Assembly: GCA_038229635.1 (NCBI GenBank)
Contig: JBBROG010000006.1
Location: 470 to 64,469 of the forward strand
Direction: 5' to 3'
Length of the DNA stretch: 64,000 bases
From: Gemmatales bacterium
GTDB lineage: Bacteria > Planctomycetota > Planctomycetia > Gemmatales > Gemmataceae
Shown here: positions 1-64,000 of the stretch, piece after piece
How the letters are laid out: each line of letters opens with the position of its first letter
Position numbering within the stretch: position 1 is the stretch's first letter
The notes under the pieces: model-generated
The model's input: the letters and a program-made list of their open reading frames with translations, nothing else
What the model was told of the DNA's origin: nothing
The model's database searches: none
Translations under genes and position numbers: made by a program

Positions 1-1
1 C

Positions 2-562
2 GCCCAGGCGGGCCTGGAAGACGCCGTCGTCGGCCACCCGTTCGACTTCGACCGCTCCCTCGCCGAGACGGTCGCCGCGGTGCGCAAGCCGCACGGCCGC
101 GCGGCGCACACGCTGGGCGACCTCGCCCGGCCGTGGCTGACCGACCTGCTGAAGGAACTCGACGCCGCGGCGGCGCGCGACCTCGACGACCATGAGCAGT
201 TGCACGAGGTGCGTATCGTCGGCAAGCGCCTCCGCTACGCGATGGAAGTGTTCGCCCCGTGCTTCGCCGCCGCGTTCCGCGAAGAGTTGTACCCCGCCGT
301 CGAGCGGATGCAGGAAATCCTCGGCAACGCCAACGACAGCCGCGTCGCCGTCGGGCGTTTGGAGGCTCTGCGCGACCACCTGCGGGCGGCGTCTCCCGCC
401 GACTGGGAGCGCTATCGGACAGGCGTCGAAGGGCTGCTGAAGTTTCACGAGCAGCGCCTGCCGCAAGAACGGGAGCATTTCGCGGAGTGGTGGGAGCGCT
501 GGCGGGAGTCGGGCGGCGAAGCGGCGCTGACGAACCGGGGGCTGGAGCCGGCGACGGAATGA
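2..562 (+). CDS. CHAD domain protein, C-terminal part (5' end outside window)
   Basis: The frame is open from the window edge to the stop at 560-562. Motif HEVRIVGKRLRYAMEVF is typical of CHAD helical domains. Confidence 0.6.
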   Translation, partial: AQAGLEDAVVGHPFDFDRSLAETVAAVRKPHGRAAHTLGDLARPWLTDLLKELDAAAARDLDDHEQLHEVRIVGKRLRYAMEVFAPCFAAAFREELYPAVERMQEILGNANDSRVAVGRLEALRDHLRAASPADWERYRTGVEGLLKFHEQRLPQEREHFAEWWERWRESGGEAALTNRGLEPATE

Positions 563-662
563 CGGGCGGGACGCCGGGTTCATCCCGGCAAAATGACATA
601 TTATCGGTCGATAGGAGCGAACTGAGATCGGAGTACTGAGTACTCTATCCTGGGGAGGTCCG

Positions 663-1001
663 TTACCATCGATGGCCTTGCTCTTTCCCCCACCGAAGCC
701 AGGCTTCTCTCATCGCGGCCACCTTGCCCGCGTCCCCCTCCGGAACCGGGTCGGCCCCCGTGAGGACCGTCAGCGCCGCGAACCAGTGTCGGCGGTTCAC
801 TTCCAGGTCGCGCAGAAGGAGAGGAACGACGGCCGGGCCGAGGCGGATGATCTCCTGGTATGCCGGGTGGCCGTAACGGACGCGGCTTGAAGAATGGTGG
901 GCGACCGCCTGGTGCCACGTCGAGGCCAGGCGCTGGAACCGCTCTTCGAGGCTCTCGCTCGTCGATTGCGGCGGCGCCGCGGCGTCGGGAATCGTTGCCA
1001 T
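663..1001 (-). CDS. Hypothetical small protein (112 aa)
   Basis: ATG at 1001 is preceded by AAGGAG about 8 nt upstream. Track ORF 663..1052 was trimmed to this start. No family recognised. Confidence 0.5.
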   Translation of the reverse strand: MATIPDAAAPPQSTSESLEERFQRLASTWHQAVAHHSSSRVRYGHPAYQEIIRLGPAVVPLLLRDLEVNRRHWFAALTVLTGADPVPEGDAGKVAAMREAWLRWGKEQGHRW

Positions 1002-1063
1002 GACGGTGTCTCCTTCGGGCCGGAGCGGTCGAAAGGGCGAACCCCCGACCACATTCTACCAGC

Positions 1064-1270
1064 CTACCCGCCGGGAGCCCTGCCGGACTCGGACGGAGGA
1101 GGCGTCATGACGTCAACCGCCGGCGCCGCCGTCTCCAATTCGCCGACGCCGCCGTAGTAGCGCGGCGCCTGCGGCAGGCGGCCGGGCGCGAAGTGGTCGA
1201 GCAGGTCGGCGCACGGGTGCGTGCTACACCCCGCCAGCAGCAACAGGGCCAGGGCCGCGGTCCGCTTCAT
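1064..1270 (-). CDS. Small lipoprotein
   Basis: Internal ATG gives MKRTAALALLLLAGC, a signal peptide with a lipobox Cys. Confidence 0.5.
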   Translation of the reverse strand: MKRTAALALLLLAGCSTHPCADLLDHFAPGRLPQAPRYYGGVGELETAAPAVDVMTPPPSESGRAPGG

Positions 1271-1431
1271 GCCCGGCCTATAGCAACTCGCCGCGCCTCT
1301 TTCCAGGCCGAACGCCTTTCCCCGGCCTTCATCGAACGCTCGCTGAAGGATCAAGCCGCCCCCACCCCGTCTTCACGAACTCGCCATCTTCCCGCGTCAA
1401 ACTCCTCGCATCGTCGTCGGACCGCCAGGAG

Positions 1432-2661
1432 ATGGGAATGACTCAGGCACTGTCGGCCGGGGAGCGCCTCCGCAACTCGCTCTTCCGCGCCGTCCACCGG
1501 CACAACCTGGTCTACAACACCTGCTGGGAGGACCCGGCGCTGGACCGCGTCGCCCTGGGGCTGACCCCGTCGGACCGCGTGCTGGTCATCACCAGCGCCG
1601 GCTGCAACGCCCTCGACTACCTTCTCGCCGGCGCCGGCGAGGTCAACGCCGTCGACGTCAACCCGATCCAGAACCACCTGCTGGAGCTGAAAGTCGCCGC
1701 CGTCCGCGCCCTCGACTTCGCCTCGTTCTTCGAGCTGTTCGGCCGCGGCCAGACGCCGCGGGCGCGGGCGATGTACTACGAGGGGATCCGCGGCCGACTC
1801 TCGTCCGGCGCCCGCGACTACTGGGACCGCCGCATCGACTTCTTCGACGGCCGCGGCTGGCGCCACTCCTTCTACTACCGCGGCACGTCCGGCTCGCTGG
1901 CCAAGCTGCTGATGGCCAAGGCGCACGCGCTCGGGCGGCTGCGCGGGCCGATCGAGGAGCTGCTGGCGGCGCGGTCGGTCGACGAGCAGCGGGAGGTCTA
2001 CGAGGCGCGCGTCCGCGACCGCCTGTGGACGCCGGCGCTGCGCTGGCTCCTCAACCGCAGCACGACGATGAGCCTGATCGGCGTGCCGGCGGCGCAGTGG
2101 CGACAGATCGACGAGCAGCACCCCGGCGGCCTGGCCGCGTTCATCCGCGACGCGCTGGAGGCCGTGGTCACGCGGCTGCCGCTGGCCGACAACTACTTCT
2201 GGCGCGTCTACCTGCAAGGGCACTATACGCCCGAATGCTGTCCCGAATACCTCAAGCCGGCGAACTTCGCCCGCCTCAAGGCCGGGCTGCTCGACAGGCT
2301 GCGCGTCCGCACCGCCACGCTGACGGACTTCTTGCGGGCGACGCCGGGGGAAATCAGCAAGTTCGTCCTGCTGGACCACATGGACTGGATGAGCCACAGC
2401 CAGCCGGCGGCGCTCGTCGAGGAATGGAACGAGGTTCTCCGCAAGGCGGCGCCGGGGGCGCGGGCGATCTTCCGCAGCGCCGGGCTCCGCGTCACCTACC
2501 TCGACCACCTGCGCGTCCGGCACCGCGGCCGCGAGGCCGCGTTGGGCGAGCTGCTCGCCTACCGCCGGCCGTTAGCCGCCGAGCTTCACGCCCGCGACCG
2601 CGTCCACACTTACGGGAGCTTCCACATCGCCGACTTGCCCGGCCGCGGAGGGACTTCATGA
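1432..2661 (+). CDS. btaA: BtaA-like S-adenosylmethionine:diacylglycerol 3-amino-3-carboxypropyl transferase (DUF3419 family)
   Basis: Motifs NTCWEDPALD and ITSAGCNALDYLL are present. The stop overlaps the start of a SAM methyltransferase (ATGA). ATG 1438 has better spacing to the AGGAG at 1427-1431 and may be the true start. Confidence 0.75.
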   Translation: MGMTQALSAGERLRNSLFRAVHRHNLVYNTCWEDPALDRVALGLTPSDRVLVITSAGCNALDYLLAGAGEVNAVDVNPIQNHLLELKVAAVRALDFASFFELFGRGQTPRARAMYYEGIRGRLSSGARDYWDRRIDFFDGRGWRHSFYYRGTSGSLAKLLMAKAHALGRLRGPIEELLAARSVDEQREVYEARVRDRLWTPALRWLLNRSTTMSLIGVPAAQWRQIDEQHPGGLAAFIRDALEAVVTRLPLADNYFWRVYLQGHYTPECCPEYLKPANFARLKAGLLDRLRVRTATLTDFLRATPGEISKFVLLDHMDWMSHSQPAALVEEWNEVLRKAAPGARAIFRSAGLRVTYLDHLRVRHRGREAALGELLAYRRPLAAELHARDRVHTYGSFHIADLPGRGGTS

Positions 2662-3386
2662 GCCTCGTCGCCGACCTGCGCGTCCTCTACCACATGGCCT
2701 TCCCGCCCGCGGGCGGCGACGGCCACGCGGGACGGCTGGAGGCGTTCTACGGGCCGCAGGCCGAGGCTTACGACGACTTCCGCCGCCGCCTCCTGCACGG
2801 CCGCGAGGAGATGATGCGCTCCCTGGAGATCCCCGAAGACGCTCACCTGCTCGACCTCGGCGGCGGCACCGGCCACAACCTCACGTACCTGGACGGCCGC
2901 TGGGAGAGGCTGCGGCGGGCGACCGTCGTCGACCTGTGCCCGTCGCTGCTGCGCGTCGCCGAGGCGCGGGCGCGGCACGAGGGCTGGGACAAGGTGCGGA
3001 CCGTCCTGGCCGACGTCACCGCCTTCGAGCCCGACGACGGGCCGGCCGACGTCGTCACCTTCTCCTACGCGCTGACGATGATCCCCGACTGGTTTGCGGC
3101 GATTGACCTGGCTTACGCGGTGCTGAAGCCGGGCGGCACGATCGGCGTCGCGGATTTTTACGTCTCGCGCAAGTGGCCGGCGCCCGGAAGAACGCGGCAC
3201 GGCGCCTGGCGGCGCACGTTCTGGCCGTGCTGGTTCGGCCGCGACAACGTCTTCCTGTCGCCGGACATCTTACCCTATCTCCAAAGCCGCTTCGAGACGG
3301 TGCGCCTCGAAGAGCGCCTCGGTACGGTGCCCTACCTGCCCGGCGCCCGCGTGCCGTATTACGTCTTCCTGGGGCGGAAATCCTGA
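2658..3386 (+). CDS. btaB: BtaB-like SAM-dependent methyltransferase
   Basis: ATG 2658 overlaps the btaA stop. Motif LLDLGGGTGHN is a class I methyltransferase glycine motif. This is the in-frame internal start of track ORF 2025..3386. Confidence 0.7.
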   Translation: MSLVADLRVLYHMAFPPAGGDGHAGRLEAFYGPQAEAYDDFRRRLLHGREEMMRSLEIPEDAHLLDLGGGTGHNLTYLDGRWERLRRATVVDLCPSLLRVAEARARHEGWDKVRTVLADVTAFEPDDGPADVVTFSYALTMIPDWFAAIDLAYAVLKPGGTIGVADFYVSRKWPAPGRTRHGAWRRTFWPCWFGRDNVFLSPDILPYLQSRFETVRLEERLGTVPYLPGARVPYYVFLGRKS

Positions 3387-3430
3387 CACGACACGCCTTC
3401 GGCCGCGCCCCGTCAGACCACCTCCTTCTC

Positions 3431-3453
3431 GTCCCCGAGCAGAGCTCGGGGAC
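3431..3453 (+). terminator. GC-rich hairpin downstream of btaB
   Basis: gtccccgagc-aga-gctcggggac forms a 10-bp perfect stem with a 3-nt loop, 45 nt after the btaB stop. There is no U-tract. Confidence 0.4.
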
Positions 3454-3497
3454 GCCGGTCCCGAAGCTCCGCTTCGCGACCGAAACCCCCAGCCGCG

Positions 3498-3526
3498 TTG
3501 GCTCAAGGACAGGTGCCGCTTAGAAT
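3498..3526 (+). promoter_or_regulatory. Sigma70-like promoter candidate for the DUF433/DUF5615 pair
   Basis: TTGGCT (3498-3503), 17-nt spacer, TAGAAT (3521-3526), 64 nt upstream of ATG 3590. Confidence 0.35.
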
Positions 3527-3589
3527 ACGGAAGCAGCCGCCGACGCGCGGCGGAACGTCGTCGAGTCGCGCCCCGTCCGAGGACACCCC

Positions 3590-3832
3590 ATGCCAGACCC
3601 CAGCCATCGGGATCGCATCGTGATCGACCCCAACATCCTGGTCGGCAAGCCGACCGTCCGCGGGCTCCGGATCAGCGTCGAACACGTCCTCCGGGCGCTG
3701 AGTGCGGGCGTTCCCGTCGAAGACCTCTTGGCGGACTACCCCGACTTGCAGCGCGAAGACGTCTACGCCTGTCTCGCCTACAGCGCCGACCTCGTCGCCG
3801 AGGAGCGCGTTTATCCCGTCGGGGTGCCATGA
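3590..3832 (+). CDS. DUF433-family antitoxin-like protein
   Basis: Motif GKPTVRGLRISVEHVL is typical of DUF433. There is a 4-nt overlap with the downstream gene. Confidence 0.75.
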   Translation: MPDPSHRDRIVIDPNILVGKPTVRGLRISVEHVLRALSAGVPVEDLLADYPDLQREDVYACLAYSADLVAEERVYPVGVP

Positions 3833-4206
3833 GCCGACCGCTCCGCATCCTGGTCGACGTGAGTACCGGGGACGCCGCCGCCCGCTGGCTGGCCGCCGCG
3901 GGCCACGATACGCGCGACGTGCGCGACCTCGACCCGCGCATGGCGGACACGGACATCCTCGCCCTGGCCGTGCGCGAACAGCGGCTGGTCGTCACGATGG
4001 ATAACGATTTTGGAGAGCTTGTTTACCATTCCGGCTTAGCCCATGCCGGCGTCCTGCTCTTGCGCCTGGAGGATGCGACCAGCGCCGCCAAGGTCCACGT
4101 CCTCGAGCAGATCTTGGCCCGCCACGCCGACGAACTGCCAGGCGCCTTCGCCGTTTACAAGAACGGCCGATTGCGCATCCGCGGTCCCCGCACCGAGGAC
4201 GCCTGA
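3829..4206 (+). CDS. DUF5615-family PIN-like toxin candidate
   Basis: Motifs ILVDVS... and VVTMDNDFGEL resemble DUF5615 partners of DUF433. The gene is translationally coupled to the upstream gene. Confidence 0.7.
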   Translation: MSRPLRILVDVSTGDAAARWLAAAGHDTRDVRDLDPRMADTDILALAVREQRLVVTMDNDFGELVYHSGLAHAGVLLLRLEDATSAAKVHVLEQILARHADELPGAFAVYKNGRLRIRGPRTEDA

Positions 4207-4288
4207 GTTGAACCCGGGAGACTGACGCAACGAGCCTTCCCCCGTTTCAACGGCATCGGCTGTCGCCGTGGCTTCTCCCCAGAGGGAC

Positions 4289-5446
4289 TCACACCGCCTC
4301 GAAGATCGTCGCGATGCCCTGCCCGGCGCCGATGCACATCGTCGCCAGCCCGAACTTCGCCTTGCGGTCGAGCATCGCGTGCAGCAGCGTCGTCGCGAGC
4401 CGTGCCCCGCTGGCGCCGAGCGGGTGCCCCAGCGCGATCGCGCCGCCGCGCACGTTGACCTTTTCCGGATCGGCCTTCAGCGCCTTCATCACCGCGAGCG
4501 CCTGCGCCGCGAACGCCTCGTTGATCTCGATCAGGTCGATGTCCGGCAAGGTCAACCCGGCTCGCTCCAGCGCCTTGTGCGTCGCCGGCACCGGGCCGAT
4601 GCCCATCACCGACGGGTCGACGCCGGCCACCGCCATCGCCCGCACGCGCGCCTTCGGCGTCAGCCCCAGTTCCTTCGCCCGCTCCTCCGACATGACGAGC
4701 AGCGCCGCGGCGCCGACGCTGATCTGGCTGGAGTTGCCCGCCGTGACCGTGCCGCCGTCGGCCATGAACGCCGGCCGCAGCGCCGACAGCGCCTCCAGGC
4801 TCGTGTCGCGGCGGATGCCCTGGTCCTCGTGGATCACCTTGCGCCGCCCCTCCTCGTCGCGGCCCCATGTCGGCACGATCTCCTTCGCGAAAGCACCACT
4901 GTCGGCTGCCTGGGCGGCGAGGCGGTGGCTGCGCAGGGCGAACTCGTCCTGTTCGCGGCGGACGATCTTGTAGCGGATCGCGAGGTTTTCGGCGGTCAGG
5001 CCCATGTGCATCGTCGCCGGGCTGTGGCGGAAGAACAGACGCGGGCTCGGGTCGTAGCCGGCCTCCATCGGGATGTGCTGCATGTGCTCGACGCCGCCGG
5101 CGATCTGCACGTCCTCGCATTCGGCGGCGATGCTCTGCGCCGCCTGGTGGATCGCCTGCAGGCTCGACCCGCACAGGCGGTTGACGGTGGCGGCGCCGAC
5201 CTCGACGGGCAGCCCGGCGATCAGGGCGCCCATGCGGCCGACGTTGTAGCCCTGTTCGCCCTGCTGCTTGACGCAGCCCCAGTGGACGTCCTCGACCTCC
5301 GAAGGCGGGATGCCGGCGCGCTCCAGCAGGGCGCGCATCAGGTCGGCCGACAGGTCGTCGGCGCGGACGTCGCGGTAAATGCCCTTCTCGGCGTGGGCGC
5401 GGCCGACGGGGGTGCGGGCGGCTTCGACGATTACGGCGCGGCGCAT
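4289..5446 (-). CDS. Acetyl-CoA acetyltransferase / thiolase
   Basis: The active-site region NRLCGSSLQAI and the C-terminal GLATMCIGAGQGIA are present. Full length is 385 aa. Confidence 0.9.
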   Translation of the reverse strand: MRRAVIVEAARTPVGRAHAEKGIYRDVRADDLSADLMRALLERAGIPPSEVEDVHWGCVKQQGEQGYNVGRMGALIAGLPVEVGAATVNRLCGSSLQAIHQAAQSIAAECEDVQIAGGVEHMQHIPMEAGYDPSPRLFFRHSPATMHMGLTAENLAIRYKIVRREQDEFALRSHRLAAQAADSGAFAKEIVPTWGRDEEGRRKVIHEDQGIRRDTSLEALSALRPAFMADGGTVTAGNSSQISVGAAALLVMSEERAKELGLTPKARVRAMAVAGVDPSVMGIGPVPATHKALERAGLTLPDIDLIEINEAFAAQALAVMKALKADPEKVNVRGGAIALGHPLGASGARLATTLLHAMLDRKAKFGLATMCIGAGQGIATIFEAV

Positions 5447-5461
5447 GAGAGGTCTCCTTCG

Positions 5462-7396
5462 TTACTTCTTCGACTTCAGCGACTCGTTCTGATACCAGGC
5501 GCGAAACTCGTTGAGGTTCTCGGGGCGGAGCGCCTCGAGGGCAGCGAACTCGGCCTCGGCGCCGGGGCGGTCCCCGGCGTGCAGCAATCCGCTGACCCGC
5601 AGCGCCCGCGCCTCGACGCTCGCCGGGTCGAGGCGCAGCCACTCGTCCGCCTGGGCGCGGGCCTCGGCCCACGCCTCCTTGCGCGACAGGACGCGGGCGA
5701 GCTTGCGGCGGTAACTCGCCAGGTACGGGTTGACCTCGACGGCGCGGCGCCAGTAAGTCTCGGCCCGGTCGAAGCGCCCCAGGTCCTCGGCGAGCAGGCC
5801 GGCGTCGGCCAGCGCCATCTCGCGGCGCGGCGCCTTCGCCAGCACCTCCTCCAGCGCTTCCAGGGCCGTCACGGGCAACCCCTGCGCCTTCAGTGCCAGC
5901 GCCCGCGCCTCGCACGCCTCCCAGTCCTCCGGGTCGTTCTCGACGGCCGGGTCGAGGAAGCCCCGCGCGGCGCCGCACTGCGAGGCGGCCGGGAACCTGC
6001 CGTCCTCCGCCAGCCGCATCAGGGCGATGCCGAGGTCGCGCGCCGTCTCGCCGTCGCGCGGGTCGAACGGCTGGCGGTGGAACGGGACGACCGGCAGGCC
6101 GCGCGGCGCGGACGATGCTCGGGCGGACGACGCCGCGAGTTTGCGCCGGGGAATGCGGTGGTCCGTCGAGGCGGTGTGCGGGACGTCCGAGGTCGCGTAA
6201 CGCGGCATGTGACACTGGACGCAGCTATCCGGGGCGCTCGTCTTGCGCCGCTCCGCTTCGGGGACGCTACATCCGCGCGTCGCGTGGCACTCCAGGCACG
6301 CCTTGCGGTAGTGCTCGACGCGCCGCTCCGGGGCGAGGCGGACGTGCGGGTCGTGGCAACTGACGCAGCCGAGGCGCCCGTCCGAGGCGCGGAAGCAGCG
6401 GCTGACGTGCATCTGTTCGACGTGGCTGACGGCGCGCTCGTCGCCCGGTTGTCCCTCGTCGGGCGTCACGAAGACGGTGACGAAGTCTTGCAGCGCCAGG
6501 CCGGGGCGGAAGTCGTGCAGGGCGCGGCCGCGGCGCACGACCGAGATTTGTCCTTCGAGATGACACTGCTCGCACACGGCCTCGCGCAGGGCCGGGGCCA
6601 GGCGGCGCGGGTTGACGACGGTCGGGTCGGGGTCGGGCAGTGCCTCGGCGCGCGAGCGGGCGGCGACGTGCGGCTCGCCGGGGCCGTGGCAGCGCTCGCA
6701 GCCGATGGCGTGGCCGTCGAAGACTGGCTCCTTGAAGCGGTTGACGGTGCCTTCCACCGGCTCGGCGCGGTTGGCGTGGCAGAACAGGCAGGTCCGCTCC
6801 ACGGGCCGGCCGGCGAGCGAATTAACGCTAAAGCCAGGAGAGATATCCCATTTGGCCTGCTGCGCGTACCAACTGACGGGCGTCTGGAAGACGTAGCCGT
6901 CGCGCACGGCGAAGAAGGAGTGGCCGCGCGTGCCGGAGCCGACGGCGTAGGCGACGTCGAAGGCCGTGTCGTAAATCGGCCAGCCGTCGGCGTCGGCGGC
7001 GAGGGAGGTGCGGCGGTGGCGGACGCGGCCGCCGTCGTGTTCGACGCGGAAGCGGGCGCCGAACGCCTCGAAGGGGTTGTGGTGGGCGGCGTCCTCCGGC
7101 AGGGCGACGCGCGCCGCCGGCGCGAGCGACCGGCCCATCGCGTGCTGGCGGTACGTGCGGGCGATGTCGAGGTGGCAGTCGGCACAGGCAGCGTCGCCGA
7201 CGTATTTCGCGTCGGGGTGGACGTTGCGGTAGGGGCCGTCGTAGGCGAGGCGCGGGTCGGGCGGCAGGTGGCGCTCGACGGGCTCGGGGGCGTCGGACAT
7301 GCCGGGACGCGGGCGAAGGAAGAGCCAGCCGAGGAGAACGACGGCCGCGAGAGCGAAACCGACGGCAGCGGAGCGCCTGACGCTGGCAACGTCCAT
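5462..7396 (-). CDS. Multihaem cytochrome c with C-terminal TPR repeats
   Basis: There are seven CxxCH motifs (CADCH, CLFCH, CERCH, CEQCH, CVSCH, CLECH, CVQCH), an N-terminal membrane anchor and a TPR-like C-terminus. Confidence 0.8.
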   Translation of the reverse strand: MDVASVRRSAAVGFALAAVVLLGWLFLRPRPGMSDAPEPVERHLPPDPRLAYDGPYRNVHPDAKYVGDAACADCHLDIARTYRQHAMGRSLAPAARVALPEDAAHHNPFEAFGARFRVEHDGGRVRHRRTSLAADADGWPIYDTAFDVAYAVGSGTRGHSFFAVRDGYVFQTPVSWYAQQAKWDISPGFSVNSLAGRPVERTCLFCHANRAEPVEGTVNRFKEPVFDGHAIGCERCHGPGEPHVAARSRAEALPDPDPTVVNPRRLAPALREAVCEQCHLEGQISVVRRGRALHDFRPGLALQDFVTVFVTPDEGQPGDERAVSHVEQMHVSRCFRASDGRLGCVSCHDPHVRLAPERRVEHYRKACLECHATRGCSVPEAERRKTSAPDSCVQCHMPRYATSDVPHTASTDHRIPRRKLAASSARASSAPRGLPVVPFHRQPFDPRDGETARDLGIALMRLAEDGRFPAASQCGAARGFLDPAVENDPEDWEACEARALALKAQGLPVTALEALEEVLAKAPRREMALADAGLLAEDLGRFDRAETYWRRAVEVNPYLASYRRKLARVLSRKEAWAEARAQADEWLRLDPASVEARALRVSGLLHAGDRPGAEAEFAALEALRPENLNEFRAWYQNESLKSKK

Positions 7397-7440
7397 CGCA
7401 ATCGGCTCCTCGGGTGGGTCTTGACCGCGCCTTCAGGGCG

Positions 7441-7737
7441 TCAACTCTTCCGCGCGGGCTCAAGTTTGAAAACGCACCCGCCTTCCGGAATGAGCGATTC
7501 CGCCTGTCGAATGGCCGCGGAAAAGGCGGCCCCCTCCTTATTCTCCAGCTCATGCAGGCGCCTAAGAGCTTGCCTGAACAGAGGGCTCTGTACCAGCACA
7601 CGCCGCTCTTCTTCGGTCCCGGCAATTTCGCTAAACAGGCCCTCCGGAGTGAAGAGTTTGTTGCTCAGCGGCATGGCGTGGGTCTCGTTCGCCAAGACGT
7701 CCCGGATCCGCCGCTCGATCTCGTCGCGCTTTGTCAT
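7441..7737 (-). CDS. Hypothetical protein (98 aa)
   Basis: A clean ORF in a visibly AT-richer stretch, 12 nt downstream of the 105-aa ORF. No family recognised. Confidence 0.5.
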   Translation of the reverse strand: MTKRDEIERRIRDVLANETHAMPLSNKLFTPEGLFSEIAGTEEERRVLVQSPLFRQALRRLHELENKEGAAFSAAIRQAESLIPEGGCVFKLEPARKS

Positions 7738-7749
7738 TTCCGAAGTCCC

Positions 7750-8067
7750 CTAAGTGACGAACCGCACGTCCACGTCCCTCTGGATTTCGAGATAGATGGA
7801 CTCTTGCTTTGTCTTGCTCTTGAAGTCTCGCAACACCTCTTCGAGTTCGGCAACTCGCGCCTCCTCCAGAATGACCTTGAACGCCTTGTGTTCGTCCAGC
7901 GCCTGCGAACCGTCGGCCATTCGGTAAGCGCCTTCAACGTGGCCGAGGTAGGTCCAACCGACGAAACGCACGAAGAGTTCCATTCTCAATTCCGCCGTTT
8001 CGCTCGACAGGTCGCGCCCGTCGTTGTCGTACACCGGGATGTAGAACAACGCCTTGACCTTCGCCAT
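7750..8067 (-). CDS. Hypothetical protein (105 aa), weak DUF3574-like pattern
   Basis: A clean ORF 22 nt downstream of the phosphoesterase gene. Segments such as FYIPVYDNDGRDL...GWTYLGHVEGAYR...TKQESIYLEI are only loosely reminiscent of DUF3574. Confidence 0.5.
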   Translation of the reverse strand: MAKVKALFYIPVYDNDGRDLSSETAELRMELFVRFVGWTYLGHVEGAYRMADGSQALDEHKAFKVILEEARVAELEEVLRDFKSKTKQESIYLEIQRDVDVRFVT

Positions 8068-8089
8068 ATTATACCCTCCACGCCGCGGG

Positions 8090-8575
8090 TCATTCTACCA
8101 CGACCGTCTCCGCCTCGCGCGTCTGGAGGTCGAGGACGACGAACGTCTTCGTCCTGGCCCGGTGCAGGGCGCCGGGGTTGATGACGCGCGTCGGCCCGAC
8201 CTGATGTTCCTCCGCCTGGTGCGTGTGCCCGTAGAAGAGGAAGTCGAACGCGCCGCTCTGCCCCAGGTCGTGCAGCAGGTCCCGGTCGTCGCCGTGGACG
8301 AAGGCGATCTTCACACCCTCCAACTCCACGAAGCCGTAGCCCTCGTGCATCGTCTCGCCGATGCCGTGGACGGCCTGGCGGATGGCGTGCCGCTCCGTGT
8401 CGCAGTTGCCGAAGACGAAGTGAGCCGTGAAGCCCCGGAAGAGCCAGACCGTCTCCGCGTCGTCGAGGTCGCCGCAGTGGAGGATCGTGTTGATCTGGCG
8501 CTCCTGCAAGAGCTTCAGCGCCTTCTCGACGGTGTCGTGACGGGCGTGCGTGTCGCTCAGGACGCCGATGCGCAT
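8090..8575 (-). CDS. YfcE/MJ0936-like metallophosphoesterase
   Basis: Internal ATG at 8575 is preceded by AAGGAGG. Motifs are MRIGVLSDTH, HCGD, GNCD and GHTH. Confidence 0.8.
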   Translation of the reverse strand: MRIGVLSDTHARHDTVEKALKLLQERQINTILHCGDLDDAETVWLFRGFTAHFVFGNCDTERHAIRQAVHGIGETMHEGYGFVELEGVKIAFVHGDDRDLLHDLGQSGAFDFLFYGHTHQAEEHQVGPTRVINPGALHRARTKTFVVLDLQTREAETVVVE

Positions 8576-8719
8576 GGCAAATCCTCCTTCCCCGGCCCAT
8601 TGTACCGCCGGGGGCACGGTCCGCGTACCGATTCCGCCCGGCGCGGCTACCCGGCCGGGCGGCGCCCGTCTATCATGGGAGGTCAGACGCGCACCGCCGG
8701 CACGACAGGCCCGACGACC

Positions 8720-9796
8720 ATGCCGCCCCTGACCGCCGCCCTCACCAAAGACCTGGTGGACTTTCTCACCCCGCACCTGGGGGGCGGCCAGGCCGAAATG
8801 CGCCTCACGCTTGCCCTGGGCGGTTGTGCGGCGCTCGACGGACTCGACTACAAGCAGTCAGGGATACTCCTGGCCTTCAACGTGGTGACGAAACTGGAGA
8901 AGCACGGCGACTACCCGCCCGGCCGGCGGGCGGTCTGCACCCTCCTGGAGTCCCTGGCGGAAGAACTCGTCGGCCGGCGCGACGAGATCCAGAGCCTGCT
9001 CGACCGCCTCGAAGGCGACACGATGCTGGAGGCTCTACTCGGCCTGGATTTCGCCGAGCAGGACCGGGCGTTCGCGGACGCCCTGGCGCGCGACAACGCC
9101 GCCGCCTGCCTGATCTACGGGCCGCACGGCCACGGGCAGCGCTGGCTCGTGAACCGACTGTGCCGCGCCCATGTGCCCCGCGCCGAGCCTCTGGTCTACG
9201 ACTTCAGCCGCCAGGCTCTGCCGCGCGACGTCGGCTCGGTGTGGCGCGACCTCGCCGGGCGCCTCGGCCTGGAGCGGCCGCGCGACGGCTCCGACGCCGC
9301 CCGCGCGCCCGTCGTCGGCAGCCTGTGCAAGCGCCTCGCGACAACTCCGGTGGCTCTCGTCTTCTTCTACGCGGACCTGATCGGCCCGGCGATGGTCCTG
9401 CAACTGCTGACGGCGTTCTGGCGGCCGCTGCGCGACAAGGTGCGTACCTACCTCCCCGCCCGGCGCCAGCCGCTGCTGATGTTCCTGGTCGACCACGGCA
9501 CCTACCGCAAGTACCGGCCGGACTGGTTGCTCCGCGACGACCTGCCGGCCAACGGCCCGCCGCCCGCCGTCGTCGTCCTACCCCCCCTGGTGCCGTTCAC
9601 CGAGTCGGTGCTGCGCGACTGGTTGCGCGACCACGGCGACCGGCTCGACGTCGCCGCCCGGGTCAAGCTCGACGCCCGCGTCGGGGAAATCGTCGTCGAG
9701 GCGGGCGGCGAGCCCGAAGGGGTGCTGGAGTGGGTCTGCGAGGAAAACGAGCCGAATTCCTGGCACGCGAAGGAGAGGGCATGGCTAAGAATTTGA
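8720..9796 (+). CDS. Adaptor-like protein: helical N-terminal domain plus P-loop NTPase-like domain with degenerate Walker A
   Basis: This is the in-frame start inside track ORF 8054..9796 (alternative ATG 8675). It has GPHGHGQRW in place of GxxxxGK[ST] and the Walker-B-like segment VALVFFYAD. It overlaps the MoxR gene by 16 nt. Confidence 0.6.
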   Translation: MPPLTAALTKDLVDFLTPHLGGGQAEMRLTLALGGCAALDGLDYKQSGILLAFNVVTKLEKHGDYPPGRRAVCTLLESLAEELVGRRDEIQSLLDRLEGDTMLEALLGLDFAEQDRAFADALARDNAAACLIYGPHGHGQRWLVNRLCRAHVPRAEPLVYDFSRQALPRDVGSVWRDLAGRLGLERPRDGSDAARAPVVGSLCKRLATTPVALVFFYADLIGPAMVLQLLTAFWRPLRDKVRTYLPARRQPLLMFLVDHGTYRKYRPDWLLRDDLPANGPPPAVVVLPPLVPFTESVLRDWLRDHGDRLDVAARVKLDARVGEIVVEAGGEPEGVLEWVCEENEPNSWHAKERAWLRI

Positions 9797-10680
9797 GCCG
9801 CCCCCGCTACGCGGGGACGGCGCCGCCTCCGCCGGGGCGCCCGCCGTACTTGCCCGACGAGCCGCTGGTCGAGGCGGTCAACCTGGCGCTGTTCCTCGGC
9901 CGGCCGCTGCTGCTCAAGGGCGAGCCCGGCTGCGGCAAGACGCGCCTGGCGCGGGCGGTCGCCGACGAGCTACGCTGGCACTACGTCGAGTGGCGCGTCA
10001 AGTCGACCAGCCGCGCCCGCGACGGCCTGTACGCCTACGACTCCCTCGCCCGCCTGCGCGACGCCCAGCTCGCCGCCGCCGGGGCCGGGGCGACGGCCGA
10101 CGACCCGGAACGCTACGTCCGTCTCGGCAAGCTCGGCGAGGTCTTCGACCACGACGAGGGGCCGTCGGTGCTGCTCATCGATGAAATCGACAAAGCGGAC
10201 ATCGATTTCCCCAATGACCTCCTCCACGAGCTGGAGGACCTGTGGTTCGAGGTCGAGGAGACCGGCCGGCGCGTCGAGGCGAAGCACAAGCCGCTCGTGG
10301 TCGTCACCAGCAACGACGAGAAGGACCTGCCCGACGCCTTCCTGCGCCGCTGCCTGGTCCACGTCATCGAGTTTCCCACGCCCGAGCGGCTCGCGGAGAT
10401 CGTCAACGCCCATTTGGCCCCGCCCAAGTCGGCGGGGCCGCTGCTCCGGAAGGCGGTCGAGCGCTTCAGCAAGTTGCGGAAGCGGATGGAAGCGGAGAAG
10501 GGCGAGGCGGGGAAGAAGGTGAGCACGAGCGAGTTGATCGACTGGTGCCGCGTGCTGAAGGACTTCGGCGACAAGGACGAGGCCCTGAAGGCGCTGGACG
10601 GCCGCCTGCCCTACCCGAGTGTCCTGCTGAAGAGTTGGGAAGACCACCGCCGCTACCTCCGGGAGGCGGAATTGGAGTGA
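9781..10680 (+). CDS. MoxR-family AAA+ ATPase
   Basis: Walker A is GEPGCGKT and Walker B is LLIDEIDKA. NDLLHELE and LRRC are MoxR-like. This is an internal ATG of track ORF 8824..10680. Confidence 0.85.
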   Translation: MAKNLSRPRYAGTAPPPPGRPPYLPDEPLVEAVNLALFLGRPLLLKGEPGCGKTRLARAVADELRWHYVEWRVKSTSRARDGLYAYDSLARLRDAQLAAAGAGATADDPERYVRLGKLGEVFDHDEGPSVLLIDEIDKADIDFPNDLLHELEDLWFEVEETGRRVEAKHKPLVVVTSNDEKDLPDAFLRRCLVHVIEFPTPERLAEIVNAHLAPPKSAGPLLRKAVERFSKLRKRMEAEKGEAGKKVSTSELIDWCRVLKDFGDKDEALKALDGRLPYPSVLLKSWEDHRRYLREAELE

Positions 10681-10684
10681 GCCG

Positions 10685-11758
10685 ATGGCCGCGCCGCCGC
10701 TCTCGGACCTGTTTTATCGCCTGCGCGAGGCCGGGCTGTCGCTCGGCGTGGACGACTACCGCGCCCTGCTCGACGCCCTCGGCGCCGGCTTCGGCCTGCC
10801 CGACCGGGTGGCCCTGGCGAGGCTCTGTACCGCCCTGTGGGTCAAGTCCAGCGAGGACCGGGCCGCCTTCGACTACCATTTCGCGCGGGCGCTGGAATCG
10901 AAGCCGCTCGGCGACGCCGTGCCGCCGACGGCCCGCGAAACGCCAACGCCCCCGGCGCCGACGGCCGACGGCCCGTCGCTGGTGTTGCCGGTGGCGCCGC
11001 CGCCCGAGCCGGCCGCCGGCGCCGGGCGGGGCGAAAGCCTCCAGGCGCTGGCCGCCTTGCCGGCGGCCGCCACGGAGGAGGAGACTCGCCTGGGGCGCTA
11101 TTTGCACGCCGCCGAACACGACCCGATCACCCGGCGGCAGATGAAGCAGGGCTGGCGCCGCCTGCGCCGCACGATGCGCCAGGGGCCGCCGACCGAGCTG
11201 GACGCCGAGGCCACCGCGAGGCGTGCCGCCGCGGACGGCTTCCTGCTGGAGCCGGTCCTGCGCCCGCCGCGCGTCAACCGCGCCGAGCTGGTGCTGCTGC
11301 TCGACCGCGGCGGGTCGATGGTCCCCTTCCATGACCTGGCCAGGACGCTGGCGCGGACCGCCGTGCGCGACGGCCGTCTCGGCTCGGCGGACGTCTACTA
11401 TTTCCACAACTGCCCGGCGGAACACCTCTACCGCGATGCCGCTCTGGCCGACGCGCGGCCGCTGGCGGAGATGCTGGCCGGCGTGCCGCGCGCGCACGCC
11501 TCCGTCCTGATCTTCAGCGACGCCGGCGCGGCCCGCGGCGGCTTCAGCGGACCGCGCGCCGCCCACACGCGCACCTTCCTGGCCCGGATGCGCGGCCACT
11601 TCCGCCGCCTCGCCTGGCTCAACCCGATGCCGGCGGCGCGCTGGCGCGGCACGACGGCCGGCGCCGTCGCCCGCGTGGTGCCGATGTTCCCGCTCGACCG
11701 CGCCGGCTGGCAGGCGGCGGTCGGCGCCCTGCGCGGCCGCCGCGGGAGGGCGTCATGA
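10685..11758 (+). CDS. von Willebrand factor A (vWA) domain protein, CoxE-like
   Basis: It starts 4 nt after the MoxR stop. It has a MIDAS-like segment LVLLLDRGGSM and a C-terminal WLNP motif region. Confidence 0.75.
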   Translation: MAAPPLSDLFYRLREAGLSLGVDDYRALLDALGAGFGLPDRVALARLCTALWVKSSEDRAAFDYHFARALESKPLGDAVPPTARETPTPPAPTADGPSLVLPVAPPPEPAAGAGRGESLQALAALPAAATEEETRLGRYLHAAEHDPITRRQMKQGWRRLRRTMRQGPPTELDAEATARRAAADGFLLEPVLRPPRVNRAELVLLLDRGGSMVPFHDLARTLARTAVRDGRLGSADVYYFHNCPAEHLYRDAALADARPLAEMLAGVPRAHASVLIFSDAGAARGGFSGPRAAHTRTFLARMRGHFRRLAWLNPMPAARWRGTTAGAVARVVPMFPLDRAGWQAAVGALRGRRGRAS

Positions 11759-14175
11759 GCGAACGGGTCGCGCGGAAGCGCCTCGACGCCTTCCGCGGAC
11801 AAACGGGCGACGACGCCGGCCTCGACCTGGCCCGCCACGCGGCGTTCCCGCTGGCCCTCACCCCCGACTTGCTCTACCGCATTTGGGCGCGGTTCCGCTG
11901 CGACGCCGGCGGGCGCGAGTTGCGCGTCCCCTGGGTCGCCGTCGCCGACCTGCTGCTGTCCGGCCTGTGCCGCGAGGTCGGCCGCGAAGTCTTCGAGCTG
12001 GAGCCGGAGGTGCGAACGCTCTTGCTGAGCGAGTTGGAAACCGACCCGCGCTTCGGCCCGCCCCGGGCGCGCGAGCTCGCCGAATTCCTGATCGCGCTCG
12101 CCGCCCCCGACCTCGACAGCCTCGACCCGGACGTCCAGCAACTGGCCCGCGCCCAGCGCCTGATGGCGCTGACGCGGCTGCGCCCGCAGCAGGCCGCCGA
12201 GGAGTTGGCGTCCGCCCTCGCGGGCTTGGGCGGGCAAGAGGCGGGCGAGCAAGGGCGCGTCGCCGCCCTGGTGGAAACCCTGGCGCGGCCTTTGCCGGGC
12301 GCGGCGCTCCTCACTTCCTACGCCCGCGCCGTGGGACACCTGGCCCGCGGCCTGCCGGCGCCGGTCCCGGACGACCTGCGCGAACTAGCCCGGACGAGCG
12401 GCGAAATGGTCATCGGTTCCGTGCGCGTGCCGCTGCCGCGCGAACTCCTCGACGCCGTGCGGCCGGCGCCCCTGACGCCGCCGGCGCCGGTCGTCGGCCA
12501 GGTGGTCATTGCCACGACCGTCCGGTACGCCTTCAACCTCCTATGCCGTTCCCTGGTCGGGGGACGGTCCCTCGGCGCCGATTCCCACCTCGGCTGGCAC
12601 CCCTGCGGCGAGCGCTGCTGGGAAGTGCGCGTGTACCTGGTCGACTCTCCCGAGCCGGACGGGGTCGCGGAACGGGTGCGCCGCATTATCTCAGAAATCA
12701 ATCCTATAAACGTGTTTCTGATCGAGTTTGCCTACACAGCAAGGTCGTCCGACCGCGCGAGAGCGGTGGTCGCGTCGGAAGTGAGGTGCTTCGTCAGTGA
12801 GACGGAGGAGAGCGTGCCGACTCCGAAGTCTTACGCCCCCTCTGTCGAATGGTTGCGCCGGGCGCGCGCGTTGTGGCCGGGAGGAGGCACCGAAAGGTTC
12901 ACGCCCTTGCCGGGGACAAGTGCCGTGATGGGTCCGGTGGTGGCGACCGAGGGCGAAGACAGCCTGCGGCGGGCGCTAGGGCAGGAACACGAGGCGGCGG
13001 CCGTGTCGCCGGACGCCTTCGGCCTTTCGCGGGTTCTCCACGCCTGCCGCTGGACCGAATGGCTGTTCCTCTGCGGCGTCAACAGGGATTCCCGAAGGAA
13101 CGTGGGCTTTGACGAATCTTGGCAAACGGCGACACACGAAGTCTGCGATCTCGCCCTGGCGCTACTGACCGAAGAAGGAGACATCCTCTCCCGATCTAAA
13201 ATCCCGCACAGCATCAGCTGGGGTTTGGCGCGCCTCGGCATTCCGGAGTTGTGGGAGAGAGGGCTCACGGGTCGCGGTGTCGACGTCGGGTTAGTCGACT
13301 CGGGGGTGGACGTCGAACACCCCGCGCTCGGCGGCGCGGTCGGGCGCGCCGTCCGGTTCGACGAACAAGGCCGGCGTGTCGAAATCCTCGCCCCGCGGGG
13401 CGGAGTCGATCACGGGACGATGTCGGCTGGCATCCTCGTCGGCCGGCGGTTCGGCCGGATGATCTGCGGCGTCGCCCCCTATGCAGGGCTCGCCGCCGCC
13501 GACGTGCTCCCGAACGGGTTGCAGGGCACCAACGCTTCAATCGGGGCGGGTTTGGATTGGATTCTCGGCCAATCGGTTCGGGTCGTCTGCGTCCCCCTGG
13601 GGTTCCGCGACCCCGGCCTGAGTGAGAATATTCTCTCTCTTATTGCTTCGCGCGTCAGGGATGCCGGAGTCTTGCTGGTTTGCCCCACCGGGAACGAAGG
13701 GCCTGGGGTCAGCCACGCCCCCGGAAATTCGCCGCACGTCCTGTCCGTCGGCTGGTCCACGCAAGAGGATAAGGTCGCGGACATCTCCTCCAGCCAGCGG
13801 TTCGAGCGCGACGAAAAGCCCCTGGTCCCCGACCTCGTCGCGCCGGGCGTCGATATCCTGTGCCCCAAACCGGGCGGGGAGTTTGACACGATCTCCGGCG
13901 GAAGCCCTGCCGTCGCCCTTGTCGCCGGGCTGGCGGCGCTCCTCTTCCAGGCCAAGCCGACGGCGACGGCGGACGAGGTCGAGGCGGCCATCCTCGGCTC
14001 GTGCGAACGCCCGCCCGGCATGGACCCGGAGCGCGGCAACCACGGTATCCCCTACGGCCCGCGCGCCCTCGACCTCCTGCTCGGGCGGACGCCTTCGCCC
14101 AGCCCCTTCGCCCTGGCCTGGCCGGAGCCGACGAAGTCCAAGAAGCGCTCCGCCAAGAAGAAGGGGAAGAAATAA
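11755..14175 (+). CDS. Large cytoplasmic protein: helical N-terminal region, unknown middle region, C-terminal subtilisin-family (S8) peptidase
   Basis: There is an ATGA overlap with the vWA gene. S8 catalytic motifs are GLVDSGVD (Asp), DHGTMSAG (His), PTGNEG (oxyanion Asn) and SGGSPAVALVAG (Ser). No signal peptide is present. The tail is Lys-rich (KSKKRSAKKKGKK). Confidence 0.8.
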   Translation: MSERVARKRLDAFRGQTGDDAGLDLARHAAFPLALTPDLLYRIWARFRCDAGGRELRVPWVAVADLLLSGLCREVGREVFELEPEVRTLLLSELETDPRFGPPRARELAEFLIALAAPDLDSLDPDVQQLARAQRLMALTRLRPQQAAEELASALAGLGGQEAGEQGRVAALVETLARPLPGAALLTSYARAVGHLARGLPAPVPDDLRELARTSGEMVIGSVRVPLPRELLDAVRPAPLTPPAPVVGQVVIATTVRYAFNLLCRSLVGGRSLGADSHLGWHPCGERCWEVRVYLVDSPEPDGVAERVRRIISEINPINVFLIEFAYTARSSDRARAVVASEVRCFVSETEESVPTPKSYAPSVEWLRRARALWPGGGTERFTPLPGTSAVMGPVVATEGEDSLRRALGQEHEAAAVSPDAFGLSRVLHACRWTEWLFLCGVNRDSRRNVGFDESWQTATHEVCDLALALLTEEGDILSRSKIPHSISWGLARLGIPELWERGLTGRGVDVGLVDSGVDVEHPALGGAVGRAVRFDEQGRRVEILAPRGGVDHGTMSAGILVGRRFGRMICGVAPYAGLAAADVLPNGLQGTNASIGAGLDWILGQSVRVVCVPLGFRDPGLSENILSLIASRVRDAGVLLVCPTGNEGPGVSHAPGNSPHVLSVGWSTQEDKVADISSSQRFERDEKPLVPDLVAPGVDILCPKPGGEFDTISGGSPAVALVAGLAALLFQAKPTATADEVEAAILGSCERPPGMDPERGNHGIPYGPRALDLLLGRTPSPSPFALAWPEPTKSKKRSAKKKGKK

Positions 14176-14181
14176 CCTCTC

Positions 14182-14736
14182 ATGAGTGAACGTCACAAAC
14201 CGACGCCGGCCGAAATCGCCGCGGCGCGCGGCCGGCGCGTCCCCGACATCCTCGCGCCGGGGCTGAAGGTTCTCTTCGTCGGCATCAACCCGAGCCTCTA
14301 CTCGGCGGCGGTCGGCCGCCACTTCGCCCGGCCCGGCAATCGCTTCTGGCCGGCGCTCCACGCCGCCGGCTTCACCGACCGCCTCTTCTCGCCCTTCGAG
14401 GATCGTCTGCTGCTCGAACGCGGCCTCGGCGTCACCAACATCGCCGACCCCGCCACCGCGACCGCCGACGAATTGACCGACGAACAACTCACCGCCGGCG
14501 CCCGCCACCTCGCCCGCAAGGTGAGGCGCTACAAGCCGGCGGCGGCCGCCTTCCTCGGCATCAGCGCCTACCGCGTCGCCTTCGCCAAGAAGGACGTCCG
14601 CGTCGGCCCCCAGCCCGACCGCCTCGGCGGCGCCGCCGTCTGGGTGCTGCCGAACCCGAGCGGGTTGAACGCCCACTACCAACTTGCCGACCTGGCGCGG
14701 CTCTACGGCGCGCTGCGCCGGGCAACGCTCGATTAG
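14182..14736 (+). CDS. mug: G:T/U mismatch-specific DNA glycosylase (Mug/TDG family)
   Basis: Motif LFVGINPSLYSAAVGRHFARPGNRFW matches the Mug GINPG...NRFW signature. It starts 6 nt after the peptidase gene. Confidence 0.8.
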   Translation: MSERHKPTPAEIAAARGRRVPDILAPGLKVLFVGINPSLYSAAVGRHFARPGNRFWPALHAAGFTDRLFSPFEDRLLLERGLGVTNIADPATATADELTDEQLTAGARHLARKVRRYKPAAAAFLGISAYRVAFAKKDVRVGPQPDRLGGAAVWVLPNPSGLNAHYQLADLARLYGALRRATLD

Positions 14737-16421
14737 CGCTCGGGTACGTCCGTCTCCGCCGCTTGCAGGACTTCCTTCGTGCGGTCGTCCTGGACGAAGC
14801 CCACGACCTTCAGCCGGTCCAGCGCGATCGGCCTCCCTTCCTCCGGGACGCGCAAGCCGTCGAGGTATTCGCCCAGCGACTTGCGCACGCCAGCCAGACT
14901 CACGGACGCCTCGCGCACGGCGGTGCCGTTGGGAAGCGACATCCCTTCCACCCCGCCGGGGAAGGCGCGGACGACGTGACTGTGCAGGCGTTGCCCGTTG
15001 CGGCCGGGGTAGCGTACCACGTCCTCGATCAGGGCCAGGCGCAGGCGCACGTGCTCTCCCGGCTTCTCCAGCCCGGACACCTCCGCGCGGACGTCGATCT
15101 TGTCCCCGGCTCGCGTGACGCCGAGCGTCAACTTCGCCGCGGCCGTCGTCGTCAGCGGCCGTTGGATCGCCTCCATCAGGTCGCCGTAAGCCTCCTTGCC
15201 CAACTCCCTCGGCCCGCCCGTCTCGGGGCCGGGCCGGCCGTTGACGTAGAACGAGGGCGATCCGGGACTGCGGTAGAATTTCGAGCGCCAATCGCTCTCT
15301 TCGTTGTTCAGGGCGTCGAGGCCGGCCGTGTTGACGTGGTACTGGAGCAGCACGACGTCCCCGCCGCGCCGACTCTTGAGCAGGGCGTCGAAGGCGATGT
15401 CGGCGGGTGGGCACGGGCCGCAGTGGGCGCTCGTGAACAACTCGACGAGGACGACGCGGTCCCCCTTGTCGCCGCGCCGCCGCACGCTTTCCGTCTCGAA
15501 CGGCACCGCCTCCTTGAGGAATTCGCGGTCCAATTCCTGCTCCAGCCCTTCGAGTCGCGCCGCCGCCTCCCGCGCCTCGTCGGTCCTGTCCGCCTTGCGC
15601 AGGGCGGCCGTCAGCGTCTTCACGACCGGCACCCGCCCGCCGGCCGGCGCCGCGTCCCCGAGCGCTTCCTCGGCCTTGCGGGCGTACTCGACGGCGAGGG
15701 CCGACGGCTTGCCCACCGCGACGAGGATGCGCGCGACCACCAGGAGCGCCTTCGCCTTCATTTCCGGGCCGTGCGCGGCCGCGAAGGCGACCGCCCTGTC
15801 GGCCCGCTCGCGCAGGTTCGCCTCGGACGCCCCCTCGGCGGCGAGGGCCGCGAGCAATTCCAGACCGGCGTAGTAGCCGAGGACGTCGGACGGGTGCTCG
15901 TCGACGATCGGCCGCAGCGCCGCCGCCCGCTCTTTGTCGTCCTGCTTGCGCGTCGCCCTCTTGAAGTCGGCGGCGGCCGGGTGCGACGTCGTCGACTGCT
16001 TGGGGTCGAGCTTCGTTTCGGCGCTGCGCTCGAAGCGGACGAACTGACGCTCCCCCGGACGGTCGCCGTAGCCGAGCATCTCCTTCGGGTGCGCCTCGCC
16101 CTCCGGCGGGTAGACGACGAAGGCCATGCTGCCGTCGTCGGTCGTGGCCGTCAGGCGCAGCGGGCCGCCGTCGTCGCGCGTGGCCGCAGTCTTGGCTCCT
16201 TCAAAGACCTTTTGTCCGGCCGACACGAAGCTCGCCTTCGTGCCGGTCGTCTTCTGGACGACCTCCACGAGGAACAGCGCCGTCTCCTCGCCGGGGTGGA
16301 GGAGGACGACCTTCCAGGTGCCGTTCTGCGGCGCGTCGACGACGCTGCCGCCGCAGCCGGGCAGGGCGAGCAGCGCCGCGCCGGCGAGGGCGGCGGACAG
16401 GAAGACCAGAAATATTCGCAT
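14733..16421 (-). CDS. Lipoprotein with thioredoxin-like CGPC motif
   Basis: Internal ATG at 16421 gives MRIFLVFLSAALAGAALLALPGC. Motif FTSAHCGPCPPAD is present. The upstream part of track ORF 14733..16718 is repeat-derived. Confidence 0.7.
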   Translation of the reverse strand: MRIFLVFLSAALAGAALLALPGCGGSVVDAPQNGTWKVVLLHPGEETALFLVEVVQKTTGTKASFVSAGQKVFEGAKTAATRDDGGPLRLTATTDDGSMAFVVYPPEGEAHPKEMLGYGDRPGERQFVRFERSAETKLDPKQSTTSHPAAADFKRATRKQDDKERAAALRPIVDEHPSDVLGYYAGLELLAALAAEGASEANLRERADRAVAFAAAHGPEMKAKALLVVARILVAVGKPSALAVEYARKAEEALGDAAPAGGRVPVVKTLTAALRKADRTDEAREAAARLEGLEQELDREFLKEAVPFETESVRRRGDKGDRVVLVELFTSAHCGPCPPADIAFDALLKSRRGGDVVLLQYHVNTAGLDALNNEESDWRSKFYRSPGSPSFYVNGRPGPETGGPRELGKEAYGDLMEAIQRPLTTTAAAKLTLGVTRAGDKIDVRAEVSGLEKPGEHVRLRLALIEDVVRYPGRNGQRLHSHVVRAFPGGVEGMSLPNGTAVREASVSLAGVRKSLGEYLDGLRVPEEGRPIALDRLKVVGFVQDDRTKEVLQAAETDVPER

Positions 16422-16463
16422 AAGGATACTCCGAAAGTCCGTGAGTGCGCGCCGCCCGTCGTG

Positions 16464-16592
16464 GCGTTCCGGGGGTGCGCTGCGCGACCCCCGGCTTTGG
16501 GATACAACCCCTTCGGGGTAGGGCCGGGGGCCTTTTACCCCGCAGGGGTTACATCGCACAGCCGGGGGTCGCGTACTCGCGCACCCCCGGAA
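16464..16592. repeat. About 128-bp palindromic REP/MITE-like element, copy A
   Basis: Near-identical to 45774..45902. Terminal inverted repeats are ccgggggtgcgc..cgcgacccccggct / agccgggggtcgcg..cgcgcacccccgg. Internal mini-hairpins are ccccttcgggg and ccccgcagggg. Confidence 0.8.
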
Positions 16593-16662
16593 CGCGCCAC
16601 GCGCACCCCAGGAACGACGACGTCCAACCCCGGATACCAGACACGACCAACGGGCGCATGTA

Positions 16663-17946
16663 TCAGTCGTGCAGCCGGAACAGCTTGCGCAGGGCGTCGA
16701 GGAGCGTGTGCCCCTCATGCCCGCCGGCTCCCTCCTCCATCGCGTCGCTGAGGGTGCGGATCGGGCCGTGGAGGATCTGGCTCTGCAGCTTGCGGAACGC
16801 CCCCTCGATGTACTGCTTGTCCGCCTCGGTCAGCCGGCCGTTCAGCTTGTGGAACAGGTTGCGGACGATGGCCCGGCGCTTGGCCTCGCACTCCTGCGTC
16901 AGCCGCTCGATCACCGGCCCGACGCGCCGCCGGCTCCACTCCTTCGCGAACGCCCCCGTCTCCTGCTCGACAAGGGCCTCGGCCGGCGCGACGTGCTTGA
17001 GGCGCTCGTGCAGCGTCGCTTCGCGGATGCGCTTCAGGTCGTCGATGTTGAACAGCCAGGTGCGGTCGCCGTCGTGGACGCGGGCGTCGAAGTCGCGCGG
17101 CACGGCGATGTCGAGGATGACCGCCGCCCCCTTCTTCCGCCGCGCCAGCACCTTCTGCCACCGCTCCCAGGTGACGATCGGCTCCGCCGCCCCCGTCGTG
17201 CTGAGGACGACGTCGGCCCGCGCCAGGGCGTCGTCCAGCTCCTCCCAGGGGACCGGCGCCCCGCCGCAGCCCGCTGCCACCGATTGCGCCTTTTCCGGAC
17301 TCCTGTTGGTGACGAGGATGCGCTTCGGCCGCAGCTCGCGCAGGTGGCGGAGCGTCAATTCCCCCATCTTGCCGGCGCCGATGACCAGGACGGTCTTGTC
17401 GTCGAAGTGGGAGAAGACCTCGCGGACGTAGTCGACGGCGGCGCTGGAGACGGACACCTTGCCGCGGGCGATGCCGGTCTCGGTGCGGACGCGCTTGGCG
17501 ACGCGCAGCGCCTGCTGGAAGAGGGCGTTGAGCAGCGGGCCGACGCACTCGCGCCCGTGAGCCGTCTCATACGCCTGGCGCACCTGCCCGGCGATCTGCC
17601 CCTCGCCGACGACGAGGCTGTCGAGGCTGCTCGTCACGCGGAACAGGTGGCGCACCGCGTCCTCGTTCCGGTGCGCGTAGAGGTGAGGCCGCACGTCCGC
17701 GAGAGGCAGGCCGTGGACCTCGGCGAGGAATTCGGCGACGAGGTCGCCGTCGGGGCCGACGTCCGCGCCGGGCCGCGCCAGGTACAACTCGACGCGGTTG
17801 CAGGTGCTGAGGATGACGGCCTCGCAGCCGTAGCGCCCGTTCAGCTCGTCCAGCGAGCGGCCGAGCTTGGCGGCGTCGAAGGCGAGGCGTTCGCGCACGG
17901 CGACCGGCGTGTCGCGGAAGCTACAGCCGACGGCGAGGAGGATCAC
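16663..17946 (-). CDS. hemA: Glutamyl-tRNA reductase
   Basis: Motif LSTCNRVELY (catalytic Cys) and NAD(P)-binding VIGAGKMGE are present. The GTG start at 17946 overlaps the upstream gene stop (GTGA). The N-terminal 280 aa of track ORF 16663..18786 are a spurious extension. Confidence 0.85.
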   Translation of the reverse strand: MILLAVGCSFRDTPVAVRERLAFDAAKLGRSLDELNGRYGCEAVILSTCNRVELYLARPGADVGPDGDLVAEFLAEVHGLPLADVRPHLYAHRNEDAVRHLFRVTSSLDSLVVGEGQIAGQVRQAYETAHGRECVGPLLNALFQQALRVAKRVRTETGIARGKVSVSSAAVDYVREVFSHFDDKTVLVIGAGKMGELTLRHLRELRPKRILVTNRSPEKAQSVAAGCGGAPVPWEELDDALARADVVLSTTGAAEPIVTWERWQKVLARRKKGAAVILDIAVPRDFDARVHDGDRTWLFNIDDLKRIREATLHERLKHVAPAEALVEQETGAFAKEWSRRRVGPVIERLTQECEAKRRAIVRNLFHKLNGRLTEADKQYIEGAFRKLQSQILHGPIRTLSDAMEEGAGGHEGHTLLDALRKLFRLHD

Positions 17947-18773
17947 GGCGTCCCTCCCCCGCTCAGGGTGTGCGGCACGGCGAAGGTCACCACCAACAGG
18001 ACGAAGGCGACAATGGTCAAGAGCGCGACGCGGCGGCCGCGCACGCGCAGGCTGTAGCGGAGGTAAAGCAGGATGGCGAAGACCAGCCACAGGACGAGTG
18101 CGGTCAGGACGCGCGGGTCGGTCCAGCCTTGCAGTTGCGAGGCCGCCTGAGCCATCAGCGCCATGCCGACGAGGACGCCGCCGGTCAGCAGCGGAAACGC
18201 GAGGACGATGGCGCGGCGATTCATCTCCTCCAGGCGTTCGAGGCTGAGCAGGCGCATCCCCTCGGCGGGCGGCGTCTTGGCCCGCAGCCGGCGGGCGTGG
18301 ACGAGGTACATGACGCTGGCGACGAAGCCGACGCAGATGCCGACGCCGGCGAGGAGCAGCAGCGTGCCGTGGACGGCCCCCCAGAAGCGATCGCCCTGGA
18401 AGGCGAACAGCCGGGACAGCCAGAAGCCCTCTTCCTCGCCGGGGTCGCCGTCGAAGAGGGTGCCGAGGCAGACGAGGCCGAGGACGAGCGGCAGCACGAA
18501 CAGCCCCCAGGCGACGCGGCGGTGGTGGAGCGTCCCGTAGAGGTAGAAGACGGCGACGATCCAGGCGAGGAAGAGCAGCGAGCCGTGGCGCGACGACAGC
18601 GGCAACTGCTGGGCGGCGAGGTAGAGCGTGTGCGCCAGCAGCCCGGCGCCGCCGAAGACGAGGGCGGCGAGGCGGTGGATCGGGCGCGGGCGCAGCAGGT
18701 GCAGCAGCTCCAGGCCGAGGGCGACGGCGTAGCTGGCGGCGAAGCAGAAAACGGTGATGCGCTCGTAGGACAT
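17943..18773 (-). CDS. CcsA/HemX-like cytochrome c assembly family membrane protein
   Basis: It is a polytopic membrane protein translationally coupled upstream of hemA, as with hemX-hemA in Firmicutes. Confidence 0.7.
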   Translation of the reverse strand: MSYERITVFCFAASYAVALGLELLHLLRPRPIHRLAALVFGGAGLLAHTLYLAAQQLPLSSRHGSLLFLAWIVAVFYLYGTLHHRRVAWGLFVLPLVLGLVCLGTLFDGDPGEEEGFWLSRLFAFQGDRFWGAVHGTLLLLAGVGICVGFVASVMYLVHARRLRAKTPPAEGMRLLSLERLEEMNRRAIVLAFPLLTGGVLVGMALMAQAASQLQGWTDPRVLTALVLWLVFAILLYLRYSLRVRGRRVALLTIVAFVLLVVTFAVPHTLSGGGTP

Positions 18774-18855
18774 CGGCGTCCCGCACTCCGACAGACGATC
18801 CGTCCGCTTGGGGGGGGCGTGTCCCTTGATTATAGGGGATCGCGCCGCCGGCGCC

Positions 18856-19647
18856 TCACGTCCCGCTGAGCAGTCGCAGGACGACGTCGTGCAGCTTGCC
18901 GTTCGTGGCGAGGACGTCGGGCCGGTCGATGGTGCGGCCGCCCTTCCAGTCGGTCAAGCGCCCGCCTGCCTCTTCGAGGATCGGCACGAGGGCGGCAACG
19001 TCCCACGGATGGACGCCGTGCTCGATCATCACCTCGCCGGCTCCCTCGGCGACGAGGGCGAAGCCGTAGAAGTTGCCGAAGGCGCGCTGCCGCTGCGTGC
19101 GCCGCGTCAGCTCCAGGAAGTCGGCCTCGCGCCGCGCCTTGAAGAATCCGGACAGCGTCGAGCAAAAAAGAAGGGAATGGTCCAGGCTCGCGACGTTCGA
19201 GACGTGCAGGCGGCGGTCGCCGCGGAAGGCCCCGTCGCCGCGCAGGGCGCGGTAGGTGTGGCCGAGGACGGGCAGGACGGCGGCGCCGGCGAACAGCTCG
19301 CCCTTGTACTCGACGCCGACGAGGGTGCCCCACAGCGGGATGCCGCGGACGAAGCTGCGCGTGCCGTCGATGGGGTCGACGACCCAGCGGTAGCCGCTGG
19401 AGCCGGGCCGGGCGCCCGACTCCTCGCCGAGGAAGGCGTCGTCGGGGAAGGCGCCGAGGAGGAGGTCGCGCAGCAGCGCCTCGGCCTCGCGGTCAGCGAA
19501 GGAGACGGGGCTGAGGTCGTCCTTCCAGGCGACCTTGTCGGCGAAGCCGGCGCTGTCGGCGTCGGGGAAGTGCGTCAGCGCCTGCCGCGCCGCCCGCTCG
19601 GCGGCGACGACGGCCAACTCGTAACGGGCGCGCCAGTCGGGGTTCAT
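18856..19647 (-). CDS. Inositol monophosphatase family protein (possible histidinol-phosphatase)
   Basis: Motifs EESG, WVVDPIDGTRSF and WDVAA are present. Confidence 0.85.
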   Translation of the reverse strand: MNPDWRARYELAVVAAERAARQALTHFPDADSAGFADKVAWKDDLSPVSFADREAEALLRDLLLGAFPDDAFLGEESGARPGSSGYRWVVDPIDGTRSFVRGIPLWGTLVGVEYKGELFAGAAVLPVLGHTYRALRGDGAFRGDRRLHVSNVASLDHSLLFCSTLSGFFKARREADFLELTRRTQRQRAFGNFYGFALVAEGAGEVMIEHGVHPWDVAALVPILEEAGGRLTDWKGGRTIDRPDVLATNGKLHDVVLRLLSGT

Positions 19648-19738
19648 GAAGGGAGTATCACTCGCGGTTGGAGGACGCGGGGGGACCGGGGTGGTTTAGG
19701 ACAAAATCCCTCGGCCGCCCACGACGCGCGCGGCGCGG

Positions 19739-19744
19739 TACAAT
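19739..19744 (+). promoter_or_regulatory. TACAAT -10-like box upstream of DUF4058 gene
   Basis: TACAAT lies 40 nt upstream of ATG 19784. GAGGAG SD is at 19771-19776. No good -35 was found. Confidence 0.3.
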
Positions 19745-19783
19745 ACGGGGGAGATCGGCCGCCCGCGCCCGAGGAGTCTCCTC

Positions 19784-20503
19784 ATGCCGCTCCTGGACCA
19801 CTTTCAGCCCCCCCTGAGCGTATCGCACCCCTGGAAGGGCTTCCATAGCGCCTGGGCCAACGCCATCACCAGCCGCCTCAACGAGGTGCTGCCGGAAGGC
19901 TTCTACGCCATCCCGGAAGTCCCTCTCGGCAACACAGTCGAGATCGACGTGGCGACGTTGGAGGAGATCGGCAACGGCGTCGCCGTCGGGGCGGGACCGG
20001 CGACGGCCGTGTGGGCGCCGCCGCGGCCGCGCCTGACCGCCCCCGTCGATTTCACCCGCGTTCACGGGGTCGAGGTCCACGTCTTCCAGGACGACGGCGG
20101 CCCGCGGCTCCGCGCGGCCATCGAACTCGTCAGCCCGAGCAACAAAGACCGCCCGCGCAGCCGACAGACGTTCGCCGCCAAGTGCGTCGGCTACCTGGAG
20201 CACGGCGTCGCCGTCGTCGTGATCGACACCGTGACCCGGCGTAGTGGCAACCTGCACGACGAGATCGTCCGCACCCTGGAGGCGCCCGCCCTCGCCTGGG
20301 GGTCGCCCACTCCCCTGTACGCGGTGGCGTACCGGACGGCCCCGCGGAAGGCGGAAACACTCGTCGAGGTCTGGCCGGAGCCCCTGGCGGTGGGACAAGA
20401 CCTGCCGGCGCTGCCGCTCTGGATCGACGAAGACCTCTGCCTACCCCTGCCCCTCCAGGCCAGCTACGAGGCCGCGTGTCGGTCCCTGCGGATCAGCCTC
20501 TGA
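19784..20503 (+). CDS. DUF4058-like (Uma2-related PD-(D/E)xK fold) protein
   Basis: The N-terminus MPLLDHFQPPL...FHSAWA and the core AAIELVSPSNK are present. Confidence 0.65.
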   Translation: MPLLDHFQPPLSVSHPWKGFHSAWANAITSRLNEVLPEGFYAIPEVPLGNTVEIDVATLEEIGNGVAVGAGPATAVWAPPRPRLTAPVDFTRVHGVEVHVFQDDGGPRLRAAIELVSPSNKDRPRSRQTFAAKCVGYLEHGVAVVVIDTVTRRSGNLHDEIVRTLEAPALAWGSPTPLYAVAYRTAPRKAETLVEVWPEPLAVGQDLPALPLWIDEDLCLPLPLQASYEAACRSLRISL

Positions 20504-20504
20504 C

Positions 20505-22271
20505 TCATTCGTTCGGGACGAGGAACCAGTCGCGCCGGACGATTCGGATCGTCTCCGGGGGAAGTAGAGCCTCGCCGGTGATCCGCGCGACCGCCCAGCC
20601 GCAGGCCGTGGCGACCGAGTCCGTGGACGGCTTCTGGTCCGGGCAGAACGCCCGCAGGCTCGGCACGGCCTCCTTCGCCTTCAGGCGCCCCAGCGCGACG
20701 GCGGACATGCGGCGGACGCGGTTGTCCTCCGGCGGCATCGAGCCGATGTCGTTCAGCCGCGCCTCGAAAGCGGCCGCGAGGGCGGGGACCGCCTTGTCCT
20801 CGTGGAGCAGGCCCAGCGCCCAGATCGCGGCGGCGCGGCTTTCCGGACCCACCGACGCCGCGGCGCCGCGGCCGCCCGAGCGGGGAACGAAGCGCCGCAG
20901 CAGCGCGTCGCCCGGCCCGTACTTTCGCTCCCCGAGGAGTTGGTTGAGCTGCGAGAATTGGTGGTCGAGGATCTCCCCCGTCACGTCACTCCGCTTCCCC
21001 ATCGCGCCGCCGACGTAGCTCACGACGCCGGGCAAAGACTCGGGGACGGCGAGCCGGCGCAGCCCCCACGCCGCCGTGACGCACACTTCCGGCCGTCCCG
21101 ACGCGAGCAGCTCGGCCAGTCGCCCGGCGGCTGGCTTGTGGTCGAGTCGCGCCAACAGGATCGCCGCCTGCTCCTGGCCGCGCCACGACTCCGCCGCCAG
21201 CACTCGCACCGCTTCGGCGATTATCGGAGTGCGTATTTCCTTATTCGCCGTCAGGTCGTGGAGACGCTGGCGGGCCTCGCGGCGCACGTCCGGGTGAAGG
21301 TCGTCGAGTCGGTCGGCGAGGAGGGGAAGATGCTTCTCCGTGGGCACGCGGAAGAGTACCTCGACCGCGAGCGCGCGGAGCTTGGCGTCCGGACTCGCGA
21401 GGAGGCGTTCGAGGTCGGGGACGACGAGTTTCGGGTCGAGATCCGTGAGGCGAGCGACCGCCAGCGCGACCGCCGCCGGCTCGGGGGCGCGCGTGAGGCG
21501 TTGCAGGACTCGGACGGCTTCCGCGCTCGCGTGCCGTTGCAGCAGCGACGCGGCGGCCAGGCGGGCCACGGTGCCGCGCGGCGAGGCGTCGGCGGCCAGG
21601 CGCTCGGCGTCCTTCTCCAGGCCGTCGGCTTTCAACACGCTCAGGGCGCGGGCGGCTTCCAGGCGAATCGCCACGGGGCCGCGCTCCGCCAGCACCAGGT
21701 CGCGGAGCCGGTCCACGGCTTGCGCCTCGCGGACCGTGGCCAGTCCCCGGATGGCGAGGACGAGGTTCCTCGGCGGCGTCGCCGGGTCGCGGAGGCGTTC
21801 GAGCCAGAGCGCGCGGGCGGACGGGTCGTCCCAGCGCGCCAGGGCCGGCTCGACGAGGTCGCGCAGGTCGCTGTCGCCCGACCGCGCGTGCCGGAAGAGG
21901 CTCGGGGCCGCGTCCTTCGCGTCGAGAGCGATCAGCGCCTTCGCCGCCGCGAGCCGGACGGTGGGGTGCTGGTCCGGCCGGTCCAGTGCCGCGAGGAGAG
22001 GAGCGACGGCCGTCTCGAATCCCTTGACGCCGCGGCGATGCGCGAGGGCGATGGCGTCGGCCGCCTTGTACCGCAAGTCCGTGTCCGGGCCCTCGAGCGC
22101 CCTCAGCCACAGGCCCTTCGCCGCCTCGGGAAAAACCATGTCGACGCGCGGGGCGGTCAGTTCCGGGACCGCGTACATCGGCGAATCAACGGCCTCGTCG
22201 AAGTCCGCCCGGCACACGGGGAGACAAGGAATCAGCCAAATGACGAGGAAACGAATCGTCGCTGTCCGCAT
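20505..22271 (-). CDS. Secreted HEAT-repeat protein
   Basis: Internal ATG 22271 gives a signal-like MRTATIRFLVIWLIPCLPVC. Repeated motifs of the type V/LR..AA.AL are present. It is the last gene of the ABC operon. Confidence 0.7.
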   Translation of the reverse strand: MRTATIRFLVIWLIPCLPVCRADFDEAVDSPMYAVPELTAPRVDMVFPEAAKGLWLRALEGPDTDLRYKAADAIALAHRRGVKGFETAVAPLLAALDRPDQHPTVRLAAAKALIALDAKDAAPSLFRHARSGDSDLRDLVEPALARWDDPSARALWLERLRDPATPPRNLVLAIRGLATVREAQAVDRLRDLVLAERGPVAIRLEAARALSVLKADGLEKDAERLAADASPRGTVARLAAASLLQRHASAEAVRVLQRLTRAPEPAAVALAVARLTDLDPKLVVPDLERLLASPDAKLRALAVEVLFRVPTEKHLPLLADRLDDLHPDVRREARQRLHDLTANKEIRTPIIAEAVRVLAAESWRGQEQAAILLARLDHKPAAGRLAELLASGRPEVCVTAAWGLRRLAVPESLPGVVSYVGGAMGKRSDVTGEILDHQFSQLNQLLGERKYGPGDALLRRFVPRSGGRGAAASVGPESRAAAIWALGLLHEDKAVPALAAAFEARLNDIGSMPPEDNRVRRMSAVALGRLKAKEAVPSLRAFCPDQKPSTDSVATACGWAVARITGEALLPPETIRIVRRDWFLVPNE

Positions 22272-22306
22272 GGCGCAAATCCTCTCGCGGTTGTCTCTCT
22301 GTCCGC

Positions 22307-23962
22307 TCATTCCGGCCGGCAGAGTTGCCACGTCCGCAGGCGCAGGAAGGCCAGCAGGGCCACGCAGGCGGAGCCGATGACCCACCAGTTCGCCGGCAGC
22401 AGTTCGTACTGGACGAACCCCGGCGTCTCCGAGGCGCGCAGGGCTGCGGCCACGGGGTCGACGGTCAGGGCGGCCTCGACGGTCGCGTGGCCGAACGGAG
22501 CCTCGCGCCCGAGCCAGACGAGGAGCGGTCCCACGCAGACGGCCAGCAGCGCCAGGTAGGAGGCGGTCGTCGCCGTCGCGGTCGAGCGGAACAGCGTGCT
22601 GACGGCGGCGCTGACGAGGACCGCGAACACCGCCGTCAGCGCCAGACAGGCGACGACGCGCGGAACCTGGTGGGCCAGCGTCGGCTTGACCGTCATCATG
22701 ACCGCGTAGCCCGGCAGCGTCGCGCACAGCAAGAGCAGCAGCGGCCAGGCGACGCTCATCAGCTTGCCGCGTAGAATCGCGCCCGGCGAGAGGGGCGTTG
22801 TCCGCAGCAGCTGCCACGAACCGCTCTCGCGCTCGGCGCTCACCAGGCCCGACGCGAGGCTCGGGGCGAACAGGATCAGCAGGGCGGCCTGGAGCAGCAC
22901 CAGGGCGCCGCCGATCACCTCGACGCCCCACCCCAGGGCGCCCGACGCCGCGACGTAGCTGAGGCCCAGTGACAGAATCGCGCTCAGCGCGATCAGCCGG
23001 AACGTCCAGTGCGAGCGGCCGAAGCGGCGCGAGCGGAACTCCTTCACCATCACCGGATTCACCCACAGGCTCAGGCCGCCGGAGCGGCGCTGCGGGTCGA
23101 CCAGGAACAGGAGCCGGCGAACGGCGCGCTGCCCGCCGGAGCGGTCCTCCGTCATCACGCCCGCCGGCCGGGCGCGGTCGAGGAGCTTGTGATTGAGACG
23201 CGCGAGGGTGGCCAAGGCGCAGATCAAGCTGGCGGCGGAGGCCAGGACGACGTAGCGGCCGACGGCGGGGGAGCCGGCCGCCATGCCGAAGGAGCCGACG
23301 TCCCCCTGGCCCAGGACCTCCATGACGGCCGGGACCGGCGACAGGCAGCGGACCCACGAAGCCAGTTCCGGCAGGGCGCCCGAGCCGCCGCGCAACAGCG
23401 CGTGCGGCGCGAGGGTCAGGACGCAGACGACCAGCACGAGGGCGTAGGTCGCGCGCAGGGCGCCGTCGGTGGACTGGGAACGGCTGCTCACCAACAGTCC
23501 CAGCGTCGACAGTTGCAAGACGGCGAGGCCGAGGACGGCGTAGAGGGCCGCGATGCCGCCGCGCACGCCCGTCCCACCGAGCGCGTAGCACGCGGCCGCG
23601 GCGGGCAGCGTCATCACCAGCAGCGCCGCCGTGAAGCCGAGGACGCCCCCCAGCTTGCCCAGGTAGATCGACCACGGCGGCAGCGGCGAGTTGAGCAACA
23701 GCGCCAGCGTCCCCTTGATCTTCTCGCGGACCAGCGACGTCGCCGGGAACGCCGGCACCATCAGCAAGACGCCCGCCAGCAGGCCGTAGCCGAAGACGCG
23801 CAGCACCTGGAGAGATCGGGCGCCACTGAGGTCCGCCATCTCCCCTGTCGGCCAGCGGACCAGCACCAAAAGGGCGCACGCCAGGCCCAGGCCGAGTTGC
23901 AGGGCGACGGCCTTGCGGGTGCGCAGGACGTCGAGCAATTCCCGTCGAATGATCGGCCTCAC
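22307..23962 (-). CDS. ABC-2 type transporter permease (large, polytopic)
   Basis: The GTG start at 23962 is preceded by GGAGG with a 6-nt spacer. The N-terminus VRPIIRRELLDVLR is typical of ABC-2 permeases. There are about 12 hydrophobic segments. Confidence 0.7.
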   Translation of the reverse strand: MRPIIRRELLDVLRTRKAVALQLGLGLACALLVLVRWPTGEMADLSGARSLQVLRVFGYGLLAGVLLMVPAFPATSLVREKIKGTLALLLNSPLPPWSIYLGKLGGVLGFTAALLVMTLPAAAACYALGGTGVRGGIAALYAVLGLAVLQLSTLGLLVSSRSQSTDGALRATYALVLVVCVLTLAPHALLRGGSGALPELASWVRCLSPVPAVMEVLGQGDVGSFGMAAGSPAVGRYVVLASAASLICALATLARLNHKLLDRARPAGVMTEDRSGGQRAVRRLLFLVDPQRRSGGLSLWVNPVMVKEFRSRRFGRSHWTFRLIALSAILSLGLSYVAASGALGWGVEVIGGALVLLQAALLILFAPSLASGLVSAERESGSWQLLRTTPLSPGAILRGKLMSVAWPLLLLLCATLPGYAVMMTVKPTLAHQVPRVVACLALTAVFAVLVSAAVSTLFRSTATATTASYLALLAVCVGPLLVWLGREAPFGHATVEAALTVDPVAAALRASETPGFVQYELLPANWWVIGSACVALLAFLRLRTWQLCRPE

Positions 23963-24156
23963 GCCTTGCCTCCGCCAGATGTTTTCGCCCCGATGACTCC
24001 GCCGCGCCGCCCGCACGGCTCGGCCGGTCGGAGCGGGAATCCGCGCCCTCTCATTGTCGTCCGCGATGGGGTGTCGATCAAGGTCCGCGATGGGGACAGG
24101 AGATGGCAGGCGGGAAACGGCTCTCCGCGGCGGTCTTTGCTCTTGGACTTGCGGGG

Positions 24157-24165
24157 TGCTACAAT
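24157..24165 (+). promoter_or_regulatory. Extended -10-like box TGCTACAAT
   Basis: It lies 49 nt upstream of ATG 24214. Confidence 0.3.
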
Positions 24166-24213
24166 CGCGCCGGAGCGGACGTCCCGAAGTCGTCGGCCGC
24201 GGGGAGGCGGCGT

Positions 24214-25056
24214 ATGCAGTGGCACCCGGTCTTCGCCGAACTGCTGCGGCCGCTGCTGGCGGGCCACTACGACGTCCGCACGAACGTCCCCGTCGGCGAC
24301 GCGCCGCGCTCGGCCGACATCGTGGTGGTCAGCCGCACCTCGCGCGGGGCGGCGCCGTTCACCGGCCTGTGGCGCCACCTGACGGCGTGGAACGTCCTCG
24401 AGTTCAAAGGGCCGACCGTCTCCGCGCGAGTCCGCGACCTCGACCTCCTCATCGAGTTGGGTCTGGGCATCGCCCGCCGCCTCGCTTCGGAGTGGAAGCG
24501 CCGGGCGCCGGCTCGGAGTCAGGCGACCTTCTGGTACTTGGTGCGGCACGCCGGGGAGCGGTTCCTCCGCGACGCGCGGGCGCTGCTGCGCGGGCTGGAC
24601 GAAGTCGTCGCCGGCGTATGGCGCGGCGAAGTGGTCGGCCACCCAATCCTGCTGGTGAGCGGCCGCGCGGTGGCGGTGGAGCGCGACACGCTGCCGATGC
24701 ACGTCCTGGTCCCGGAGCCGCTGGAGGCGGGGCGGGCGGTGCTGGAGCGGCTGGCGTCGGAGGCGGACCTGTGGGCGCTGTACAGCGCCTGGCTGGCGAC
24801 GCGGTTCCCCGACTTGTGGGAGGAGGTAAGGCACATGGCGAAGCGAACGAAGAAGCCGGATCTGGACATGCGGCCGGTCATCGAGAAGATGGGGCTGGCG
24901 AAGCTGATCGAGCAGATCGGACCCGAGCGGGTCGTCGAGGCGATGGGGGCCGAGCGGGCGATTCAGGCGATGGGGGCCGAGCAAGTTCTCGACTTGTTGG
25001 TCGCGCGACTCACGCCGGACCAGAAGCGCCGGTTGGAGCGCCGCTTGCGGGAATAA
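24214..25056 (+). CDS. PD-(D/E)xK nuclease-fold protein (Rpn/YhgA-like)
   Basis: This is the internal ATG of track ORF 24103..25056. The N-terminus is MQWHPVFAELL. Nuclease-type motifs are SADIVVV ... NVLEFKGP. The C-terminus has repeated AMGAE segments. Confidence 0.6.
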   Translation: MQWHPVFAELLRPLLAGHYDVRTNVPVGDAPRSADIVVVSRTSRGAAPFTGLWRHLTAWNVLEFKGPTVSARVRDLDLLIELGLGIARRLASEWKRRAPARSQATFWYLVRHAGERFLRDARALLRGLDEVVAGVWRGEVVGHPILLVSGRAVAVERDTLPMHVLVPEPLEAGRAVLERLASEADLWALYSAWLATRFPDLWEEVRHMAKRTKKPDLDMRPVIEKMGLAKLIEQIGPERVVEAMGAERAIQAMGAEQVLDLLVARLTPDQKRRLERRLRE

Positions 25057-25100
25057 ACACCAGGAACAGCTAGCGCCGAAGGTAAAGCAGGGTATACCCC

Positions 25101-26072
25101 TCAGATTTCGTCCTTGTCGGATCGGGCGACGGTCATGAATGCTTCCTCCAGGTCGGTTTGCACTTCGCGGAACTGCGCCACGCCCAGGCCGGCCGCGACG
25201 AGGGCCGCGAGCAGCCCGGCCAACTCCTCTTCGCGCTTGGCGGTGCGGAAGCGGACGACGGCCTCGGCCGGCGAGGACGTGACCTCCGCGCCCGGCTCGA
25301 TGTGCCGCCGCACGACCTCCTCGACGCGCGCGATGGGCTCGGCGTGCGTCAGCAAAATCTCCATCGGCCGCAACTGATTGAGCTGGCGCGAGATCTCTTC
25401 CAGCGTGCCGAGGGCGCGGAGCCGCCCGCGCGTGACGATGGCGACCCGGTGACAGACGCGGGCCAGCTCGGGCAGGACGTGGCTGGTGACGAGGAGCGTT
25501 TTCCCGCGCGCCGCCAGGTCGAGGAGCATCTGACGCATCTCGATCCGCGCCTGCGGGTCGAGGCCGTTGGCCGGCTCGTCGAGGATGAGGACTTCGGGGT
25601 CGTGCAGCAGGGTGCGGGCGACGGCGACGCGCTGCTTCATGCCGTGGCTCAGCGCCTCCACGTAGAGGTCGCCGAACGTGCCGGCGCCCGCCAGGTCGAG
25701 TACCTCGCCGACCCGCTTCGCCCGCGCGCGCCGCGGAATGCCGAAGGCGGCGCCGAAGAAGTCGAGGTACTCGGCGACGCGCATGTTGTCGTAGGAGCCG
25801 AACGTGTCGGGCATGTAGCCGACCAGCCGCTTCAGCTTGCGCGCCTCGCGCACGCAGTCCGCCCCGGCGACCGTCGCCGAGCCGCTCGTCGGGCGGGCGA
25901 GGCCGACCAGGATCTTGATTGTCGTCGTCTTGCCCGCGCCGTTCGGCCCGACGAAGCCGAGGATCTGCCCGCGCTCGACCGACAGCGTGAGCCGGTCCAG
26001 CGCCAGGAAGTCGCCGTACTTCTTCGTCAAGTCCTTGGTCTCGACGACGGGTCGGTCGGAATTCATGATCAC
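25101..26072 (-). CDS. ABC transporter ATP-binding protein
   Basis: Walker A is GPNGAGKTT, the signature is LSHGMKQR, and Walker B is LILDEP. Confidence 0.9.
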   Translation of the reverse strand: MIMNSDRPVVETKDLTKKYGDFLALDRLTLSVERGQILGFVGPNGAGKTTTIKILVGLARPTSGSATVAGADCVREARKLKRLVGYMPDTFGSYDNMRVAEYLDFFGAAFGIPRRARAKRVGEVLDLAGAGTFGDLYVEALSHGMKQRVAVARTLLHDPEVLILDEPANGLDPQARIEMRQMLLDLAARGKTLLVTSHVLPELARVCHRVAIVTRGRLRALGTLEEISRQLNQLRPMEILLTHAEPIARVEEVVRRHIEPGAEVTSSPAEAVVRFRTAKREEELAGLLAALVAAGLGVAQFREVQTDLEEAFMTVARSDKDEI

Positions 26073-28585
26073 TTCTCCGCCGCCGTCCGGCCCGTGATTT
26101 CGAGTTCGAGATATTCAATCGTCCATTTCTCGTCCACCTGACGGACCCCCGTCCCGCCGCCCTCGCGCGCGCCGCCGACGGTCAGGTTGACGTGCAGGCC
26201 GCCGCCCTCGTCCGGGAGGAGCAGGCGCGCGTCGGCGATGTCGACGCGAACGGGGTCGAAGGGGCTTTCCGCGCGGTGGATTTCCGCGGGGACGCCATCC
26301 GCGAAGACAGCGACCGTGACCCGGCGGCCGGGGGCGTCGATCTTGGCGGTCAGCCGAGCCCGCTCGACCGCGAGCGGCAGTACGGCGGCGGGGAGTTGGA
26401 AGCGCAGGCGCATGTCGGCCCCCTGGCGCGACTCCAACGTGAGCCGAGTCGCGCCGCCGCGCACGAGGCGCCGGCAGGGCAGGAACGGCGCCGGGATGGT
26501 CACGCTCGTTCCGGGGGCGGGGCGCTCCAGGCGCAGCGGAATGCGGAGGAGAGCCATCCCGACCGTCCGCGCCTCCGGGGCCAGCGCGAACGGCATGTCG
26601 ATGGGCCTGGCCCACGCCAGGAGGACGGGGCGGTCATCCAGGCGCCCGACCTCGGAAGGGCGCAAGAAGGTGCGGTAGAGGTCCTGGCGCCGCTGCTGGC
26701 GGTCGCTCAGCACGGCGCCGGCCGCGAACTGCCCCGGCGGCAGGACGTCGCCGCCGCCGGCGCGGAAGGCCCCGTCCGGCCCTAGCCGGATCGACAGGTC
26801 ACGCACGCCCGGCGCGTGGAGCAGCGCGTCTTCCAGGTCGTGGAAAGGCCCCGTCGCCAGCGTGCCTTCGACGCCCTCGGGTCCGAGGCGGGCCGCGGCC
26901 GCGAGCGGCTCTCCCGTCGGAGCCGTGAAGCGGTAGGGAGCCCGGCGCACGCCGGCGGGCAGCGACAGGTTCTCCCAGTGCCAGGAGTCGAGGTCGGTCC
27001 GGATCAGGCGACGATTCTGCTCTTCGAGACCCGTCATATCCAGTTCAAAGAAGCCCCCCTTCGTCGCCCCGACGTCCGCCGGCCCCGAGTCCGGCCGGTA
27101 CAGCGCCAGCAGCCCGTGGACCGGCGCTTCCTCCGTGCCGGCGACGGCGTCGACGACCTGAGCGGCGGCCACCGTGGGCGGCACGGCCCGGCGCGACCAC
27201 TCGCCCAGCGCGACGAACGCGCCCGCCGCGCCCAGCGCCGCCGCCGGACCCAGCCAGCCGAGCAGTTCCGGCCGGCGCCCTCTCCTAAGAATGAGTCCCA
27301 GCGCCAGCGTCGCCAGCAGAAAGGTCCCGAAGATCAGCCCCGCCGTGCCGCGGCCGACGACCGCGTAGCCGATCTCCTCGGTCAGCGCGGTCTGGAACGC
27401 CTCGTCGGGGGCGGAATCCTCTTCCGGCCGCGGCGGCAGTTCGACCGACAGCACTTGCAGATGGGGCAGCGACACGGGAAGCGCGGGGAAGAACTCGAAC
27501 GGCGAGGGCGGGTCGGTGCGGGTGCGCGGCCGATACCAGCCGCGCGGGCCGAGCGTCGTGAAGACGACCTTTCCTCGCCCCACGCGCCGGACGAACCAGG
27601 CGGGCCAGCCGTCGACGGTGTGCCGCACCCGCTCCTCCGCCGGCAGGAGAACGCGGACGAAGTCGACGGGCCGCTCGTGTCGCTGGGCCGGCGCTTCGGC
27701 GACATTCGGCCCCGGCGGTTGCGACTCGACCTGGAAGGAAGTCAGGCTGACGCGGTCGACGACCTGGAAATCGAGGGCGTCGCCGAGGAGGGGGGCGATC
27801 ACGTCCGGCTCGACCCGGTCCAGCATCACCCACAGAGTGCCGCCCCGCTCCACCCACCGGCGCAGCGCCTGCGACCCGGCGGGGTCGTGCGCGACGCGCC
27901 CGGAGGCGAGGACGAAATGGTCGACCCCGTCGAACGCCTCGGGCGCCGGCGGCATCGGGCCGGCGCCGACGATCTGGACCGACTCGGACAACTCGTGCGC
28001 CTGCCGAAAGGTGCGGACGAGGCGGAGGGCCTCGTCGTTGGCGGAATCCGGTTGGGGGAGTTGGCCAAAAACGATCTCTTCGGGCGGTTCCTCGTCGAGC
28101 AGGACCGCCGTGAACGCCGCGCGCTTCTGGTAAAGCACGGCGCGGGAGCGCACGCGCTCCTCGCCGCGGGGAAGAATCAAGCGCTCCTCCTTCCCCGCGC
28201 GCTCGTAGAGGAGCATCTGGATTTCGCGGGCGCGGGCGGAAGGCTGCGGGCTCGCCGGGCCGACGAGCAGCCACGTCGCCAGGGTCGCGCGGGCGGGCAC
28301 CCAGACGTCGCGGCCGTACTGCAAGTCGGGCCGCCCGTCGTAGAAGACGAGGACGCGGGCCTGGCGGTCGACGTCGGTCAGATTCGTCAGGCTGAAGTCG
28401 AACGCGCCCCAGCTCTCCGTCGTGGAGACGCGGACGCCGCCCGGCAAGACGCCGCCGAGGCGCAGCGGCGGCGTCTCGTCGACTTGGGCCGTCGCCCGAG
28501 GGCAGGCGAGGAGGCAAAGGCAGAGCGCCGCCACTCGGCGGGCCGAGGCCGGGCGAGGAGGCACGTCACGGTCGGAAAGATCCAT
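26069..28585 (-). CDS. Large signal-anchored protein of unknown function, first gene of ABC operon
   Basis: It is 838 aa with an N-terminal signal (AALCLCLLACPRATAQ) and one internal TM segment. There is a 4-nt overlap with the ABC ATPase start. Confidence 0.7.
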   Translation of the reverse strand: MDLSDRDVPPRPASARRVAALCLCLLACPRATAQVDETPPLRLGGVLPGGVRVSTTESWGAFDFSLTNLTDVDRQARVLVFYDGRPDLQYGRDVWVPARATLATWLLVGPASPQPSARAREIQMLLYERAGKEERLILPRGEERVRSRAVLYQKRAAFTAVLLDEEPPEEIVFGQLPQPDSANDEALRLVRTFRQAHELSESVQIVGAGPMPPAPEAFDGVDHFVLASGRVAHDPAGSQALRRWVERGGTLWVMLDRVEPDVIAPLLGDALDFQVVDRVSLTSFQVESQPPGPNVAEAPAQRHERPVDFVRVLLPAEERVRHTVDGWPAWFVRRVGRGKVVFTTLGPRGWYRPRTRTDPPSPFEFFPALPVSLPHLQVLSVELPPRPEEDSAPDEAFQTALTEEIGYAVVGRGTAGLIFGTFLLATLALGLILRRGRRPELLGWLGPAAALGAAGAFVALGEWSRRAVPPTVAAAQVVDAVAGTEEAPVHGLLALYRPDSGPADVGATKGGFFELDMTGLEEQNRRLIRTDLDSWHWENLSLPAGVRRAPYRFTAPTGEPLAAAARLGPEGVEGTLATGPFHDLEDALLHAPGVRDLSIRLGPDGAFRAGGGDVLPPGQFAAGAVLSDRQQRRQDLYRTFLRPSEVGRLDDRPVLLAWARPIDMPFALAPEARTVGMALLRIPLRLERPAPGTSVTIPAPFLPCRRLVRGGATRLTLESRQGADMRLRFQLPAAVLPLAVERARLTAKIDAPGRRVTVAVFADGVPAEIHRAESPFDPVRVDIADARLLLPDEGGGLHVNLTVGGAREGGGTGVRQVDEKWTIEYLELEITGRTAAEK

Positions 28586-28610
28586 CGGTTGTCCGCGTTG
28601 TCGGGAGAAG

Positions 28611-29417
28611 TCACGGCCGCGGCCCGCGCGACCGCAACCATTCGTCGAGCCACGCCGCGTCGGCCGGCGTCAGCGCGCCGGGAGGGGCGCGGCGGTAATC
28701 CACCTGGCGCGCGTAGCTGCCCTCGTTGTAGCACCGGTCGAACAGCGCTTGCAGTTCGACGACCAGGTCCGGGTCGCCGTCGGCCAGCGGGACGCGAAAG
28801 CGCGGCAACCGCTGCCGCAAAGTGACGGCCCACACCTCGAAGCGCCGCTTCAACCCCCCTCGCCCTCCCCGGTGAAGACTGACGGTGTAGTGCCAGTGAC
28901 CCGAAGGAGGGAGCGGCGCTTCCGGCGCGGCGACCGTGTGCCGCCCGGCTCGAAGCAGGTCGATCTCGATCAGGTGCGTCGTGCTGGCAAGGACCGCCTG
29001 TTGCTTCGCGAGGTACAATTCGCGCCGGCCTTCGCCCGCCGCCTTGTTGCTCGGGCTGAGGACTTCGAGAGTCGTCACGACGCGCCCCGGCGCCCCGACC
29101 CGGACGATTTCGATAAAGCCTTCGCGCACCTCGACCGCTTCCACCTCGACGACCAGCGGCTCGTCACTCGCCACGGCCACGGCGGACCCGTTCCCCGCGG
29201 GATCGGCGAGGGGCGGCCGCCGCGCGACGGAAGCGTCGGGGTAGATGTCGCGCTCCTGTTGCACGACGTAGAGCCGTTCGTTGATGTTGGCGACGTATCC
29301 CGCCGGGAGGAGCGCGTTGATCCGCCCGCGGAGGAACGTAATCAGGTCGTGGTGGACCCCCGGCCACAGGACCGCGTCTTCGAGATAGGGGTCCATCCCC
29401 GGAAAGGGACTCGGCAT
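28611..29417 (-). CDS. DUF4058 family protein
   Basis: The N-terminus MPSPFPGMDPYLE and the core TLEVLSPSNK are characteristic. Confidence 0.75.
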   Translation of the reverse strand: MPSPFPGMDPYLEDAVLWPGVHHDLITFLRGRINALLPAGYVANINERLYVVQQERDIYPDASVARRPPLADPAGNGSAVAVASDEPLVVEVEAVEVREGFIEIVRVGAPGRVVTTLEVLSPSNKAAGEGRRELYLAKQQAVLASTTHLIEIDLLRAGRHTVAAPEAPLPPSGHWHYTVSLHRGGRGGLKRRFEVWAVTLRQRLPRFRVPLADGDPDLVVELQALFDRCYNEGSYARQVDYRRAPPGALTPADAAWLDEWLRSRGPRP

Positions 29418-29421
29418 GGCG

Positions 29422-31332
29422 TCACCTCCTCGAACGGCTCGGCGGCTCGCCCGACTCCTTCTTCCCCGGCGCCACCCGGTACTTCACCGTGTTCGGCGTC
29501 TCGTCCGGCGGTGCCTCGTAGGGCAGCGACTTCAAGAACTCGACCAGGTCGTCAATGTCGTCCTTCTTGAGGTGCGACGTTTTGCCGTGCTTGTCCTCCT
29601 TGTTGCACGTCGTCAGCACGTCGCGCAGCGTCTTCGCCGTGCCGTGGTGCAGGTACGGCGCCGTGCGGTAGACGCCGAGGAGCGTCGGCGTGTCGTACTT
29701 CGGCCCCATCTTCTCGCCGGGGTCGTCGCGGCCCGTGCCGATGTCGTGCAGCTTGAACGGCTTCTGCAAGCTGCTGTCGGTGTAGTACGGCCCGCTATGG
29801 CAACTCGCGCAGCCGACTTCCTTGCTGAAGAAGTGGGCCTTGCCGCGCGCGGCGGCGGGCGACAGCTTGCCGGGCGCCGGGGCGTGCGGCGACAGGGTGA
29901 AGTCGAACGAGTTGCTGTAGACCGCGAGGGCGTCGAGGAACTCGGAGCGGCCCGCCATCACCTCGTTCAGCTCCATCGGCTCGAAGCCGCGCTTCGGCTT
30001 GATCTTGCCGCCCAGGAAGCCGGTTCCCTGCATCAGGCGGCCCTGGATCGTGTACTCGAAGTCCTGCACCTCGTCGCGGTCGGCGGACCAGTGCAGCGGG
30101 TGCGTGTGCGCCAGGCCCATCATCGCCGGCGTCTTGCGCAGGCCCTCGGGGTTCCGCCAGACGCGGCCGTCGGAGTGGCCGTCGGGGTGGCACGACGAGC
30201 AGGCGATCCACAGGCGCGACGTCAGCGGCCGCTTCGCCGTGTTGAAGACGATCTTGCCGGCGACCCACTCCGGCGTCTTCGGCGGGTCGCACACCGTCAC
30301 CGTCGCGACCGGCCGCATGTCCGGGTCGTGGACGCTCACGCTGAAGTCCATCGCGTTGTAGACGTAGACGCGGCTGCCGTCGGGGCTGACGCGGACCGCG
30401 CGCGGGTTGCGGCCGGTGCGCACCTGACTGATCCGTTGCACCTCCTTGAAGTCGTCGTCGAGGACGCCGTGGACGTTCATGTCGTCGGTGGCGGCGTAGA
30501 CCGTGTAGAGGCGGCTCCCGTCCGGCGAGACGTCGGACTCCCACGGGTTGCAGACGACATTGCCGAAGCTGCCGTTGTACGAGTCCATCAGCAGCCCCGT
30601 GCGCCGCCGCGTGCCGTCCGGCGGGACGAGGCTGACGATGGACAAGACGGGGAAGATCGAGCCGTTGCCGTCGATGACCTCGGTCCGCGAGCGGATGTGC
30701 GCCAGGTACGCCTTCGGCCGCTTCGGGTGGACGACGACGTGCCGGGCCAGGTTGTCGGTCGAGTGTCCCTTCCAGCTATCGACGACTTTACCACTCTTCA
30801 GATCGACGGCGTGCAGCACGCCGGTGTGGAACTCGGTGACGTACAGGCGGCTCTCGTCGGGCGACAGGCAGAGGCCGCGTGCGTAGGCGCCGACCTTCAA
30901 CTCGCGCACGACCTTCCGCGTCTCCAGGTCGATCTCGCTGACGGTGCCGGGGTAGTCGTGGCTGACGTAGGCGCGGCGGCCGTCCTTCGTCGCGACGACG
31001 CCGTAGGGCTCGTCGGCGACGGGGAGCGACGAGACGACGCGGCCCTGTTTGGCGTCGAGAAAGACCAGTTTGTCCTCGCGGTAGACGACGACGACGGCGA
31101 TGGGGCCGGCGCCGACCCAGGTGACGCCCTCGGGCTTGTCGCCGACCTTGATCTCGTGCAGCTTCTTGTGGGCGACGGCGTCGACGACGGTGACGGTGCC
31201 GTTGTCGGGGTTGGCGACGAGCAGCAGCTTGCCGTCGGGGGAGACGTCCATCAGACTGTTCGAGGTGTTGGCGGGCAGCGGCGTGGCGAGGACCAGGGCG
31301 GCGAGCAGGGCGGCGGCGCGGCGCAAGGGCAT
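29422..31332 (-). CDS. Beta-propeller (YncE-like repeats) fused to di-haem cytochrome c peroxidase-like domain
   Basis: Repeats of the type SPDG..LYV are present. Haem motifs are CSSCH and CASCH. ATG 31332 gives the signal peptide MPLRRAAALLAALVLA. Confidence 0.8.
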   Translation of the reverse strand: MPLRRAAALLAALVLATPLPANTSNSLMDVSPDGKLLLVANPDNGTVTVVDAVAHKKLHEIKVGDKPEGVTWVGAGPIAVVVVYREDKLVFLDAKQGRVVSSLPVADEPYGVVATKDGRRAYVSHDYPGTVSEIDLETRKVVRELKVGAYARGLCLSPDESRLYVTEFHTGVLHAVDLKSGKVVDSWKGHSTDNLARHVVVHPKRPKAYLAHIRSRTEVIDGNGSIFPVLSIVSLVPPDGTRRRTGLLMDSYNGSFGNVVCNPWESDVSPDGSRLYTVYAATDDMNVHGVLDDDFKEVQRISQVRTGRNPRAVRVSPDGSRVYVYNAMDFSVSVHDPDMRPVATVTVCDPPKTPEWVAGKIVFNTAKRPLTSRLWIACSSCHPDGHSDGRVWRNPEGLRKTPAMMGLAHTHPLHWSADRDEVQDFEYTIQGRLMQGTGFLGGKIKPKRGFEPMELNEVMAGRSEFLDALAVYSNSFDFTLSPHAPAPGKLSPAAARGKAHFFSKEVGCASCHSGPYYTDSSLQKPFKLHDIGTGRDDPGEKMGPKYDTPTLLGVYRTAPYLHHGTAKTLRDVLTTCNKEDKHGKTSHLKKDDIDDLVEFLKSLPYEAPPDETPNTVKYRVAPGKKESGEPPSRSRR

Positions 31333-31420
31333 GGCGTGAAGTCTCCCCGGCGGATGGTTCGGTATGAGGCGCATGACGCCCCATTATGGGCGCGCGCCGG
31401 GGGAATGGGAAGGGAGTCTT

Positions 31421-31460
31421 GCCGCTTGCGGCTTGGCAACAATGCGAAGCCGCAAGCGGC
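31421..31460. repeat. Palindromic hairpin element GCCGCTTGCGGCTT-loop-AAGCCGCAAGCGGC, copy 1
   Basis: A 14-bp perfect stem with a 12-nt loop. The same stem recurs at 33509..33545. Confidence 0.7.
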
Positions 31461-31468
31461 GGCGGAAC

Positions 31469-32341
31469 TCACTTCATCGCGCTGTGCTTCTTGACGAAGT
31501 CGAGCAGCGCCGCCCGCGTCGGGTCCTCGTCCTTCGTCACCATGCCGACGAGGATGCTGATGTGGTCGCGGTCCTCGACCTTCACCACGTCGACGTCGCA
31601 GGTACACTTCTTGAGCGCCTGGCCCATCTGCTCGGCCATGCCGCCGAGCGTCGGCAGGTCGCGGTCGGCGTACATCACCAGGAACGGCGGGTGCTTGCCC
31701 GTGACGTGGTTGAGCGGCGACGCCTGGTTGCACGCCTTCAGGTCGCTGCCGAACGCCCGGGCGATCGGCCCGACGGGGAAGATGCTGTAGACGCCGCTGA
31801 TCGGGATGACCGCCTTGATGTCGGCGGCGGAGCGCTTCTCGGCCTTGAGGTAGCTCTCGTCGGTCGCCAGCAGCGAGACGAGGTGACCGCCGGCGGAGTG
31901 GCCGCAGGCGAAGATCTGGTCGGCCCGCCCGCCGTACTTCTTGATATTGGCACACGTCCACGCGAACGCCTTGGCGACGTCCTGGACGTGCGCCGGGTGC
32001 TGCACCTTCGGCGACAGGCGATAGCTGATGACGACGGTGCCGAGGCCGTGCGAGGCGAACATTTGGCCGAACTTCGTGTAGACCTTGCGGTCGCCGGACT
32101 TCCAGGTGCCGCCGTGGACGAAGAAGAGGACGGGGAAGTCCTTTGGCCCGGCGGGGAGGTACAGGTCGAGTTTTTGCTTGACGGGGTCGGCGTCGGCGGC
32201 GTCGTTGTAGGCGACGTCCTCGACGACCTTGACCTCGTACTTGCCGAGGGCCTTCGGGGCGAGTTTGATGTCGTCGGCCGCCGCGGGCGAGACCGCCACG
32301 GCGCCGGCGAGAAGGAGGAGCAGGGAGCGTGCGAGATTCAT
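31469..32341 (-). CDS. Secreted alpha/beta hydrolase (esterase/lipase-like)
   Basis: A signal peptide, the oxyanion motif HGGTW and the nucleophile elbow GHSAGG are present. Confidence 0.85.
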   Translation of the reverse strand: MNLARSLLLLLAGAVAVSPAAADDIKLAPKALGKYEVKVVEDVAYNDAADADPVKQKLDLYLPAGPKDFPVLFFVHGGTWKSGDRKVYTKFGQMFASHGLGTVVISYRLSPKVQHPAHVQDVAKAFAWTCANIKKYGGRADQIFACGHSAGGHLVSLLATDESYLKAEKRSAADIKAVIPISGVYSIFPVGPIARAFGSDLKACNQASPLNHVTGKHPPFLVMYADRDLPTLGGMAEQMGQALKKCTCDVDVVKVEDRDHISILVGMVTKDEDPTRAALLDFVKKHSAMK

Positions 32342-32549
32342 CGGATGACCCGAACAAGAAAGAGGACGCGGAGACCACCAGGGCTGTTGTTCATTATACC
32401 TTCACGGAGGGCGGAGGTTTCGGGTCGGCGACGCGCGGGCGGGGGATGCCCTGCCGGCCCCGCCTTCACTATTCTTTCACTAGGTCCCCTCCGGCACCGG
32501 GCCGCGGGCGGGGACGCCGCGCACGCCGGCCGACACGAGCGACGGGACC

Positions 32550-33503
32550 ATGAACAACCACAACCGCATGAAGGTCTTCAGCGGCCGGGCGAACATCCCG
32601 CTCGCCGAGAAGATCGCCCGCTGCCTCGACGACGGCCTCGGGAAGATCACCCTCGACAACTTCCCCGACGGCGAAGTCTCCGTGCGCATCGAGGAGGACG
32701 TGCGCGGCCGCGACGTCTTCCTGGTGCAGTCGACCTGCCCCCCCGTCAACAACAACCTCATGGAGCTGTTGATCATGATCGACAGCTTCAAGCGGGCCAG
32801 CGCCGCCCGCATCACCGCCGTGCTCCCCTACTACGGCTACGCCCGCCAGGACCGCAAGGACCAGGGGCGCGTGCCGATCACGGCCAAGCTCGTCGCCGAC
32901 CTCATCACCCGCGCCGGCGCCGACCGCGTCCTCGCCCTCGACCTGCACGCCGCCCAGATCCAGGGCTTCTTCGACATCCCCGTCGACCACCTGCACGGCG
33001 GCCCCGTCATCAACGAGTACATCCGCAGTCTGGAGATCCCGTTACGAGATTTTGTCGTCCTCAGCCCGGACGAGGGGAGCATCAAGCGGGCGCTGATGCA
33101 CCAGAAGAAGCTCGGCGGCGTGATCGCCATCATCGACAAGCGCCGCGCCAGCGCCACGCAGACGCAGGCGGCCAACCTGATCGGCGCGTCGCTCGACGGC
33201 AAGGTGGCGGTCATCTTCGACGACATGATCTCGACGGCGAGTAGCGTCGTCAACGCGGCCAACGTGGCGAAGCTGAACGGGGCGCGCGAGGTCTACGCCT
33301 GCGCCACGCACGCAGTGCTGTGCGGGCGGGCCGTGGAGGAGTTGCGTAACGCGCCGCTCAAGGAGGTCGTCGTCACCGACAGCATCCCGGTGCCGCCGGA
33401 CAAGCAGCTGCCGAACATCAAGGCGCTGAGCGTGTCGAAGCTCCTTGCCGACGCCATCAAGCGCATTCACTACGACGAGTCGGTGAGCAAGCTGTTCGAG
33501 TGA
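32550..33503 (+). CDS. prs: Ribose-phosphate pyrophosphokinase
   Basis: It is full length at 317 aa. Motifs are DLHAAQIQGFFDIPVD and DDMISTASS. Confidence 0.95.
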   Translation: MNNHNRMKVFSGRANIPLAEKIARCLDDGLGKITLDNFPDGEVSVRIEEDVRGRDVFLVQSTCPPVNNNLMELLIMIDSFKRASAARITAVLPYYGYARQDRKDQGRVPITAKLVADLITRAGADRVLALDLHAAQIQGFFDIPVDHLHGGPVINEYIRSLEIPLRDFVVLSPDEGSIKRALMHQKKLGGVIAIIDKRRASATQTQAANLIGASLDGKVAVIFDDMISTASSVVNAANVAKLNGAREVYACATHAVLCGRAVEELRNAPLKEVVVTDSIPVPPDKQLPNIKALSVSKLLADAIKRIHYDESVSKLFE

Positions 33504-33508
33504 GTGAG

Positions 33509-33545
33509 GCCGCTTGCGGCTTCGCACTGCTAAGCCGCAAGCGGC
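33509..33545. terminator. Bidirectional terminator-like hairpin (copy 2 of the GCCGCTTGCGGCTT element)
   Basis: A 14-bp perfect stem with a 9-nt loop, placed exactly between convergent prs and the DUF1080 gene. Confidence 0.65.
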
Positions 33546-33552
33546 GATCCGT

Positions 33553-34878
33553 TTACTTCGTATCCAACCGCTTGATCTGAACGAGGCGGAACGCGACGGG
33601 GTCGTTGTGCCCGCAGAAGCCGAAGTGGCCGGCCGGCCGGTCCTTGCCGGGGTGCGGGCTGTTGGCCATGAACTCCTTGACCTGGCTCAGGTCGGTGTCG
33701 AGGATGCGCGTGCCGTTTAGCTCGACTTGCAGCTTCGGCCCGCGCGCCGTCACCTCGATGAAGTTCCACTCCCCCGTCGTCCGCAGGTAGCCGCGGTGGC
33801 ACGGCACCATGCCGTAGGCGGAGCCGTTGTACTGCCGCTTGTCGAGCTTGGCGTAGTTCGGCGCCGTGTCGTCGAGGATTTGCACCTCGCACATCCCCGA
33901 GTAGGCGCCGTCGCCCTTGCCGGGGTAGCGCAGCGCCAGGCCGTTGTTGCCGGCCGGCGGCAGGCGGTACTCGACGCGGGCGACGAAGTCGCCGTACTCC
34001 TCGTTCGTGTAGATGGTGCCGCCCTTGTGCGGCTTGCAGACGATCGCGCCCTCCTTGACCTCGTAGTTCGCGACGGGGCCGTCCCAGCCGGCGAAGTCCT
34101 TGCCGTTGAAGACCTCCTTGAAGCTCTTCGCGTCGTGCTTGCGCAGGATCTCGTTGGCCTCCGCCGACGGGATCTCGCGGGCGAACATGTTGCGCCAGCG
34201 GATCTCGCCGCCGTGCGTCTGCAGCTGGACCACGCCCTTCTTCGGCAGCGGCAGCTTCTTGCCCCAGAAGTTCTCCAGCCGGGCGAAGTCGACGACGAGC
34301 TTGCCGTTCAGGTACACCGTCGTCCGCTCGCCGATTTGCAGGATGCGGAATGAATTCCACTCGCCGAAGGGCTTATCGGCGAGGACGAGCGGGTCTTTGC
34401 CGGGGGCGCCGGCGCTGTTGTTCCACAGGCCGCCGCTGCCCTTGTCGGCGCCGCTGTTCCACTTGCCGCCCTCTTTGGTGTAGTCCCAGATTTGCACCTG
34501 CGGGGTGGCCTTGAGGTAGATGCCGCTGTCGGCCTTGGCGACGGTCTTGTAGTCGAGGAGCAGTTCGACGTCGCCGAACTCCTTGTCGGTCGTCAGGTAG
34601 GCGCCGTGGCCGTCGTTGACCAGTTCGCCCTTGTCGACGCTCCAGTGCTTCTGGGCGTCCTCGGTCCACTTCTCGATTTGCGCCTTGCGCTCCGCCGCGG
34701 GCAGGGCGGCGAGCTTGTAGGGGTCGAAGTGCGGCATACCGTGCCAGCCGGTCAGGTCGCGGCCGTTGAACAGCGGGGTGAAGCCCTCGGGCGGCTTCGG
34801 AGCGTCGGCGCGAGTCGCGCCGGCGGCGAGGAGGGCCGCGACAACGGCGAGGGCGCGGAGCGGGGGTGCGTGTCTCAT
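33553..34878 (-). CDS. Secreted protein with two DUF1080 (3-keto-disaccharide hydrolase-like) domains
   Basis: There are two copies of the FNGKDL.GW ... F.NI.I pattern, plus a signal peptide. Confidence 0.85.
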   Translation of the reverse strand: MRHAPPLRALAVVAALLAAGATRADAPKPPEGFTPLFNGRDLTGWHGMPHFDPYKLAALPAAERKAQIEKWTEDAQKHWSVDKGELVNDGHGAYLTTDKEFGDVELLLDYKTVAKADSGIYLKATPQVQIWDYTKEGGKWNSGADKGSGGLWNNSAGAPGKDPLVLADKPFGEWNSFRILQIGERTTVYLNGKLVVDFARLENFWGKKLPLPKKGVVQLQTHGGEIRWRNMFAREIPSAEANEILRKHDAKSFKEVFNGKDFAGWDGPVANYEVKEGAIVCKPHKGGTIYTNEEYGDFVARVEYRLPPAGNNGLALRYPGKGDGAYSGMCEVQILDDTAPNYAKLDKRQYNGSAYGMVPCHRGYLRTTGEWNFIEVTARGPKLQVELNGTRILDTDLSQVKEFMANSPHPGKDRPAGHFGFCGHNDPVAFRLVQIKRLDTK

Positions 34879-35055
34879 CGGTAAGTCCTGAAGGAGGGCG
34901 ACCGTCGGCGGGGTGCGAGCGAGCCGAGGCAGATCATAGTCGCCCGCCGCGGCTCATGCCAGTCCCTTGGCGATTTCTTCCCGGTCAACGGGTGCGCGAG
35001 CGGTGAATGGACCCACAAGGCGTCATTCCTTCTTCCTTCTCCTTCCGCCCGTCGG

Positions 35056-35061
35056 TACAAT
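35056..35061 (+). promoter_or_regulatory. TACAAT -10-like box upstream of POT transporter
   Basis: TACAATCG lies 42 nt upstream of ATG 35103. Confidence 0.3.
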
Positions 35062-35102
35062 CGCCTTCGCTCCCCCAGGCTCTCTCCCCGAGGCCGACGC
35101 CG

Positions 35103-36806
35103 ATGGCAGACCGACCCGACACCGAACCCGTCATGAGCCGGCCCGGCCTCTTCCTCCCGCCCTCCCCCGAGCCCGACCCGAACGGCTACCGCACCGCGCC
35201 CGACCACGAGACGACCGGCTGGCCGCCCGGCGTGCCGTACATCGTCGGCAACGAGGCGTGCGAGCGCTTCAGCTATTACGGGATGAAAGCCATCCTGTTT
35301 CAGCACCTCGCCGCCCTCTACCTGATCGGCGCCGTCGTCAAGGCGGACGCCGACCGCATGGCGACCCAGACGACGCACCTCTTCTTCGCCGGCGCCTACG
35401 CCCTGCCGATGATCGGCGCCATCGTCGCCGACCGCCTCGCCGGCAAGTACCGCACCATCCTCTGGCTGTCGCTCTTCTACTGCGCCGGCCACGCCGTCCT
35501 CGCCGTCGCCGAAAACACCCTCGGCGGCATGTACCTCGGCCTCGCCCTCATCGCCGTCGGCGCCGGCGGCATCAAGCCGTGCGTCTCCGCCAACGTCGGC
35601 GACCAGTTCGGCAAGAACAACTGGCGCCGCGTCGGCACCGTTTATCAGATCTTCTATTTCAGCATCAACTTCGGCTCGTTCTTCTCCACTCTACTCATCC
35701 CCTGGCTGCGCGACACCTTCGGCGCGGGCGTCGCCTTCGGCGTCCCCGGCGTCCTGATGTTCCTTGCCACCGTCGTCTTCTGGGCGGGGCGGCGGAAGTA
35801 CGTCCACGTCCCGGCGCGGCCGGGCGGTAGGGTCGGCCTGCTCGACACGCTCAGCTCCACTGCCCTGTTCCTCGCCGTCGGCCACCTCTTCTTCACGAGC
35901 CACCTGGCCCGCGAGTACGGCGCCGCCGGGGTCGCCGGCCTCGTGCTGCTGTCGCTCGTCTTCGCGGCCGTCGGCCTCGCCCTCTTCTCCTACCGGCAGA
36001 GGGTCGCGCCCGACGACGGGTTCCTGTCGATCACGCTGTACGCCGTCCGCCGCTTCTTCGCGGGGGGGATGGCGCTCCCGTCCGAAGCGGGCGGGGACTC
36101 GCCGCTGGAACGCAGCCGCTTCTGGGGGCCGGCGGTGGCGCGCTTCGGCGCGCGCGCGACCGAAGGGCCGGTGGCGGTCCTCCGCATCATGTCGGTCTTC
36201 CTCCTCGTCAGCGTCTTCTGGGCGCTGTTCGAGCAGCACAGCTCGACCTGGATCGCCCAGGCCGCGAAGATGGACCTGACCGCCTGGGGCGACTGGAAGG
36301 TCAAGGCGGCGCAGACGGGGTCGATGAACCCGATCCTGGTGATGATCCTGATCCCGCTGATGAACCCGGTGTACGCCTTCCTGACGCGGCGGGGGCTGAC
36401 GCCGACGCCGCTGCGCCGCCTCACGGTCGGCCTGTTCATCACGTCGCTGTCGTTCGTGACCGTCGCCCTGCTCCAGGCCCGCATCGACGCCGCCGGCGAG
36501 GGGATGGTCTGGGTCGGCTACCAGGCGATCGCTTACTTCTTTTTGACGGTCGGAGAAATCCTCGTCTCGATCACGGGGCTGGAGTTCGCCTACGCGCAGG
36601 CCCCGCGGCGGATGAAGTCGACCGTCATGGGCTTCTGGCTACTGATGATATCGCTCGGCAACGTCCTTGTCGTCTTCCTCACGAGTTTCAAGGGACTGCC
36701 GCTGGTGCAGTTCTTCTGGCTGTTCGCCGGCCTGATGGCCGGCGCGGGCGCGGTCTTCGGCCTGCGGGCGTACTTCTACGTGCCGCGGGATTACCTCCAG
36801 GAGTGA
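35103..36806 (+). CDS. POT/PTR2 family peptide:proton symporter
   Basis: Signature GNEACERFSYYGMKAIL is present. This is the internal ATG of track ORF 35007..36806. Confidence 0.85.
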   Translation: MADRPDTEPVMSRPGLFLPPSPEPDPNGYRTAPDHETTGWPPGVPYIVGNEACERFSYYGMKAILFQHLAALYLIGAVVKADADRMATQTTHLFFAGAYALPMIGAIVADRLAGKYRTILWLSLFYCAGHAVLAVAENTLGGMYLGLALIAVGAGGIKPCVSANVGDQFGKNNWRRVGTVYQIFYFSINFGSFFSTLLIPWLRDTFGAGVAFGVPGVLMFLATVVFWAGRRKYVHVPARPGGRVGLLDTLSSTALFLAVGHLFFTSHLAREYGAAGVAGLVLLSLVFAAVGLALFSYRQRVAPDDGFLSITLYAVRRFFAGGMALPSEAGGDSPLERSRFWGPAVARFGARATEGPVAVLRIMSVFLLVSVFWALFEQHSSTWIAQAAKMDLTAWGDWKVKAAQTGSMNPILVMILIPLMNPVYAFLTRRGLTPTPLRRLTVGLFITSLSFVTVALLQARIDAAGEGMVWVGYQAIAYFFLTVGEILVSITGLEFAYAQAPRRMKSTVMGFWLLMISLGNVLVVFLTSFKGLPLVQFFWLFAGLMAGAGAVFGLRAYFYVPRDYLQE

Positions 36807-36809
36807 CCT

Positions 36810-36844
36810 CCCCGCGGCGCGACGCGCCGCGGGGCGCATTTTTT
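36810..36844 (+). terminator. Rho-independent terminator
   Basis: ccccgcggcgcg / cgcgccgcgggg stem immediately after the stop, followed by a T6 run at 36839-36844. Confidence 0.75.
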
Positions 36845-36867
36845 CCCATTATTCCTCGGGTGCGCGA

Positions 36868-38370
36868 ATGGACAAACAGACGGTTTCCGGGACTCCCGAC
36901 TCAGGACTCGACGCCGGGCCGGCGGGCGGAACGGCCCCGACCAGCCACCCCACCGGCTTCTTCTTCATCTTCTTCGGGGAGATGGCCGAACGCTTTTCCT
37001 ACTACGGCATGCGGGCCATCCTGCCGCTGTACCTGACCACCGTCCTCCATTACCAGGACACTGACGCGATCGAGATCTACTCCTACTTCAAGGCCGCCTG
37101 CTACCTCCTGCCCCTACTCGGCGGCTTTCTCGCCGACCGCTACTTCGGCAAGTACTGGACCATCGTCGGCTTCTCCGTTCCTTACGTCGCCGGTCACTTC
37201 GTCCTCGGCATCGAGAGCCGGGTGGCCCTCGTCCTGGCCCTCGCCCTCCTGGCGGGCGGCAGCGGCGTCATCAAGCCGAACATCTCCACCCTGATGGGAC
37301 TGACCTACGACCGGAAGCGCCCCGGTCAGGAAGCGCTGCGGAGTTCCGCCTTCCTCTGGTTCTACTTCGCGATCAACGTCGGCGCCACCATCTCCCTGTA
37401 CGCTCTGCCCGAGATCCGGGAATACATGGCCCGGCCGGACCCGGCTTTGGTCGCCGCGTCGGTCGTCGGCGGCCTGACGGAGCCCGGCGGGCAGCCCTGG
37501 GCCGCGCTGGGGTCGGTGGCGACGATTCAAGCCGTAAGAGAAGCTAATTATCCTCTGGCCTACAAGGTTGCCTTCCAGTTCCCGGCCTGGCTGATGGTGA
37601 TCGCGCTGGCCATTTTCGCCGCCGGCAAGCGCCATTACGCCGTCGAGGTGATCGACCGCACCCGGCGGACGACCCCCGAGGAGAGCCGGCAGCGCTGGGC
37701 CACCCTGACGACGCTCTTCGGCATCTTCGGCCTGATGGTCTTCTTCTGGATCGCCTACGAGCAGAACGATAACCTCTGGACCTTCTTCGCTCGCGACCGC
37801 GTCAACCGCGTCCTCGACTTCGGATTCTTTAAGACGAAGGAATTCGCGCCCGACCAATTCCAGTTCATCAACGGCCTGCTGGTCCTCGTCTTCGCGCCAC
37901 TCTTCGGCATGTTTTTCCGCAAGTTCGACCCGCAGGGGACCACGTTCAAAGCCACGACCAAGATCCTGATCGGCTTCCTGCTCACGGCCGCCGCGTCGGC
38001 CGTCATGTCCCTGGCCGCCGGACAGGCCGCCGGCGGGGAGAAGGTGTCGGCGTGGTGGATTGTCCTCGCTTATTTCGTGCTGACGGCCGGCGAGGTCCTC
38101 CTGTACGGCACGGGGCTGGAGTTGGCCTTCACGGCCGCGCCCGCCAGCATGAAGGGCTTCGTCACCGCCTGCTTCCTGCTGACGAACACGCTCGGCAATC
38201 TCATCAATTCCCGGCTCTCGAAGTGGTACGAGACGAGAATGGCCGCGGCGCCGTTCTTCGCCATGACGGCGGGCATCGTCGTTCTGGCGGCGGTCGCCTT
38301 CGTCTTCGTCGGCCGGCAGTTCAACCGCCGGCCCGCGGAGGGGGCCGCCGCCAACGGAGACCTCTCATGA
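36868..38370 (+). CDS. POT/PTR2 family peptide:proton symporter (second copy)
   Basis: Signature GEMAERFSYYGMRAIL is present. Length is 500 aa. Confidence 0.85.
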   Translation: MDKQTVSGTPDSGLDAGPAGGTAPTSHPTGFFFIFFGEMAERFSYYGMRAILPLYLTTVLHYQDTDAIEIYSYFKAACYLLPLLGGFLADRYFGKYWTIVGFSVPYVAGHFVLGIESRVALVLALALLAGGSGVIKPNISTLMGLTYDRKRPGQEALRSSAFLWFYFAINVGATISLYALPEIREYMARPDPALVAASVVGGLTEPGGQPWAALGSVATIQAVREANYPLAYKVAFQFPAWLMVIALAIFAAGKRHYAVEVIDRTRRTTPEESRQRWATLTTLFGIFGLMVFFWIAYEQNDNLWTFFARDRVNRVLDFGFFKTKEFAPDQFQFINGLLVLVFAPLFGMFFRKFDPQGTTFKATTKILIGFLLTAAASAVMSLAAGQAAGGEKVSAWWIVLAYFVLTAGEVLLYGTGLELAFTAAPASMKGFVTACFLLTNTLGNLINSRLSKWYETRMAAAPFFAMTAGIVVLAAVAFVFVGRQFNRRPAEGAAANGDLS

Positions 38371-39563
38371 CCCGTTATAAATCCTGGACGCTGACCGACG
38401 TCGCCAGCGACCTGTGGATCGACAGCTTCGCCGTCAGCAACGACGCCCTGCGCCTGCCGACGCCGCACGACTGGTCGGTGCGCAAGCGCACCCTGCGCGG
38501 CGGCGTCCGCGACGGTGTCGACGTCATCGAGGTCCACAACGGCGCCCTGTCCTACGTCGTGCTGCCGACACGCGGCATGGGGCTGTGGCGCGGCGAGTAC
38601 CGCGGCAACTTCCTCGGCTGGCGCTCGCCGGTCCTGGGGCCGGTCCATCCCAAGCACGTCAACCAGGGCGACCACGGCGGACTCGGCTGGCTCACCGGCT
38701 TCGACGAGTGGGTCGTCCGCTGCGGCCTCGCCTCGAACGGCCCGCCGGGAGAGGACGTCGTCACGCACAAGGACGGCCGCGCGTCGCGCGCGCCGCTGAC
38801 GCTGCACGGCCGCATCGCCAACCGGCCCGCCCACTTCGTCGAGGTGCGCGTCAGCCTCGACCCGCCTTTTGAGATCAGTGTCGTCGGCCACGTCGAGGAG
38901 TCGGGCCTGTTCCTGCCGCACTTGCACCTGACGACGACGATCACGACCGTCCCCGGCTCGAACCGCCTGGTCATTCACGACGCCGTCGAGAACCGGGCGG
39001 CGACGCCGGCGGAGTCGCAGTTGCTCTACCACGTCAACGTCGGCCCGCCGTTCCTGGGGGCCGGCAGCCGCGTCGTCGCCCCCATCCGCGAGCTGGCGCC
39101 GCTGACGAAGCGCGCCGCCGAGGGGATCGACACCTTCGAGACGTACCTCGGCCCGACGCCGGGCTACGCGGAGCAGACCTATGCCTACGACCTGCTCGCC
39201 GACGGCTACGGCAAGACGCTCGCCGTGCTGTATAATGCGGCGGCGGACCGGGGCGTGGTGCTGCGCTTCCGCCACGACGAGCTGCCGTGCTTTACCGTGT
39301 GGAAGAACACCGGCGCCGCCGAGGACGGGTACGTCACGGGCCTGGAGCCGGCGACGAACTACCCGAATTTCAAAACGTTCGAGAGGCAGAACGGCCGCGT
39401 CCGGGTGGTGCCGCCGGGCGGGCACTGGGAGGCGACGGTGACGGTCGAGGTGCAGGACACGCGCGAGGGCGTCGCCGGCGTCCTCGCCGAGGCTGCGAAG
39501 TTGCAGGCATTGGCGCCGAAGACGATCCACAAAGCGCCCAGGGCGAAGTTTTCGGCGGTGTGA
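38367..39563 (+). CDS. Aldose 1-epimerase-like (DUF4432-type) protein
   Basis: ATG 38367 overlaps the POT stop (ATGA). It has a beta-sandwich mutarotase-like pattern. The assignment is from memory of the family. Confidence 0.6.
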   Translation: MTRYKSWTLTDVASDLWIDSFAVSNDALRLPTPHDWSVRKRTLRGGVRDGVDVIEVHNGALSYVVLPTRGMGLWRGEYRGNFLGWRSPVLGPVHPKHVNQGDHGGLGWLTGFDEWVVRCGLASNGPPGEDVVTHKDGRASRAPLTLHGRIANRPAHFVEVRVSLDPPFEISVVGHVEESGLFLPHLHLTTTITTVPGSNRLVIHDAVENRAATPAESQLLYHVNVGPPFLGAGSRVVAPIRELAPLTKRAAEGIDTFETYLGPTPGYAEQTYAYDLLADGYGKTLAVLYNAAADRGVVLRFRHDELPCFTVWKNTGAAEDGYVTGLEPATNYPNFKTFERQNGRVRVVPPGGHWEATVTVEVQDTREGVAGVLAEAAKLQALAPKTIHKAPRAKFSAV

Positions 39564-39591
39564 CAACCGCTTTCGGGAAAGGAGAAGAGTC

Positions 39592-40530
39592 ATGACGCCA
39601 GTCGGAGTCGCCGACGCCCCGGAGGTCCTCGCGGGGCCGGACCACACCCAACTTCCTGATTCGGACGGGGCGATGGTGACGAACTTCCAGGAATTCCCCC
39701 TGAGCTTCCTGCTCCTCGACTGCCTTCAGCCGATCCTGAAGATCCTTTTCCCCGACGGGCGGTACGCCATCGGCCAGGATGCCGGCATCTACTGGCGGCT
39801 GACCGACCCGCCTCTGGACGGGTGCAAGGCGCCCGACTGGTTCCTCGTCATCGGCGTGCCGCCGCTGCTGGACGGCGTCGGGCGCCGCTCCTACGTCCTG
39901 TGGCGCGAGCGCGTGATCCCGCTGATCCTCATCGAGTTCGTGTCGGGCGACGGGTCGGAGGAGCACGACCGGACGCCCAACACGGGCAAGTTCTGGGTCT
40001 ACGAGCAGGGGATTCGCGCCCCCTACTACGCGATCTTCGACGCCGACAACGACCGCCTCGAGGTCTACGAGCTGCGGGACGGCCGCTACGTCGCGCTGAC
40101 CCCGAACGAGTACGGCCGCTTCCTCATCCCGCCGCTCCGCGTCGAACTGGGCATCTGGCACGGCCGCTTCTTGAGCATGGAGCTGCCCTGGCTGCGCTGG
40201 TGGGACAATGAAGGGAATCTCCTGCCGTCGAGCGACGAGTACATCGAGCAGGAGAAGCAGCGCGCTCGGCGGGAGAGGCGACAGGCCAAGCTGGAAAAAC
40301 AGCGCGCCGAGCAAGCGGAGGGGCGCACCGAGCAGGAGAAGCAGCGCGCCACGCAAGCGGAGAGTCGCACCGAGCGGGAGAAGCAGCGTGCCGAGAAAGA
40401 AAAGCGGCGCGCCGAGCGAGAGAAGCAGCGCGCCGAGCAGGAGAAGCAGCGCGCCGAGACCGCCGAAGAGAACAGCAAGCGCCTGGCGGAGAAGCTGCGG
40501 GCGCTGGGCATCGATCCGGACGCCGTGTAG
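39592..40530 (+). CDS. Uma2 (DUF820) family PD-(D/E)xK endonuclease-fold protein with repetitive charged C-terminal tail
   Basis: The core contains APDWFLV ... LILIEFVS. The tail consists of EKQRAE-type repeats. Confidence 0.75.
   Translation: MTPVGVADAPEVLAGPDHTQLPDSDGAMVTNFQEFPLSFLLLDCLQPILKILFPDGRYAIGQDAGIYWRLTDPPLDGCKAPDWFLVIGVPPLLDGVGRRSYVLWRERVIPLILIEFVSGDGSEEHDRTPNTGKFWVYEQGIRAPYYAIFDADNDRLEVYELRDGRYVALTPNEYGRFLIPPLRVELGIWHGRFLSMELPWLRWWDNEGNLLPSSDEYIEQEKQRARRERRQAKLEKQRAEQAEGRTEQEKQRATQAESRTEREKQRAEKEKRRAEREKQRAEQEKQRAETAEENSKRLAEKLRALGIDPDAV
40247..40460 (+). repeat. Imperfect tandem DNA repeats (gagaagcagcgcgccgag units) encoding an EKQRAE coiled-coil tail
   Basis: There are at least six copies of gagaagcagcg[ct]gcc within the Uma2 CDS. 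Confidence 0.6.
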
Positions 40531-40542
40531 GTCGTGGGCGGG

Positions 40543-41988
40543 TCAGACGGCCGTTCGGCGCGGGTCGAACGGCCACGCCCCGCCGCGCCACGACCAGAGC
40601 AGGAACACGCCGACGCCCGCCGTCAGCGTCGCCAGGCCGAGCGCGATAAATAGCCACCCGGCGGCGACGTACAGGTACAGCCACCCCACGAGCGCCAGCA
40701 GGCACGGCAGCGGATAGAGCCAGATCCGGTAAGGGCGCGGCATCTCCGGCCGCAGCCGCCGCAGCAGCACCACGCCGACGATTTGGGCCACGAACTGCTC
40801 CAGGATGCGCGTCACGATCAGGGCGTTGATGACGTTTTGCAGGTCGAAAAAGCTCCAGAACAGCACCAGGGCGCCGACCGCCAGCAGCGAGACGTGCGGG
40901 ATGCGGTGCCGCGCGTGGACCTTCGCGAAGGCGGAGAAGAAATGTCCGTAGCGCGCCGCCCCGTAGGGGATGCGCGAGTAGCCGAGCAGGCCGGCGAACG
41001 CCGAGCCGAAGCAGCTCCACATCAACAGCAGCGTCACCAGCGTGACGGCGACGCTCCCCTCGCCGTGGCACGCCGCCATGAATGTCGCCGCGAGGCTGAA
41101 GTCGTCGAGGTCCTTCCCTTTGGACGGCACCGCCCGCCACGACACCGTGCCGAGCATCGCCAGGTGCAGGCCAACGAAAAGGACGACGACGAGCAGGGCG
41201 CTCAACAGGATGGCGCGCGGGATGGTGCGGCCGGGGTCGCGCACCTCGTCGCCGACGTAGCAGATGTTGTAATAACCGAGGTAGGAATACATGGCGAGGA
41301 TCATCGCCGTGCCGAGGTTGCTCGCGAAGTCGTCCGGCCGCGCCGCCGCCTTCCCGCTGAAGTCGAACGCCGTCGCCGCGTCGAAGCGCAGCGCCCCTTC
41401 GACCAGGATCCAGGCAATGACGGCGAGGACGCCGAGCCAGAACGTGACCGTCAGCCGGCCCAGCGTCGTGACACGGCGGTAGAGCAGTCCGAGGACGACG
41501 ACGCCGGCGGCCAGGCCGATCAGCCGCGCCGGACCGAACGACACGCCGAGCTTCTGCGCCTCCCAGAGCGACAGCGACCAGGTGTATTCCTCGTTGAACG
41601 CCGCGAACGCCGGGCTGAGCTGCGTCGAGAACGTCGCCATCGCGATCAGGCCGGAGGCGATTTCGAGCGGCCCGCTGATGAGGAACTGCCAGATGAACAG
41701 GAACGCCATCAGCCGGCCCCAGCGCTCGCGGCCGAAGCTCTCCAACAGGTACAGGTACGACCCGCCCGAGCCCGGCAGGGCGGCGCCGAGTTCGCTCCAG
41801 ACGGTGCTGTCGACGAGGATCAGCAGGCCGGCGCACACCCACCCGAGCAGCGCGTAGGGGCCGGGCAGGGCGACGAGCATGAAGGGGATCGTCGCGAAGA
41901 CGCCGGCGCCGACGACCTGCGTCACGTTCAGCGCGGTCGCCTGCACGAGGCCGAAATGGCGCTGGAGTCCGCCCGAAGTTTCACCCAC
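40543..41988 (-). CDS. APC superfamily amino acid permease
   Basis: It has about 12 TM segments and the N-terminal region ATALNVTQVVGAGVF. The start is GTG. Confidence 0.85.
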   Translation of the reverse strand: MGETSGGLQRHFGLVQATALNVTQVVGAGVFATIPFMLVALPGPYALLGWVCAGLLILVDSTVWSELGAALPGSGGSYLYLLESFGRERWGRLMAFLFIWQFLISGPLEIASGLIAMATFSTQLSPAFAAFNEEYTWSLSLWEAQKLGVSFGPARLIGLAAGVVVLGLLYRRVTTLGRLTVTFWLGVLAVIAWILVEGALRFDAATAFDFSGKAAARPDDFASNLGTAMILAMYSYLGYYNICYVGDEVRDPGRTIPRAILLSALLVVVLFVGLHLAMLGTVSWRAVPSKGKDLDDFSLAATFMAACHGEGSVAVTLVTLLLMWSCFGSAFAGLLGYSRIPYGAARYGHFFSAFAKVHARHRIPHVSLLAVGALVLFWSFFDLQNVINALIVTRILEQFVAQIVGVVLLRRLRPEMPRPYRIWLYPLPCLLALVGWLYLYVAAGWLFIALGLATLTAGVGVFLLWSWRGGAWPFDPRRTAV

Positions 41989-42001
41989 GGCCCTCGCCTC
42001 C

Positions 42002-42661
42002 TCACGGCACGCGCGCCACGAACGTTTCCAGTTGGCCCATGTCGTACAGCGGCGGGCCGTGGCCGAAGCAGACGACCGACGGCCGCAGCGCCAGCAGCTG
42101 CCGCATCGACTCCCGGTTGCGGCGCGGGTCGAACGAGAACGCCCACGGCGGCTCGCGCAGCCCCGGCTTGCCCGTCACGAAGTTGGTGTTCGCCAGCACG
42201 TCGCCGGCAATGCACAGCCGATCCGACTCGCGAAAGTAGAAAACATGCCCTGGCGTGTGCCCCGGCGCGTGGACGACGCGGAAGCCGCCGACCTCGTCGC
42301 CGTCGCGCAGCACGCGGCCGACCGGACACGGCGGGCCGGCGATGAGAGACAGAAATCGCCGGCCCAGCCAGCTGTCGCGCGGCATCATCGACCGCCGCCC
42401 CTCCGTCGCCGCGGCGTCGTCCTCGTGGCAGGCGAGCGGCACGCCGAAGCGGCGGCAGACCGCGCGGGCCGCGCCCTGGTGGTCCGGGTGGCAGTGCGTC
42501 AGCATCACCCCCGACAGGCGGCGGCCGCGCAACGGACGCAGGATGCGTCGGCGATCCCAGCGCGTGCCGGCGTCGACGAGTATGTCCCCCGCCAGGTAGA
42601 CGTTAATCATGTCTTTGGGCCAGCCGTCGAGCTGCCACACGCCTTCGGCCACGAGCCTCAT
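42002..42661 (-). CDS. MBL-fold metallo-hydrolase
   Basis: Motif THCHPDHQG is present. This is the internal ATG of track ORF 42002..42913. Confidence 0.8.
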   Translation of the reverse strand: MRLVAEGVWQLDGWPKDMINVYLAGDILVDAGTRWDRRRILRPLRGRRLSGVMLTHCHPDHQGAARAVCRRFGVPLACHEDDAAATEGRRSMMPRDSWLGRRFLSLIAGPPCPVGRVLRDGDEVGGFRVVHAPGHTPGHVFYFRESDRLCIAGDVLANTNFVTGKPGLREPPWAFSFDPRRNRESMRQLLALRPSVVCFGHGPPLYDMGQLETFVARVP

Positions 42662-42773
42662 GCGACGGACCTCCTCCTGTACCCCGCGCCCTCCACGCAG
42701 TATAGTCACCAACACGTCGCCCGACGGTGGTTGCCCCGCCGTGTCGCACACGCAGGTTGCTGGAGGACGAACG

Positions 42774-43499
42774 ATGCGCAAGATCTCGTGGCTGCTCCTG
42801 GCCGCGCTGGCCCTGGCGTTGGCGCCGGGCGCCCGCGCCGAGGACAAGGCGGCGCCCAACACGCTGACCGAGAAGGAGAAGGCGGGCGGCTGGAAGCTGC
42901 TCTTCGACGGCACGACGACGCACGGCTGGCACGCCTACAAGGGCAAGGGCATCCCCGACAAGTGGAAGGCCGTCGACGGCGCGCTGGTCATCAGCCCGAA
43001 GAACGGCAAGAACGGCGGCGACATCGTCACCGACGACGAATACGCCAACTTCGAGTTGGCGTTCGACTGGAAGGTGACGCCCGGCGCCAACAGCGGCGTC
43101 ATGTACCGCATCGCCGAGACCGAGGACGCCCCGTACTTCACCGGGCCGGAGTACCAGGTGCTCGACAACACCCGCCACCCCGACGGCAAGCTGAAGGAGA
43201 CGTCGGCCGCGTCGTGCTACGCCCTTTACGCCCCCACGAAGGACGTGACGAAGCCGGTCGGCGCGTGGAACCGCTCGCGCATCGTCGTGCGCGGCGACCG
43301 CGTCGAACACTGGCTCAACGGCGAGAAGGTCGTCTCCTACGAGTTCGGCAGCGCCGACTGGAACGAGCGCGTGGCCAAGAGCAAGTTCCGCGACTGGAAG
43401 AAGTTCGGCACGCTGAAGAAGGGCCACATCGATTTTCAGGACCACGGCGACGAGGTCCACTACCGCAACATCAAGATCAAAACGCTGGACCAGAAGTGA
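42774..43499 (+). CDS. Secreted DUF1080 domain protein
   Basis: A signal peptide MRKISWLLLAALALALAPGARA, the motif LFDGTTTHGW and the C-terminal YRNIKIK are present. Confidence 0.85.
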   Translation: MRKISWLLLAALALALAPGARAEDKAAPNTLTEKEKAGGWKLLFDGTTTHGWHAYKGKGIPDKWKAVDGALVISPKNGKNGGDIVTDDEYANFELAFDWKVTPGANSGVMYRIAETEDAPYFTGPEYQVLDNTRHPDGKLKETSAASCYALYAPTKDVTKPVGAWNRSRIVVRGDRVEHWLNGEKVVSYEFGSADWNERVAKSKFRDWKKFGTLKKGHIDFQDHGDEVHYRNIKIKTLDQK

Positions 43500-43601
43500 T
43501 CGTCGGCGGCGCTGGAGGCGGCGGCCGCGCGGGACGACCGGGCGTTTCACGACCCGCCCTCGAAAGGCGTGGGACGTGAAACGCCGGCCCGCCGGGCGCC
43601 G

Positions 43602-44366
43602 TCACACCAGGCTCTCCAGCAGATATTTCAGCTTGCGCACCTCCGGTTCCATGACGAACGGCGCGTCGGGCACGTCGCGGATGTCGACGCTCAGGACGCG
43701 GCCGTAGCGGTGCCGCATCAGCTGCGAGACGACCCGGCCGTACTCGATCTCCCCCTGGCCGATGCGTACCTGGAACTGGTGCGGCGCGGCGCCGGTGTCG
43801 CGCAGGCGCACGTGACGCACGAACGGGTAGAGCGGATCCCAGCCCTTCGCCGCATGCGGCCCGGCGACGTAGTGGCTCGGGTCGAGGGTCAGCCCGAGGT
43901 TAGGGACGCGCTGACACAGCGTCAGGGCGGTGTCGGGGTCCTCGGTGATCATGCCGATTTGCGTCGGCACGGTGAGGATGATCCCCTCCTTGGTGGCGAG
44001 GCGCGTCAACTCGGTGAGGCGCCGCGCCTCGCGGTCGAGGCTGCCGCCCGCCGCGGCCGTCGGGATGGAGATCAGCGGCACGCTGCTGACGCGCGCCAGG
44101 CGGCACATGGCCTGAAGTTGCTTCTTGTAAGCGTCGGCGTCGGGCGCGTCGATGACGACGGAGAAGGCAACCGGCGTCAGGCCGGGGCCGACGCGCAAGT
44201 GGAGCGCCGCCGCGTGGATGTCCGCGGCGACCTCCGACGGCCGCAGGTGCGGGCCTTCCTCGTGGATGGCCACGTCCACTTTGCTGAAGCCCAGCTCGGC
44301 GATGATCGCCAGGGCGCGTTCGAGCGGGTGCTTCCCGAAACAGAGTGTTGAGCAAGCGACGATCAC
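43602..44366 (-). CDS. Sugar phosphate isomerase/epimerase (xylose isomerase-like TIM barrel)
   Basis: It has a typical AP-endonuclease-2/TIM pattern. The start is GTG. Confidence 0.75.
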   Translation of the reverse strand: MIVACSTLCFGKHPLERALAIIAELGFSKVDVAIHEEGPHLRPSEVAADIHAAALHLRVGPGLTPVAFSVVIDAPDADAYKKQLQAMCRLARVSSVPLISIPTAAAGGSLDREARRLTELTRLATKEGIILTVPTQIGMITEDPDTALTLCQRVPNLGLTLDPSHYVAGPHAAKGWDPLYPFVRHVRLRDTGAAPHQFQVRIGQGEIEYGRVVSQLMRHRYGRVLSVDIRDVPDAPFVMEPEVRKLKYLLESLV

Positions 44367-44453
44367 GGCTTCCTCCGTTGACGCCGGTGGAGTAATGAGG
44401 GAGCCGGCCTTATACCGACCGCCCCGCGCCTCGGGAAGGCCAGAATGAGTACT

Positions 44454-44615
44454 CAGTACTGAGAGTCTATCCCGTAAGCCCCCCCTCGCCCCAGTACTCA
44501 GGGGTGATGGGTCGGGGGGGAGGGGTTTTTCCGGCCCGCAAAGACACCCCTCACCCCCAACCCCTCTCCCCTGAGTACAGGGGCGAGGGGCTTACGGGAC
44601 AGACTCTCAGTACTG
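44454..44615. repeat. About 160-bp long imperfect palindrome with AGTACT-containing arms
   Basis: The left arm is cagtactgagagtctatcccgtaagcccc...ctcagggg. The right arm is its near-perfect reverse complement. It lies in a divergent intergenic region. A partial related motif occurs at 630-650. Confidence 0.75.
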
Positions 44616-44677
44616 ACGAAGACATGTGTGCAGCGAGATGCTATGGCAGGCCCGACCGGGCGACTTAAGGAGGCTCC

Positions 44678-44986
44678 ATGTCCGCACAACTCCCTCCGCC
44701 AGTGCCCCCTGCCTCGTGGGCGCAAGTCCTCGAACGGATCGAGCAGTCCCTCGCCGAGGCCGTCCGGCGGTCCGAGGAGCGCGAGCAATCCTTGCAAGCC
44801 TCCCCCGAGACTGCGCCTCCCGCCGGGCCGGACGTCCTCGCCCGCCTCGACGAGACGGTCGCCGCCTTTGGCCGCTGCGTGGACCGCGCCGCCGCCCGCG
44901 CCGCCGAGGCCGATGCCGTCCTCGCCGAGGCCGCCGACGGCCTGGGCGCGTGGCTGCGGCGCGCGGCGCTCTATCATGAGCGGTAG
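44678..44986 (+). CDS. Hypothetical protein (102 aa)
   Basis: The ATG is preceded by AAGGAGG. The protein is Ala/Glu-rich and helical. It lies upstream of ispD. Confidence 0.5.
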   Translation: MSAQLPPPVPPASWAQVLERIEQSLAEAVRRSEEREQSLQASPETAPPAGPDVLARLDETVAAFGRCVDRAAARAAEADAVLAEAADGLGAWLRRAALYHER

Positions 44987-45027
44987 CGGGCGCGCCCCGC
45001 GCCCGATCCTCGCCGCCGAGGTGTGCC

Positions 45028-45771
45028 ATGCCAACCTTTGCCGTCATCCTCCCCGCCGCCGGCCGCTCCTCTCGCTTCCACGGCAAGGAGAAGAAGCCGT
45101 TCGTCAACCTCGACGGCCGCGCCGTCTGGCTGCGCACCGCCGAATTGTTCGTCACGCGCGACGACGTCTGCCAGTGCTTCCTGCTCATCGACAAGGACGA
45201 CGAGGAACTCGTCCGCCGCCGCTACGCCGCCAATCTCGCCTTCATGAACGTGCAACTCGTTCACGGGGGGGCTGAGCGCTTCGAGTCGGTCGCCAACGCC
45301 CTGAAACTCGTCAAGCCCGAGGCCGACTTCGTCGCCGTCCACGACGCGGTTCGCCCCTGCGTCACGGAGGAATTGGTCAACGCCGTCTTCGCCCAGGCGG
45401 CGAAGGGCGGCGCCGCGCTGTTGGGCGTGCCGGTGAACGACACCGTCAAGCGCGTCGACGACAAGCGCCGCGTCCTCGGGACGATGCCGCGCCAGGGGCT
45501 GTGGCTGGCGCAGACGCCGCAGGTGTTTCGACGCGACTGGCTGCTGGAGGCGTATGCGGCGCGCGCCAAACTCGGGCAGGCGATCACCGACGACGCCCAA
45601 CTCGTCGAGGCGGCGGGCCGCCCGGTAACGGTCGTCGAGGGCTCGCCGTCGAATATCAAGATCACGACGAAAGGCGACTTGGCGCTGGCGGACGCGCTCC
45701 TGAAAGCGCGGCCAAAGCCCAAGGCGTCGGGGCCGATCCACCCGTTCGCGGAAGACGAGATGTGGAAATGA
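45028..45771 (+). CDS. ispD: 2-C-methyl-D-erythritol 4-phosphate cytidylyltransferase
   Basis: Motifs ILPAAGRSSRF, VHDAVRP and QTPQVF are present. Confidence 0.9.
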   Translation: MPTFAVILPAAGRSSRFHGKEKKPFVNLDGRAVWLRTAELFVTRDDVCQCFLLIDKDDEELVRRRYAANLAFMNVQLVHGGAERFESVANALKLVKPEADFVAVHDAVRPCVTEELVNAVFAQAAKGGAALLGVPVNDTVKRVDDKRRVLGTMPRQGLWLAQTPQVFRRDWLLEAYAARAKLGQAITDDAQLVEAAGRPVTVVEGSPSNIKITTKGDLALADALLKARPKPKASGPIHPFAEDEMWK

Positions 45772-45773
45772 GC

Positions 45774-45902
45774 GCGTTCCGGGGGTGCGCTGCGCGACCC
45801 CCGGCTTTGTGATGTAACCCCTTCGGGGTAGGGCTGGGGGCATTTTACCCCGAAGGGGCTGCCTAACCCAGCCGGGGGTCGCATACTCGCGCACCCCCGG
45901 AT
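45774..45902. repeat. About 128-bp palindromic REP/MITE-like element, copy B
   Basis: Near-identical to 16464..16592. It starts 3 nt after the ispD stop, between convergent genes. Confidence 0.8.
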
Positions 45903-45909
45903 TTGCTGA

Positions 45910-46455
45910 TCACTTGCCGGCGGGCGCGGCGGCCTTGCCCTTGAGCGTTTCGAGGTAGGCGAACACGTCGGCGGCCTTCTTGCCGCCGATCTTGGCGTGG
46001 GCCAGCAAGGGGATGCCGTGCGGCCCCTTGGTGTCGATCAGCCTCGGCGTGGCGGCGAGCAGCGCCTTGACCGCGTCGAGCTGGCCGAGCATGGCGGCGG
46101 CGAAGACGTCGATCCGAGCCCCCTTCTCCAGGAGGAACTCGGCGATGTCGCGCCGCCCCATGTGCGACGCCCCGCCCAGGGCGGTTTCCCAGTCGCCGGC
46201 GCCCCAGTCGACGGCGGCGTTGACGAGGGCGGCGTTCTTCTCCAGTAATTTCTTGACCATTTCCAGGTCGGAATGGGCGTAGATCACGAAGTCCTGCACG
46301 AGCGTGCCGCCGAGCTTCGGCTTGGCGAACTTCGGCTGGAACTTCGGCGCGGGGTAGTCGCGCTCGTCGTCGGCGGCGCTGGCTGCCGCCCCGGCCGTCA
46401 CCACGCCGGCGGCCAGCGCCGCCGGGAACGACCGCCGCGTCATCGCGTTCTTCAT
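45910..46455 (-). CDS. Ankyrin-repeat protein with Tat-like signal
   Basis: MKNAMTRRSFPAALAAG has a twin-Arg motif. Ankyrin-like repeats of the type G..ALH.A...G are present. Confidence 0.65.
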   Translation of the reverse strand: MKNAMTRRSFPAALAAGVVTAGAAASAADDERDYPAPKFQPKFAKPKLGGTLVQDFVIYAHSDLEMVKKLLEKNAALVNAAVDWGAGDWETALGGASHMGRRDIAEFLLEKGARIDVFAAAMLGQLDAVKALLAATPRLIDTKGPHGIPLLAHAKIGGKKAADVFAYLETLKGKAAAPAGK

Positions 46456-46590
46456 CGGCTGAATCTCCACGGGGCGCACCACTCCCGGACCAGTTCTCTA
46501 CCGCGACGGGCGGCTCCGGCACGGGGAGTCGAATCGTGCGTCCTTTCCATTTTCCACTTTTCCCCGGTTGATGGCTACTCGACCTGCTTG

Positions 46591-46986
46591 TCACTCCGAG
46601 CTTGGCTGGACGAGGTCCCATTTGTTGCCGTAGAGGTCGAGAAACACGGCCACCGTGCCATACGCCTCGTTCCGCGGCTCCTCCGTGAACCGCACCCCGC
46701 GCGACATCAGGGCGTGGTAATCGCGCCAGCAGTCGTCGGTGCGGAGGAACAGGAACACCCGCCCGCCGGTCTGGTCGCCGACGCGCGCCGCCTGCTCCGG
46801 GGTGGCCGCCCGCGCCAGGAGAAGCGCGGCTCCGCCCTCGCCCGGCGGGCGGACCAACACCCAGCGCTTGCCGCCGCCGAGGGGCGTGTCCTCGACCAGC
46901 GTGAATCCCAGGCCGCCGGTGTAGTAGGCGATGGCCTCGTCGTAGTCGCGCACGACGAGCGCGACGGCCGCAATCGTTTGTCCCAC
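46591..46986 (-). CDS. VOC/glyoxalase family protein
   Basis: It is 131 aa with a typical bleomycin-resistance/glyoxalase pattern. The start is GTG. Confidence 0.8.
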   Translation of the reverse strand: MGQTIAAVALVVRDYDEAIAYYTGGLGFTLVEDTPLGGGKRWVLVRPPGEGGAALLLARAATPEQAARVGDQTGGRVFLFLRTDDCWRDYHALMSRGVRFTEEPRNEAYGTVAVFLDLYGNKWDLVQPSSE

Positions 46987-47225
46987 CGCGATTCACCCCC
47001 GAATGACCGTTCAACTCACGACGCCCCTACCCGCGGTGAGGTTGTCCGCCGCCTCATCGCGTCCTTCGCCTCCGGGCTTTTCCCGCGCGTCATTTTCCTA
47101 GAAAGCGGGGATGTCGACGGGCAGACCGACCCTCATGAAGAAGCGGGCGAAGGCCTGGGCGAGGTGCTCGCGGTAAGGCGGCAGCAACTGTAAGCGCGGG
47201 GATTGCTGGCCGGCGAGGGTAGTTC

Positions 47226-47510
47226 TCAGTCATCGGGCAGTTCCTCCGGCAGAATGAGACACGGCCGCAACCGCCCTCCCTCCACGACCGCGGCGCCTTC
47301 GACGACCTCAGTCTTGAAGGGTATCTTGACATACACGTCTTTCTCGACGTCGAGCCCGACGGGGGAATCCGCCTCGTCCGGGGCGCCCGTGGCGGCCGGC
47401 CCCGAGGACTCTAACGTCACCCGCACGCGGCGCCCTTCCCATGTGACGAGCGATTCCTGGTGGCGGAGGTCGCCATCGATGATATTAGCCTCAAAGGATA
47501 TGCTAATCAT
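47226..47510 (-). CDS. Hypothetical small protein (94 aa)
   Basis: Internal ATG at 47510 is preceded by GAGGA. It lies in a locally AT-richer stretch. No family recognised. Confidence 0.4.
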   Translation of the reverse strand: MISISFEANIIDGDLRHQESLVTWEGRRVRVTLESSGPAATGAPDEADSPVGLDVEKDVYVKIPFKTEVVEGAAVVEGGRLRPCLILPEELPDD

Positions 47511-47603
47511 AAAATTCCTCGCCCCTCCGAGAGAACAGGGTGGCGCCCCGATTATCTCGCGAGCCGTGTGGCGGAGCAAGGGGCTTATCCGGCCGGCGCC
47601 CGC

Positions 47604-50600
47604 TCACCGCGGAACGGCCCGCAGCGTGTAATGCGCCTCCGCCGGGTGGAATTCCCCGCCGCCGGGGGTGAGGCTCCTCAGCCGCAGCTCGTAGACGAAC
47701 CCCGGGCGCATCTCGGCGAGCTTCAAAGTCACCCGCCGTCCGTCCTCCGCAACGGTCGCGCCGGCCACCGCCTCGGTCCGCCGGTCCAGGTCCGGCCCGC
47801 CGTAGGCCGGCGTCGCCTCGCGGCGGTACGACTGGATCGCGTAACTCTCCGGTTTCGCGGCGGCGGCGCGGTCGACCGGCCGGAAGAAGTCGATGACAAA
47901 TCCGTCGCGCGTCGCCCGCACTTCGGCGACGCCGCACGGCAAGCGGTCGGGGTCAATCGTCACGCGGACGATCTCGCCGACGTTGTTGCCTGCCCCCCAA
48001 CCGCTGTCGCGGATGCCGCCGACGTAAAGAACGCCCTTCGGCGAGACGCCGCACACCAGCGGGCCGAGGAAGCCCTTCGATGGGTCCGCCGGCGGGACAC
48101 TCAGGGGATAGGCCGCTCCCTGGAACGTGTCGCCGACGCGCTGCAGCGTCATGCGGATCAGCCGGCGCGTGTCGTACTCGCAGCCGATGAGATGGCCTTC
48201 CAGCGGACCGAACACGTCACGGCCGAGGCGGGCGCGCAGCTCCTTCGGCGTGTCGAGGAAGCAGACGCCGTTGACGCTGCGCGTCCAGGGGTGCGGGATG
48301 TCGATGGCGGGCGGCGTCAGCGGCGGGAGGGGTTTGCCACGATCGAGCGTGTTGACGAAGCCGAAATGGACGCCGGGGCGGACGTGATTAAGCTCGTTGA
48401 ACGGGTTGTAATTCCCCTGATTGTCGGTGACGAACAGTTCGCCCGTGCGGTCGAGCGCCAGGCCCATCGGGAAGCGGTGGCCGGCCGAGATCGGTTCCGG
48501 GCGGAACAGGCGCGGGTCGTCCGGCGTTGGCGCGCGCGGCACGAGCCGCAGCACGTTGCCGTGGAAGCGGGCGGCCTCCGGCGAGCGCTTGTCCTGATAG
48601 CAGGGGATGCCGAGGAAGTAGTCGCCGCGCTTGTTCCTCGGCAGGCCGACCGACCATTCGTGGTAGTCGGTGCTGGTGCCCCAACCGGACGCGATCACTT
48701 CCGTGTGCCGCGACGTGCCTTCTTCCTTGAGGCGCAGCAGGGCGAACTTGGCGGCGACGTCGACGTAGCCGGGGCCGGCGGCGATGCCGTAAGGCGCGGG
48801 CACGCCGTCGGCGAGGAGGGCGAGGCGGTCCTCGACGCCGTCGCCGTCGCTGTCGACGGCCTCGAACACCTGTCCCTTGAGCGACGAGAAGACGAGGCGG
48901 CCGTCGGGGCGCCACGCCAGGCCCGTCGGCATGATCTCCGGCGACAGCGGCAACTTCTCGCCGACAAAGCCGGGAGCGACCTCCACGGGATCGCCCTTGC
49001 GGGCGATGAACGGCGTGACCGGCAGGCGCGGAAAGCGGTCGACGGGGATCTCCGAAAGGTAGTGCAGTACGACGCGGACTTCACCCCTCTCGTCAGGCGC
49101 CAGCGTCAGCGCAGTGCCGTCGGCGCAGAAGCGCGCGCCGGCGGGCTCGCGCAGGACGACCCGCGTGGCGAAGCGGTCGCCGAGGCGAACCTCGCGGCCG
49201 TCGGGCGACGGCGTTGCTTTCGCGGACAGGACTTGCAAGCGCAAGCGCGCGCCCGCCGGCAGCGGCGACGCCGTCAGTCCCGCGGCGAAACCGCCCTCGG
49301 CCGGGGTGAACGTGCGGCGGATGCGTACGACGGGGGCATCGCCGAACTTCATCCGGTGGCTCAGCGTGAGGCGAGGGCCGTCCGTCCGCCAGGCGTCGGC
49401 CTCGATGACGAACTGGCCGAGCGGCCGGGGCGCCAGGGCACGGTCGTCGATCAGGAGGGATAAATCCGGCCCCGAAAGTCCCGTGTCGAGGACGGTGGCG
49501 CCGGCCGACTCCCAGAACCACGCCTTCCCCATCGTCCGCTGCCGCGCGGCGTCGCCGGCGGTCCACGACGCCAGGGCGCCGGCCTCCAGGTCGAGGAGGA
49601 CGTTGTGGCGGTTCCCCAGGCCGACGAGGAACGGTTTGAGATACATTTTCCCGCCGTAGTGGAGGAGGTCGGTCAGGACGACCGGCTCGGCGGCGGTGTC
49701 GTGGCCGAAGTGGCGCAGGGTGCGGATGGGGTTCGGCGCCGGCGGGTCGAAGCCGGGGGTGTTCAGGACGTGCCACAGCGCGTCGAGCTGCTCGTCGAGG
49801 CGGCCGCCGAGGACGCCCTGGACGGGAATCTCGACCGACGGCATCTCCATGCGCGGCACGACGCGCGCCGGGTTGCGCACCCAGCGGTCGAACCACTCGC
49901 GGCGGACGCGATTCCCCAGCAGCGAGAGACTCGGCCCGCGCGCGTTGAGGGGGCCGTCCGGCGGGATCGCGGCGCCGACGGCGTGACAGCTCGTGCAGCC
50001 GAAGCCGTCCGAGGAGACGAGGCGGCCGCCGGCGAGGGCGTAGCGGTCGAGGCGCGATTTCTCGGGCGGCGCCGGCCGGGGGCGCGGCGGCACGCGGTCC
50101 TCGGCGACCAGGTGGCGCACGACCGCCCGAACTTCGCCATCGGAGAGAGGAAAACGTGGCATGCGCGCCTGGAGGTAGGGGCGGTGCGGCGCGCCGAGCC
50201 GCACGACGGCCTCGGTGAGGGCCTGGTCGCTCAGCTTGTCGCCGACGCTGTTGAGCGCCGGCGGGGTGAGCGCGGGCAGAAGCGGGGCGAGGTCCGGATG
50301 GCGCCTGGCGACGGCGGCGAGTTTGTCGGCGAGCAGGGGCGGCAGCAGCGGATTCGCCTCGCGCGTGCCTTCGCGGGCGTGGCAGGCGAGGCAGTTGTGT
50401 TCCGCCAGGAAGAGTCGGCCGTCGGACGCCTCGGCGGGGTCGGCGCGGCGCGTCGAGTAATACAGCCGGACGGCGCGGGCGTCGGCGGCGTCGAGCTTGT
50501 AACCGGGGCGGTGCCGCGCCGCGTCGGGGTCGCCGAGGCAAGAGTGCTGCCAGTCGCTGCCGTCGCCGAGGCGCGCGCCGGCGGGAGGCGCGGCGACGGC

Positions 50601-51779
50601 CTCGGGAAGGCGATGGCAGGAGGCGCAGCGGAACTCATCGACGAGTCGGCGTCCCTCGTCGCGGCGCCCGGCGGCGGGCGCCGGGGTCGTCTTGGCGGAC
50701 TTCTGCCCGGCGAGAAAGAGGGCAAGACTGGTGCGTTCGTCGGTCGCCAGCGGGAAGACCGGCATGCGATGATCGCGGTTGAGGCGGGCGGGGTCGGCGA
50801 GCCAGGCGGCGAAGTACGAAGGCGGGCGCTTGTCGGCGACGTGCGTCAGGTCGCCGCCGCCGAACCAGCCGCCGGCGCCGAGGTCGCGCCAGGTGTGGCA
50901 GGCCAGGCAGCCGAGCGTCAGGAACAGCCGCTCGCCGGCGCGGGCGTCCGCCTTCTTCGACGGTTTGTCGGCGGGCGTGGGCGCGGGTGCCGTGCGCGGT
51001 GCCAGCAGCCAGTCGGCGACGGCGTCGGCCTGCGCGACCGACAGGCCGAGCGCCGGCATCCGCCGCGGTTCGGCGCCGCGATGTCCGCCGGCGCTCAGCC
51101 AGTTCACCAGCCAGTCGCGCGACAGGTTCCCCGCCAGGAGGTCGAGGGCCGGGGCCGGCGGCGGCGCGTCGTCGCCGTGGCAGCGGCCGCAGCGCAGCGC
51201 CCGCGCGAGGAGTCGGCCGCGCTCGAAGTCGCGCCCGGCGGAGCGCTCGCGGGGATGAGAGAGGAGGCGCGGCGGAATTGGCTCCAGGCCGAATTGCGGG
51301 CCGGACCAGAAGACGCTCAGCCGGGCGTCCTTCTCGGTGCGCCGGAACGACAACTCGATGGGGTGATGTCCGGCGGCGAGCGTCACCGGCGCGGCGTCAT
51401 ACCAGTCGTCGCGCAGGGTGCGGCGCGCGACGACGGCGCCGCCGTCCAGCGTCATCTCGACTTCGCCGGTGCCGAAGAAGAAGAAGCGATAGGCGCCGCG
51501 AGCCTCGGCCCGCAAGCGGCCCCGCCAGGTCGCGCGAAACTTCCCCGCGTCGAGGCGCGGGTCGGGCGCGGTGTCGCCCCAGGAGAAAGACAGCTGAGGA
51601 TCGACGCGGGCGGCGGTGTGTCCGTTGTTGTCGCGGAGAGCCGCGACGAGGCCGGGCAGGAACGGGTCGTCGTCGTCCGTCTCCTGGCCGAAGACGGGCG
51701 CCGTGGCGAGAAGCGGGACCGCGAGGAGAGCGGTGAGCCTCAAGAAGCTCCGGACGAATGGGTGCGCGTGTCGGGGCAT
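47604..51779 (-). CDS. Giant secreted multidomain protein: PA14-like N-terminus, five haem-c motifs, beta-propeller/dehydrogenase-like region
   Basis: CxxCH motifs are CGRCH, CLACH, CASCH, CLACH and CTSCH. ATG 51779 gives a signal peptide. The architecture is common in Planctomycetota. Confidence 0.8.
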   Translation of the reverse strand: MPRHAHPFVRSFLRLTALLAVPLLATAPVFGQETDDDDPFLPGLVAALRDNNGHTAARVDPQLSFSWGDTAPDPRLDAGKFRATWRGRLRAEARGAYRFFFFGTGEVEMTLDGGAVVARRTLRDDWYDAAPVTLAAGHHPIELSFRRTEKDARLSVFWSGPQFGLEPIPPRLLSHPRERSAGRDFERGRLLARALRCGRCHGDDAPPPAPALDLLAGNLSRDWLVNWLSAGGHRGAEPRRMPALGLSVAQADAVADWLLAPRTAPAPTPADKPSKKADARAGERLFLTLGCLACHTWRDLGAGGWFGGGDLTHVADKRPPSYFAAWLADPARLNRDHRMPVFPLATDERTSLALFLAGQKSAKTTPAPAAGRRDEGRRLVDEFRCASCHRLPEAVAAPPAGARLGDGSDWQHSCLGDPDAARHRPGYKLDAADARAVRLYYSTRRADPAEASDGRLFLAEHNCLACHAREGTREANPLLPPLLADKLAAVARRHPDLAPLLPALTPPALNSVGDKLSDQALTEAVVRLGAPHRPYLQARMPRFPLSDGEVRAVVRHLVAEDRVPPRPRPAPPEKSRLDRYALAGGRLVSSDGFGCTSCHAVGAAIPPDGPLNARGPSLSLLGNRVRREWFDRWVRNPARVVPRMEMPSVEIPVQGVLGGRLDEQLDALWHVLNTPGFDPPAPNPIRTLRHFGHDTAAEPVVLTDLLHYGGKMYLKPFLVGLGNRHNVLLDLEAGALASWTAGDAARQRTMGKAWFWESAGATVLDTGLSGPDLSLLIDDRALAPRPLGQFVIEADAWRTDGPRLTLSHRMKFGDAPVVRIRRTFTPAEGGFAAGLTASPLPAGARLRLQVLSAKATPSPDGREVRLGDRFATRVVLREPAGARFCADGTALTLAPDERGEVRVVLHYLSEIPVDRFPRLPVTPFIARKGDPVEVAPGFVGEKLPLSPEIMPTGLAWRPDGRLVFSSLKGQVFEAVDSDGDGVEDRLALLADGVPAPYGIAAGPGYVDVAAKFALLRLKEEGTSRHTEVIASGWGTSTDYHEWSVGLPRNKRGDYFLGIPCYQDKRSPEAARFHGNVLRLVPRAPTPDDPRLFRPEPISAGHRFPMGLALDRTGELFVTDNQGNYNPFNELNHVRPGVHFGFVNTLDRGKPLPPLTPPAIDIPHPWTRSVNGVCFLDTPKELRARLGRDVFGPLEGHLIGCEYDTRRLIRMTLQRVGDTFQGAAYPLSVPPADPSKGFLGPLVCGVSPKGVLYVGGIRDSGWGAGNNVGEIVRVTIDPDRLPCGVAEVRATRDGFVIDFFRPVDRAAAAKPESYAIQSYRREATPAYGGPDLDRRTEAVAGATVAEDGRRVTLKLAEMRPGFVYELRLRSLTPGGGEFHPAEAHYTLRAVPR

Positions 51780-51823
51780 GGGGGACTCCGGCGGGCCTCC
51801 TCGGCGAGGGTCGGCCGGCAAGG

Positions 51824-52309
51824 TCAGTCACCTTCGTCTTCACCAAGGTCATCCGCGGCCTGACTCAGAGCCTCGGCCAACCTCAAGATGTCCTCGGATT
51901 GGAGGGTCAGACGTAGCAAGGATGTCGTTCTTGGCCCGACCACGAGGAAACAGCGGTCGTCGTATTCGTCATCCCAAATGAGCGCAACGGGTGCTTGCTC
52001 GAAGCGTCCGAGAACCAGCGGTCCTTCGTCTCTCGACGCCCGTCCTCCGCTCGGGTCCACGGCTCCCGAAGGGCGCCAGCGGAGGAACGAAGCGGCCGAC
52101 GCGATCACCTTCAGATCCTGCAGCTGGAACACAAGATACACGCCCGGGCCTTCGATTTCGGCCGACCACTCCCGGGACTGGTCGAGGCGTTCATCGATCG
52201 CGACGTCCCAGCGGCCAGACGAGCCATTGGCCAACAGGCCGATGCCCGGTTCCTGCTTCTCGACGCCGGTCGGCGGGCCGTCTTCTCTGTTCGCGAGTGG
52301 TGCTGACAT
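51824..52309 (-). CDS. Acidic hypothetical protein (161 aa), immunity-like
   Basis: The ATG is preceded by GAGGAAG. It lies 15 nt downstream of the 98-aa ORF. The C-terminus is acidic (DDLGEDEGD). Confidence 0.5.
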   Translation of the reverse strand: MSAPLANREDGPPTGVEKQEPGIGLLANGSSGRWDVAIDERLDQSREWSAEIEGPGVYLVFQLQDLKVIASAASFLRWRPSGAVDPSGGRASRDEGPLVLGRFEQAPVALIWDDEYDDRCFLVVGPRTTSLLRLTLQSEDILRLAEALSQAADDLGEDEGD

Positions 52310-52324
52310 GGCTCTTCCTCATTC

Positions 52325-52621
52325 CTACGCGACCTCGTTCCCGTTGACGTCGACCCGGAAGTAGTCGGCGCCGTCATCAATCTGCACGTCCCAGTGATCG
52401 GGAACGTCCGCGTGCGCCCAGTCTTTCACCCAGACCCGGCCCAGATCATCGACGTAGCCGCGCTTCCCTTGCTTGGGGCCTTGTCGTACGGCACGCTTCT
52501 CGATGACCTGCTCGCCGTTGCGGTTGCTGACGAGTTTCGGCCGGAAGGGGTGCCGCCCTCCCATCGGCAGTCCGGCTTTGGCGATTTGCTCGACGACCTT
52601 TGGCGGCAAATTCGATGACAC
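52325..52621 (-). CDS. Small basic protein (98 aa), toxin-module-like
   Basis: The start is GTG (alternative ATG 52564). The segment KRGYVDDLGRVWVKDWAH..PDHWDVQ resembles C-terminal modules of polymorphic toxins. This is from memory and is low certainty. Confidence 0.45.
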   Translation of the reverse strand: MSSNLPPKVVEQIAKAGLPMGGRHPFRPKLVSNRNGEQVIEKRAVRQGPKQGKRGYVDDLGRVWVKDWAHADVPDHWDVQIDDGADYFRVDVNGNEVA

Positions 52622-52707
52622 AGGAACCTCGCCGGCACGTCCGCCCCGTTTCCGGAATTATCGACGGGGAGACTGATCCGATCAAGGGCGCGGGGTCTCG
52701 GGGACTG

Positions 52708-53046
52708 CTACGTCTTCGTCGCGGCCAGGAACAGTTCGACGGCCTCGCGGCCGGTCATCCCGATACGGACGCCCAACTCCTTCGCCTGCGGCGTGGCGTC
52801 GACGATGGCGGCGTCGAGGAGGTCTTCGGGGTCGACGAGCGGCTTTTGCGGCGTGCCGCGGGCGATGGCGATCGCCTGACCGAACTCGGCGGGGGTCTTC
52901 ATATCGTAGATGCCGCAGCCGATCAGCCCGGCCTCGGTCAGGATGACGCAGTACTGTCCCTTGCGCCAGCGATTGCTGATGCCGAGGGCGACGCCGTTCT
53001 CGAAGGACATGGGCCGCGCGATGGTGCGGGGGAGCGGTTCGCTCAT
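52708..53046 (-). CDS. DUF1805 (YunC-like) domain protein
   Basis: The pattern YCVILTEAGLIGCGIYD...AIAIARG...AKELGVRIGMTGREAVELF matches DUF1805. Confidence 0.7.
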   Translation of the reverse strand: MSEPLPRTIARPMSFENGVALGISNRWRKGQYCVILTEAGLIGCGIYDMKTPAEFGQAIAIARGTPQKPLVDPEDLLDAAIVDATPQAKELGVRIGMTGREAVELFLAATKT

Positions 53047-53114
53047 GGGGAGGCTCCTCGGGAGGGCTCTTCTGTGTACCGCGCCCCGGCCTTCCGAGCA
53101 ACGAGTTTCCGGCG

Positions 53115-54293
53115 TCAGCGGGCGGGGCTACCGCCGGCGGGTTTGGTCGGCTGCGGCGGCGCCGGGCGCAGCTTCTTCAGGCGCGGCACCAGCTTCACCT
53201 TCCGCGCCGGCCGGTCGTGCTCGTCCTCGATGTCGCCGACGATCTCCTCGATCACGTCCTCGAGCGTGATGAGCCCGACGATGCGCCCGGCCTCGTCGCG
53301 CACCAGCGCCATGTGGCGGCGCGCCTTGCGGAACAGGCGCAGGGCGTTGTCGAGGCTCTCGTCCGGCTTCAGATAGAGCGGCGCGTACAGGGCGTCCTCC
53401 AGGACGACGACGCCCTTGAGACTGAAGAGGTAGAAAAGATCCTTCGTGTTAACGATGCCGACGACCCGGTCCGGCGTCCCCTCGTAGACGGGCATGCGCG
53501 TGTGGGCGCCGCTGCGGACGGCCTCGAGGACGCGGTCGGGCGGCGTCATCAGTTCCAGGGACGCCATGCGCTCGCGCGGGATCATGCAGTCGCCGACGCG
53601 CTTGTCCGTCAGGCGGAAGGCGTTCTCGACGAGGTCCGCCCGGTCGGGCTCCAGGCCCCCCGCCTCCTCCGTGTCCTCGATGAGCAGCAGCAATTCCTCG
53701 ACGGAGTGGACCATTTCCTCGGTCTGTCCCGGCTGGAAGCCGGTCGCGCGCAGGACGAGGTTGGACGTCCCGCTGACGAGCAGGGTGAGCGGCCGCACCA
53801 GCCGGGCGAAGACGTTCAGCGGCGCCGCCAGCCACAAGGCGACGCGGTCGGGCGCCTGCAAAGCGATGTTCTTCGGCACCAGTTCGCCGAGGCTGACGTG
53901 GACGAACGTGATGAGCAGGAAGGCGATCACCGTCGCCGCCGAGTGGGTGGCGAAGGTGCCCCAGCCGCCGGGCACGGCGCGGAACAGCGGCTCGAATAGG
54001 GCCGCCAGGGCCGGCTCGCTGACGCCGCCGAGAACGATGCTCGTCAGCGTGATGCCGAGCTGCGTCGCGGCGATGCTGCGGTCCAGGCGGCGCAGGGCAG
54101 TCTCGACCGCCTTGGCCCCCTTGACGCCCTGCCCGACCAGTTCCTCGACGCGGGTGCGGCGGACGGCGACGAAGGCGAACTCCGCCGCCACGAACAGGCC
54201 GTTGATCGCGACCAGGAGCGGGACCGCCAGCACGCGCGCCACGTCGAGGCCCCAGTCAGTCTCCATCGTCACCGCGAGCGGCGTCCCAAGCAC
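53115..54293 (-). CDS. CNNM/DUF21 transmembrane domain plus CBS-pair protein (TlyC/CorC-like)
   Basis: The N-terminal DUF21 contains NGLFVAAEFAFV, followed by tandem CBS. No CorC_HlyC C-terminal domain is apparent. Confidence 0.85.
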   Translation of the reverse strand: MLGTPLAVTMETDWGLDVARVLAVPLLVAINGLFVAAEFAFVAVRRTRVEELVGQGVKGAKAVETALRRLDRSIAATQLGITLTSIVLGGVSEPALAALFEPLFRAVPGGWGTFATHSAATVIAFLLITFVHVSLGELVPKNIALQAPDRVALWLAAPLNVFARLVRPLTLLVSGTSNLVLRATGFQPGQTEEMVHSVEELLLLIEDTEEAGGLEPDRADLVENAFRLTDKRVGDCMIPRERMASLELMTPPDRVLEAVRSGAHTRMPVYEGTPDRVVGIVNTKDLFYLFSLKGVVVLEDALYAPLYLKPDESLDNALRLFRKARRHMALVRDEAGRIVGLITLEDVIEEIVGDIEDEHDRPARKVKLVPRLKKLRPAPPQPTKPAGGSPAR

Positions 54294-54426
54294 GGGAAAC
54301 GAACCTCCTTGAGGGCGAGCGACTACAAACCTAGCATAGCGGAGAGGCGGCGATCCTCAAAGCCGGCCCTCCCCTTGCACGTTGCAATTGGCGTACCCTG
54401 ACCCCCAAATTACCGCGGGAGAACGC

Positions 54427-54759
54427 ATGGACCCGTTAGCCCACACCCCCTCGTCCCCCTACTACGCCGTCGTCTTCACCTCGCTGCGGACCGCCGACGA
54501 CGGCGACGGCTACGCCGCGACGGCCGCGCGCATGGCCGAGTTGGCGGCGGCCCAACCGGGCTTCCTCGGCGTGGAGAGCGCCCGCGGCGCCGACGGCGTC
54601 GGGATCACGGTTTCCTACTGGGAAAGTCGCGAAGCGATCCGCGCCTGGCGCGAGCTGGCCGAGCACCGCGTGGCCCAGCGGCAGGGCAAGGCGAAGTGGT
54701 ACGAGCGCTACCGGCTGCGGGTCTGTCGGGTGGAAGAGGAATACGGCTTCGCCCGTTAG
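54427..54759 (+). CDS. Antibiotic biosynthesis monooxygenase (ABM) family protein
   Basis: It has a ferredoxin-like ABM pattern (YYAVVFTS...GFLGVES...ITVSYWES..AI.AW). This is an internal ATG of the track ORF. Confidence 0.7.
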   Translation: MDPLAHTPSSPYYAVVFTSLRTADDGDGYAATAARMAELAAAQPGFLGVESARGADGVGITVSYWESREAIRAWRELAEHRVAQRQGKAKWYERYRLRVCRVEEEYGFAR

Positions 54760-54811
54760 GGAGCGACGGCCCGCGGCGCGCGGGGCGCGCCGCGGGCCGG
54801 ATTAAGGAGGT

Positions 54812-55465
54812 CTAGCCCTTCGCCTTGGCCGCCGTCTTCTCCAGCGACTTCAGATGTTCGCCGTTTTTCCCCTCCTTGAAGGGATTCTTGGGCGGCGCGG
54901 CCGGCGGGCCGCCCATCATGCCGCCGCCCCCGCCGCCGCCCGCGCTCGGCCAGCGATAGCCGGCCGCTTCGAGCGTCTCCTTGTCCTTTTCGAGGACCGC
55001 CAGGAGGCCGTTCAGCCGCTTCTGGGCCTCCTCGTCGCTGAGATCTTCCATGTCGTCGAGGCCCTTGAGTTGCTCGCTGACCTTCGCCCGCTGCTCGTCA
55101 CTGAGGTTGACGGCGAGCGGCTTTTGCGTCAGCTGGTCGAGCTTCGTCACCAGCGAGGCGAGTTGCCCCTTGGAGGGGTTGCCGCGGCCGCCGCCGCCCA
55201 TGCCTCCCCCGCCGCCGCCCATCCCCGGAGGGCCACCGCCGCCCCCGCCAGGGGGGCCGCCGCCCATGCCGGGAGGGGCGCCCTGTCCGCCGAACGTCGA
55301 CTTATTCGCCGCCTTGGGTCCGCCTTCGCCCTCGTCCTTTCCGCCTATCGGCGTTAGGCTGTAGCCGAGCAGACACATGCCGAGGACGCCGCCGCCGGCG
55401 CCTAACAGCAAGCAGACGAGACTGCTCGCGACGACGGTCGGGACACTCGCCGATGCCAGGGACAT
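54812..55465 (-). CDS. Membrane-anchored Gly-rich low-complexity protein with helical acidic module
   Basis: Internal ATG 55465 is followed by a TM segment. Poly-Gly/Pro tracts (GGGPPGGGGGGPPGMGGGGGGMGGGG) flank a charged helical region. Confidence 0.6.
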   Translation of the reverse strand: MSLASASVPTVVASSLVCLLLGAGGGVLGMCLLGYSLTPIGGKDEGEGGPKAANKSTFGGQGAPPGMGGGPPGGGGGGPPGMGGGGGGMGGGGRGNPSKGQLASLVTKLDQLTQKPLAVNLSDEQRAKVSEQLKGLDDMEDLSDEEAQKRLNGLLAVLEKDKETLEAAGYRWPSAGGGGGGGMMGGPPAAPPKNPFKEGKNGEHLKSLEKTAAKAKG

Positions 55466-55627
55466 AACACACCTCCTCCGCCCGCGAAACGGGGGCGGGA
55501 CAACGGGGATGAGAACCACGGCGCTGCACGCGGGACAATGGGGGAGTGTAATGCCCGTCGTGGTGAGAAGCAAATGAGAATCGACATCTTTTCCGGAAGG
55601 CGCTGGCGGGGCGGCGTTCCCTTCGCG

Positions 55628-55633
55628 TACAAT
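55628..55633 (+). promoter_or_regulatory. TACAAT -10-like box
   Basis: TACAATCG lies 43 nt upstream of the GTG at 55676. Confidence 0.3.
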
Positions 55634-55675
55634 CGGCGTCGGGACGCGACACTCTTACCACCGGGGGACTCGACC

Positions 55676-56431
55676 GTGGAACTCGCATCGCGCCGCTCCT
55701 TCAACGCGCGGCTGCTCGGCTCGCTGACGGCGTTCGGCCTCCTCGAGACGCTGTACGCCAACGACCTCTTCGCCGACTCCGTCAAGCCGGTCATCCAGAA
55801 GTGGGCGGCCGAGCTGTACGAGCTGTGCCGCGACGTCAAGGGCGGGAAGGTCAAGGACACCGACTGGCAGGAAAAGATCGAAGCGCTGTACAAGCGCGTC
55901 GACCTGGCCGAGCTGGTCAAGCTGATCGACCTCGACCGCCTGGCGAAGGGCGTCAAGTACCCGGAGCGGGGGGCGGCGAGCCTCGGCGTCGACCTGTCGA
56001 AGGTCGAGGGGCTGCCGAAGGGCTTCACCCTCGGCAAGCAGATTTTCGCCCTCCGGAAAGGGCGTGCCATCGTGCCGCACGGGCACGACAACATGTGTAC
56101 CGGCTTCATCGTCCTGCGCGGCACCTTCGCCGGCCGGCACTACGACCGCGTCGAGGACAACGCCGACCACTATCTCGTCCGGCCGACCATCGACCGCTCT
56201 TTCAAGCCGGGCGAATGTTCCACCATCTCCGACCACAAGGACAACGTCCACTGGTTCACCGCCGAGAGCGAACCGGGCTTCATCTTCAACGTCCACGTCA
56301 TGGGCTACAACCCGGGGAACCCGAAGTCCGGGGCGCGCGTCTACGTCGACGTGGACGGCGAGAAGGTCAAGGGCGGGCTGGTCGTCGCGAAGAAGATGAC
56401 GTCGTCGGAGTGTCACAAGAAGTACGGGTAA
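55676..56431 (+). CDS. Tat-signal cupin-like protein of unknown function
   Basis: The GTG start gives VELASRRSFNARLLGSL with a twin-Arg motif. His-rich segments HGHDN...HWF suggest a cupin. The alternative start is ATG 55574. Confidence 0.55.
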   Translation: MELASRRSFNARLLGSLTAFGLLETLYANDLFADSVKPVIQKWAAELYELCRDVKGGKVKDTDWQEKIEALYKRVDLAELVKLIDLDRLAKGVKYPERGAASLGVDLSKVEGLPKGFTLGKQIFALRKGRAIVPHGHDNMCTGFIVLRGTFAGRHYDRVEDNADHYLVRPTIDRSFKPGECSTISDHKDNVHWFTAESEPGFIFNVHVMGYNPGNPKSGARVYVDVDGEKVKGGLVVAKKMTSSECHKKYG

Positions 56432-56447
56432 CGGCGCCGAGCGCGGC

Positions 56448-57089
56448 TCACGGCGCTTCGCCGATCTTCCCGTCCTTCAGCCGAAACAGCACGTCCGCCA
56501 GCGCCCGCGCCTCGGACAGGTTGTGCGTGACGTGCAGCGCCGTGACGCCGGTCCGCCGCTGCACGTCGCGCAGCACGGCGTACATCTCTTGTCGCGTCTC
56601 GTCGTCGAGGGCGCTGAGCGGCTCGTCGAGCAGCAGCACGCGCGGCCGGAACGACAGCGCCCGTCCCAGCGCCACGCGCTGCGCCTCGCCGCCCGACAGC
56701 CGGGCCGGAAGGCGCTCAAGGAGAGGAATAATCCCGAGAAACTCCGCCAACTCCGCGACGCGCCGGGCGACGTCGGCGCGCCCCCAGCGGCGCACCGTCG
56801 GCGCGAAGGCGAGGTGTTCGCGGACGGTCATCGTTGGGAACAGGGCGAGGTCCTGCGGCAGGTAGCCGACGCCGCGATCCGCCGGCGCCAGGCGCGTCAC
56901 GTCGCGGCCGCCGAGCAGGACGCGGCCGGAGCGCACCGCCTTGAGGCCGGCGATGGCTTCCAGGAGTGTCGTCTTACCGGAGCCGGTCTTGCCCATGAGG
57001 ACGGCGTACTGTCCCGCCGGCACGTCGAGGTAGAGGCCGTCCGCGACGAAGGCGCCGGCGCGGAGCGACAGGTTGTCGACGGCGATCAT
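56448..57089 (-). CDS. ABC transporter ATP-binding protein (molybdate/tungstate/sulfate type, no C-terminal regulatory domain)
   Basis: Walker A is GKTGSGKTT, the signature is LSGGEAQR, and Walker B is LLLDEP. It is only 213 aa. Confidence 0.85.
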   Translation of the reverse strand: MIAVDNLSLRAGAFVADGLYLDVPAGQYAVLMGKTGSGKTTLLEAIAGLKAVRSGRVLLGGRDVTRLAPADRGVGYLPQDLALFPTMTVREHLAFAPTVRRWGRADVARRVAELAEFLGIIPLLERLPARLSGGEAQRVALGRALSFRPRVLLLDEPLSALDDETRQEMYAVLRDVQRRTGVTALHVTHNLSEARALADVLFRLKDGKIGEAP

Positions 57090-57098
57090 GACGGCTCC

Positions 57099-57956
57099 TC
57101 AACCATGCCCCTTCCTCGCCGGCGCGTCCCCACCATACACCCGCACTACGACCAGCACAACGACCGCCGCCAGCACCATCAAGAGCGACACCGCCACCGC
57201 CGCGTCGAGGTTGCCGACGCTCAACTCCAGGAACACCGTCGTCGGCAGTACCTCCGTGTGCATGCGCGTCGCCCCCGAGAAAACCAGGATCGGCCCGAAC
57301 TCGCCCAGCGACCGCGCCCACGCCAGCGTCGCCGCCGTCACCATGCCGCGCCGCGCCTGCGGCAGTACCACCCGCCAGAACGCCTGCGCCCGGCTACAGC
57401 CCAAGGTCAGCGCCACCTGCTCGTGGCGCACGCCGAGGCCGTCGAAGGTCACGCGCATCGTCCGCACCGCGAAGGCGCACGCCACCGCGAACTGTGCCAG
57501 GACGACACTCGGGATCGCATAAGTGATCGGAATCACGCTCTCGACGGCGCGGCCGAGCGACGTCTGGAACAGCAGCAGCAGGCTCAGCCCGATCACCAGT
57601 GGCGGCAGGACGACGGGGATGTCGAGCAGGGCGTCGAGGAGCCCCTTGCCGGGGAAGCGGTAGCGCGACAGCAGGTAGCCGAGCGGCACGGCGCACCACA
57701 GCGACAGGATCGCTGTCACGCTGCACGACAGCAAACTCAGACGCACGGCGTAGCGGATCTCCGGCGAGCGCAAGGGGCTGGCGAGGCGATCCGCCACCCG
57801 CGCCGGCCAGCCGTCCTTGTCGGGGTGGACGTCGCGGAAGAGGTAGGCGGCGTCGGCGGCGAGCATGGCGACGATGAGGACGACGTAGACGCCGCCGAGG
57901 ACGCCGAGGGCCAGCAGAAACGGCGTGTCGGATCGCGACCGGCGCGGCTCGCTCAC
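57099..57956 (-). CDS. ABC transporter permease (ModB/CysTW-like)
   Basis: The GTG start at 57956 overlaps the upstream stop (GTGA). An EAA-like loop ARSLGEFGPILVFSG is present. Confidence 0.85.
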   Translation of the reverse strand: MSEPRRSRSDTPFLLALGVLGGVYVVLIVAMLAADAAYLFRDVHPDKDGWPARVADRLASPLRSPEIRYAVRLSLLSCSVTAILSLWCAVPLGYLLSRYRFPGKGLLDALLDIPVVLPPLVIGLSLLLLFQTSLGRAVESVIPITYAIPSVVLAQFAVACAFAVRTMRVTFDGLGVRHEQVALTLGCSRAQAFWRVVLPQARRGMVTAATLAWARSLGEFGPILVFSGATRMHTEVLPTTVFLELSVGNLDAAVAVSLLMVLAAVVVLVVVRVYGGDAPARKGHG

Positions 57957-59461
57957 TTGGGTAGCGCCCCCCAGCCGAAGCCCTGCGCCTCGAAGCGTGC
58001 CCGCGACTCCGCCGAGCGCAGCGCCGCCACCAGCCGCCCCGCCAACTGCTTGCGCCGCGACTCCTTCGCCACCGCGATCGGCTGCTCGGCGACGGCGCAC
58101 GGCACGTCGATGGGGAGGGCCTCCAGGCGGTCCCCGGCGCTCGTGGCGTTGCTGACGTAAGCGATCACGGCGTCGAGCGACCCGGCAAGAAGCTGGTTGA
58201 CGAGCATGTCGCCGGTCGGCGACTGCACCGTCACGTTCTTCATCACCCGGCCCCGGAAACCGCCCTGGCGCAGCGTCTCCTGCGTCAGCACGCCGAGGGC
58301 GCACTGCTTCTCGTGGCCGACGCCGACGCGCAGGCCCGGCTTGCCGAGGTCGTCCAGCGAGCGGACGCCGTGCGGGTTGCCCTTCTTCACGAGGAGGACG
58401 AGGCGGTTGTTCGAGACGCCGACGGCGCCGGGGAAGAGGTCGCTCACCTGGCTCATGAACGACTTGTCGCAGGCGAAATAGACGTCGGGCGCCCTGGCCG
58501 GCGCCGCCCGCATCTGGGCGACGAGGATGCCGCAGCCGTTGTACACCTCGGTGACGCGGACGCCCTCGCGGCGGCCGAAGTCGGCGAGCGTGTCCTTGAC
58601 GGCCGGCCGCAGCATGGCGCCGGCGTAAAGCACCAACTCGGGCTCCTCGGCCCAGGCGTCGCCGTCGACGGTCGCGAAGCCCTGGCGCGCGAACTCGGCC
58701 AGGCCGCGGTCGCTCGCGGCGAGGTAGCGGGCGAAGCGCAGCGCGGCGGCCGGCTGGGTCGAACAGTCCAGGACGGCGACCGACACCTGCGCCGTCACGC
58801 CGTCGAGTTGCGGCAGCGCGACCGCCTCCAGCCCGTCGACCTGGCGGACGGTGGCGTCCCAGACGAAGCCGGCGTCGACGGTGCCGAGCTTGACGTCGTT
58901 GGCGACGTCGGTGACCGTCGGCTTGAAGACGAGGGTGCGCCGCTTCAGGGCGTCCCAGTCGCCGGTCTTGACGAAGGCGTCGCGTGTCAGCTTGCCGATC
59001 GCGGCGGCGTCGGGGTTGGCCTGTGCGAGGCGGACGCCGTCGCGGAGGAGCGCTTCGAGAGAGGTCAGGTTTTTCGGGTTGCCGCGCGGCACGCCGAGGA
59101 CCGCCGCCATACGGGCGAGCGGGATCGTCTCGGCGACCAAACCCTTGGAACGGGCCAGGTCCAGGTAGCTGTCGTCGGCGGGGAGGAACAGGTCGCCGCG
59201 GCGCGTCAGCTCGGCGTTGGCGAGCAGCGTCTGCGAGCCGCCGTAGTTGATCCGCACCGGGACGCCGTATTCTTGCTCGTAGCGGCGGGCGACGGCCTCC
59301 ACCGGCCCCTTGATGCCGGCGGCGCAGGAGAGGAGGAGCGGCTCGTTCGTGGGGCCGTCGGCGGCGTCGCCGGGCGGGCGCAGGAGCAGGAAGACGAGGA
59401 TGGCGAGCAGCGCCACGGAGGCGAGGAACGCCAGCCACGCGCCGCGGAGGGAGCCGAGCAT
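57953..59461 (-). CDS. Tandem-duplicated molybdate/tungstate-type periplasmic binding protein (two PBP2 modules in one polypeptide)
   Basis: An N-terminal TM anchor is followed by two ModA-like halves. The first contains INYGGSQTLL...DLFLPAD. The second contains EVYNGCGILV...DVYFACD. Confidence 0.75.
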   Translation of the reverse strand: MLGSLRGAWLAFLASVALLAILVFLLLRPPGDAADGPTNEPLLLSCAAGIKGPVEAVARRYEQEYGVPVRINYGGSQTLLANAELTRRGDLFLPADDSYLDLARSKGLVAETIPLARMAAVLGVPRGNPKNLTSLEALLRDGVRLAQANPDAAAIGKLTRDAFVKTGDWDALKRRTLVFKPTVTDVANDVKLGTVDAGFVWDATVRQVDGLEAVALPQLDGVTAQVSVAVLDCSTQPAAALRFARYLAASDRGLAEFARQGFATVDGDAWAEEPELVLYAGAMLRPAVKDTLADFGRREGVRVTEVYNGCGILVAQMRAAPARAPDVYFACDKSFMSQVSDLFPGAVGVSNNRLVLLVKKGNPHGVRSLDDLGKPGLRVGVGHEKQCALGVLTQETLRQGGFRGRVMKNVTVQSPTGDMLVNQLLAGSLDAVIAYVSNATSAGDRLEALPIDVPCAVAEQPIAVAKESRRKQLAGRLVAALRSAESRARFEAQGFGWGALPK

Positions 59462-59491
59462 GAGGTACGGCCAATGCGGGTCCGTCGGGAG

Positions 59492-59520
59492 CCTCGGGCG
59501 GGGAACGTCCCCGACCGAGG
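59492..59520 (-). terminator. Hairpin between small Cys-rich ORF and the binding-protein gene
   Basis: A 12-bp stem with one mismatch and a 3-nt loop. There is no U-tract. Confidence 0.3.
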
Positions 59521-59584
59521 CGCCGAACGGAGCTTAGTGTAGCAGGCGCGACGTCGCGGCGGAACGGCGGTCGGGCGCAGGCTT

Positions 59585-59923
59585 TCACTCGCAGTTGGGC
59601 GAGTTGCACGGCCCCACCATCCAGTCCGCACCCGGGTAACTGCCGAGACAGTCCGCTTCGGAAATGCCGGACTTGCACAACTTGAGCGGCGCGCCGATGT
59701 CAATCATGCAGCACCCCGCCACGTCGGCAGGCGTGCCGGAACCGTGGGCGCTCTGGAGCAGCCGCCCCGAGAGTTGGAAGACCCCACGCAGGAGCGTCTT
59801 ATCCTCGGCCAGCTGAGCGGCCACCATCTCCGGATCCTGTTCCGACAGGATCTTCACCAGGGCTCGGGCCAGCGTCAGGGGGTCGGTCTGCCGGGCCGGT
59901 GACTTTTGGTCGGACATTGCCAC
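59585..59923 (-). CDS. Small protein with leader-like N-terminus and 6-Cys C-terminal region (RiPP-precursor-like)
   Basis: GTG 59923 lies 8 nt downstream of a strong AGGAGG. The C-terminus is GCCMIDIGAPLKLCKSGISEADCLGSYPGADWMVGPCNSPNCE. Confidence 0.6.
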   Translation of the reverse strand: MAMSDQKSPARQTDPLTLARALVKILSEQDPEMVAAQLAEDKTLLRGVFQLSGRLLQSAHGSGTPADVAGCCMIDIGAPLKLCKSGISEADCLGSYPGADWMVGPCNSPNCE

Positions 59924-59974
59924 GTTCGTTTCCTCCTAAGGGGATCGAGGAACCAGGGATCGCCATTGACTGGC

Positions 59975-62900
59975 TTAAGGGTACGCCGAGGGAGTCGTTC
60001 GCTGCCCGCGCAGGCTGGCTCGTCGCTGTCGCCAGACCTCGGGGTCGAGGGGGCCGACCGTCAGACCGCCGTCCCCCTTCAGTTCCAGGCCGGTGAGCGC
60101 CTCGGCCCACAGCCGGGCAAACTCTTCACTGCCGGCCAGGGCGGCCGGCGGGAGGTGCCAGCCGCGCACGTTGCCGTCCAGACCCGCCGTGTAGGCGGTC
60201 GGACTCGCGGGGTCAAAAGCCGCCGCCCAAACCTGGGGGCGGTGCGGCAGGGCGGGGCCGACGGGAGCCCCGGAGGCCGCGTCCCAGAAGCGAGCCGTGC
60301 CGTCGAAGCTTCCGGTCAGCACCAGGCGCCCGTCCGGGCTGTAGGCGATTGCTCTCACCAGGCCGGCGTGGGCCGGCTTGCGGTAACGGGATTGCCCCGT
60401 CGCGACGTCCCACTGATGGAGTTCGGCCTTTCGCCCGGTGGGTTGATGCCCCCCGCTGGCGGTCGCGAGGGTTCGGCCGTCGGGGCTGAAGGCCAGGGCG
60501 TAGACCTCGTCCGCGTGCCCCAGCGGTTGGCCGATGGCGAGCGCCTGGGAAGCGTTCCAGAGGCGGACCATCCCGTCCGCCCCGGCCGTGGCCAGCGTCT
60601 CGCTGTTCGGGCTGAAGGCCAGGGCTTCGACCCGACCCCCGTTCGGGGAGAGCTCGTTCAGTCGCTCGCCGCTCCGCGACCAGGTGCAAACCTTGTCGCC
60701 GCTGGTGGAGCGTGTCGCCAGCATCGTCCCATCGCGATTGAAGGTGAGAGAGGAGACGAAGCCCGTCTGGCGCCAGCGCTCGTGATTCAAGGGCGGCCCG
60801 GCCGGCTGGAGAGAAACCGTATTCCAGCACTGGACCGTACTCCGTAACGGAACCCGCCCTTCCTTCTTCTCCCCGGCCACCCCGGAACCCGTGACGAACG
60901 TTTGCCCGTCCGGGCTGAAGGCCACTCCTTGAGGGATGCCCTCGACGGGGACCCGCCGGCTGACGAACTGCCCCTCGACTTTATCCCAGAGGCGAACTTC
61001 ACTTCTCGTCTCCTCGATGGGGGCAGTCCACTTCCTGCCGACGTCCTCGGTGACCGTGAGCAGGGCGTGCCCGTCAGGACTGACCGCCAGGGCGCGGACG
61101 AGTTGGTACTTGTGTTCCAGCACCAGGCCGTTCGTCTGGCCGGGCGCCTCGCCCCAGAGCCGCGCCGTGCGATCGGCCGTGGCGACGAGGAGCGTCTTCC
61201 CTTCTGGGCCGAAAGCAAGGACCGTGGCGGCGCCCGCGTGAGGAAGGGGCGTCCCGAGGGGCCGGGCGGTGTCCGCCTCCCAGAGGCGAGCGACCCCGTC
61301 TTTTCCGCCCGTCAGGAGGGTGCGGGCGCCGGGGCCGAAGGCGAGCCGCGCGACGGTCCCCCCGTGCGCCACGGCGGCGAAGACCTGTTGGCCGGTGACC
61401 GCGTCGTACAGAGTCGCGTCCGCCCCGGACGCCAGGGCGAGCAGCGGCTTCCCGTCGCGGAAGGCCAGGGCCGAGGGGGCGTCGGCGTACTCGGGGGACG
61501 GGTCGAGAAGCCGGCCGCCGGCCGCGTCCCAGTGGAAGACCTGCGTAAAGGCTTTCGCCCGCGTGCGGACCACCGACTGGGTGAGGCAGGTCGCGCCGTC
61601 GGCGCTGAACGCCACGGAGCGGATGAGGATGGCAGCCGGCGGGCCGCCGGCCCGATGCGCGAAGTCGCGGAGGACGCCGCCCGTGGCCGCGGCGCACAGG
61701 AGGGCGCGGCCGTTCGCCGTCCCGGCGAGGAGGGTCTTGCCGTCCGGGGAGAAGGCGACGCTGAGGACGGCCTCGGACGGGGCCGCGCCCCAGAGGCATT
61801 CTCCCGTGCTCATGTCCCACAAGTGGAGGCCGGGTTCGCGGACCGTCGGCGGCTTCTCGAAGTTGCCGGACGCCGTCGCCAGCGTCGTGCCGTCGGGGCT
61901 GAAGGCGAGGGCGTTGACCCGGTCGAGTTGGAGGAAGGGTTCGCCGCCGGTCTCGTCCGCCGTGAGGTCGTAGCGCCGCACGGCGCCGTCCGCACTCCCG
62001 ACGACGAGCGCCTTGCCGTCCGGGCTGAGCGCGGCCGTCAGGACGTCCCGCGGCAAGCGGTAATACCCTTGCAACGGCCGCACCTGCCGCCCCCACGCAG
62101 CGAGGTTCAGCCGGGCGACGCGCCCCAAATCGGCGTCCTCTCCGTCCGCCGCCGCGCGCAGGCCGCGCTGGAGCCAGAGCAGGCCCGCGTGGGCCTCGCC
62201 GCGCTCGGACAGCGCCAGCCCGTGGTCGACGAGGAGGCCCGCCGTCTCCCCGTGCGCCTTGCGCACCCGCGCGCCTTGCGCGCGCTCGCGCGGCACGACC
62301 TCCAGGGCGTAGTGCAACAGGCCGGCGAACACGAGCAGCACCGCGACGGCCGCGACGGCGCCGACCGCGGACAGCGTCGGGTTGCGCCGGCACCAGCGCG
62401 CCCCCTTCTCCGCCCGCCCGACCGGCCGCGTGTGGAGCAGCGGCCGGCAATCCAGGTAGCGCCGCAGCTCGTCGGCGAGTTGGCCCGCGCCGGCGTAGCG
62501 CCGCGCCGGATCCTTGTGCAGACACTTCAGGCAGATCAACTCCAGATCGTGGTCGATGGCGGCGTTGAGCTGCCCCGGCGGCACCGGCTCGTTATCCATC
62601 ACCTGGCGCAGCGTCTCGACCGGCTCGGCGGCCTGGAACGGCGGGCGGCCGGTTGAGTGCGACCGTCCGCCCGCTCGGCCGGTGGAAGGCGCGGTAGACC
62701 ACGCCCATGCCGCCCTGGCCGATTCGGGCGTGCAGGTCGTAGTCCCCGAGCGTGGCCGGCGCGGCGGCGCCCCCGCCGAACGAAGGTCGGTCCCGGCCAT
62801 TCAAGGCGTAGGGGAGGGTGGCGGATTGCGACCCGTCGGCGGCGCCATCGAAGGTCCCCGACCGTTCCATCGTCGGCAATTCTTCGAGGCCGGCGCGGAG

Positions 62901-63404
62901 GCATTGCCGCGCCTCCTCGGCGAGGCGCTTCGCGACCCAGGCGGGCATCCGCGCCGGCGGCGGCGCGGCTGCCTCCTCGGCGCCGAAGGCGTCGGCCACG
63001 GCGTCGGCGTGTTCGGGGAAGAGGGCGGTGTAGTCGCCGGGGCCGGGCGTCTCGCCGGCGCGGCGGCGGTAGTCGACGTCGAGGGCGACCAGTTCGCGCA
63101 GCAGCGCAGGCCGCAGCGGCGCCTCGACCGCGCCGACGAACGTCGTCACGTCGGGGCGCTCGCTCGCCCGCCACTCCGCCTCAAAGCGGTCGCATAATTC
63201 GTCGACGCGCCGGGCATCGCGTGGTTCATAACGAAATTCCGCCGCCGCGCTTCCGCCGGGCCTCGCGCGCTCAGGGAATCCGCAGGTGACGACGAAACCC
63301 GCCACCTTGGCGCGAGTATTTCCGAGATTGTTCCGGAAAGGTGTCGGCAACCGATGCGGCGCGGCATTTGCTGGAAGAAGGGCATAAGACCGCCCGGCCC
63401 TCAA
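59975..63404 (-). pseudogene. Ser/Thr protein kinase - TM - WD40 repeat gene with internal deletion of the catalytic core and a frameshift
   Basis: The kinase N-lobe (IGQGGMGVVYRAFHRPSGRTVAL) is in the frame of track ORF 62592..63404. It abuts the C-lobe tail (TGRPPFQAAEPVETLRQV...) in the frame of ORF 59975..62800. The junction is near 62650-62656. No HRD or DFG motif is present. The true 5' start is undetermined. Confidence 0.7.
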
Positions 63405-63415
63405 GGAGTACCGTC

Positions 63416-63769
63416 ATGAGTGCGGAAACGCAGACCGACCTGCAAACGCCGAGAATCGCGGCCGACGACCTCAAGGCCCGGCTGGAATCGGGCGATCCCG
63501 TCATCGTGCTGGACGCCCGTGCGCCTAAAGCGTGGGCGGAGGGCGATCAACGGATCCGGGGCGACGTGCGAGTCGATCCGGAACACTTTCACGCCGACTC
63601 GTCCTGGCCCAAAGACCGGCTCACGGCCGTCTACTGTACCTGAACGAACGAAGCGACGAGCGCCCGTGTGGCGCAAGAGCTTCGTCGGCAGGGCTTCACG
63701 CACGCCTGCGCTCTGAAGGGTGGCTTCGACGCCTGGCAAGCCGCCGGCGGACCCGTCGCCCCCAAGTGA
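63416..63769 (+). CDS. Single-domain rhodanese with in-frame TGA (63641-63643) in the active-site loop: candidate selenoprotein, or a nonsense pseudogene
   Basis: AAGGAG lies 8 nt upstream of ATG 63416. The sequence ...RLTAVYCT-TGA-TNEATSARVAQELRRQGFTHACALKGGFDAWQAAGGPVAPK stays in one frame. The second stop is at 63767-63769. Confidence 0.55.
63648..63685 (+). promoter_or_regulatory. SECIS-like stem-loop 5 nt downstream of the in-frame TGA
   Basis: The outer stem is acgaagc/gcttcgt (7 bp). An internal loop follows, then the inner stem gcgcc/ggcgc (5 bp). The apical loop is cgtgt, with its first base 24 nt from the U of UGA. Confidence 0.4.
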
Positions 63770-63794
63770 CTGCGGCTCGAAGACACCTCCGCGT

Positions 63795-63819
63795 CGGTGC
63801 CGCCAGTCGGGCGGCACCG
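63795..63819 (+). terminator. Hairpin after the extended rhodanese ORF
   Basis: cggtgccgcc-agtcg-ggcggcaccg forms a 10-bp stem, 26 nt after the second stop. There is no U-tract. Confidence 0.3.
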
Positions 63820-63848
63820 ACACATCCAGCTTCGAGAGGACATGGGAC

Positions 63849-64000
63849 ATGGCCAAGATGGCGCTCTTCGTTCTCCTGGCCGCGACAATCGCCGTCCATG
63901 CCGACGGACCAAAGCCCCCCGCGGCGGAGCCGGTGGGGCGAATCGAGCCCGTGGCGACGTTCGACGGCCCGATGCCGACCGGCGTGACCGTGTCTCACAA
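63849..64000 (+). CDS. Secreted protein, N-terminal fragment (continues beyond window)
   Basis: ATG 63849 gives the signal peptide MAKMALFVLLAATIAVHA. The frame is open to the window end. Confidence 0.4.
   Translation, partial: MAKMALFVLLAATIAVHADGPKPPAAEPVGRIEPVATFDGPMPTGVTVSH

Follow-up and report, generated by a model that had tools for sequence, protein, structure and literature searches.

A coupled four-gene operon among housekeeping genes

Four co-directional genes lie at positions 8720 (or 8675) to 14175 on the plus strand of the 64,000-nucleotide stretch of DNA analyzed here, which we call the window. Gene 1 (8720..9796) encodes a protein with EAD8 and iSTAND domains, gene 2 (9781..10680) a 299-aa AAA+ ATPase of the predicted MoxR-type partner class, gene 3 (10685..11758) a 357-aa CoxE-type vWA protein and gene 4, whose stop codon ends at nucleotide 14175, an 806-aa protein with a C-terminal subtilase domain. 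Direct reading of the open reading frames and their junctions showed that the four genes are translationally coupled. The TGA of gene 1 (9794–9796) lies beyond the ATG of gene 2 at 9781, giving an overlap of 16 nt, and this ATG is preceded by AAGGAGAGGG with an AAGGAG site. Gene 2 ends at 10680, leaving a 4-nt gap before the gene 3 ATG at 10685, and an ATGA at 11755–11758 is common to the end of gene 3 and the start of gene 4. These are the junctions that an earlier reading of the letters (the original prediction) had described. It had also started gene 1 at 8675, which gives 373 aa. In the public protein record gene 1 opens with the ATG at 8720 and has 358 aa, and we treat its start as provisional.

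GC3 is 0.85–0.94 across the called frames of the operon, which supports real coding. Past about nucleotide 12500, within gene 4, GC3 falls from 0.88–0.96 to 0.68–0.90. The gene 4 frame is open through all 806 codons, with GC3 > GC1 > GC2 in most 150-nt windows and GC3 highest in every one. The proteins of genes 2, 3 and 4 form singleton clusters, and a word-index search with gene 1 matched only gene 1 itself. A protein identical to the gene 4 product is present in the Logan assembly of run SRR19962015, which may share its sample of origin with the NCBI contig.

The operon is flanked by housekeeping genes, haem and cytochrome genes among them, in agreement with the neighborhood originally described. 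The defence island that had been suggested as a check was not found around these genes. On the minus strand upstream, the AT-richer three-gene unit of the original prediction resolves into three separate things, two small ORFs of 57–60% GC (7441–8067) and a Metallophos_2 gene (8093–8575) with ordinary GC3. PADLOC returned no model matching gene 1 or gene 3, and no obvious substrate for a protease was found within the 64 kb.

Gene 1 matches Pfam EAD8 (PF19961, 5.9e-8; 33.7 bits against a cutoff of 27) at ~8738–9010 and Pfam iSTAND (PF19995, 1.3e-15; 58.6 bits against a cutoff of 24, profile positions 2–162 of 163) at ~9038–9487. Its Walker A motif is degenerate, as originally read, with the sequence GPHGHGQR. 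All of 59 homologues carry Gly154 and Gln155, and Gln occupies the position of the Walker lysine; the Lys-to-Gln change is thus a family trait. iSTAND was matched in all 59 positional homologues of gene 1, and the inactive NTPase, which the original prediction took for an unusual feature, is instead the defining third component of the iSTAND sub-type. The iSTAND partners of this clade bear adaptor, caspase or trypsin domains, with EAD8 present on 1 of the 59, the protein described here. Kaur et al. (2020, PMC7159879) regard EAD8 as an adaptor that recruits effectors, and in their description the EAD typically, though not obligatorily, recurs fused to an effector whose gene lies in the operon or at another place in the genome. 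A phmmer search of the 64-kb window with the EAD8 segment as query found no second EAD8, and comparison of gene 4 with gene 1 showed no similarity.

Gene 2 has an intact Walker A (GEPGCGKT, ~9919–9942) and Walker B (LLIDEID), and gene 3 carries the DRGGSM motif, all as originally read. In Pfam scans gene 2 scored above cutoff for AAA (1.6e-12) and AAA_5 (4.1e-11) and below cutoff for bpMoxR (weak, 4e-4) and AAA_3; PDB sequence matches span the P-loop only. Neither end of the protein carries a long extension, and its 46-aa N-terminus is devoid of Trp motifs. Its assignment as a probable MoxR protein rests on AAA_5, on the vWA partnership and on 58% median identity to the ATPases that occupy this position in 63 related loci of the iSTAND-type system. 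Gene 3 scores 54.4 bits (1.6e-14) for VWA_CoxE against a cutoff of 26.4, which places it in the CoxE type; NCBIfam SAV_2336_NTERM matched at 2.9e-16, below its cutoff. The MIDAS sequence, DRGGS, is non-canonical, as it is throughout the family, where the motif across 69 homologues is D-x-[DKG]-G-S-M-V-P-F-H. [quoted passage not shown]

A putative linker module, an orphan region and a subtilase domain in gene 4

The first 235 residues of the gene 4 product (11755..12459) form a conserved helical module recognized by homology and by AlphaFold2 (pLDDT 93.8), with no PDB fold match in Foldseek (best E-value 0.58). It shares 43–48% identity with the N-terminal parts of 51 proteins that have mutually unrelated C-termini, and at all loci the module gene lies directly 3' of the vWA gene. 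Its position and description make the module a candidate for "vWA-L", the linker that carries the variable output domain and to which Kaur et al. (2021, PMC8195603) assign a gene of its own. A single module match, P0020, also has a vWA domain, which is C-terminal and sits in the output slot. The N-terminus of gene 4 is hydrophilic with no signal-peptide-like stretch when read by eye rather than with a prediction tool, in line with the leaderless protein originally proposed.

Residues 236–484 (12460..13206; ~260 aa) are an orphan region. No homologue was found among 1.84 billion representative proteins or by word-index search, no Pfam family matched, and AlphaFold2 modeled the region poorly (pLDDT 30–50). 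Nor does it resemble the I9-like propeptides found in its nearest S8 relatives. Its GC3 of 0.68–0.86 is consistent with the reading frame, which supports coding.

Residues 485–775 (13207..14079) are a Peptidase_S8 domain (Pfam, 111.6 bits, 5.8e-32). Alignment with savinase showed that the catalytic and oxyanion residues Asp515 (13297–13299), His553 (13411–13413), Asn647 (13693–13695) and Ser717 (13903–13905) are all retained. The domain model, with pLDDT mostly above 90, matches subtilisins with target-normalized Foldseek TM-scores of 0.85–0.90. The D-H-S order, the oxyanion Asn and the modeled subtilisin fold place gene 4 in peptidase family S8 as a predicted protease. The complete catalytic set claimed originally holds for these four residues and does not extend to their surroundings, as of the ~119 columns with at least 90% conservation across the nearest S8 family, ~33 are altered in gene 4. 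Among these changes are HGTH to HGTM beside the catalytic His and SMATPH to SPAVAL beside the catalytic Ser, and with such erosion of its signature motifs activity is not assured. The domain is 45–52% identical to stand-alone, leaderless subtilases of ~400 aa (e.g. P0055–P0072) with the same catalytic residues. Unlike gene 4, these proteins begin with a propeptide-like, I9-like segment of ~110 aa, and they are found in ordinary contexts with a conserved small downstream gene. Relative to them, gene 4 has lost the propeptide and diverged at many family-invariant positions. Its last residues (776–806 and stop, 14080..14175), modeled at low pLDDT, run from a Pro/Ser low-complexity stretch into a Lys-rich basic tail that ends in TKSKKRSAKKKGKK.

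Conserved synteny and a hypervariable output slot

The original prediction had asked whether the four genes co-occur in other genomes, and their synteny is strongly conserved. The order iSTAND, MoxR, vWA and then a gene for the module fused to a variable domain, all on one strand, was found at 61 of 66 genome loci and at 48 of the 49 metagenome loci with enough upstream DNA. Nearly all related loci are from filamentous cyanobacteria, and all have 36–55% GC, giving a patchy distribution of cyanobacteria plus the present host as a single outlier at 71% GC; none was found on viral contigs. Median identity to the components in the window declines from MoxR (58%) through vWA (47.5%) and the module (44%) to iSTAND (28%), a gradient that fits a conserved motor with a putative diversifying sensor.

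The domain behind the module is hypervariable. Across the 66 genome loci we counted FGE-sulfatase 13 times, CHAT 9, Peripla_BP_6/ANF_receptor (PBP) 5, Response_reg (REC) 5, AAA_35 4, CHASE2 3, caspase 3 and WD40 2, and the proteins matched by the module add TIR, SIR2, kinase, FHA and Band7. Caspase-like peptidase domains (CHAT or Peptidase_C14) occur at up to 12 of the 66 genome loci, so that a protease in the output slot has precedent. A subtilase, which the original prediction rightly regarded as an unusual output, was absent from the 146 other loci and the 51 other module-bearing proteins (~200 relatives sampled).

Relation to known systems and proposed working

Because gene 1 combines Pfam EAD8 with iSTAND, the locus belongs with the MoxR-vWA-iSTAND ternary systems and not with the VMAP systems. 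The original assignment to a vWA-MoxR ternary conflict system is thus upheld for the superfamily (Kaur/Aravind type) and fails for the VMAP sub-type, which was ruled out as Pfam scans of the four proteins gave no VMAP family. Like the present operon, VMAP systems are built on MoxR and vWA, with EAD adaptors, an effector that varies and the same predicted logic (PMC7159879). They differ in having VMAP as third component, where this operon has iSTAND, and Trp-containing motifs in the MoxR N-terminus, where this operon has none.

The MoxR-vWA-iSTAND systems were predicted by comparative genomics (Kaur, Burroughs, Iyer and Aravind 2020, eLife, PMC7159879), and Kaur et al. 2021 describe a split layout, in which the variable effector is not fused to the vWA domain but sits behind vWA-L in a gene of its own. 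Our operon resembles them in having an inactive STAND with an N-terminal EAD as third component, a probable MoxR-type ATPase apparently free of VMAP-type extensions, a CoxE-type vWA protein with a conserved N-terminal segment, and a variable output behind a conserved helical module, the putative linker, in the adjacent gene, with equal gene order and coupling. It differs in its Peptidase_S8 output behind the orphan region, S8 being unlisted in the text of both papers, and it stands apart from the clade in its EAD8 and the high GC of its host.

Two further systems invite comparison. IetAS, which consists of the AAA+ ATPase IetA and the S8 protease IetS, likewise joins an ATPase to a subtilase that lacks a leader, and does so in defence. 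We ruled it out, as the operon ATPase reached 25.8 bits over 28 residues with PADLOC IetA and, with NCBIfam IteA, 27 bits where the cutoff is 510, both matches spanning the P-loop only; IetAS is also a two-gene layout that lacks the vWA, iSTAND and linker module of this four-gene operon. In other sensor-coupled defence modules, S8 proteases are reported to be linked to latent effectors that are activated by proteolysis (PMC12642450). No MBL-type partner adjoins the operon here.

The statement in the original prediction that no such system had been characterized holds for the iSTAND type, for which our literature searches found no experimental paper. It does not hold for the wider superfamily, since Esr clusters with MoxR, vWA and beta-propeller components are reported to be required for threat response in Schaalia (bioRxiv 10.64898/2026.09.08.750141, a 2026 preprint). 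Esr is the sole experimentally studied member of the wider MoxR-vWA group that we found. The Esr clusters of Schaalia odontolytica also place a conserved MoxR and vWA between a diversifying sensor and an output; they differ in that a surface filament bearing a beta-propeller does the sensing, Esx secretion is acted on through a kinase/FHA phosphorelay as output, and iSTAND, linker module and protease are lacking.

We propose that the locus is a complete member of "subsystem 2, iSTAND" (PMC7159879) in its split layout and that it works as follows, and we give this explanation as a whole a probability of roughly 0.65. In its favor are iSTAND in all 59 homologues, the conserved gene order, the identity gradient, the hypervariable output slot with its caspase-like precedents, the match of the layout to both published descriptions, the retained S8 fold and catalytic residues, the tight coupling and the S8 proteases of the defence modules just cited. 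Counting against it are the housekeeping flanks, the absence of relatives from viral contigs, the missing PADLOC matches for genes 1 and 3, the failure to find a second EAD8 or an obvious substrate in the 64 kb, the eroded S8 motifs and the C-terminal vWA domain of P0020. All steps draw on the comparative-genomics model and on known MoxR/vWA pairs. The fast-evolving, nucleotide-inactive iSTAND protein would sense an invader cue and serve as scaffold. The MoxR-type AAA+ ring with its vWA co-chaperone would then use ATP to remodel a complex that holds gene 4 through its N-terminal module. Such remodeling may unmask a cytoplasmic subtilase that would otherwise be kept latent by the ~485-aa N-terminal part of the protein, and the freed protease could cut proteins of the host or of the invader, or else a toxin held latent, so that the infected cell would stop growing or die. 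Through its EAD8 domain the iSTAND protein may in addition bring in another EAD8-tagged partner, whose gene would lie at some other place in the genome.

Signaling could also run in the opposite direction, which the frequency of ligand-binder-like outputs in the clade (PBP, CHASE2, FGE-sulfatase, WD40) allows. The C-terminal part of gene 4, a possibly weak subtilase with its orphan region, would then be a sensor or bait for a molecule of the invader, which might be a phage protease inhibitor or a protein resembling a substrate, and MoxR/vWA would signal to iSTAND, whose EAD8 recruits a remote effector. Such a polarity has been proposed by Dore et al. for VMAP-type loci in which the vWA protein carries DGR-diversified lectin domains (PMC10907252), and it would agree with the adaptor role of EAD8, with the receivers and ligand binders counted above in the same slot and with the altered S8 columns, catalytic His and Ser flanks included. 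We consider it unlikely, since a pure decoy is not expected to keep Asp, His, Asn and Ser together with a confidently predicted fold, the slot also carries clear toxic or catalytic effectors (CHAT, caspase, TIR, SIR2), it is iSTAND that evolves fastest and appears sensor-like, and the window yielded no EAD8 partner.

A role outside conflict would follow if MoxR/vWA matured, assembled, metal-loaded or regulated the turnover of a dedicated intracellular protease, much as in CoxD/CoxE, NorQ/NorD, CbbQ/CbbO and RavA/ViaA. Characterized MoxR-vWA pairs are indeed maturation factors (e.g. PMC9976466, PMC13036017), gene 3 encodes a CoxE-type vWA protein, housekeeping genes that include haem and cytochrome genes surround the operon, and genes 1–3 have GC3 like the host. 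A conserved cassette whose last gene swaps dozens of unrelated domains is nevertheless a poor fit to a dedicated maturation factor, as are the rapidly diverging inactive STAND partner with its adaptor, caspase or trypsin domains and the patchy distribution, and we regard this explanation as quite improbable. Also very improbable in our judgment is a decaying or chimeric relic in which a horizontally acquired iSTAND cassette was recently fused to a subtilase fragment, the protein being no longer a working unit and its middle region deriving from non-coding or out-of-frame DNA. The singleton clusters, the homologue-free and poorly modeled middle region, the fall in GC3 and the eroded S8 motifs are what such a history would leave. 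Against it stand the unbroken 806-codon frame with its codon-position GC order, the retained catalytic residues, the tight coupling of the operon and the identical protein in the Logan assembly, whose sample may be the same.

On the reading that we prefer, a MoxR-vWA-iSTAND ternary system with a probable role in defence, what is new at this locus is Peptidase_S8 as an output variant of an already predicted system type.

A four-gene operon of the iSTAND ternary type

Listing the open reading frames and reading the junctions directly confirmed the coupled same-strand unit of four genes in the original prediction, together with the motifs that it had quoted. Gene 1 (8675 or 8720 to 9796, +) overlaps gene 2 (9781-10680, +) by 16 nt, with the ATG of gene 2 at 9781 lying behind AAGGAGAGGG; a 4-nt gap separates gene 2 from gene 3 (10685-11758, +), which shares an ATGA overlap with gene 4 (11755-14175, +), the last gene of the operon. 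In the public protein record, gene 1 is read from the ATG at 8720, for a product of 358 aa. GC3 is 0.85-0.94 in the called frames of the operon, similar to that of flanking housekeeping genes (0.95 in the thiolase), which marks these frames as genuinely coding for a genome of 71% GC. No Rfam family and no tRNA were found within the window. Promoter-like sites were likewise absent, and terminator-like sites were not in excess.

Pfam models place an EAD8 domain (33.7 bits, cutoff 27) followed by an iSTAND domain (58.6 bits, cutoff 24) in gene 1, which carries a degenerate GPHGHGQR. Gene 2 scores above the cutoff for AAA and AAA_5 and has the motifs GEPGCGKT and LLIDEID, and gene 3 matches VWA_CoxE and contains DRGGSM. 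PADLOC assigned no model to genes 1 and 3, gave only P-loop-local matches for gene 2, and returned a generic subtilase match for gene 4. A word-index search for close relatives of gene 1 returned gene 1 alone. We considered the gene-4 N-terminus as a second EAD8 that would form an EAD-EAD pair with gene 1, and rejected it: BLASTP of gene 1 against gene 4 was negative, Pfam gave no EAD match to this N-terminus even at E<=10, and a phmmer search of every ORF in the window with the EAD8 segment recovered gene 1 only. EAD pairing is thus not seen within the 64-kb window, a trait that takes the full genome to judge.

Four MoxR-vWA "ternary" systems were defined by Kaur et al. 2020 (PMC7159879), of which sub-system 2 combines a STAND protein that is inactive and often bears an EAD at its N-terminus with an extension-free MoxR protein and a vWA protein of CoxE type. 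A split layout with a separate vWA-L-effector gene was described by Kaur et al. 2021 (PMC8195603), and this is the layout of the operon studied here. The iSTAND component with its eroded NTP-binding motif, the CoxE type of the vWA protein, the variable output gene and the conserved neighbourhood agree with the definition of an iSTAND ternary system, and gene 2 is probably its MoxR-class ATPase; the locus lacks the features that define VMAP systems and IetAS. Consequently the original assignment to the MoxR-vWA ternary family with a subtilase output stands, whereas its VMAP sub-type has to be replaced, gene 1 being an EAD8 plus iSTAND protein. The accompanying statement that no such system had been characterised no longer holds for the family, as Esr gene clusters (encoding MoxR, vWA and beta-propeller proteins) have been described as a threat-sensing pathway needed for the response to an epibiont (2026 preprint, bioRxiv 10.64898/2026.09.08.750141). 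For the iSTAND sub-type the statement seems still to be valid, our literature searches having found no experimental work.

Related loci and genomic neighbourhood

Related loci were found by scanning with the alignment of the gene-4 N-terminal module, keeping the best 80 from each collection, and their gene order was read by phmmer with the four window proteins. Four-gene synteny, which the original prediction had proposed to look for, is well kept. In a collection with one genome per species (351 loci found), the order iSTAND-ATPase-vWA-module occurs on one strand in 61 of the 66 loci with enough upstream DNA among the best 80, and the same 1-2-3-4 order is present in 48/49 such loci among the best 80 of 245 found on metagenome contigs. 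Viral contigs, scanned for phage carriage, contained no relatives of the module. Nearly all named genome loci come from filamentous cyanobacteria (Nostoc, Calothrix, Scytonema, Tolypothrix), with a few from Chloroflexota, and GC is 0.36-0.55 throughout the 160 related loci (best 80 of each collection) compared with 71% in the window.

Median identities to the window (MoxR 58%, vWA 47.5%, module 44%, iSTAND 28%) describe a motor that is conserved and an iSTAND partner that evolves fast. Every one of the 59 positional gene-1 homologues matches Pfam iSTAND. EAD8 occurs on the window's gene 1 only; EAD9 is present in five of the 59, CHAT in three and trypsin in one. Most cyanobacterial iSTAND partners of this clade (alignment A3, from loci L002-L081) begin with a coiled-coil-like segment and have no EAD, the A3 profile weakly resembling PDB coiled-coil entries (E 0.03-0.8). 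The EAD8 head of the window therefore replaces a segment that is typically coiled-coil-like in other iSTAND proteins.

The output slot behind the module is swappable, and here it holds a subtilase. Output domains counted in 66 module proteins from genomes were FGE-sulfatase (13/66), CHAT (9/66), Peripla_BP and Response_reg (5/66 each), AAA_35 (4/66), CHASE2 and Caspase (3/66 each), and WD40 and Macro (2/66 each), with Peptidase_S8 in 0/66. No match to the S8 domain or to the orphan region of gene 4 was found among the 160 loci (best 80 of each collection). Since the gene-2, gene-3 and gene-4 proteins are moreover singleton clusters, the window is the sole high-GC, S8 and EAD8 example in the sample.

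The flanks are of housekeeping type, as originally described: Pfam scans identified a thiolase, a multihaem cytochrome/TPR protein, Metallophos_2, a Mug/UDG glycosylase and a DUF1223 protein, and further glutamyl-tRNA reductase, cytochrome c assembly and POT transporter genes. Neither Pfam nor PADLOC found a defence system in these flanks, so that the proposed check for a defence island came out negative and the operon lies outside any such island. The 90% clusters of ten window proteins were either singletons or uninformative as to taxon. Other genes in the window include a 3-keto-disaccharide hydrolase, a PA14-cytochrome c, a HEAT_2 protein and a WD40 protein with kinase-like matches, which together with the 71% GC may point to Planctomycetota. 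The WD40 protein has 941 aa (59975-62800, -) and lies 45 kb from the operon; a large WD40 beta-propeller is accompanied by an N-terminal segment resembling kinase-like PD-T4-6 models (PADLOC, E about 1e-10, partial); it has the STK-WD40 architecture, a sort common in conflict and signalling proteins. An 838-aa protein (26069-28585, -) has no Pfam match at 1e-5 and is grouped by 90% clustering with 38-56-aa "Fis"-like fragments, which is probably an artefact of its conserved C-terminal HTH.

Several genes adjoin the operon. A divergent Metallophos_2 phosphoesterase (8093-8575, -; 161 aa, Pfam 7.8e-31) with host-like GC3 of 0.95 lies about 100-145 nt upstream of gene 1. Metallophosphoesterase-like enzymes are listed among protease-associated defence effectors (PMC12642450, 2025 preprint), and the gene-4 subtilase might cleave this one or act together with it. 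Two small ORFs (7441-7737, -, 98 aa; 7750-8067, -, 105 aa) are lower in GC (0.60 and 0.57) than the window (0.71), have a GC3 of 0.73-0.78, and may have been recently acquired; Pfam and PADLOC gave nothing significant for them, the best match being an insignificant "Unstab_antitox" (E=0.044). On the other side, a gene for a Mug/UDG-superfamily glycosylase (14182-14736, +) begins 6 nt past the stop codon of gene 4, on the same strand. It shows no clear ribosome-binding site and may therefore be transcribed together with gene 4; the same arrangement is present in the Logan contig L001. As conserved components of the system, Metallophos_2, Mug/UDG and the small ORFs were rejected, with 0 occurrences in 80 related genome loci (best 80 of 351).

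Architecture of the gene-4 protein

A search with gene-4 aa 1-490 recovered 51 other proteins that have in common just the N-terminal ~230 aa (43-51% identity). Their C-terminal parts bear no relation to one another and include GUN4, pentapeptide, TPR, SIR2_2, FHA, CHAT, TIR_2, CHASE2, kinase, FGE-sulfatase, Band7, vWA and HTH domains. A full-length AF2 model of gene 4 was confident for the S8 domain alone; because the mixed alignment had probably blurred the N-terminus, that part was re-modelled separately. With the 51-protein alignment, aa 1-240 form an all-helical module with two small hairpins (pLDDT 93.8), for which Foldseek found nothing significant in the PDB.

Between this module and the S8 domain lies an orphan region (aa ~236-484) that is poorly modelled (pLDDT 30-50). 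It has no homologues in the word-index search and no Pfam match, and an HMMER scan of 1.84 billion representatives returned its own protein only. A diverged I9-type propeptide was considered for it and rejected at the sensitivity of hhalign: a profile of N-termini from the nearest S8 relatives (57 propeptide-like sequences) was matched at a probability of 0.1. GC3 is 0.88-0.96 in the module and drops to 0.68-0.90 over the orphan region and S8 domain (window positions 12500-14000), compared with a steady 0.90-0.94 in genes 1-3; this would be compatible with an output part that was added by a later fusion or has its origin in lower-GC DNA. The C-terminus (aa 792-806; 14128-14172) is a strongly basic, Lys-rich tail, TKSKKRSAKKKGKK, that could bind nucleic acid or an anionic membrane.

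Peptidase_S8 was matched at aa 506-750, with no Pfam match upstream. This domain has a confident model, whose superposition on subtilisins gives TM-scores of 0.85-0.90, and alignment with savinase puts Asp515, His553, Asn647 and Ser717 at the catalytic and oxyanion positions. The predicted complete S8 catalytic set is thus present, yet ~33 of the ~119 columns that are >=90% conserved in the nearest S8 relatives are altered, including HGTH to HGTM and SMATPH to SPAVAL. The subtilase is apparently competent. At aa 717-722 (13903-13920), Pro follows the catalytic Ser, and a family-conserved Pro four residues on is Ala. These changes correspond to M222P and P225A. P225A is a change of subtiligase; M222P stands in the titles of peptiligase PDB entries matched by the S8 domain in Foldseek.

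The nearest S8 relatives (45-52% identity) lie in ordinary contexts; they are subtilases of ~400 aa that lack a leader and start with a propeptide-like segment. On three unrelated contigs, a small conserved gene for a 113-120-aa protein without a Pfam match lies behind the stand-alone S8 relative (L082:6200-6541, L083:6513-6875 and L085:6349-6711). At least two of the three resemble an I9-propeptide-like domain in sequence, and the two genes may constitute a conserved protease/trans-inhibitor pair.

Possible roles of the subtilase output

Our working model follows Kaur et al.: iSTAND would detect an invader, MoxR/vWA would spend ATP to remodel the complex, and the output domain, tethered via the helical module, would be freed or activated. 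A protease in the output slot has precedent, as caspase-like peptidase domains (CHAT or Peptidase_C14) occur in up to 12 of the 66 relatives, and S8 proteases tied to latent effectors are known from other defence modules (PMC12642450). Since gene 4 is missing the I9-type propeptide of its closest S8 relatives, we infer that its 485-aa N-terminal part may hold the enzyme latent. Gene 4 might then be a new kind of zymogen, in which the module and the 260-aa orphan region would block the subtilase and MoxR/vWA with ATP would switch it on mechanically upon invader detection by iSTAND. The natural changes at peptiligase/subtiligase positions could further shift the chemistry or specificity of the protease. 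We hold this reading to be unlikely as a whole, at a probability of about 0.15.

The main rival of the working model is a reversed polarity as proposed by Dore et al. (PMC10907252), in favour of which many ligand-binding domains occupy the same output slot and the S8 motifs of gene 4 are eroded. We consider it less likely that the operon has a housekeeping chaperone role or that it represents a decaying chimera. If the zymogen reading is true, it would mean that a protease of bacterial immunity is activated under the control of a chaperone and not by cleavage.

The iSTAND ternary kind is already known, being published and modelled in Pfam; new are its Peptidase_S8 output, the high-GC host, the orphan region and an EAD8 head within this clade of iSTAND proteins. 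These systems characteristically swap their outputs, and the locus is therefore a variant and not a new kind. Its value is limited in that it is a single, unreplicated example for which we infer function and mechanism, and in that a new output domain is what the family is known for. It is a complete, clean and unusual representative of a large family of systems predicted to serve bacterial immunity or programmed death. They are found preferentially in multicellular bacteria and, it has been proposed, prefigure the apoptotic and innate-immune logic of animals. The cassette is now seen beyond low-GC filamentous cyanobacteria and Chloroflexota, and its output slot accepts a subtilase, proteolysis being an output with an easily assayed enzymatic read-out.

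Follow-up and report, generated by a model that had tools for sequence, protein, structure and literature searches.

A rhodanese family with one selenocysteine (Sec, U) in a CxU motif is listed, as predicted, in PMC13188914 and PMC9312934, and the same family is catalogued in NCBIfam as NF041203 (rhodanese_LYCAU, "rhodanese-related (seleno)protein"), which agrees with the sequence-only reading of the present locus, in which rhodanese-type proteins had been counted among the reported bacterial selenoproteins. Further rhodanese-type selenoproteins, namely forms 1, 2 and 4 (UxxS, UxxG) and TsoB (UxxxxU, NF045694), are listed in PMC13188914. Complete Sec-insertion gene sets were reported in Gemmata obscuriglobus and Isosphaera pallida (PMC4807772), and selenoproteins are present in Acidobacteria (PMC1794560).

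Here, a stretch of 64 kb (64,000 nt) of DNA from a Gemmatales bacterium, in the following termed the window, was used for the analysis of a rhodanese gene that carries an in-frame TGA. Judged from the sequence and its relatives, positions 63416-63769 very probably constitute one gene, encoding a leaderless single-domain selenoprotein of 117 residues with a rhodanese fold, in which the UGA at 63641-63643 is decoded as Sec (U76). To our knowledge, neither Sec incorporation nor activity has been demonstrated experimentally for the CxU rhodanese family.

The best NCBIfam match of the window protein was NF041203 with 104.5 bits and an E-value of 2.9e-30 over profile positions 15-126, while the next-best family scored 37 bits. 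This score lies below the curated equivalog cutoff of 115 bits, a rule of NCBI by which the window protein ranks as a peripheral relative. Other TGA-bearing relatives scored between 77 and 156 bits against the same profile, with the leaderless forms straddling the cutoff, and the top scorers (129-156 bits) bear a signal-peptide-like N-terminus, a leader that the window protein does not have. In view of NF041203 and the two published listings, the kind of protein found here is already known.

Materials and methods

Related loci were collected by a scan of reference genomes and by a metagenome scan, the latter of which added 80 loci. The set of 82 loci that could be classified at the active site consisted of MAGs of Gemmatales and Vicinamibacterales and of many metagenome contigs. 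Cluster representatives (1.84 billion) were searched with HMMER using an N-terminal profile, and the best 150 were classified. A second profile search was performed in a collection of 5.8 billion proteins.

For the analysis of the hairpin downstream of the TGA, 66 distinct Sec-form sequences were aligned column for column over the ungapped coding region (alignment A3), and the column numbers given below refer to this alignment. The element was compared with the bSECIS criteria of PMC13188914, which are a loop of 3-9 nt, an upper stem of 4-16 bp, a minimum free energy (MFE) of -7.5 kcal/mol or lower, a G within the first two loop positions and a distance of 16-37 nt from the UGA. Ratios of dN/dS were calculated by the method of Nei and Gojobori, separately for the segments upstream and downstream of the TGA. 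An AlphaFold2 model of the Cys-form homolog P0156, which has the same loop length, was generated with an alignment of 100 sequences and was compared with solved structures by Foldseek. The window was scanned for tRNA genes with ARAGORN, for homologs of E. coli SelA, SelB and SelD with tblastn and for RNA families with Rfam at gathering thresholds.

Results

The gene is located on the plus strand. It starts with an ATG at 63416-63418, 7 nt downstream of a Shine-Dalgarno-like AAGGAG (63403..63408, plus strand, read from the sequence), and comprises 117 codons and a stop (63416..63769), with the predicted Sec at codon 76. The called open reading frame ends with ...RLTAVYCT at the TGA 63641-63643, and the public protein record P0001 is accordingly a fragment of 75 residues. 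In the same frame 41 further codons, translated as TNEATSARVAQELRRQGFTHACALKGGFDAWQAAGGPVAPK, follow without interruption between this TGA and the TGA at 63767-63769 (plus strand), which is taken as the true stop codon of the rhodanese gene, homologs ending at the same ...PVEPK/APK position. The frame is thus as described in the sequence-only reading, which had noted both the halt after RLTAVYCT and the open continuation up to 63767-63769. It had also taken the continuation for the C-terminal half of a single-domain rhodanese, and this interpretation was borne out by a single Pfam Rhodanese domain (PF00581) at residues 16-110, which crosses the internal TGA (E-value 1.7e-11 with Cys written for TGA).

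The motif in front of the internal stop is V-Y-C-T-[TGA], and the general pattern h-Y-C-x-U was found in 74 of the 82 related loci. According to the codon tables of the related loci, the first position of the C-x-U motif is occupied in the window by TGT (63635..63637, plus strand), which encodes Cys74. The possibility that this TGT is an unusually rare codon was rejected, as TGT accounts for 27 of the 158 Cys codons in the window.

Around 80 loci were included in a clustering of gene neighbourhoods, and no neighbour conserved across the family was found among them. Genes for Hsp20-like, DUF763-like and 2-oxoacid dehydrogenase proteins are neighbours in sub-clades only, and none of them is shared with the window, so that the gene context gives no functional lead. 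The gene directly upstream of the rhodanese gene appears degenerate or frameshifted. One other TGA-interrupted frame, the only further candidate in the window, was located near position 57099 on the minus strand, and it was rejected because it represents two adjacent in-frame genes. No RNA family was matched when the full window was searched with Rfam at gathering thresholds.

The codon column of the internal TGA (63641..63643, plus strand) is TGA in 79 of the 82 related loci and TGY (Cys) in the remaining 3. When both active-site columns are considered, 74 loci are CxU, 5 are UxU and 3 are CxC, and the in-frame stops at these columns are always TGA and never TAA or TAG. The assignment of the TGA to a Cys column, proposed earlier from the window alone, is therefore that of the ortholog alignment as well. 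Likewise, the loop YC[ST]CPNE named for relatives in the sequence-only reading agrees with what the Cys-form relatives carry, which is YC[TAS]CPNE. In the reference-genome scan a Vicinamibacterales MAG was found with FCT-TGA-TNE at the matching column, Pandoraea species carry FCACPNE, and a Gemmatales MAG has VVY-TGA-ACC-TGA, i.e. a stop in place of each Cys. Among named relatives, a Gemmatales MAG is nearest to the window gene. Across all collections, locus L027 is the closest; it shares 72% amino-acid identity with the window protein and reads TGA-ACG-TGA. Cys at the Sec column (CxC) was found in Pandoraea and in L094, L103, L104 and L111-L115.

The protein collections contain the same family mostly in truncated form when clustered representatives are considered. 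Among the best 150 cluster representatives, 86 end with ...[YF]Cx and 26 break off at the first Cys column, so that 112 terminate at either Sec column, whereas 12 are full-length CxC proteins. The search of the 5.8-billion-protein collection resulted in 612 matches, with full-length CxC in 91 of the best 120. Seven of the best 120 database homologs contain "C[TS]W", and the W at the Sec column is most simply a TGA translated as Trp by gene calls with code 4.

A hairpin follows the internal TGA directly (63648..63685, plus strand, MFE -22.2 kcal/mol). It had been described from the window alone as two-tiered, and it exists as given, with a lower stem of 7 bp (63648-63654 with 63679-63685), an upper stem of 5 bp (63660-63664 with 63670-63674) and the apical loop CGUGU (63665-63669, plus strand), which has G at loop position 2 followed by U. 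By itself the window hairpin is no better than chance, with z = -0.74 and 47 of 200 shuffles folding as well in this sequence of 70% GC. Its significance rests, for this reason, on the comparison with relatives.

This comparison separates the two tiers. The upper helix GCGCC/GGCGC (63660..63674, plus strand; columns 26-30 with 36-40) is paired in 99.1% of the cells among the 66 Sec-forms and is predicted, from its pairing, its covariation and the bSECIS criteria, to be the conserved core of a bacterial SECIS element. The lower stem, with pairing in 61% of the cells across the family, was rejected as a conserved family feature and is specific to the window lineage, so only the upper tier of the earlier description holds for the family. 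The helix begins 19 nt after the UGA, and the first base of the loop lies 24 nt from the U of the UGA (21-24 nt overall). This distance had been judged to be within the range of bacterial SECIS elements, and it does lie inside the 16-37 nt of PMC13188914; in loop size, upper stem, loop G and MFE the window element likewise agrees with the bSECIS values of that review.

At pair 27-39, 58 of the 66 Sec-forms have C-G and 7 have U-A, and one-sided intermediates were not found among them. One further double change occurs at pair 29-37, and pair 28-38 shows three G-U wobbles. In total eight cells show a double change, where 0.8 would be expected. The observed values were not attained in any of 500 shuffles, and registers slid by 1-3 nt gave 20-55% pairing. 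The changes to U-A affect third codon positions and are synonymous (Ser AGC to AGU together with Ala GCG to GCA); judged by sequence similarity, they occur in no fewer than three or four distinct clades. Within the helix of the Sec-forms Ala is encoded by GCC in 65 of 65 cases and Ser never by UCN, and the entropy at synonymous sites is 0-0.5 bit in the helix versus 0.9-1.9 bits at third positions outside helix and loop. The second base of the loop is G throughout, followed by U in 51 and by G in 15 sequences.

Conservation of the hairpin in orthologs had been suggested as a check on the Sec interpretation, and for the core helix it was found to depend on the active-site codon. The helix is intact in 63 of the 66 Sec-forms versus 2 of 9 Cys-forms (Fisher p = 2e-6), and with the comparison restricted to the five Cys-forms that encode the same S-A-R-V/A-A-Q peptide the difference persists (p = 0.003). 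These same-peptide Cys-forms retain 4-5 of the 5 pairs, which indicates that the helix is due in part to the peptide and to common descent. Three of the five break it at synonymous sites that are constrained in the Sec-forms (columns 30, 36 and 39), where columns 30 and 36 are invariant and column 39 varies only jointly with column 27. On this comparative sequence evidence, the putative SECIS helix is conserved with covariation in the TGA-bearing genes and degraded in the Cys-forms.

A second hairpin is located downstream of the true stop codon (63793..63821, plus strand). It is GC-rich, with a 12-bp stem, the loop AGUCG and a folding energy of -37.8 kcal/mol (z = -2.92), and 0 of 200 shuffles fold as well. 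It had been called terminator-like in the sequence-only reading; a strong hairpin is indeed present after the second stop, but the term was overstated, as the element has no U-tract and was not called by a terminator consensus scan.

The segment after the TGA was compared with three relatives. The dN/dS was 0.11 downstream versus 0.24 upstream of the TGA for L027, 0.29 on both sides for L001 and 0.19 versus 0.32 for L002. These ratios indicate purifying selection on the 41 codons that follow the TGA. The GC3 of the window gene is 0.77 upstream and 0.78 downstream of the TGA, and together with the downstream dN/dS this equality leads us to exclude both a nonsense mutation of recent origin and a tail in decay.

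In the AlphaFold2 model of P0156 (pLDDT 87.6) a rhodanese fold was obtained, in which the central strand TVITY is followed by a connector of three residues, C-T-C, and by a helix of 15 residues starting at the next Pro. According to this model, both chalcogen residues would sit in the three-residue connector, with the Sec column immediately N-terminal to the helix. Foldseek gave TM values of 0.68-0.78 to solved rhodanese domains, and the nearest solved folds were rhodanese domains of persulfide dioxygenases and of CoA-disulfide/persulfide reductases and GlpE. In Alr3790, which represents the closest solved structures by sequence, the catalytic Cys is absent.

The register relative to the canonical rhodanese Cys depends on how the loop is aligned. 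An alignment with GlpE by MAFFT places C74 on the canonical Cys with a gap of two residues, and the writing of U as C makes this alignment ambiguous. If a gapless register is counted manually from L-K-G-G-F, U76 falls on the canonical Cys, with identical spacing and matching Ser, Ala, Leu and Phe positions. The window loop reads C-T-U-T-N-E-A-T and is not a single-Cys six-residue cradle of the GlpE/PspE type; Glu79 is nearly invariant in it, and the loop contains no basic residues.

Discussion

The interpretation of the UGA as a Sec codon was weighed against three other explanations. The strongest of these, which we nevertheless consider improbable, is that the gene has genuine selenoprotein ancestry but that the Sec machinery is no longer present, or not expressed, in the host, so that the gene is silent or its product truncated. 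It is in line with the failure to find the machinery nearby: no tRNA and no tRNA-Sec was detected in the 64 kb window by ARAGORN, and selA, selB and selD gave no tblastn match in the window or the locus flanks, the window being 64 kb of a multi-Mb genome. Moreover, the distribution of the Sec trait inside bacterial phyla is patchy (PMC1794560). Against a loss of the machinery stand the perfect SECIS core of the window gene, with 5 of 5 pairs and the G-U loop, the intact frame and the retention of one or two TGAs in close relatives. Furthermore, in the comparison with the closest relative the lowest dN/dS, 0.11, was obtained for the segment after the TGA, though the saturated dS leaves room for a very recent loss.

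Slightly less probable still is a decoding of the same UGA as another residue, either by recoding via SECIS and SelB to Cys with a Cys-charged tRNA-Sec-like tRNA or by readthrough as Trp or another residue. Natural recoding of Sec to Cys by a tRNA-Sec-like tRNA charged with Cys exists and is rare. From sequence alone such decoding is indistinguishable from Sec insertion, and the seven database entries with W at the column can be cited in its favour, though they are most simply a product of code-4 gene calling. However, the route is a rare one and nothing in the data points to it. UGA is an ordinary stop in the window and the main one, as 24 of the 32 coding-like long open reading frames, including that of the rhodanese gene at its own terminus, end in TGA, and a global reassignment of UGA is therefore not the explanation. 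In addition, the family is catalogued as a selenoprotein in NF041203 and in both published listings.

The weakest explanation, a recent nonsense mutation or pseudogene in which a Cys codon became TGA, the product is a fragment of 75 aa or nothing and the downstream frame is a leftover, agrees with the stop set by gene callers (P0001) and with an upstream neighbour that looks degenerate or frameshifted, as if decay occurred in the region or the assembly, but it is hardly credible in view of the same TGA in 79 of 82 homologous loci from at least two phyla, a dN/dS of 0.11-0.29 after the TGA, compensatory synonymous changes that maintain the SECIS helix and the consideration that half a rhodanese fold would be very unlikely to fold alone.

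With selenocysteine retained as the most probable reading of the UGA, a mechanism can be proposed for the window protein, for which we infer Sec insertion in the host, the identity of the nucleophile (C74 or U76) and the substrate. The SECIS helix at 63660-63674 would recruit the complex of SelB, GTP and Sec-tRNA(Sec) while the ribosome sits at the UGA. In the finished protein the selenolate of U76 would act as nucleophile and attack the substrate, a sulfane-sulfur, persulfide or related chalcogen compound, with C74 serving as resolving partner via a transient intramolecular selenylsulfide. In selenoproteins with paired Cys, Sec usually occupies the place of the nucleophile. It is this rule, together with the presence of Sec at the second position in about 90% of the environmental members, that suggests U76 rather than C74 as the attacking residue.

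The relatives closest to the window gene add a further variant. TGA at the first column, equivalent to codon 74, is found in L027, L001, L031, L032 and L054, which have U-x-U in place of C-x-U, and the 26 cluster representatives among the best 150 that end at the first column fall at the same position. In these UxU forms two UGA codons lie 6 nt apart, and a single SECIS helix apparently serves both. The UxU double-Sec form is absent from the listings in PMC13188914 and PMC9312934, in which the family is given as CxU with one Sec. We tentatively propose, with a confidence somewhat short of an even chance, that the first active-site position alternates between Cys and Sec within the clade of the window gene, that UxU represents a diselenide-capable rhodanese and that both positions are catalytic chalcogens. 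If this were true, the family would be a selenylsulfide/diselenide redox module and not a classical sulfurtransferase, and a single mutation of the TGT at codon 74 would take the window gene to the double-Sec state.

For annotation, the predicted selenoprotein would mean that the hypothetical protein of 75 residues is wrong, as are the records of most relatives, and that a correction restores a complete and, by prediction, redox-active protein. The gene would also mark its Gemmatales-like host as a likely user of selenocysteine, for which the Sec-insertion gene sets of Gemmata obscuriglobus and Isosphaera pallida (PMC4807772) give support at the level of the lineage. The family is large in soil metagenomes, where Sec-forms dominate, and its natural CxC, CxU and UxU variants allow experimental comparison. 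Nothing in the result overturns current understanding.

The coding-sequence stem-loop just 3′ of the UGA, with its small loop and G followed by U at loop positions 2-3, is common to the window gene and to the E. coli fdhF-type SECIS and the bSECIS consensus of bSECISearch, as summarised in PMC13188914. The window element differs from these in that a bulged U is not evident and the conserved part is confined to the 5-bp G/C helix. Forms 1, 2 and 4 and TsoB resemble the window protein in that their rhodanese domain carries Sec in the region of the active site, and TsoB shows that two Sec residues lying close together in a rhodanese loop do occur in nature. The position and motif of the Sec are different, however: forms 1, 2 and 4 have it at the head of a U-x-x-G/S loop and lack the partner Cys two residues upstream, and the window protein matches TsoB only weakly (E-value about 1e-3).

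GlpE (E. coli, PDB 1GMX) and PspE have in common with the window family the alpha/beta rhodanese fold, a reactive chalcogen between central strand and helix, and the C-terminal motif L-K-G-G-F-D-A-W. Their site is a basic six-residue cradle, C-R-x-G-x-R/T, whereas that of the window family is an acidic C-x-U/C followed by P/T-N-E, and they have one redox-active position where the window family has two. The closest described system is NF041203, which shares with the window gene the single rhodanese domain, the in-frame UGA, the SECIS directly downstream and the existence of CxC homologs, as well as the motif [LV]-Y-C-x-U followed by [PT]-N/D-E and S-A-R/S. The window protein differs from it in the residue directly after Sec, which is Thr instead of the usual Pro, and in its closest relatives, which are UxU and not CxU.

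Active-site variants of the rhodanese family

In the closest relatives of the rhodanese gene, TGA was found at both active-site positions (TGA-ACx/GCC-TGA, giving U-x-U), and a single SECIS helix, the same as in the window gene, is located 3′ of both codons. Such UxU sites, homologous to window positions 63635-63643, were identified in the related loci L027 (378-386), L001 (3220-3228), L031 (448-456), L032 (1322-1330) and L054 (475-483). Among the 150 best cluster representatives, 26 proteins end at the first Cys column.

Several database proteins carry Trp at the Sec column (YCTW...; P0172, P0174, P0177, P0182, P0185, P0196 and P0262) and one entry, P0230, shows W-x-W. Most likely, metagenome gene callers translated the TGA under genetic code 4, and protein databases would therefore contain Sec-forms disguised as Trp variants.

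The SECIS-like helix is fully intact in two Cys-forms (CxC at the active site), located at L111:~66-401 and L115:~301-636 (CTCPNEASSARVAQ and CTCLNEASSARAAQ), which is consistent with a recent conversion of Sec to Cys. In each of three other Cys-forms encoding the same peptide (L112, L113 and L114), one pair of the helix is broken at a synonymous site.

N-terminal variants and domain fusions

Hydrophobic, signal-peptide-like N-termini were found on the best scorers against NF041203 (129-156 bits), namely L036, L056, L071, L053 and similar loci, while many soil forms of the family, like the window protein, are leaderless; therefore, the family seems to be split into exported and cytoplasmic branches. 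Moreover, fusions in which a DedA/VTT membrane domain (PF09335) precedes a CxC Cys-form of the rhodanese were found in the Pandoraea loci L003-L006 as well as in the protein records P0216, P0237, P0241, P0250, P0251, P0257, P0259, P0265 and P0271. Selenite sensitivity or uptake has been associated with DedA proteins, and the fusion may provide a functional lead.

Genomic context of the rhodanese gene

A strong GC-rich hairpin with a 12-bp stem (63793-63821; −37.8 kcal/mol, z = −2.9) is located 24 nt 3′ of the true stop of the rhodanese gene; none of 200 shuffled sequences folded equally well. The hairpin has no U-tract, and the scan for the terminator consensus did not report it. The gene downstream (63850-64000, continuing in L026:1156-1950) encodes a product that contains an MRJP/yellow-family domain (PF03022, E 3.4e-27) and whose N-terminus resembles a signal peptide, and no functional link between it and the rhodanese gene was evident.

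On the minus strand, the region 59975-63404 comprises two long ORFs overlapping in different frames (62592-63404 and 59975-62800). Its protein-kinase remnants are limited to the G-loop GQGGMGVV (around 62720) and the C-lobe tail KCLHKDPARRY, followed by a large WD40 array; HRDLK, DFG and APE motifs were not found in any frame of this region. Either a Ser/Thr-kinase-WD40 gene has degenerated here, or the assembly contains a frameshift or deletion. Also on the minus strand, a TGA at ~57099 lies between two coding-like segments that share one frame (...ARKGHG*GAVMIAVDNL...). It was rejected as a Sec codon, the segments being judged neighbouring genes, the second of which starts immediately past the stop.

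Comparison with described family members

The UxU form is absent from the entries of the family in PMC13188914 and PMC9312934, where rhodaneses of the NF041203 type are entered as CxU, with one Sec.
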